The notes under the pieces: generated by a model | Database searches by the model: none | What the model was told of the DNA's origin: nothing | The model's input: only the letters and a program-made list of their open reading frames with translations | Program-made: the position numbers and the translations under genes | In this document: one piece after another, positions 1-20,000 of the stretch | Position numbering within the stretch: the stretch's first letter is position 1 | Layout of the letters: every line of letters starts with the position of its first letter | Source: an uncultured virus (IMG/VR IMGVR_UViG_3300017751_000009) | Lineage: Duplodnaviria; Heunggongvirae; Uroviricota; Caudoviricetes | Strand: one strand, 5' to 3' | DNA: 20,000 bases | Virus record (IMG/VR): IMGVR_UViG_3300017751_000009

Positions 1-635
1 CATTTGGACTAGATCATGATTATATTCTCGAAGAACTTCTTGACAAAGAAGATCTGGAAATTGTTAATATTGATCACCATGATGATTTTCTGGCAGGTGC
101 ATACTTAGATCAACTCACTAATCATGATAAATCAGGAAAAAATGATGATGATGATGAGGACACTTGGTTGCAGTTCTTGTCATGTCACCTCATTGAATAT
201 CATTATGCTAAAACTTATGGGAAAGTTGATGAGGGTAGTTGGGGAGGATACTTACATGCTTTAGGAAAATTGAAGGCTATGACATGGATTCATAATAATG
301 ATAAAGATGAGTATGATACTAGAAGTATTGTGAACAGATTTATTTGTAATAATGTTGGTAAGTATGCTGACTGGGGATTTGCTACGGCAGAAGAATATGA
401 TCATGGTAATTATGAGTATGATCATATCTTTGTTTGCCTATCTCCACAATATTTTCCACACAGTCAATGGGATATCTTTAGTGTCTTTCTAGGAATCTAT
501 GAAGATTTTACAGGTAAAGACTGTAAGTTAGATGAGTTTTGGTATAAGAGAACTATTAATACGATGGCATATAGAAATGTATACGATACTTTAAAACCTG
601 CATTAGAGGACATCAAAAGAAGTTTAGCTAAATAA
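1..635 (+). CDS. Partial (5' end outside window) hypothetical protein with a ureohydrolase/UPF0489-like metal-binding motif
   Basis: The frame of the 168..635 ORF is open back to base 3: FGLDHDYILEELLDKEDLEIVNIDHHDDFLAG... The NIDHHDD motif and downstream 'IFVCLSPQY' resemble UPF0489/arginase-deacetylase-like proteins. Stop TAA at 633-635. Confidence 0.6.
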   Translation, partial: FGLDHDYILEELLDKEDLEIVNIDHHDDFLAGAYLDQLTNHDKSGKNDDDDEDTWLQFLSCHLIEYHYAKTYGKVDEGSWGGYLHALGKLKAMTWIHNNDKDEYDTRSIVNRFICNNVGKYADWGFATAEEYDHGNYEYDHIFVCLSPQYFPHSQWDIFSVFLGIYEDFTGKDCKLDEFWYKRTINTMAYRNVYDTLKPALEDIKRSLAK

Positions 636-657
636 TAAAAAGTTTTTGTTTTGTGAC

Positions 658-1098
658 ATGAGCGTCGTTATTGAGCCGACCGTTGAGTGGTCGCCTGAGA
701 ACATGATTGAGGTTGTCCTAGGAGAACCTGACGATTTTTTAAAAGTGCGAGAAACTCTGACTAGAATCGGTGTTGCATCTCGTAAAGAAAAAAAATTATA
801 TCAGTCTTGTCATATCTTACATAAGCAAGGTAGATATTTCATTGTTCACTTTAAAGAATTGTTTGCTCTTGATGGCAAGAAAGCAAATCTTACTGTTAAT
901 GATGTTCAACGCCGTAATAGAATTACACAACTCCTTGCTGATTGGGGATTAATTTCTGTAGTTGTGGCTGAAATGATTGAGGATATTGCTCCTTTGAATC
1001 AGATTAAAGTTTTATCCTACAAAGATAAAGGGAATTGGGCTTTAGAGACTAAGTATAACATTGGTCGTAAGGTTAAAGTTGAAGGCGAAGAAGGTTAA
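658..1098 (+). CDS. regA: RegA translational repressor (T4-like)
   Basis: Contains DDFLKVRETLTRIGVASRKEKKLYQSCHILHKQGRYFIVHFKELF, the RegA signature. ATG at 658 (MSVVIEP) is preferred over the TTG at 646. Confidence 0.96.
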   Translation: MSVVIEPTVEWSPENMIEVVLGEPDDFLKVRETLTRIGVASRKEKKLYQSCHILHKQGRYFIVHFKELFALDGKKANLTVNDVQRRNRITQLLADWGLISVVVAEMIEDIAPLNQIKVLSYKDKGNWALETKYNIGRKVKVEGEEG

Positions 1099-1104
1099 TA
1101 AATA
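1097..1104 (+). promoter_or_regulatory. Putative T4-type late promoter (AATAAATA)
   Basis: One mismatch to TATAAATA; overlaps the regA stop codon and is followed by a structured non-coding stretch. Confidence 0.45.
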
Positions 1105-1159
1105 GATCGTCGCTCTTTCGTGCGCGACTCTCTACGACGGATTCGCTACCAAAGTAGAT

Positions 1160-1182
1160 AGGGGGCTTGACGCCCCTTTTTT
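1160..1182 (+). terminator. Rho-independent terminator downstream of regA
   Basis: AGGGGGC-TTGAC-GCCCC followed by TTTTTT. Confidence 0.8.
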
Positions 1183-1195
1183 AATGGTGTATAAT
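1167..1195 (+). promoter_or_regulatory. Sigma70-type (early) promoter
   Basis: TTGACG (1167-1172), 17 bp spacer, TATAAT (1190-1195); predicted start about 1201-1202. Confidence 0.85.
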
Positions 1196-1200
1196 ATGGA

Positions 1201-1277
1201 GGTCAGGGAGGGAGACCACCTTGACTGCGGTACTCCCCTTAGTAGGTTCAGGAGTAGCGGCGATAGGAACCTACTAA
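1201..1277 (+). ncRNA. Putative structured RNA / 5' leader: GNRA hairpin plus H-type pseudoknot
   Basis: GTCAGGG(1202-1208)/CCTTGAC(1219-1225) capped by GG-GAGA-CC. TACTCC(1231-1236) pairs with GGAGTA(1251-1256), interleaved with the 11 bp perfect stem TTAGTAGGTTC(1239-1249)/GAACCTACTAA(1267-1277). It begins at the predicted transcription start. Confidence 0.6.
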
Positions 1278-1349
1278 ATATAATGTCTCAACAGTTTTCG
1301 CTATCGAGACACCTAACGGTACAACCGTAGATTTTTATCTAAAGAATTA

Positions 1350-2384
1350 ATGCCTAACACAGAACGCACCAGAAAAGGTTTTGGCGATATCCTGGATCTC
1401 GAAAATCCACAGTTAAAGAACCTACCCAAGCCTAAGCAAAAAAACGCAACATTCATCAAGTTTTCTTTCCTTGATCTCGATACCGTCGATGAAGAGGATG
1501 AGTATTATTGGAACCTTGCTGTCCGGGATGATCAGAACAATACCTCTCGGATTGAAGCAATGCAAGTTTCATATATTAACTATGGATGGCTTTATAACGA
1601 TTTCCCCCCTTGTATTGGTACTGACAATCGTCCTAGAGACGGTAGGACTCGTATCCTTGCAGCAAAGCGTGCTGGAGAGAGGTGGATTATTGTTGCTATC
1701 TTCTCATACGATGACAACGGTAGTCCAATCACTAGCTACATTTCCAATTCTCTTGCCTGTCAGCAGCGTCCTGCATCCACTGGGGTATGCATTAACGATT
1801 TTATTATGGCAGGGATTGCTTGTGTTAATGCTGGAGAATGCTTGCCAGAGAGATCTGCAGTAGAAGACCTCGTTTACAATGAACTGCAAGCTGAGAGCTT
1901 CTTCTCTCCTCGTGGAGGTGCCATAACCAAGATTGTCAACAAAATCCTTGATGATGTCTTGGAAGAAGGTACATCTGGTGGAATCACTGTTGTTAGGAGT
2001 CGTGAAGATTGGCAAACTTGGTTGGCAAAAGCCGGTTATGTAAAGGGAGATTATATTCTCCTATCGGTTGACAATCCAACTTATGCTATGAGGGCATGGT
2101 GTCAGCACTTGCTTCCACACTTTTCTAAGAACAAGTCCACAGCAACCATCATCCTTTACACCAACGCTAAGACTGGTACTAAAGCTCGGAGGTATATTTC
2201 TGAATTTGCAGTAAACCTCCAGTATTACTACACATCTTCATTTGCTATGGTAAATAGGGCACAGTCTGCTGTAGAGATCAAAGTAGCTGATCCTGCACCA
2301 TACACTATTGCTGGAGCGATCCCTCAGATCCATGACAATCACAACATTAATTCTTTTAAATTGGTAGATATCTCGGACTACTGA
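1350..2384 (+). CDS. ParB/Srx-like N-terminal domain protein (344 aa), function unknown
   Basis: VRDDQNNTSRIEAMQVSYINYGW...PPCIGTDNRPRDGRTRILAAKRAGERWIIVAIF matches the ParB/sulfiredoxin pattern (S..G..P...DGxxR..A...G...I.V). The C-terminal part is not recognised. Confidence 0.65.
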   Translation: MPNTERTRKGFGDILDLENPQLKNLPKPKQKNATFIKFSFLDLDTVDEEDEYYWNLAVRDDQNNTSRIEAMQVSYINYGWLYNDFPPCIGTDNRPRDGRTRILAAKRAGERWIIVAIFSYDDNGSPITSYISNSLACQQRPASTGVCINDFIMAGIACVNAGECLPERSAVEDLVYNELQAESFFSPRGGAITKIVNKILDDVLEEGTSGGITVVRSREDWQTWLAKAGYVKGDYILLSVDNPTYAMRAWCQHLLPHFSKNKSTATIILYTNAKTGTKARRYISEFAVNLQYYYTSSFAMVNRAQSAVEIKVADPAPYTIAGAIPQIHDNHNINSFKLVDISDY

Positions 2385-2393
2385 TAACCGAAT

Positions 2394-2425
2394 AAAAAAT
2401 TACGGGGTTCGCTACCCCGTTTTTT
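2394..2425 (+). terminator. Rho-independent terminator (possibly bidirectional)
   Basis: ACGGGGT-TCGCT-ACCCCGT followed by TTTTT and preceded by an A-run. Confidence 0.85.
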
Positions 2426-2435
2426 AATGTCGTCT

Positions 2436-2499
2436 AATAAATATTGATGGATGCCTTCGGGGTCCACACAACATAAACTCGCTTTTAAAGGAGCTAAAA
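2436..2499 (+). promoter_or_regulatory. hsp20 late-type promoter and structured leader with SD
   Basis: AATAAATA (2436-2443); GGATGCC-TTCG-GGGTCC cUUCGg hairpin (2449-2465); AAGGAG SD (2488-2493) ahead of ATG 2500. Confidence 0.65.
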
Positions 2500-2934
2500 A
2501 TGACCGACCTTACTAAGTATGGTGCGTCTAACATTGACCAATTTTTGGATCGTGTTCATCGCAACAGCATTGGTATGAACGAATACTTTGATCGTTTATA
2601 CTCACTACATGAGACCACTACTAACTATCCTCCCTACAACCTAGTATCCATAAATTCTGTAGAGTCCAGGCTAGAGATCGCCCTGGCAGGGTTTAAAAAG
2701 GCAGAGTTGTTTGTCTACACACAGGATGGCAAACTCTTTGTAGAGGGTCAGAAAGAGGACAAGGAGACCGAGACTACCTATCAGCATAAGGGACTAGCAC
2801 AGAGGTCCTTTACGAGGGTATGGACGCTCTCTGAGGATGTAGAAGTGAAGAGTGTAGAATTTGAGGATGGACTCCTTTCAATATGTCTAGCTAGGATAGT
2901 TCCAGAGCATCATCAACGCAAGGATTGGTTCTAA
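2500..2934 (+). CDS. hsp20: Small heat shock protein Hsp20 (IbpA-like)
   Basis: NYPPYNL, EIALAGF, HKGLAQRSFTRVWTL and FEDGLLSI are alpha-crystallin/IbpA motifs; typical cyanomyovirus position after regA. Confidence 0.96.
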   Translation: MTDLTKYGASNIDQFLDRVHRNSIGMNEYFDRLYSLHETTTNYPPYNLVSINSVESRLEIALAGFKKAELFVYTQDGKLFVEGQKEDKETETTYQHKGLAQRSFTRVWTLSEDVEVKSVEFEDGLLSICLARIVPEHHQRKDWF

Positions 2935-2939
2935 ATATC

Positions 2940-2965
2940 GGGGGGGTTGTTCACCCCCCATTTTT
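2940..2965 (+). terminator. Rho-independent terminator after hsp20
   Basis: GGGGGGT-TGTTC-ACCCCCC then ATTTTT. Confidence 0.75.
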
Positions 2966-2975
2966 GTGGTATAAT
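2947..2975 (+). promoter_or_regulatory. Sigma70-type promoter with extended -10 for the replication operon
   Basis: TTGTTC (2947-2952), 17 bp spacer, TGg-TATAAT (2967-2975). Confidence 0.7.
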
Positions 2976-2997
2976 ACCAAGAGGTAAAAAGCATACT

Positions 2998-3312
2998 ATG
3001 TCTGTTAGAGTAGCCATTATCGGTAATGATCAAATCATTGCTGACATCAAAGAGTTGATTGATCCTGAAGACAAGGCTCGTCAATATATGTTCAACAATC
3101 CATATCGTGTTATCATGCAACCCACCATGTTGCTGAGTGAAGATGCAGGAGAGACCGCAGAAAATACATCCCAAGTATCTCTTGCTACTTGGCAACCACT
3201 CACGCAAGAGACAACCTTTATTGTCAACCCAAACTCGGTTCAAACTATCTTTGAACCAGTTGCTGATCTCAAGTCAATGTACCTGGAGCTAATCGATAAT
3301 GTCACAAATTAA
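2998..3312 (+). CDS. Conserved hypothetical cyanophage protein (small beta-rich, possibly Sm-like)
   Basis: ATG at 2998 (MSVRVAIIG), downstream of GAGG and the promoter; the TTG start at 2947 lies inside the terminator. Shares its pattern with the next ORF. Confidence 0.8.
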   Translation: MSVRVAIIGNDQIIADIKELIDPEDKARQYMFNNPYRVIMQPTMLLSEDAGETAENTSQVSLATWQPLTQETTFIVNPNSVQTIFEPVADLKSMYLELIDNVTN

Positions 3313-3589
3313 AGTCATTGTATTTAAAGAAGACTACAAGTGTATTATCGCTGGAATTGAGGAAGTTGGTGCTGACATTGGTGAGCCTGACTGTGAATTA
3401 GAAAACCCTTATGAGTTTGTAATTCAAGATGACGATTTTGATGGAGACTACAAGGATCGTTTGACACCTTGGAAAGTGCTGAATATTTCCTCCGATAAGA
3501 AGTGTAGAATTCAAAGCGATACTATTCTAACTCTAGTTAACCCAGAGACATTTATTCTCGAAGCATACACCGAACTTACCAGTGAATGA
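3299..3589 (+). CDS. Conserved hypothetical cyanophage protein, paralog of the upstream ORF
   Basis: 96 aa ORF overlapping both neighbours (ATGA coupling to gp43); IIA.I.E...NPY...W pattern. Confidence 0.8.
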   Translation: MSQIKVIVFKEDYKCIIAGIEEVGADIGEPDCELENPYEFVIQDDDFDGDYKDRLTPWKVLNISSDKKCRIQSDTILTLVNPETFILEAYTELTSE

Positions 3590-6081
3590 AATTTTACACT
3601 AATGTACAAATGATCGGGGACCAGTTCCTCGTTCGTGCTTATGATAATGGTGAGTACATTCAGTTTCGTGAAAAATACAAACCCACATTATTTGTTCCTG
3701 CCAAAAAGAAAACATACCATAAAACTCTCGATGGTGATTATGTCGAACCAATTAAACCTGGTTTCGTCTCTGACTGTAGGGAGTTTTTAAAAAGCTATGG
3801 TGAGATAGACAACTTTAAGGTCTATGGTAATGAAAGGTATATCTATCAGTATATTTCTGATAAGTATCCTCAAGATGAAATTAAATTTGACGCTAGTAAG
3901 ATTCGTCTTATTACTGTTGACATTGAAACTCGTGCTGAAAATGGATTTCCTGATGTTGAAGCAGCAGACCAAGAGATTCTGCTGATTACAATCCAGGATT
4001 ATAATACAAAGGAGATCACAACTTGGGGGCAAGGTCCATTTAAGATCAAGCAAGATAATGTTCGCTATATTCAATTCAATAACGAGCGAGATCTTCTAAG
4101 TTCTTTCATCAACTGGTGGATGGAAAATACACCTGATGTTGTTACCGGTTGGAATATTCAGCTTTTCGATATTCCATTTATTGCAAAGCGTATTGATCGT
4201 GTTCTTGGAGAGAAGATTGCTAAAAGGTTATCTCCTTGGGGATTAGTATCGCAAAAAGAAGTTTATATTAAGGGTCGTAGACAAGTCTTCTATGATATTG
4301 GTGGTATTACTCAGTTAGATTATCTTGATCTGTATAAGAAATTTACTTATACTAATCAGGAATCATATCGTCTTGATCATATTGCTAATGTAGAACTCGG
4401 TCAGAAAAAACTTGACCACTCTGAGTATGATACCTTTAAAGATTTCTATACACATGGTTGGCAGAAATTTGTAGAATACAACATTATCGATGTCGAGCTC
4501 GTAGACCGTCTTGAGGACAAGATGAAGTTGATCGAGCTAGCATTAACTATGGCATATGATGCCAAGGTAAATTATAATGATGTCTTCTATCAGGTAAGGA
4601 TGTGGGATACTATAATCTACAACTACCTGAAGAAAAAAGGTATTGTTATTCCTCCCAAAGAAAAAACTGATAAGGATGAAAAGTATGCAGGTGCATATGT
4701 TAAGGAACCGATTCCGGGAGTTTATGATTGGGTTGTGTCTTTTGACCTTAACTCTCTTTACCCTCACCTTATTATGCAGTACAACATCTCTCCAGAGACC
4801 CTCCTCGACGAGAAACATCCAACAGCAACTGTTGATAAAATTCTTAATGAGGAAATAAACTTTGAGTTGTATAAGGACAATGCCGTCTGTGCAAACGGTG
4901 CTATGTTCCGTAAAAATAAGAAGGGATTTTTGCCAGAGTTGATGGAGAAGATGTATGGTGAGCGAGTCATCTTTAAAAAGCGTATGCTCAAAGCCAAGCA
5001 GGAGTATGAGAAGACGCCTACTGAAGCACTTAAAAAGGAAATCGCTAGATGTAACAACATTCAAATGGCGAAGAAGATTTCTCTTAACTCTGCTTATGGT
5101 GCTATTGGTAATCAATATTTCAGGTACTTCAAATTAGCGAACGCAGAAGCTATTACTCTGTCTGGTCAGGTCTCTATTCGCTGGATTGAGACCAAGATGA
5201 ATCAGTATCTAAATAAACTTTTGTCTACAGATGGTGAAGACTATGTTATCGCATCTGACACCGACTCAATTTATCTTAATCTCGGACCTCTTGTTACTAA
5301 ATTTCTTGGTAATAAGTCTGGCGATAAAGCAGCAGTTGTGGCGTTACTTGACAAGATCTGTCAAGACAAGCTGGAGCCATACATCGATAAGTCGTATGAA
5401 AATCTGGCGAATTATGTCTCAGCATACGAACAAAAAATGCAAATGAAGCGGGAGAATATCGCTGATCGCGGTATCTGGACTGCTAAGAAGAGATATATTC
5501 TAAATGTATGGAACAGTGAGGGCGTTCAGTACTCTGAACCAAAATTAAAAGTGATGGGTATCGAGGCTGTCAAGTCATCGACACCTGCACCCTGCCGTCA
5601 AATGCTTAAAGATTCTTTTAAGATTATGATGTCAGGATCAGAAGATAATATGATAGACTACATAGATGACTGCCGTAAGAAATTCAAGCAACTAACTCCA
5701 GAGGACATTTCTTTTCCAAGATCTGTCAGTGATGTTGCAAAATATAAATCCTCTTCGGACATTTATTCTAAGGGAACACCAATCCACTGTCGTGGAGCTC
5801 TTCTATACAATCATTATATTAAGAAAGCGAATCTCACTAACAAGTATTCGCTCATTCAAAATGGTGAAAAGATTAAATTCTGCTATTTGAAGAAACCGAA
5901 TATCATTCATGAGAATGTTATTTCATTCATTCAAGATTTTCCCAAGGAATTAAATATTACTAGATATGTTGACTACGATCTTCAATTTAGCAAGGCATTC
6001 TTAGAACCTTTGAGGACAATTCTAGATGCTATTGGGTGGTCTGTAGAAAAAACTGCAACTTTAGAGGACTTCTTCTCATGA
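3586..6081 (+). CDS. gp43: Family B DNA polymerase (T4 gp43-like)
   Basis: ExoI DIET, ExoII GWNIQLFDIP, ExoIII YNIIDV, motif A SFDLNSLYP, motif B KKISLNSAYG, motif C ASDTDS, KKRY. Confidence 0.98.
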   Translation: MKFYTNVQMIGDQFLVRAYDNGEYIQFREKYKPTLFVPAKKKTYHKTLDGDYVEPIKPGFVSDCREFLKSYGEIDNFKVYGNERYIYQYISDKYPQDEIKFDASKIRLITVDIETRAENGFPDVEAADQEILLITIQDYNTKEITTWGQGPFKIKQDNVRYIQFNNERDLLSSFINWWMENTPDVVTGWNIQLFDIPFIAKRIDRVLGEKIAKRLSPWGLVSQKEVYIKGRRQVFYDIGGITQLDYLDLYKKFTYTNQESYRLDHIANVELGQKKLDHSEYDTFKDFYTHGWQKFVEYNIIDVELVDRLEDKMKLIELALTMAYDAKVNYNDVFYQVRMWDTIIYNYLKKKGIVIPPKEKTDKDEKYAGAYVKEPIPGVYDWVVSFDLNSLYPHLIMQYNISPETLLDEKHPTATVDKILNEEINFELYKDNAVCANGAMFRKNKKGFLPELMEKMYGERVIFKKRMLKAKQEYEKTPTEALKKEIARCNNIQMAKKISLNSAYGAIGNQYFRYFKLANAEAITLSGQVSIRWIETKMNQYLNKLLSTDGEDYVIASDTDSIYLNLGPLVTKFLGNKSGDKAAVVALLDKICQDKLEPYIDKSYENLANYVSAYEQKMQMKRENIADRGIWTAKKRYILNVWNSEGVQYSEPKLKVMGIEAVKSSTPAPCRQMLKDSFKIMMSGSEDNMIDYIDDCRKKFKQLTPEDISFPRSVSDVAKYKSSSDIYSKGTPIHCRGALLYNHYIKKANLTNKYSLIQNGEKIKFCYLKKPNIIHENVISFIQDFPKELNITRYVDYDLQFSKAFLEPLRTILDAIGWSVEKTATLEDFFS

Positions 6082-6245
6082 ACGATCAAGAAAAGTGGAA
6101 TAGAGGACTTGATCTTTTTATTGAGTCCGTTCATAAGCCAGATCAAGAACTTAGATCCTGTGCTCATAACCAAAAATGCTTTAATGAATTGCTGTCAGTG
6201 CGTGAAAATGTGCTAGAATACTTGAAAACATTGAGATGGAGTTGA
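6078..6245 (+). CDS. Small hypothetical protein (55 aa)
   Basis: ATG at 6078 overlaps the gp43 stop (ATGA) and follows GAGGA; MNDQEKWNRGLDLFIESV...; abuts the uvsX start. Confidence 0.75.
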   Translation: MNDQEKWNRGLDLFIESVHKPDQELRSCAHNQKCFNELLSVRENVLEYLKTLRWS

Positions 6246-7250
6246 ATGGATTTTCTTAAAGAGATTGTAAAAGAGATTGGAGATGACTATACTCAACTGG
6301 CAAAAGATATTGACGACACTGAAACTTATGTGGACACAGGTTCGTACATTTTTAACGGACTCGTTTCAGGTAGTATATTTGGTGGTTGTTCTGGGAATAA
6401 GATTACTGCCATTGCTGGGGAGTCTAGCACTGGCAAAACTTTCTTTAGCCTCGCCGTCGTTCAAAATTTCCTTAACGCTAATCCTGACGGTTATTGTCTC
6501 TACTTTGACACTGAGGCAGCAATTAATAAGTCTCTTCTGGAGAGCCGTGGACTACCTCTTGATCGCTTGGTAGTTGTCAATGTTGTAACTATCGAAGAGT
6601 TTCGTAGTAAAGCATTGAAAGCAGTTGATTTGTATCTAAAGAAACCCGAAGGAGAGCGCAAACCATGTATGTTTGTATTAGATTCTCTTGGCATGCTCTC
6701 AACTGAGAAAGAGATCCGTGATGCTCTTGACGAGAAGCAGGTTCGTGATATGACAAAATCACAACTGGTCAAAGGTGCCTTCAGGATGTTGACATTGAAG
6801 TTGGGACAGGCTAAAATACCTATGATCGTTACCAATCACACTTACGATGTCATCGGCGCATATGTACCTACAAAAGAAATGGGAGGAGGTAGTGGGCTCA
6901 AGTACGCTGCATCCACCATCATTTATTTGTCCAAGAAAAAAGAAAAAGATGGCACCGATGTCGTTGGAAACCTTATCAAGGCAAAGACTGCTAAGTCTCG
7001 TCTGAGTAAGGAGAACAAGGATGTCACTATTCGTTTATACTATGATGAGCGTGGACTTGATCGTCATTATGGATTGCTTGAATTAGGAGAACTTGGGGGT
7101 CTCTGGAAGAATGTTGCGGGTCGTTATGAGATTGATGGTAAGAAAGTCTATGCCAAGCAAGTCTACAAGGAACCTGAAAAGTATTTTACTGAAGAAGTAA
7201 TGCAACAACTTGACGAGATTGCTCGCAAAGAATTTAGCTATGGCGAATGA
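6246..7250 (+). CDS. uvsX: RecA-like recombinase UvsX
   Basis: Walker A GESSTGKT, YFDTE, Walker B FVLDSLG, MGGGSGLKYAAS. Confidence 0.96.
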   Translation: MDFLKEIVKEIGDDYTQLAKDIDDTETYVDTGSYIFNGLVSGSIFGGCSGNKITAIAGESSTGKTFFSLAVVQNFLNANPDGYCLYFDTEAAINKSLLESRGLPLDRLVVVNVVTIEEFRSKALKAVDLYLKKPEGERKPCMFVLDSLGMLSTEKEIRDALDEKQVRDMTKSQLVKGAFRMLTLKLGQAKIPMIVTNHTYDVIGAYVPTKEMGGGSGLKYAASTIIYLSKKKEKDGTDVVGNLIKAKTAKSRLSKENKDVTIRLYYDERGLDRHYGLLELGELGGLWKNVAGRYEIDGKKVYAKQVYKEPEKYFTEEVMQQLDEIARKEFSYGE

Positions 7251-8629
7251 TGAGTGACCGCATTGAATTGACTATTCTGAGGAACCTCATCCATGATGAA
7301 GAGTTTCTCAGAAAGGTTCTTCCTTTTATAGAACCTGATTATTATGATGATCGTGCTGAAAAAATTATTTTTGAGGAGATAAGTTCTTTTGTAAATGAGT
7401 ATGATAAGATTCTCACTCCAGAGATTCTTAGTATTGAGGTTCAGAATCGTGATGATCTTTCTGAACAGGAATGCAGAGATACCTTAAATTTGGTTGAGGT
7501 TCTAACTCAAAGCGATACTCATACTCAGTGGTTACTTGATGCTACTGAGAAGTGGTGTCGCGACCGTGCAATCTATTTGGCTCTGATGGAGTCCATTCAA
7601 ATTGCTGACGGGCAAGATTCTAAAAAGACTAGAGATGCTATTCCCAGTATCTTGTCGGATGCTCTTGCAGTCTCTTTTGATAATCATATCGGACATGATT
7701 ATCTTGCGGACTATGAGGAACGCTACGAATCATACCATCGTAAAGAAAATAAGATTCCATTTGATCTCGAATACTTTAATAAAATCACAAAAGGTGGTCT
7801 ACCTAATAAAACACTTACTATTGGTTTAGCTGGTACTGGTGTTGGTAAGTCTCTCTTTATGTGTCATGTTGCAAGTTCTGTACTTCTTCAGGGAAAGAAT
7901 GTCCTTTACATAACTATGGAGATGTCCGAGGAAAAGATTGCTGAGAGAATCGACGCCAATCTTCTTGATGTTAACATTAGAGATTTGAGTGAGTTGCCTC
8001 GTCATCTTTTCGAGACAAAAGTATCTAAGGTTGCTGCAAAAACTCAGGGAACTCTTATAATTAAAGAATATCCAACAGCAAGTGCCCATAGTGGCCATTT
8101 TAAATCTCTTCTCAACGATCTGGCACTTAAGAAATCTTTTCGCCCTGATATTATTTTCATTGACTACCTTAATATTTGTGCTTCCGCTAGGTATCGCGGA
8201 GCAGTCGGTGTCAATTCTTATAGCTATATCAAGGCTATTGCTGAAGAACTTAGAGGATTGGCTGTCGAAGCCCAGGTCCCTATCGTTTCTGCCACCCAGA
8301 CCACTCGTTCTGGTTATAGTAGCAGTGATGTTGACATTACTGACACTAGTGAGTCCTTTGGTCTCCCTGCTACTGCTGATCTTATGTTTGCCCTTATTTC
8401 ATCTGAAGATCTTGAAGGACTCGGGCAGATCATGGTGAAGCAATTGAAGAATAGATACGGTGATCCAACAATGAATAAGAGGTTTGTGGTAGGAATAGAT
8501 CGCGCTAAGATGAGGTTATACGATTGTGAACAATCGGATGGTGGATCTCTACTTGGTTCTGGAGATGAAAACAATGTAGCTGATTCTTTTACAAAAGAGA
8601 ATAAGTTTGAGGGATTTAAATTTGATTAA
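7247..8629 (+). CDS. gp41: DnaB-like replicative helicase (T4 gp41-like)
   Basis: Walker A LAGTGVGKS, YITMEM, IFIDYLNIC, SATQTTR, SESFGLPATAD, QLKNRY. Confidence 0.97.
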   Translation: MMSDRIELTILRNLIHDEEFLRKVLPFIEPDYYDDRAEKIIFEEISSFVNEYDKILTPEILSIEVQNRDDLSEQECRDTLNLVEVLTQSDTHTQWLLDATEKWCRDRAIYLALMESIQIADGQDSKKTRDAIPSILSDALAVSFDNHIGHDYLADYEERYESYHRKENKIPFDLEYFNKITKGGLPNKTLTIGLAGTGVGKSLFMCHVASSVLLQGKNVLYITMEMSEEKIAERIDANLLDVNIRDLSELPRHLFETKVSKVAAKTQGTLIIKEYPTASAHSGHFKSLLNDLALKKSFRPDIIFIDYLNICASARYRGAVGVNSYSYIKAIAEELRGLAVEAQVPIVSATQTTRSGYSSSDVDITDTSESFGLPATADLMFALISSEDLEGLGQIMVKQLKNRYGDPTMNKRFVVGIDRAKMRLYDCEQSDGGSLLGSGDENNVADSFTKENKFEGFKFD

Positions 8630-9482
8630 CTCATCAACAAAAATTTGGAAAGAAATCTCAGAGGTAAATAACCTTGAGTTTGAATATCATTTACTGCCTG
8701 GTAATGTTCCAATCCTTATTGCAAATAATGTTTTTCTTTATCCAGACAAAGTTCAAGAGTTTTTAGAAAGTCTTGACTACTGGGAGACTAAAGACTTTGA
8801 TGATAGTGATATTGTTCGTCCTGGAATGACACACCAATTCACTCCAAATCTTTTCTCTATGCTTGGACATCAACTTACTCAAAAATTTAAGAAAATTTTT
8901 GGTGTTAATGACATGTCAATAATTGATATGTACACTCAAGCTACGAGCGGTACAATGGGATTAGATGTTACTGGGGGACTTTGTTGTTATCCTCATATGG
9001 ATTCAGATCCATTTGATAGTATTGAGAGTGAGAGACCATGCATTGTTGCAAACATCAATCTCTCAAAAAGTTCTGACCCTGTAACTACTGGATTTTGGTC
9101 TTGGAGGGGTAAGAACAATGTCTTAGACTTTAATAGGGAGGATAAAAATACCTTAATCAACTTCTATGATCGTCATGAGGAACAGTCAATAGATAAATGG
9201 TTTCAAGTTCATGACTATGAGGATTTTAAATTTGAAAGTTCTGCTACTATGATGTATAATAGCCTTGTGGTCTATCCCACAGGGTGTATTCATAATCCTT
9301 ACATCAAACCTAACTGGTTTTCTGATAAGGAAAGAATAGTATTATCTGCTTTTTATTCTATTCAACCAGAAAATTTAGACTTTGAAGAAAAAAATGCTGA
9401 TATTGTTTCTTATACCTGGGAGCATTTCCGACTAGATACATTATTCAATTATCACCCACAATTCACTTCTCCACAATCATAA
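8622..9482 (+). CDS. 2OG-Fe(II) oxygenase-like protein (DUF6445-like)
   Basis: PHMD (HxD), TGFW, YNSLVVYPTGCIH (distal His) and ...ERIV (2OG-binding Arg). Likely TTG start at 8622, 7 nt after GAGGGA; the ORF track gives 8607. Confidence 0.65.
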   Translation: MINSSTKIWKEISEVNNLEFEYHLLPGNVPILIANNVFLYPDKVQEFLESLDYWETKDFDDSDIVRPGMTHQFTPNLFSMLGHQLTQKFKKIFGVNDMSIIDMYTQATSGTMGLDVTGGLCCYPHMDSDPFDSIESERPCIVANINLSKSSDPVTTGFWSWRGKNNVLDFNREDKNTLINFYDRHEEQSIDKWFQVHDYEDFKFESSATMMYNSLVVYPTGCIHNPYIKPNWFSDKERIVLSAFYSIQPENLDFEEKNADIVSYTWEHFRLDTLFNYHPQFTSPQS

Positions 9483-9484
9483 TT

Positions 9485-10162
9485 ATGCCTACTTATTCTA
9501 ATGCAATCGCTGATGGGACACCCGATCCACAGCGTCCTACTGCTACTCCTCCTCGCCGTCCTCGTGCCAAGGAGTTTTGGGAGGTAGAACCTGGTGATCC
9601 TGGTACTGAGGGTTGGTCTGATAATCCAGAAGATCCTAAGGGTGCTCAACTTGGTAACCCAGCTATTGAAAATCCACCCACTCCTGTTCCTCCTACTCCT
9701 CCTGCTCCCCCTGAAGCTTCCCCTGAACCTACCATTCCGGTAGTCTTGACTTCTTCTCAAACCCCTCCCAAGGATGGTTACCTTGAGTTTGTCGATCAAG
9801 TAACCAGTGCTCCCTCTAAAGATCCCTCACAATTTATTGCTAGAATTGCTGCTCTTCAAGCAGGTGGTTGTGAGATTCAGCGTCTTCTAACTGCTGCTGT
9901 AGGTATCTCTGCTGAAGGTGGTGAGTTCATGGAGATTGTTAAGAAGATCATTTTCCAAGGAAAGCCTTGGGAAGAAGATAACATTGAGCATCTAAAGATT
10001 GAATTGGGCGATGTTATGTGGTATGTTGCTCAGGCATGCATGGCACTTGATATTTCTCTTGAAGAAGTTCTTGATCGTAATATTGATAAATTGTCAAAGC
10101 GTTATCCCACGGGAACCTTTGATGCTTACTATTCAGAAAATCGTAAATCTGGCGACAGATAA
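9485..10162 (+). CDS. mazG: MazG nucleotide pyrophosphohydrolase with a Pro-rich N-terminal extension
   Basis: RLLTAAVGISAEGGEFMEIVKKIIFQGK...ELGDVMWYVAQAC...NIDKLSKRYP is the cyanophage MazG signature. Confidence 0.93.
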   Translation: MPTYSNAIADGTPDPQRPTATPPRRPRAKEFWEVEPGDPGTEGWSDNPEDPKGAQLGNPAIENPPTPVPPTPPAPPEASPEPTIPVVLTSSQTPPKDGYLEFVDQVTSAPSKDPSQFIARIAALQAGGCEIQRLLTAAVGISAEGGEFMEIVKKIIFQGKPWEEDNIEHLKIELGDVMWYVAQACMALDISLEEVLDRNIDKLSKRYPTGTFDAYYSENRKSGDR

Positions 10163-10356
10163 TGTTTAGTCTCTGGATCCACCTACGAGCATTCTTTTCT
10201 GTTGTAGTGGTGAGTTGTGCTCACCCTGTTAACTGGGAGCAGTGTGTTCGTGTGGACCAGTGGCTTTTGCCAGAAGTTAAGGAAGGGTATAGACTGTGGA
10301 CAGGTGAGATAACACCGTATCAGTCTGAAAAGGACTATCTAAATAACAGGGAGTAG
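10162..10356 (+). CDS. Small hypothetical protein, possible lipoprotein/membrane protein
   Basis: 64 aa, TAATG-coupled to mazG; hydrophobic N-terminus ending in VVVSC. Confidence 0.7.
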   Translation: MFSLWIHLRAFFSVVVVSCAHPVNWEQCVRVDQWLLPEVKEGYRLWTGEITPYQSEKDYLNNRE

Positions 10357-10370
10357 TACTCCCTTTTTTT
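10348..10370 (+). terminator. Putative terminator hairpin
   Basis: AGGGAGT-AGT-ACTCCCT followed by a T-run; CTAAATA (late-promoter-like) at 10339-10345 just upstream. Confidence 0.6.
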
Positions 10371-10371
10371 A

Positions 10372-11706
10372 ATGGCCGAACCGTCTGAAGGATTTTTTGC
10401 TGGTTGTGCATTATGCAGCAATCTAGAAATGGATGCTGCTGTCAAAGATGAGACAAGCCTTCAAAACTTTTACAACACCATGTATCAGAGGTATACGGGT
10501 CCCTCTGTTATTGGTGCTGGTAGTGTAAAAAAAGATTTTGAGAAAGCAGTAACCTTAACTCCATCAACAAAAAAAGATAAGTTTTATTCTGATCTTGTTG
10601 TAGGTATCTCTGCAGTAAAAGCAGTCAGATCTTTTCTTGCTACAAATTCTGCAATGAAGGGTATATCTGGGAATGCAACTCCTAATGCGGTATACTTAAC
10701 AGGTACACAATGGCCTAAAGAAGTTCAGCAATTTAAGTTTGCTGCTTTTGGTATGGCAGACTTTAACTCTTCTGATTTGATTCTTCAGTATGGATCTAAT
10801 TATGTTGGGGTATCTTTAAAGAAAAAACCAAAAGGAACTGCACCGGACCCGACTCTAATCAATAAAGCATTTGATACTGTATTGAATGGACCTCAATTTG
10901 CTCCCATAAAAGCACAGTTGCAGCAAGCTAGACAGAATTTTTTTGCTGGAGTAATTAGGGACGCATTAACTAGTGGTCCTTTAGTTGGACTTGCTCAACT
11001 TCCTGATGGATCTAATCCTAGAAATGCTCCACCGGAAAAACTTTGGAGCACTAGGATTGGCATCTATAAAAATGGTAAGATTCAAACAGTTCCTTTAATT
11101 AATCTAAAAGATGTATCTGCTATTGGTGATCCAGCTCTTTTAAATACTAAAGAGGTTGATCGCAAAACAACTAATGCGATGCGTGATTATGTAAACATGA
11201 GGCTTGGTAAAGTCGGCAACCAACCCAATACTTTATATAAACAGTTTCTATCTATCATCAAAACGAATCAGCAATTGTTTGCTGATACCTTAATCAATCT
11301 TATCCTTAAGAAACAATTAATGGATGAGATGAGTGAGTATACTAGAAATAACTTTGAATTTATCTTGACCACTGGGGTAGGACAGGTTACAATATCTAAG
11401 TCTACCGGCATGAATATTCAGGAAGGTAGTGGTAATTGTATTGGTATTGATAGCGTTGCACTTGCTCTTGCTTATCTTAAAAGACAACCTAAGACCATTG
11501 ATATAGATACTGCAAAAACAGAGTCATCAAATGCGGCTAAGTTATTTTTCAAAGTTAGAGCAGGTACACTAGATCTCTTAGAACTTGAGTTAAGATATAA
11601 GGGTGACTTTAAATCTCAACCTCAGTTCCAAGCATTTCTTTCCCCCCAGTTTAAATCATTACTTAAAGGTGATTTTGGAAACGCACGAAACATTATTTTT
11701 GGTTAA
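10372..11706 (+). CDS. Hypothetical protein (444 aa), possible PD-(D/E)xK-like nuclease fold
   Basis: Long ORF filling the gap; SSDLILQYGSNYVGVSLKKK resembles the D-x(n)-SxK variant of the PD-(D/E)xK core. The ORF is secure, the function speculative. Confidence 0.6.
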   Translation: MAEPSEGFFAGCALCSNLEMDAAVKDETSLQNFYNTMYQRYTGPSVIGAGSVKKDFEKAVTLTPSTKKDKFYSDLVVGISAVKAVRSFLATNSAMKGISGNATPNAVYLTGTQWPKEVQQFKFAAFGMADFNSSDLILQYGSNYVGVSLKKKPKGTAPDPTLINKAFDTVLNGPQFAPIKAQLQQARQNFFAGVIRDALTSGPLVGLAQLPDGSNPRNAPPEKLWSTRIGIYKNGKIQTVPLINLKDVSAIGDPALLNTKEVDRKTTNAMRDYVNMRLGKVGNQPNTLYKQFLSIIKTNQQLFADTLINLILKKQLMDEMSEYTRNNFEFILTTGVGQVTISKSTGMNIQEGSGNCIGIDSVALALAYLKRQPKTIDIDTAKTESSNAAKLFFKVRAGTLDLLELELRYKGDFKSQPQFQAFLSPQFKSLLKGDFGNARNIIFG

Positions 11707-12312
11707 ATGTACACTGATTTATTTCCAACTCGATTATACAAATACAATTTACAGGCACCTGATCTAAGACAAAGTATGCTGGATAGGTATGCATCTTGGA
11801 AAGATCATTCAATGAATGGAACTCCCGAAGGATGGAGTTGTGATGTTAGAACAGAATTTCAAGGAGCTTTCCCTCAAGAGATTAAGAAGCGTTATGATGA
11901 TGTTCTAAGAGAATGGAGAGATGAATTTGGACTATTTGATCGTCCATATATTGATGAGATTTGGATGAACGCCTATGAGCAATCTCAATTTCAAGAATCT
12001 CATTCTCATCTACCTGGATTTTTTTCTGGAATTCATTATCTAGTATATGATCCTGAAGAGCATGAAGCTACTACATTTCAAAACCCACAGGACTCTATAC
12101 ATTCTTTTATGTTTGATGACGAGTTCCTGGATGGAGATATTAATAAGCATCTATGTGAGAATCATACCCCTAAGGTTGAGGAGGGTGATATTATTTTATT
12201 CCCATCTCATTTGAAACATTTTGTTAAAAAGAATGACAGCAAAAATCTTCGTATAACTATATCCTTTAACATAAATAGAATTGCGGAGTCTACTCGACGG
12301 GTTTTTTCGTAG
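11707..12312 (+). CDS. 2OG-Fe(II) oxygenase (TIGR02466-like cyanophage family)
   Basis: IWMNAY...QESHSH...SGIHY...EGDIILFPSHLKHFV...RITISFN. Confidence 0.88.
   Translation: MYTDLFPTRLYKYNLQAPDLRQSMLDRYASWKDHSMNGTPEGWSCDVRTEFQGAFPQEIKKRYDDVLREWRDEFGLFDRPYIDEIWMNAYEQSQFQESHSHLPGFFSGIHYLVYDPEEHEATTFQNPQDSIHSFMFDDEFLDGDINKHLCENHTPKVEEGDIILFPSHLKHFVKKNDSKNLRITISFNINRIAESTRRVFS
12270..12277 (+). promoter_or_regulatory. Putative late promoter (CATAAATA)
   Basis: One mismatch to TATAAATA; 38 nt upstream of the 12315 start. Confidence 0.5.
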
Positions 12313-12314
12313 TA

Positions 12315-13511
12315 ATGAAGAATTTTTTCCAATTCTTAAATGAGGCGCAGACAAACGCTGCAAAGCAAGCGAAGAAGCTTGGTTTAAAGGGTGATGGTCA
12401 TGGGTCATGGGTTGATCCAACTGGAAAAATTGTTGGTAGAACCATAGAAGGTGAGTTAGTTTTTTCTAGTGGTAGAAAACCATCAGAAGAAACTGATCCA
12501 ACAAAACCTGGACGGGCAGCAAGAGCTTTACCCCCAGAAAATCCTCCTCCTTCAGCACAACAAAGTGGTGGAGTTGGTGAACCAGAAGAGCAGGAAGAGG
12601 TAGAAAAGACTCGCGGCGCTGTTACTATTGGGTTTGGTAGATTTAATCCTCCTACAGCAGGTCACGAAAAATTACTTGATACTATTAAAGATACTGCGGA
12701 GGGTGGGTCTTATATGATATATCCATCCCACTCAGTAGATCCACAGAAAAATCCTCTTGATTCTGAGACTAAAGTTCTCTTTATGAAGAAGATGTTTCCT
12801 ACACATGCGAATGCGATCATATATGATCCTGGCATTCGTACCATACTAGACGCACTGAAGCAAGCCGATGTCGAAGGATATAGTAGCGTCAACATCGTGG
12901 TTGGTGCTGACAGACAAAAAGAGTTTGAGGGGCTCGCGAACAAATACAACGGGCAACTCTATAATTTTGATGCGATTAATGTCATCTCTGCAGGAGAACG
13001 GGATCCCGATGCTGAAGGGGTTGAGGGTATGTCTGCTTCCAAATTACGAGCCTTAGCTGCTGATGGTGACTTTGAGTCTTTCAAGAAAGGACTACCCAAG
13101 TCTGCTAAAGGAATGGTTGCAAGAGAACTATTCAATACAGTACAGAGATCTATGGGTGCTGCAGCTGTAACAGAGGGCGTAGAGTTGTGGCAAATTGCTC
13201 CTAAGTTTGATGAAAAAACTTTGAGAGAGCATTATATTATTGGCAATATGTTTGATCTGGGATCTCTTGTAGAATCTTTAAATACCGGACTTGTTGGTAG
13301 GATTATTAGACGCGGTGCAAATCATGTTATCGCAGTTACATCTGAGGGTATTATGTTCAAATCTTGGATTAGAGATTTGACTGAATATGTTTCTAGAATT
13401 CCTTCTGGAGTTCCTGCAAATAAGAGAGAAGTTGGAACAGATACTTATAGAGAATATGTTCAGAAACTTACTCCATTAGAAAAGGTTAAGTCCTTTATAA
13501 ATAAAAGATAG
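12315..13511 (+). CDS. Cytidylyltransferase-like (HxGH-superfamily nucleotidyltransferase) protein of T4-like cyanophages
   Basis: FGRFNPPTAGHEKLL, KNPL, VVGADR, SAGERDPDAEGVEGMSASKLR. Confidence 0.88.
   Translation: MKNFFQFLNEAQTNAAKQAKKLGLKGDGHGSWVDPTGKIVGRTIEGELVFSSGRKPSEETDPTKPGRAARALPPENPPPSAQQSGGVGEPEEQEEVEKTRGAVTIGFGRFNPPTAGHEKLLDTIKDTAEGGSYMIYPSHSVDPQKNPLDSETKVLFMKKMFPTHANAIIYDPGIRTILDALKQADVEGYSSVNIVVGADRQKEFEGLANKYNGQLYNFDAINVISAGERDPDAEGVEGMSASKLRALAADGDFESFKKGLPKSAKGMVARELFNTVQRSMGAAAVTEGVELWQIAPKFDEKTLREHYIIGNMFDLGSLVESLNTGLVGRIIRRGANHVIAVTSEGIMFKSWIRDLTEYVSRIPSGVPANKREVGTDTYREYVQKLTPLEKVKSFINKR
13496..13503 (+). promoter_or_regulatory. T4-type late promoter
   Basis: Exact TATAAATA, 33 nt upstream of the 13536 start. 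Confidence 0.75.
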
Positions 13512-13535
13512 GAGACTGCTGAGCTTTCAGGATCG

Positions 13536-14219
13536 ATGAAAAATTTTATTGAAGATACAGCCGATCAGATCATGCTTAATAGCATGGCAAATGTTTTTAT
13601 GGAAAAACTTGATCCCGTAGGTCAGGAAGATGATGATATTGATAATGATGGCAAGAAAAATACTAAGTCAGATTCTTATCTAAGAAACCGTCGTAAGTCT
13701 GTCGGTGCTGCTATTGCTGCTGATAAGGCAAAGATGGTAAAGAAAGAGCAGGTTGAATTATCTCTCCGTGAGAGAGTAGCGGAATTGACCGAAAAAAAGC
13801 TTTATAAGTCTGAGAAAGCTACGACCTCAGATGAAAAAGAAGTAGAAATTTCAGAGAAGTCTGTAAAAAATAAAGTAACTATTAATCCTGATATTCAAGA
13901 AGGTAAGAAAGGTCTCTGGGATAATATCCATGCCAAGCGCAAGCGTGGCGAAAAACCTGCTAAGAAGGGTGATAAGGATTATCCTAAAACATTAAATATT
14001 GAGCAGACTGAAGATTCTCTGAGAGACCGTCGCATGGAGCGCGGTGGGGTTGATGGCAACAACCGTTACAATAAGGCATCAGGTAAACCTAATACCTTTG
14101 GTAAGAAGAAGAGTTCTTCTGATGGACCTTCTGCCTTGGATGTTGTGAAAGCAAAGATCCGTGCTAAGTATGGTGATAAAGCAATCGTGGATACTAAGAA
14201 GAAAAAAGAAAAAGATTAA
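13536..14219 (+). CDS. Hypothetical Lys/Asp/Glu-rich protein, possible internal head protein
   Basis: 227 aa, highly charged; modules KLDPVGQEDDDIDNDG and KKGLWDNIHAKRKRGEKPAKKGDKDYP; follows a late promoter. Confidence 0.75.
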   Translation: MKNFIEDTADQIMLNSMANVFMEKLDPVGQEDDDIDNDGKKNTKSDSYLRNRRKSVGAAIAADKAKMVKKEQVELSLRERVAELTEKKLYKSEKATTSDEKEVEISEKSVKNKVTINPDIQEGKKGLWDNIHAKRKRGEKPAKKGDKDYPKTLNIEQTEDSLRDRRMERGGVDGNNRYNKASGKPNTFGKKKSSSDGPSALDVVKAKIRAKYGDKAIVDTKKKKEKD

Positions 14220-14250
14220 GCCTATATAAGAGAAGTTCACTTCTCAAATA

Positions 14251-14454
14251 ATGCTTTCTTTTTTACTTCCACTAGCATCAAAAATTATTTCTGATGCCGT
14301 TTCTAAAATTCCAGAGAATGAAGAGCTCGGTGAGAAGATGGTTGAGATCTGTCTTGTTATTCTTGCTAAAGCAGTTAAGCTGACCAAGACCGATATGGAT
14401 GATCAACTTCTTGAAGTTGTCACCAAGGCTATCAAAACCCGCGAGGATGCGTAG
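14251..14454 (+). CDS. Small hypothetical protein (67 aa, helical)
   Basis: MLSFLLPLASKII...KLTKTDMDDQLLEVV; fits the gap between neighbouring genes. Confidence 0.8.
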   Translation: MLSFLLPLASKIISDAVSKIPENEELGEKMVEICLVILAKAVKLTKTDMDDQLLEVVTKAIKTREDA

Positions 14455-14456
14455 GT

Positions 14457-14464
14457 TATAAATA
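14457..14464 (+). promoter_or_regulatory. T4-type late promoter
   Basis: Exact TATAAATA in an intergenic gap, 34 nt upstream of the 14498 start. Confidence 0.8.
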
Positions 14465-14497
14465 ATTGTATGAAAACTGTAGTTCGGGTGTAAGAAC

Positions 14498-15001
14498 ATG
14501 GCTCTCTGGGGTCTTAACGACAATATTCAAACCTTTGGTACTGTTGCAGTTAGTGGTAATACTGTAACTGGCACGGGGACCACTTTTACAACCGATGTTG
14601 AAGTTGGTCAAGTAATTCGGGTTGGAACCCGTGGTGGTGTGGGCACATATTATGGTGACGCTGTTATCAGTGGTATCACCAGTGACCGAATTCTTACCAT
14701 CGATTCTACCGCTGGACTTAGTGCAGTTAGCATTGCCGCTACTGCTTATGGTATCAGTGAATTACCAATGTATACTGTTAAGGACAGTGTATATCAAGAA
14801 GAAAGATCTGAAGCAGATTCTTTAGTCTATGGTATTTCTACAGATACTTCTGGTTCATATGCTGTTGCTCATCATGGATGGGTTGGTGTTACCACTTACA
14901 TTGATATGCACGGTAATCTGAGAGTCAAGAGCGAAGTTCTTGTTGCTCAGTCCGGTATTCAAACTGGTGCTAACGGAATTGCTTATCCTACAGATGAATA
15001 A
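14498..15001 (+). CDS. Probable virion structural protein (Gly/Thr/Val-rich beta protein)
   Basis: MALWG..., GTVAVSGNTVTGTGTTFT, HHGWVG...GNLRVKSEVLVA; late promoter upstream. Confidence 0.7.
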   Translation: MALWGLNDNIQTFGTVAVSGNTVTGTGTTFTTDVEVGQVIRVGTRGGVGTYYGDAVISGITSDRILTIDSTAGLSAVSIAATAYGISELPMYTVKDSVYQEERSEADSLVYGISTDTSGSYAVAHHGWVGVTTYIDMHGNLRVKSEVLVAQSGIQTGANGIAYPTDE

Positions 15002-15009
15002 TTGAGTGA

Positions 15010-15381
15010 ATGAAATTCCATGAATTGAACGATAGCAACTATCTCCTTTTTGCAATTAAGAATTATGATAATCCTCAAGCAGTCACTGAGGATGATTTCT
15101 ATGATGATCTTAAAAGAATTAAGTACATAAAAAGACTATTGAAAAGGTATAAGAATAGTGGTGAGCTCAGAACTCACCTCATTCTAAACCACTTCATAGT
15201 CCTTTTTAATGTTTTTGGTGATGCTGGAGTTCCCCTCTTATATTTTAAATTAGATAAAGAACTTTGGTCGTGTACCAAAAGTTTTTTGACATACCTTGGT
15301 AGAGTTCCTGAGTTTCCTCGCACGGAACTAAATAGTATTATTGATGATGATTACTGTCTAGAACAGCTAAGAGCAGTCTAA
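15010..15381 (+). CDS. Conserved hypothetical T4-like phage protein
   Basis: FAIKNYDNPQ...FYDDLKRIKYIKRLLKRY...LILNHFIVLFNVFG, a family I recall upstream of primase in T4-like phages. Confidence 0.85.
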   Translation: MKFHELNDSNYLLFAIKNYDNPQAVTEDDFYDDLKRIKYIKRLLKRYKNSGELRTHLILNHFIVLFNVFGDAGVPLLYFKLDKELWSCTKSFLTYLGRVPEFPRTELNSIIDDDYCLEQLRAV

Positions 15382-15572
15382 TGGATCGCCGCTTAAAAAA
15401 AATCATTAATATAGTAGAAGAAATGATGGCTGCAAATGCAGTCGGAAAATCTGGTGGATTTTCTGATACTTCCGATCCTAAAGGTCCGGTTGCTGGAAAG
15501 CATGTTTATTTGGGCAGAGGCTCAAGAAAAAGGTGGATGAAAGATCGCACTAAGAAAAATGGAAATGGATAA
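15381..15572 (+). CDS. Small basic hypothetical protein (63 aa)
   Basis: TAATG-coupled to the upstream gene; IVEEMMAANAVG...GPVAG; CTAAATA at 15328-15334 upstream. Confidence 0.7.
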   Translation: MDRRLKKIINIVEEMMAANAVGKSGGFSDTSDPKGPVAGKHVYLGRGSRKRWMKDRTKKNGNG

Positions 15573-15948
15573 CCAAATTAACTCCGCTATCCTAGAAAGA
15601 TTAGAAAAAGTAGTTGACTCACTTCAGGATAATTCTATCCAGATGGGTAAACTTCTTGCTGTCCATAATGAGAAATTAGATACACAAGATAGAGTTGATG
15701 AAATTTTATTTGAAAAATTAGATAGGTTATCTGCAGATCTTAACAGAGAAACTGATGCAATTAAGAAGGGATGTGAAAGAGACATCCGCCTTATTGATGA
15801 TAGACTTAGAGTCTTAGAAAAGAAGATGTGGAGTGTTGCAGGAGCTCTTGCTGTCATCAGTGTCTTGATATCGCCAGTTGGAAGTAGAGTTGTTGGAAAT
15901 ATCTTGACGAATGGAGAACCACCTGCTAGAATGGCACCAGGCAACTAG
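15559..15948 (+). CDS. Coiled-coil protein with a C-terminal transmembrane segment
   Basis: Heptad-like Leu/Ile pattern followed by hydrophobic MWSVAGALAVISVLISPVG; the start could be 15565. Confidence 0.75.
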   Translation: MEMDNQINSAILERLEKVVDSLQDNSIQMGKLLAVHNEKLDTQDRVDEILFEKLDRLSADLNRETDAIKKGCERDIRLIDDRLRVLEKKMWSVAGALAVISVLISPVGSRVVGNILTNGEPPARMAPGN

Positions 15949-15956
15949 TCTGATGA

Positions 15957-16925
15957 ATGGACCTAATTGATTCTAAGTATATTGGTCTAGTATCAGCGAG
16001 ACTTGGTAAGTTCAAGAGGGTAAAGTCAGACCTCTATAACTTTCGTTGCCCTATCTGTGGAGATTCTCAACGCTATAAGAATAAAGCGCGTGGGTATATC
16101 TATTCAGTAAAGAACAACACTAATTTTAAGTGCCACAATTGTGGTGCTTCGATGTCGTTTAATAACTTTTTGAAGAAGATCGATACGACTCTTCAAAAGA
16201 AGTATGCCATAGAAAAATTCAAAGAAGGATTTACTGGAAAAACTTTTACCACTGAGGAACCTACATTCGTTTTTGAAAAACCTACATTCCAATCCAGCAT
16301 CACTCTTCCTCTTTGTAGTGAGGTGGAAGTTGGTAGAACCTATTTACAAAAGCGTGGAATTGACCCCACCAAATTTTACTTTGCGGAAAAGTTTAAGTCC
16401 TTTGCTAATTCATATAAGCAAGTTTTTACAAGCACTGCTAGTGAAGAGTCTCGCATTATAATTCCTTTGTTTTATAATCGTAACTTAATTGGGTTTCAGG
16501 GCAGAGCTCTAGGTTCTAGTAAGGTTAAATATATCACTGTAATGCTCGATGACAATGCACCCAAAATTTATGGAATTGACACAATCGATAAAGACCTACC
16601 AGTCTATGTGGTCGAAGGACCCTTTGACAGCACTTTCCTCAACAATAGTGTGGCTTTATGTGGCGCTGACGGTAACCTTAGTTGTCTTGAGGGAAGCGAT
16701 TGCGTTTATACTTTTGATAACGAGCCCCGTAATGGCGAGATTGTTGGACGCATCGGAAGAGCTATATCTAGAGGCGAGAAAGTCGTCATCTGGCCAAGCA
16801 GAATTAAAGAGAAAGACTTGAATGATATGTCATTGAGTGGCATTAATGTAAAGGATGTGGTAGAATCACATACATACTCAGGTCTAGAAGCACAAGTTAA
16901 ATTTACAGAGTGGAAGAAGGTATGA
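15957..16925 (+). CDS. gp61: DNA primase (T4 gp61-like)
   Basis: Zinc finger CPICGD...CHNC, FQGR, TOPRIM VVEGPFDS and FDNEPRN, KDLND. Confidence 0.97.
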   Translation: MDLIDSKYIGLVSARLGKFKRVKSDLYNFRCPICGDSQRYKNKARGYIYSVKNNTNFKCHNCGASMSFNNFLKKIDTTLQKKYAIEKFKEGFTGKTFTTEEPTFVFEKPTFQSSITLPLCSEVEVGRTYLQKRGIDPTKFYFAEKFKSFANSYKQVFTSTASEESRIIIPLFYNRNLIGFQGRALGSSKVKYITVMLDDNAPKIYGIDTIDKDLPVYVVEGPFDSTFLNNSVALCGADGNLSCLEGSDCVYTFDNEPRNGEIVGRIGRAISRGEKVVIWPSRIKEKDLNDMSLSGINVKDVVESHTYSGLEAQVKFTEWKKV

Positions 16926-19213
16926 CCAACGGAACTAAGGTTCGTAAGAGATCAGGAGCATTAGAGGTTCTTGATCTAAACAAGATGCATAAGATGGTAG
17001 AAGAGGCATGTAAGGATCTTGCCAGTGTTTCTGCGTCTCAGATTGAAATCAATTCTGGTATTCAATTCTATGACGGCATAACAACAGCAGAGATTCAGGA
17101 GATCCTAATTCGCTCTGCTTCCGATCTTATTGATCTAGACAACCCCAACTATCAATTCGTCGCAGCTAGACTGCTTCTGTTCGCTCTGAGGAAGCAATTG
17201 TGGGGTCGTATGCATGAGCATCCTTCCCTGGGTGATCATGCCCAGCAATGTGTCCTTAGAGGAATCTACGACAAATATTTCTTCATTCACTATAGTGATG
17301 AGGAGATTGAAAAGATGGACTCCTTCATCGACCATGAACGGGACATGTTATTTACATATGCTGGACTTAGGCAGGTTGTGGATAAATACCTAGTGCAAGA
17401 TCGTAGTGCTGGGGAAGTTTATGAAACTCCTCAATTCATGTACATGATGATTGCTGCAACTGTGTTTGCTGAATACCCCAAGGATGTACGGTTAGATTAT
17501 GTCAGAAGATACTACGAAGCAATCAGCAAGCACAAGATCAACATCCCAACACCAATCATGGGAGGAGTGCGGACACCCCTGCGTCAATTTGCATCTTGTG
17601 TTCTCGTTGATGTTGATGACACCCTCGATAGCATCTTTAGCAGCGATATGGCTATTGGTAAATATGTCGCACAAAGGGCTGGTATCGGTATTAACGCAGG
17701 CAGAATTCGTGGCATCAATTCTAAGATTAGAGACGGCGAGGTACAACACACAGGTGTTGTCCCCTTCCTTAAAAAGTTTGAATCAACTGTCAGATGCTGT
17801 ACACAAAACGGTATCAGAGGTGGTTCTGCTACAGTTCACTTTCCTATCTGGCATAAAGAAATCCAAGACATAATTGTCTTGAAAAATAATAAAGGCACTG
17901 AAGATAATCGTGTTCGTAAACTGGATTATAGTATTCAGATTAGTAAACTTTTCTACGAGAGATTCATCTCTAATGGACAAATCACACTCTTCAGCCCTCA
18001 TGATGTTCCGGGTCTGTATGATGCTTTTGGTACTGATTCATTTGACGCTCGCTATGTGGACTATGAATCAGATAGAACTATTCCGAGACAAACTATATCG
18101 GCTCAAGAGCTATTCTTAAGTCTTCTCAAGGAGAGAGCAGAGACGGGTCGTATTTACATTATGAATATCGATCACTGCAACTCTCACTCATCCTTCAAAG
18201 ACAAGGTAGAGATGAGTAATTTATGTCAGGAAATTACTCTCCCAACCAAACCTCTTCAGCACATTGATGATCCTAATGGAGAGATTGCTCTTTGTATTCT
18301 TTCTGCTATTAACATTGGCAAGCTTCGTAACTTAGATGAATTGGAAGAACTGTGTGATCTTTCTGTTCGTGGATTGGATGCACTGATTGATTTCCAAGGT
18401 TATCCTGTTAAGGCTGCTGAAATTGGTACTAAGAATCGTCGTTCTTTGGGTGTTGGATTTATTGGTCTCGCACATTATCTTGCACGGAATAAGGTAGGGT
18501 ATGATAGTCCTGAAGCATGGAGTCTTGTCCACGACCTTACAGAAGCTTTCCAATACTATCTACTGAAATCATCTAACCAGTTGGCTAAAGAACTAGAACC
18601 TTGTGGATATTTTGATAGGACTAAGTATTCTTCTGGTATTCTTCCAATTGATACATATAAGACAGAAGTAGATGGTATTGTACCTCATAACCTGAAGTAT
18701 GATTGGGAAAGTCTTAGAGAATCTATCGTATCCTACGGACTTAGGAACTCAACACTGTCCGCACAGATGCCTTCGGAGAGTAGTTCCGTTGTGTCAAACG
18801 CAACCAATGGAATCGAGCCTCCTCGTGGATACCTGTCCGTTAAGAAGTCCAAGAAAGGACCTCTTAAGCAGATTGTCCCCCAGTACAATACTCACAAATC
18901 CCATTATACCCTTCTCTGGGATATGGAATCTAATGAGGGGTATATTAAGATTGTCGCCGTGATGCAGAAATTCTTTGATCAGGCAATTTCTGGTAACTGG
19001 AGCTACAATCCAGAGAACTATAAGGACAACGAGGTCCCCGTTTCTGTGATGGCAAATGATCTCTTGACTACATATAAGTACGGTTGGAAGACTAGCTATT
19101 ATCAGAACACCTACGACAACAAGAATGATGATTTAGAAGAAGAAAAACCAGATCTCAATACGCTATTAAACAGTCTAACTAAAGAAGAGGAGTGTGACGC
19201 CTGTGCAATTTAG
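16922..19213 (+). CDS. nrdA: Ribonucleotide reductase class Ia alpha subunit
   Basis: ATP cone (VRKRSG...), RQFASCVL, SNLCQEI, TSYY, C-terminal CDAC. ATG at 16922 overlaps the primase stop (ATGA). Confidence 0.98.
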   Translation: MTNGTKVRKRSGALEVLDLNKMHKMVEEACKDLASVSASQIEINSGIQFYDGITTAEIQEILIRSASDLIDLDNPNYQFVAARLLLFALRKQLWGRMHEHPSLGDHAQQCVLRGIYDKYFFIHYSDEEIEKMDSFIDHERDMLFTYAGLRQVVDKYLVQDRSAGEVYETPQFMYMMIAATVFAEYPKDVRLDYVRRYYEAISKHKINIPTPIMGGVRTPLRQFASCVLVDVDDTLDSIFSSDMAIGKYVAQRAGIGINAGRIRGINSKIRDGEVQHTGVVPFLKKFESTVRCCTQNGIRGGSATVHFPIWHKEIQDIIVLKNNKGTEDNRVRKLDYSIQISKLFYERFISNGQITLFSPHDVPGLYDAFGTDSFDARYVDYESDRTIPRQTISAQELFLSLLKERAETGRIYIMNIDHCNSHSSFKDKVEMSNLCQEITLPTKPLQHIDDPNGEIALCILSAINIGKLRNLDELEELCDLSVRGLDALIDFQGYPVKAAEIGTKNRRSLGVGFIGLAHYLARNKVGYDSPEAWSLVHDLTEAFQYYLLKSSNQLAKELEPCGYFDRTKYSSGILPIDTYKTEVDGIVPHNLKYDWESLRESIVSYGLRNSTLSAQMPSESSSVVSNATNGIEPPRGYLSVKKSKKGPLKQIVPQYNTHKSHYTLLWDMESNEGYIKIVAVMQKFFDQAISGNWSYNPENYKDNEVPVSVMANDLLTTYKYGWKTSYYQNTYDNKNDDLEEEKPDLNTLLNSLTKEEECDACAI

Positions 19214-20000
19214 AACTAACGCTGACACCATGCCCAAAACAAATGTGCAAGGGATGACAGTTTTTAATACGAACGATCATGCAACCAAAAAACAACCAAT
19301 GTTTTTTGGTGCTCCTCTTGGAGTTCAAAGATATGATTCGTATAAGTATCCTGTATTTGATCGACTGACTACTCAACAACTGGGATACTTTTGGAGACCT
19401 GAGGAGGTTTCTCTACAAAAAGATCGTGGTGATTATCAACTACTTCGTCCAGAACAAAAGCATATCTATACTTCTAACTTAAAGTATCAGATCATGCTTG
19501 ATTCTATTCAGGGTCGTGGTCCTGGTATGGCGTTCAGTCCATACTGTTCCCTTCCTGAATTGGAAGCATGTATGAATGCTTGGCAGTTCATGGAGATGAT
19601 TCATAGTAGATCTTACACATACATTATCAAGAATGTTTATAGTGATCCCTCAGAGATCTTTGATACTATCATTCATGATGAAAGGATCTTAGAACGGGCT
19701 AGGTCGATCACACAAGCATATGATGACTTCATCAATGCTGCTCAACAGTATGGTGGTACTAATGAATGGCAACATGCACAAGAAGGTGCTGGAACATTTA
19801 GAGAATCTCGTTATGAACTCAAAAGAAAACTCTTCCGTGCTGTAGCAAATGTCAATATTCTCGAAGGCATCAGGTTCTATGTCTCGTTCGCTTGCTCGTT
19901 TGCGTTTGGTGAACTCAAGCTTATGGAAGGATCCGCTAAAATTATCTCTCTCATCGCAAGAGACGAAAACCTCCATCTTGTCATTACTCAAAACATCCTC
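19203..20000 (+). CDS. nrdB: Ribonucleotide reductase class Ia beta subunit (partial, runs off the window; absent from the ORF track)
   Basis: Manual translation from GTG 19203 (alternative ATG 19230): ...MTVFN...KQPMFFGAPLGVQRYD...FWRPEEVSLQKDR...LDSIQGRG...EMIHSRSY...LEGIRFYVSF...IARDENLH. Confidence 0.96.
   Translation, partial: MQFRTNADTMPKTNVQGMTVFNTNDHATKKQPMFFGAPLGVQRYDSYKYPVFDRLTTQQLGYFWRPEEVSLQKDRGDYQLLRPEQKHIYTSNLKYQIMLDSIQGRGPGMAFSPYCSLPELEACMNAWQFMEMIHSRSYTYIIKNVYSDPSEIFDTIIHDERILERARSITQAYDDFINAAQQYGGTNEWQHAQEGAGTFRESRYELKRKLFRAVANVNILEGIRFYVSFACSFAFGELKLMEGSAKIISLIARDENLHLVITQNIL

Follow-up and report, generated by a model that had tools for sequence, protein, structure and literature searches.

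The 20,000-nucleotide stretch of DNA analyzed here (the window; IMG/VR record IMGVR_UViG_3300017751_000009) comes from a T4-like cyanophage and contains, in this order, regA, an open reading frame (ORF) of 344 amino acids, hsp20 and a long polymerase-like ORF. The genes, the promoter, the terminator-like hairpin and the RNA segments delimited below are all on the + strand. Context is provided by regA (646..1098), which matches PF01818 (E 5e-45) and phrog_242, and by hsp20 (2500..2934), which matches PF00011 and phrog_432. The 344-aa ORF (1350..2384) is weakly ParB-like: it has no Pfam or PHROG match over the cut-off, a search for a solved relative found none, and ParB_N appears among its Atlas look-alikes (score 0.94, 147 of 256 features). 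The pseudoknot-containing RNA that is the subject of this analysis is located between regA and the 344-aa ORF, behind a sigma70-type early promoter (1167..1195). The near-consensus character of this promoter, claimed in an earlier note on the same DNA, is borne out: TTGACG (1167-1172) and TATAAT (1190-1195) are separated by 17 nt and match 11 of the 12 consensus bases. The -35 box lies inside an intrinsic-terminator-like hairpin with a T run (1160..1183; stem 1160-1178), a composite terminator-promoter that resembles the PeSL arrangement of other T4-like phages (PMC4122927, which does not treat cyanophages). A further hairpin (1282..1313), outside the pseudoknot RNA, is the leader of the ParB-like gene itself.

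Several other structured units punctuate this region. The segment 1096-1183, right after regA, is a separate conserved unit that comprises hairpins, a box resembling a late promoter and, overlapping the -35 box, the terminator; it has blastn matches in S-SM2 and Bellamy and an analog in L660 and L661, two loci that carry relatives of the 344-aa ORF. The 2385-2500 segment combines a bidirectional terminator, a late-promoter-like box and a structured hsp20 leader, and hsp20 is followed by a terminator-promoter cassette (2935-3000) that lacks the pseudoknot RNA in the window and is filled with it in at least 14 other loci leading into the same small gene family.

Every pairing that the earlier note proposed for the RNA is present in the window. 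The RNA starts with a 5' helix, P0 (1202..1225), in which the described G-U pair, A/A mismatch and GAGA loop are all found, but only the closing helix is conserved, the mismatch and the tetraloop being variable and the loop free in length and content. The claim of a promoter-started RNA likewise stands, with the predicted +1 at G1202 rather than at 1201; this G opens P0 and is paired with the invariant C1225. A near-invariant U-G linker (1226..1227) leads into the pseudoknot stem S1 (1228..1259; 1228-1236 with 1251-1259), that is, the originally described helix 1231-1236/1251-1256 and its extension 1228-1229/1258-1259 across a mismatch at 1230/1257 that is mostly G-G (G-G 240, C-G 4, A-G 3, G-A 1; n = 248). 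The extension is backed by covariation, with the pair 1229-1258 being G-C in 186, U-A in 59 and U-G in 3 of the 248 sequences. Because S1 thus reaches 1228-1259, loop L3 spans at most 1260-1266. The second stem, S2, forms 11 Watson-Crick pairs in the window (1239-1249/1267-1277), but the outer ones, 1239-1240/1276-1277, break in most homologues; the conserved stem (1241..1275; 1241-1249 with 1267-1275) has 8-10 bp across the family, with three invariant pairs next to the confirmed single-nucleotide interhelix junction, A1250.

The block is GC-rich, as noticed originally (GC 56% versus 39% for the window; 46% for the 5' flank). The signal in this single sequence is modest: the nested fold has z = -1.67, and when the 20 kb window was shuffled 200 times with dinucleotides preserved, 8 of the shuffled sequences contained somewhere a pseudoknot with 6 + 9 or more Watson-Crick pairs. 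What settles the structure is the covariation among homologues. A blastn search detected the RNA in the cultured phages ACG-2014f, P-SSM2, P-SSM5, S-SKS1, S-B43, S-B05, S-H68, RB11-B, S-SCSM2R, SynMITS9220M01, S-SM2 and Bellamy, and pattern scans that left the stems free added at least 120 IMG/VR loci and 117 metagenome loci. After removal of duplicates and one chance hit (L214), 125 sequences were tabulated, 121 of which were aligned; two loci that misfit the pattern used (L008 and L026) are outside this set, and nine chance-like rows of a scan with the 5' side freed were set aside by eye. Altogether, 248 distinct sequences from phages and metagenomes contain the RNA; this pooled set was selected with loose pairing filters.

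In the 121-sequence alignment, 99.8% of the 2012 cells are paired, and 12 of the 17 pairs show two-sided changes, which occupy 358 cells compared to 90 in shuffles; none of 500 shuffles reached this value, whereas the number of pairs with two-sided changes was matched in 52 of the 500. The changes are distributed over both stems (S1: 8 pairs, 100% of the cells paired, 6 pairs with two-sided changes; S2: 9 aligned pairs, 99.6% paired, 6 with two-sided changes). When the register of the pseudoknot is slid, pairing drops to 21-49%, and in the metagenome set, all seven tested S1 pairs are kept in 106 of 106 sequences. Mutual information across the 248 sequences places S1 or S2 pairs in all top ten column pairs and indicates no tertiary pairs beyond these two stems. 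Thus, the homologues and compensatory changes that had been proposed as a check were both found, and on these comparative grounds, we conclude that the secondary structure of a hairpin followed by an H-type pseudoknot is real. One contig from an RNA library, belonging to a relative, spans 1241-1275 and extends past the predicted start by 18 letters; it is uninformative on start sites and expression.

Invariant bases also occur outside the stems. The dinucleotide UU at 1239-1240 is present in 125 of 125 sequences although it was left free in the search pattern; given that the outer S2 pairs are not conserved whereas these two uridines are invariant, loop L1 is best described as CCUU (1237..1240). 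This loop runs parallel to the invariant GGAA (1266-1269; partners UUC and A1250) and could be the third strand of a major-groove triple helix built of C-G-C and U-A-U triples, both of which are established in pseudoknot structures. The putative triple helix is read from invariance, not from covariation, and the invariance has to be gauged against the search patterns, which fixed CC, C1249, A1250 and G1266-G1267 and left UU and AA free in the IMG/VR scan.

The second concentration of conserved bases surrounds the 5' end. Within L3 (1260..1266; G-C-K-A-Y-A-G), C1261, A1263 and G1266 are constant; in scans with L3 and the 5' side freed, 1262 and 1264 vary, G1260 and U1226 each changed once, and G1227, C1228, C1261 and A1263 never changed. 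Similarly, position 1225 is C in 110 of 110 true matches where it was left free. The linker could form pairs with 1261-1262 that leave G1260 as a bulge, a pairing that lacks covariation support: 1227/1261 are G and C in 248 of 248 sequences, and 1226/1262 are U-G in 208, U-U in 38, U-A in 1 and C-G in 1.

The most unusual feature of the RNA is the fixed position of P0 relative to the promoter. Sigma70 promoters usually start transcription 6 nt after the -10 box, and in 106 of 121 loci and 90 of 105 metagenome loci, the first G of P0 stands at precisely this distance downstream of a TATAAT-like hexamer; in the pooled set, this spacing holds for 201 of 240 loci compared to about 8 per spacing in the shuffled control. 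A -35 box with 5-6 of 6 matches accompanies the 6-nt spacing in 84 of these 106 homologues, whereas the spacer sequence between the -10 box and the P0 G varies. Under the criteria used, 33 of the 240 loci misfit the 6-nt rule, several of these having a spacer of 5 or 7 or a weaker -10 box. This geometry is not a general property of the promoters: among 722 sigma70-like promoters in 11 genomes, just 55 are opened by a G-led helix of at least 5 pairs, and A is the commonest +1 base (256/722). With this spacing, the predicted initial G of the transcript would be base-paired and fixed at a distance of two bases from S1. The free pairs 4 and 5 of P0 are formed in 189 and 183, respectively, of 201 loci, by several pair types. 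Furthermore, the lock is independent of the P0 loop, which spans 12-261 nt, such that the first nucleotide of the predicted transcript would be clamped beside the pseudoknot whatever the loop contains; a script found six further loci that close P0 over inserts of 94-276 nt, the 276-nt case probably being due to chance. The lock also holds when the promoter is inside the upstream gene (for example, L149, L201 and S-SM2). Such sigma70-like promoters, embedded toward the 3' end of the preceding protein gene, were observed in L149, L150, L154, L201, L004, L286 and others, and there, the 5' strand of P0 overlaps codons.

Coding remnants or a further structured RNA can be contained within the P0 loop. 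Three conserved structured inserts of 70-95 nt were observed inside it (in L256/L262, L208/L224 and L253, respectively), none of which matches an Rfam family; the abiF motif (RF03085), considered as loop cargo, matched 0 of 5 records, and its control likewise had no match anywhere.

The genomic neighborhoods of the RNA are diverse. Among the 125 loci, a tRNA lies close downstream in 50, an ATG within 36 nt in 44 and a second promoter in 12, with 14 other cases and 5 truncated ones. The tRNAs (Arg-UCU 40, Pro-UGG 9, Thr 1) follow after 2-6 nt. The 44 start codons, 5-36 nt downstream, belong to 18 protein clusters; there is no terminator, and the spacers are AU-rich, with a Shine-Dalgarno word in one of the 44. 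This listing of downstream genes, one of the checks proposed earlier, does not support the proposed link to the ParB-like gene. Relatives of the 344-aa ORF were compared at six loci: the four close ones carry the RNA, whereas two at 68-69% identity (L660 and L661) lack it and keep the regA synteny, the terminator-promoter and the leader hairpin of the ORF. The existence of filled and empty sites at the same gene, along with the occurrence of the RNA before tRNAs and unrelated genes elsewhere, indicates that the RNA is not the operator of that gene; the ORF is a neighbor rather than a partner, and the comparison shows, at the level of sequence, that the RNA has no fixed downstream partner. Some contexts are particularly compact. 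In ACG-2014f (L001, 2500-2945), a promoter, the pseudoknot RNA, tRNA-Arg, a manA RNA and tRNA-Asn follow one another with gaps of 1-4 nt. None of these tRNAs and RNAs is annotated in the record, and the arrangement suggests that manA likewise is released as an RNA and does not serve as a leader alone. Degenerate tRNA-like remnants occur right after the RNA in L160 and L202. The RNA appears to move among early promoters, perhaps via recombination between repeated terminator-promoter cassettes.

The window contains one copy of the RNA. A model of the RNA (R2) gave a single strong match per genome in 9 complete genomes, picked for having a hit, and none in 7 other cyanomyophages; weak matches in the negative genomes (13-19 bits) were rejected, being devoid of both the structure and the promoter. 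Each genome contains 50-94 promoter-like sites, one of them with the RNA. A strict pattern, which could miss divergent cellular forms, gave one match in 185,579 cellular genomes, on an 832-bp contig of phage-derived appearance. Presence of the RNA tracks the clade of phages with large genomes, S-SRM01 being the exception. Comparison of the gene content of 6 positive and 5 negative genomes, with the S-SM2 ORFs as queries, yielded a single ORF present in 6/6 and 0/5, which reads as epimerase-like by motif, and revealed no co-occurring phage protein pointing to a complex.

The view that the RNA matches no named family is upheld: Rfam 15 has no match at gathering score in the window, no family covers the RNA in 20 homologous loci, and by E-value, the region 1000-1450 shows SNORD39 alone (18 bits, E 0.25), a chance match. 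The RNA resembles the manA (RF01745), wcaG (RF01761) and PhotoRC-II (RF01717) motifs (PMC2864571) in occurring in the same T4-like cyanophages and in the same genome region, and manA, an RNA that assembles into cages in vitro (bioRxiv 10.64898/2026.07.01.735769), also in its placement hard against tRNAs or ~15-20 nt before a gene; it differs from all three in sequence and fold, being much smaller and locked to the +1. In the 20 homologous loci, the manA and wcaG models match neighboring stretches and never the RNA itself. A motif search of the 8 supplementary files of PMC2864571, where gapped alignments can hide matches, and of 4 supplementary files of PMC10690425 found no match, and the RNA may be among the 8,495 unnamed IMG/VR candidates of PMC10690425. 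A full-text search of mostly open-access literature found no description of this RNA. We regard it as an uncatalogued structured RNA family with an unusual transcription-start lock, as judged from comparative analysis.

Three known classes of pseudoknot RNA can be set aside. The ToxI antitoxins are tandem pseudoknot repeats located before a ToxN-type toxin, whereas here, there is one copy per genome and no consistent downstream gene. The HDV-like and theta ribozymes are nested double pseudoknots with P3, L3, P1.1 and P4; here, just 1 nt separates the 5' strand of S2 from the 3' strand of S1, and there is no Rfam match. The T4 gene 32 operator (mentioned in PMC10690425) is likewise an H-type pseudoknot in the leader of a T4-like phage, but the RNA described here precedes neither gene 32 nor any other single gene and carries invariant unpaired bases and the 5' clamp.

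Our preferred reading, which we hold at somewhat less than even confidence, is that the RNA is an early, end-protected, long-lived small RNA of large-genome marine T4-like cyanophages that would act in trans on a host protein. Under this scenario, the host sigma70 RNA polymerase would start at G1202 early in infection, and P0 would form as soon as the first bases fold back, hiding the 5'-triphosphate end beside the base of S1. The pseudoknot with its CCUU/GGAA triple helix would block 3' trimming. Either RNase P, cutting at the neighboring tRNA, or a cleavage within the AU-rich spacer would free the 3' end, so that an RNA of 70-85 nt would accumulate. This RNA could then bind a host protein through its two invariant patches, the triple helix and the 5'-end junction, as a decoy or an inhibitor, candidate targets being the RNA-decay enzymes RNase J and RNase E, RNA polymerase or a defense nuclease. 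The single copy, the site in a tRNA operon beside manA, the second promoters and the empty sites favor the RNA being a product in itself. Because the conserved bases are in stems and junctions, there is no antisense seed, and the combination of seemingly protected ends and two invariant surfaces with the lack of a free seed underlies the reading as a protein binder. The protein-binding role suggested in the earlier note thus survives as the best guess, detached from the ParB-like gene. Anti-Shine-Dalgarno mimicry by the CCUU stretch was considered and rejected since the flanking bases covary in S1. Against the stand-alone reading, in the 44 of 125 loci near a start codon without a terminator, the RNA may stay within the mRNA, and protection alone would not require such strict 5' geometry.

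Two alternative explanations have the RNA act in cis. In the one that we consider unlikely but worth serious attention, the nascent RNA would bind the host polymerase in cis and enable it to read through early-region terminators, as do the putL and putR elements of HK022, which bind the beta' zinc-binding domain and suppress pausing and termination (PMC9378689). The similarities include the size of ~70 nt, an early promoter used by the host polymerase, a two-domain fold with a 5'-proximal helix and a likely triplex; moreover, put can act at distances of 10 kb or more and does not have to remain tethered (PMC9378689), so the single copy, the neighboring tRNA and the indifference to the next gene also fit an antiterminator. 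However, put consists of two stem-loops with a minor-groove triplex rather than an H-type pseudoknot and is present in two copies, one of them, putR, ~270 nt from its start site (PMC9378689). Thus, put needs no exact 5' end, whereas here, a single copy keeps an exact +1 in 201 of 240 loci, even over inserts of 94-261 nt, and 12 of the 125 loci have a new promoter after the RNA. The other explanation, which we find unlikely to a similar or slightly greater degree, is that P0 and the pseudoknot cap one early transcript against decay by RNase J and RNase E, comparable to a 5' stem-loop plus an xrRNA-type brace. Among the non-catalytic models, this one best explains the lock to the +1, both enzymes are present in cyanobacteria (PMC10989914), and 44 of the 125 loci run straight into a gene. 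The xrRNAs of flaviviruses and plant viruses are also compact viral pseudoknots that can yield stable small RNAs, but they are internal to transcripts, downstream of a degradable leader, and their ring fold halts a 5'-3' exonuclease that approaches from the upstream side (PMC6299227); the RNA analyzed here has the conserved pseudoknot but begins at the predicted primary 5' end, with no leader preceding it. A shield also sits poorly with one copy among 50-94 promoter-like sites per genome, with the 50 of 125 loci where a tRNA within 8 nt would be cut off, with the same gene existing with and without the RNA, and with the reported absence of close RppH homologues from cyanobacteria (PMC10989914).

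The remaining explanations appear much less probable. The strict 5' geometry would be best accommodated by a ribozyme that acts on its own 5'-triphosphate, through self-capping or 2'-5' lariat branching, with pppG placed at a nick-like junction next to nucleotides 1261-1263; the invariant bases cluster at this junction, and C1225 is constant although A is the commonest +1 base. We know of no natural precedent for such an activity. In 5'-triphosphate-dependent selections, ribozymes forming 2'-5' bonds have been obtained (PMC1919479), but the 1226-1262 and 1227-1261 pairs do not covary, an S1 of 11 bp would, by our estimate, be hard to bridge with a 4-nt loop, and no purpose next to a tRNA is evident, so we rate this possibility as quite improbable. 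Slightly more doubtful still is a riboswitch aptamer that would bind a metabolite at the triple-helix junction and control the downstream gene. SAM-II, preQ1-II/III, NAD-II, the telomerase pseudoknot and ToxI are all triple-helix H-type pseudoknots, and the RNA shares with these a pyrimidine L1 strand beside the purine run of S2 and a 1-nt junction; the SAM-II, preQ1-II and NAD-II aptamers are also of comparable size and have invariant L1 and junction bases. In contrast to these classes, the RNA has no family match, expression platform, tandem repeats, cognate toxin or consistent gene. The riboswitch-like (SAM-II, preQ1, guanidine-III or NAD-II type) and autoregulatory readings are therefore unlikely: there is neither a terminator nor a Shine-Dalgarno platform, the RNA often lies 2-6 nt from a tRNA, and the downstream features are 18 unrelated protein clusters and tRNAs. 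A sponge that binds a ligand without gene control would be compatible with these observations. As for the ribozyme-like character suggested originally, no known ribozyme model matches, and self-cleavage by a new class that processes phage transcripts seems hardly probable at all. L3 loosely recalls HDV J4/2, and a pseudoknot of 50-80 nt with invariant bases fits the criteria given in PMC10085705; against this, P3, L3 and P4 of the HDV fold are missing, Rfam yields no hammerhead, twister, pistol or hatchet match, there is nothing 5' of the RNA to remove, and the spacer to the tRNA varies between 2 and 6 nt. To readings beyond those listed here, we assign about as little probability as to the riboswitch.

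Phage structured RNAs and triple-helix pseudoknots are kinds already known; what is new is the uncatalogued family and its start lock. It is a small, sharply defined class, so far unannotated in the much-studied phages P-SSM2, S-SM2, S-SKS1 and ACG-2014f, and the strict coupling of its structure to the start of the transcript is unusual and gives clear predictions for a 75-nt RNA that occurs in cultured phage-host pairs. Should the RNA act in trans, it would be an early phage effector of a new, RNA-based kind; should it bind polymerase, put-type antitermination would extend to cyanobacteria; and should it modify its own 5' end, this would be new ribozyme chemistry, giving phages a means of producing nuclease-proof RNAs without protein, including the modules carried inside the P0 loop.

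Another modular RNA absent from the catalogs, which measures ~110-260 nt and combines a variable arm with a closing stem of its own, was encountered in at least 120 IMG/VR loci (L152, L188, L195, L210, L219, L227, L235 and L778-L897) and has no Rfam match. Among the 104 untruncated loci listed, the pseudoknot core stands right behind this RNA in 25 and is absent in 79; in 14 of the 25, the 9-bp closing stem of the second RNA starts at spacer 6. This second RNA is often followed by further structured modules. Finally, a UUCGCUA-like hairpin-loop word recurs in terminators and leaders of the window (1143-1150, 1296-1302 and 2408-2416) and is also found in the P0 loops of L007, L013-L015, L020, L021 and L023.
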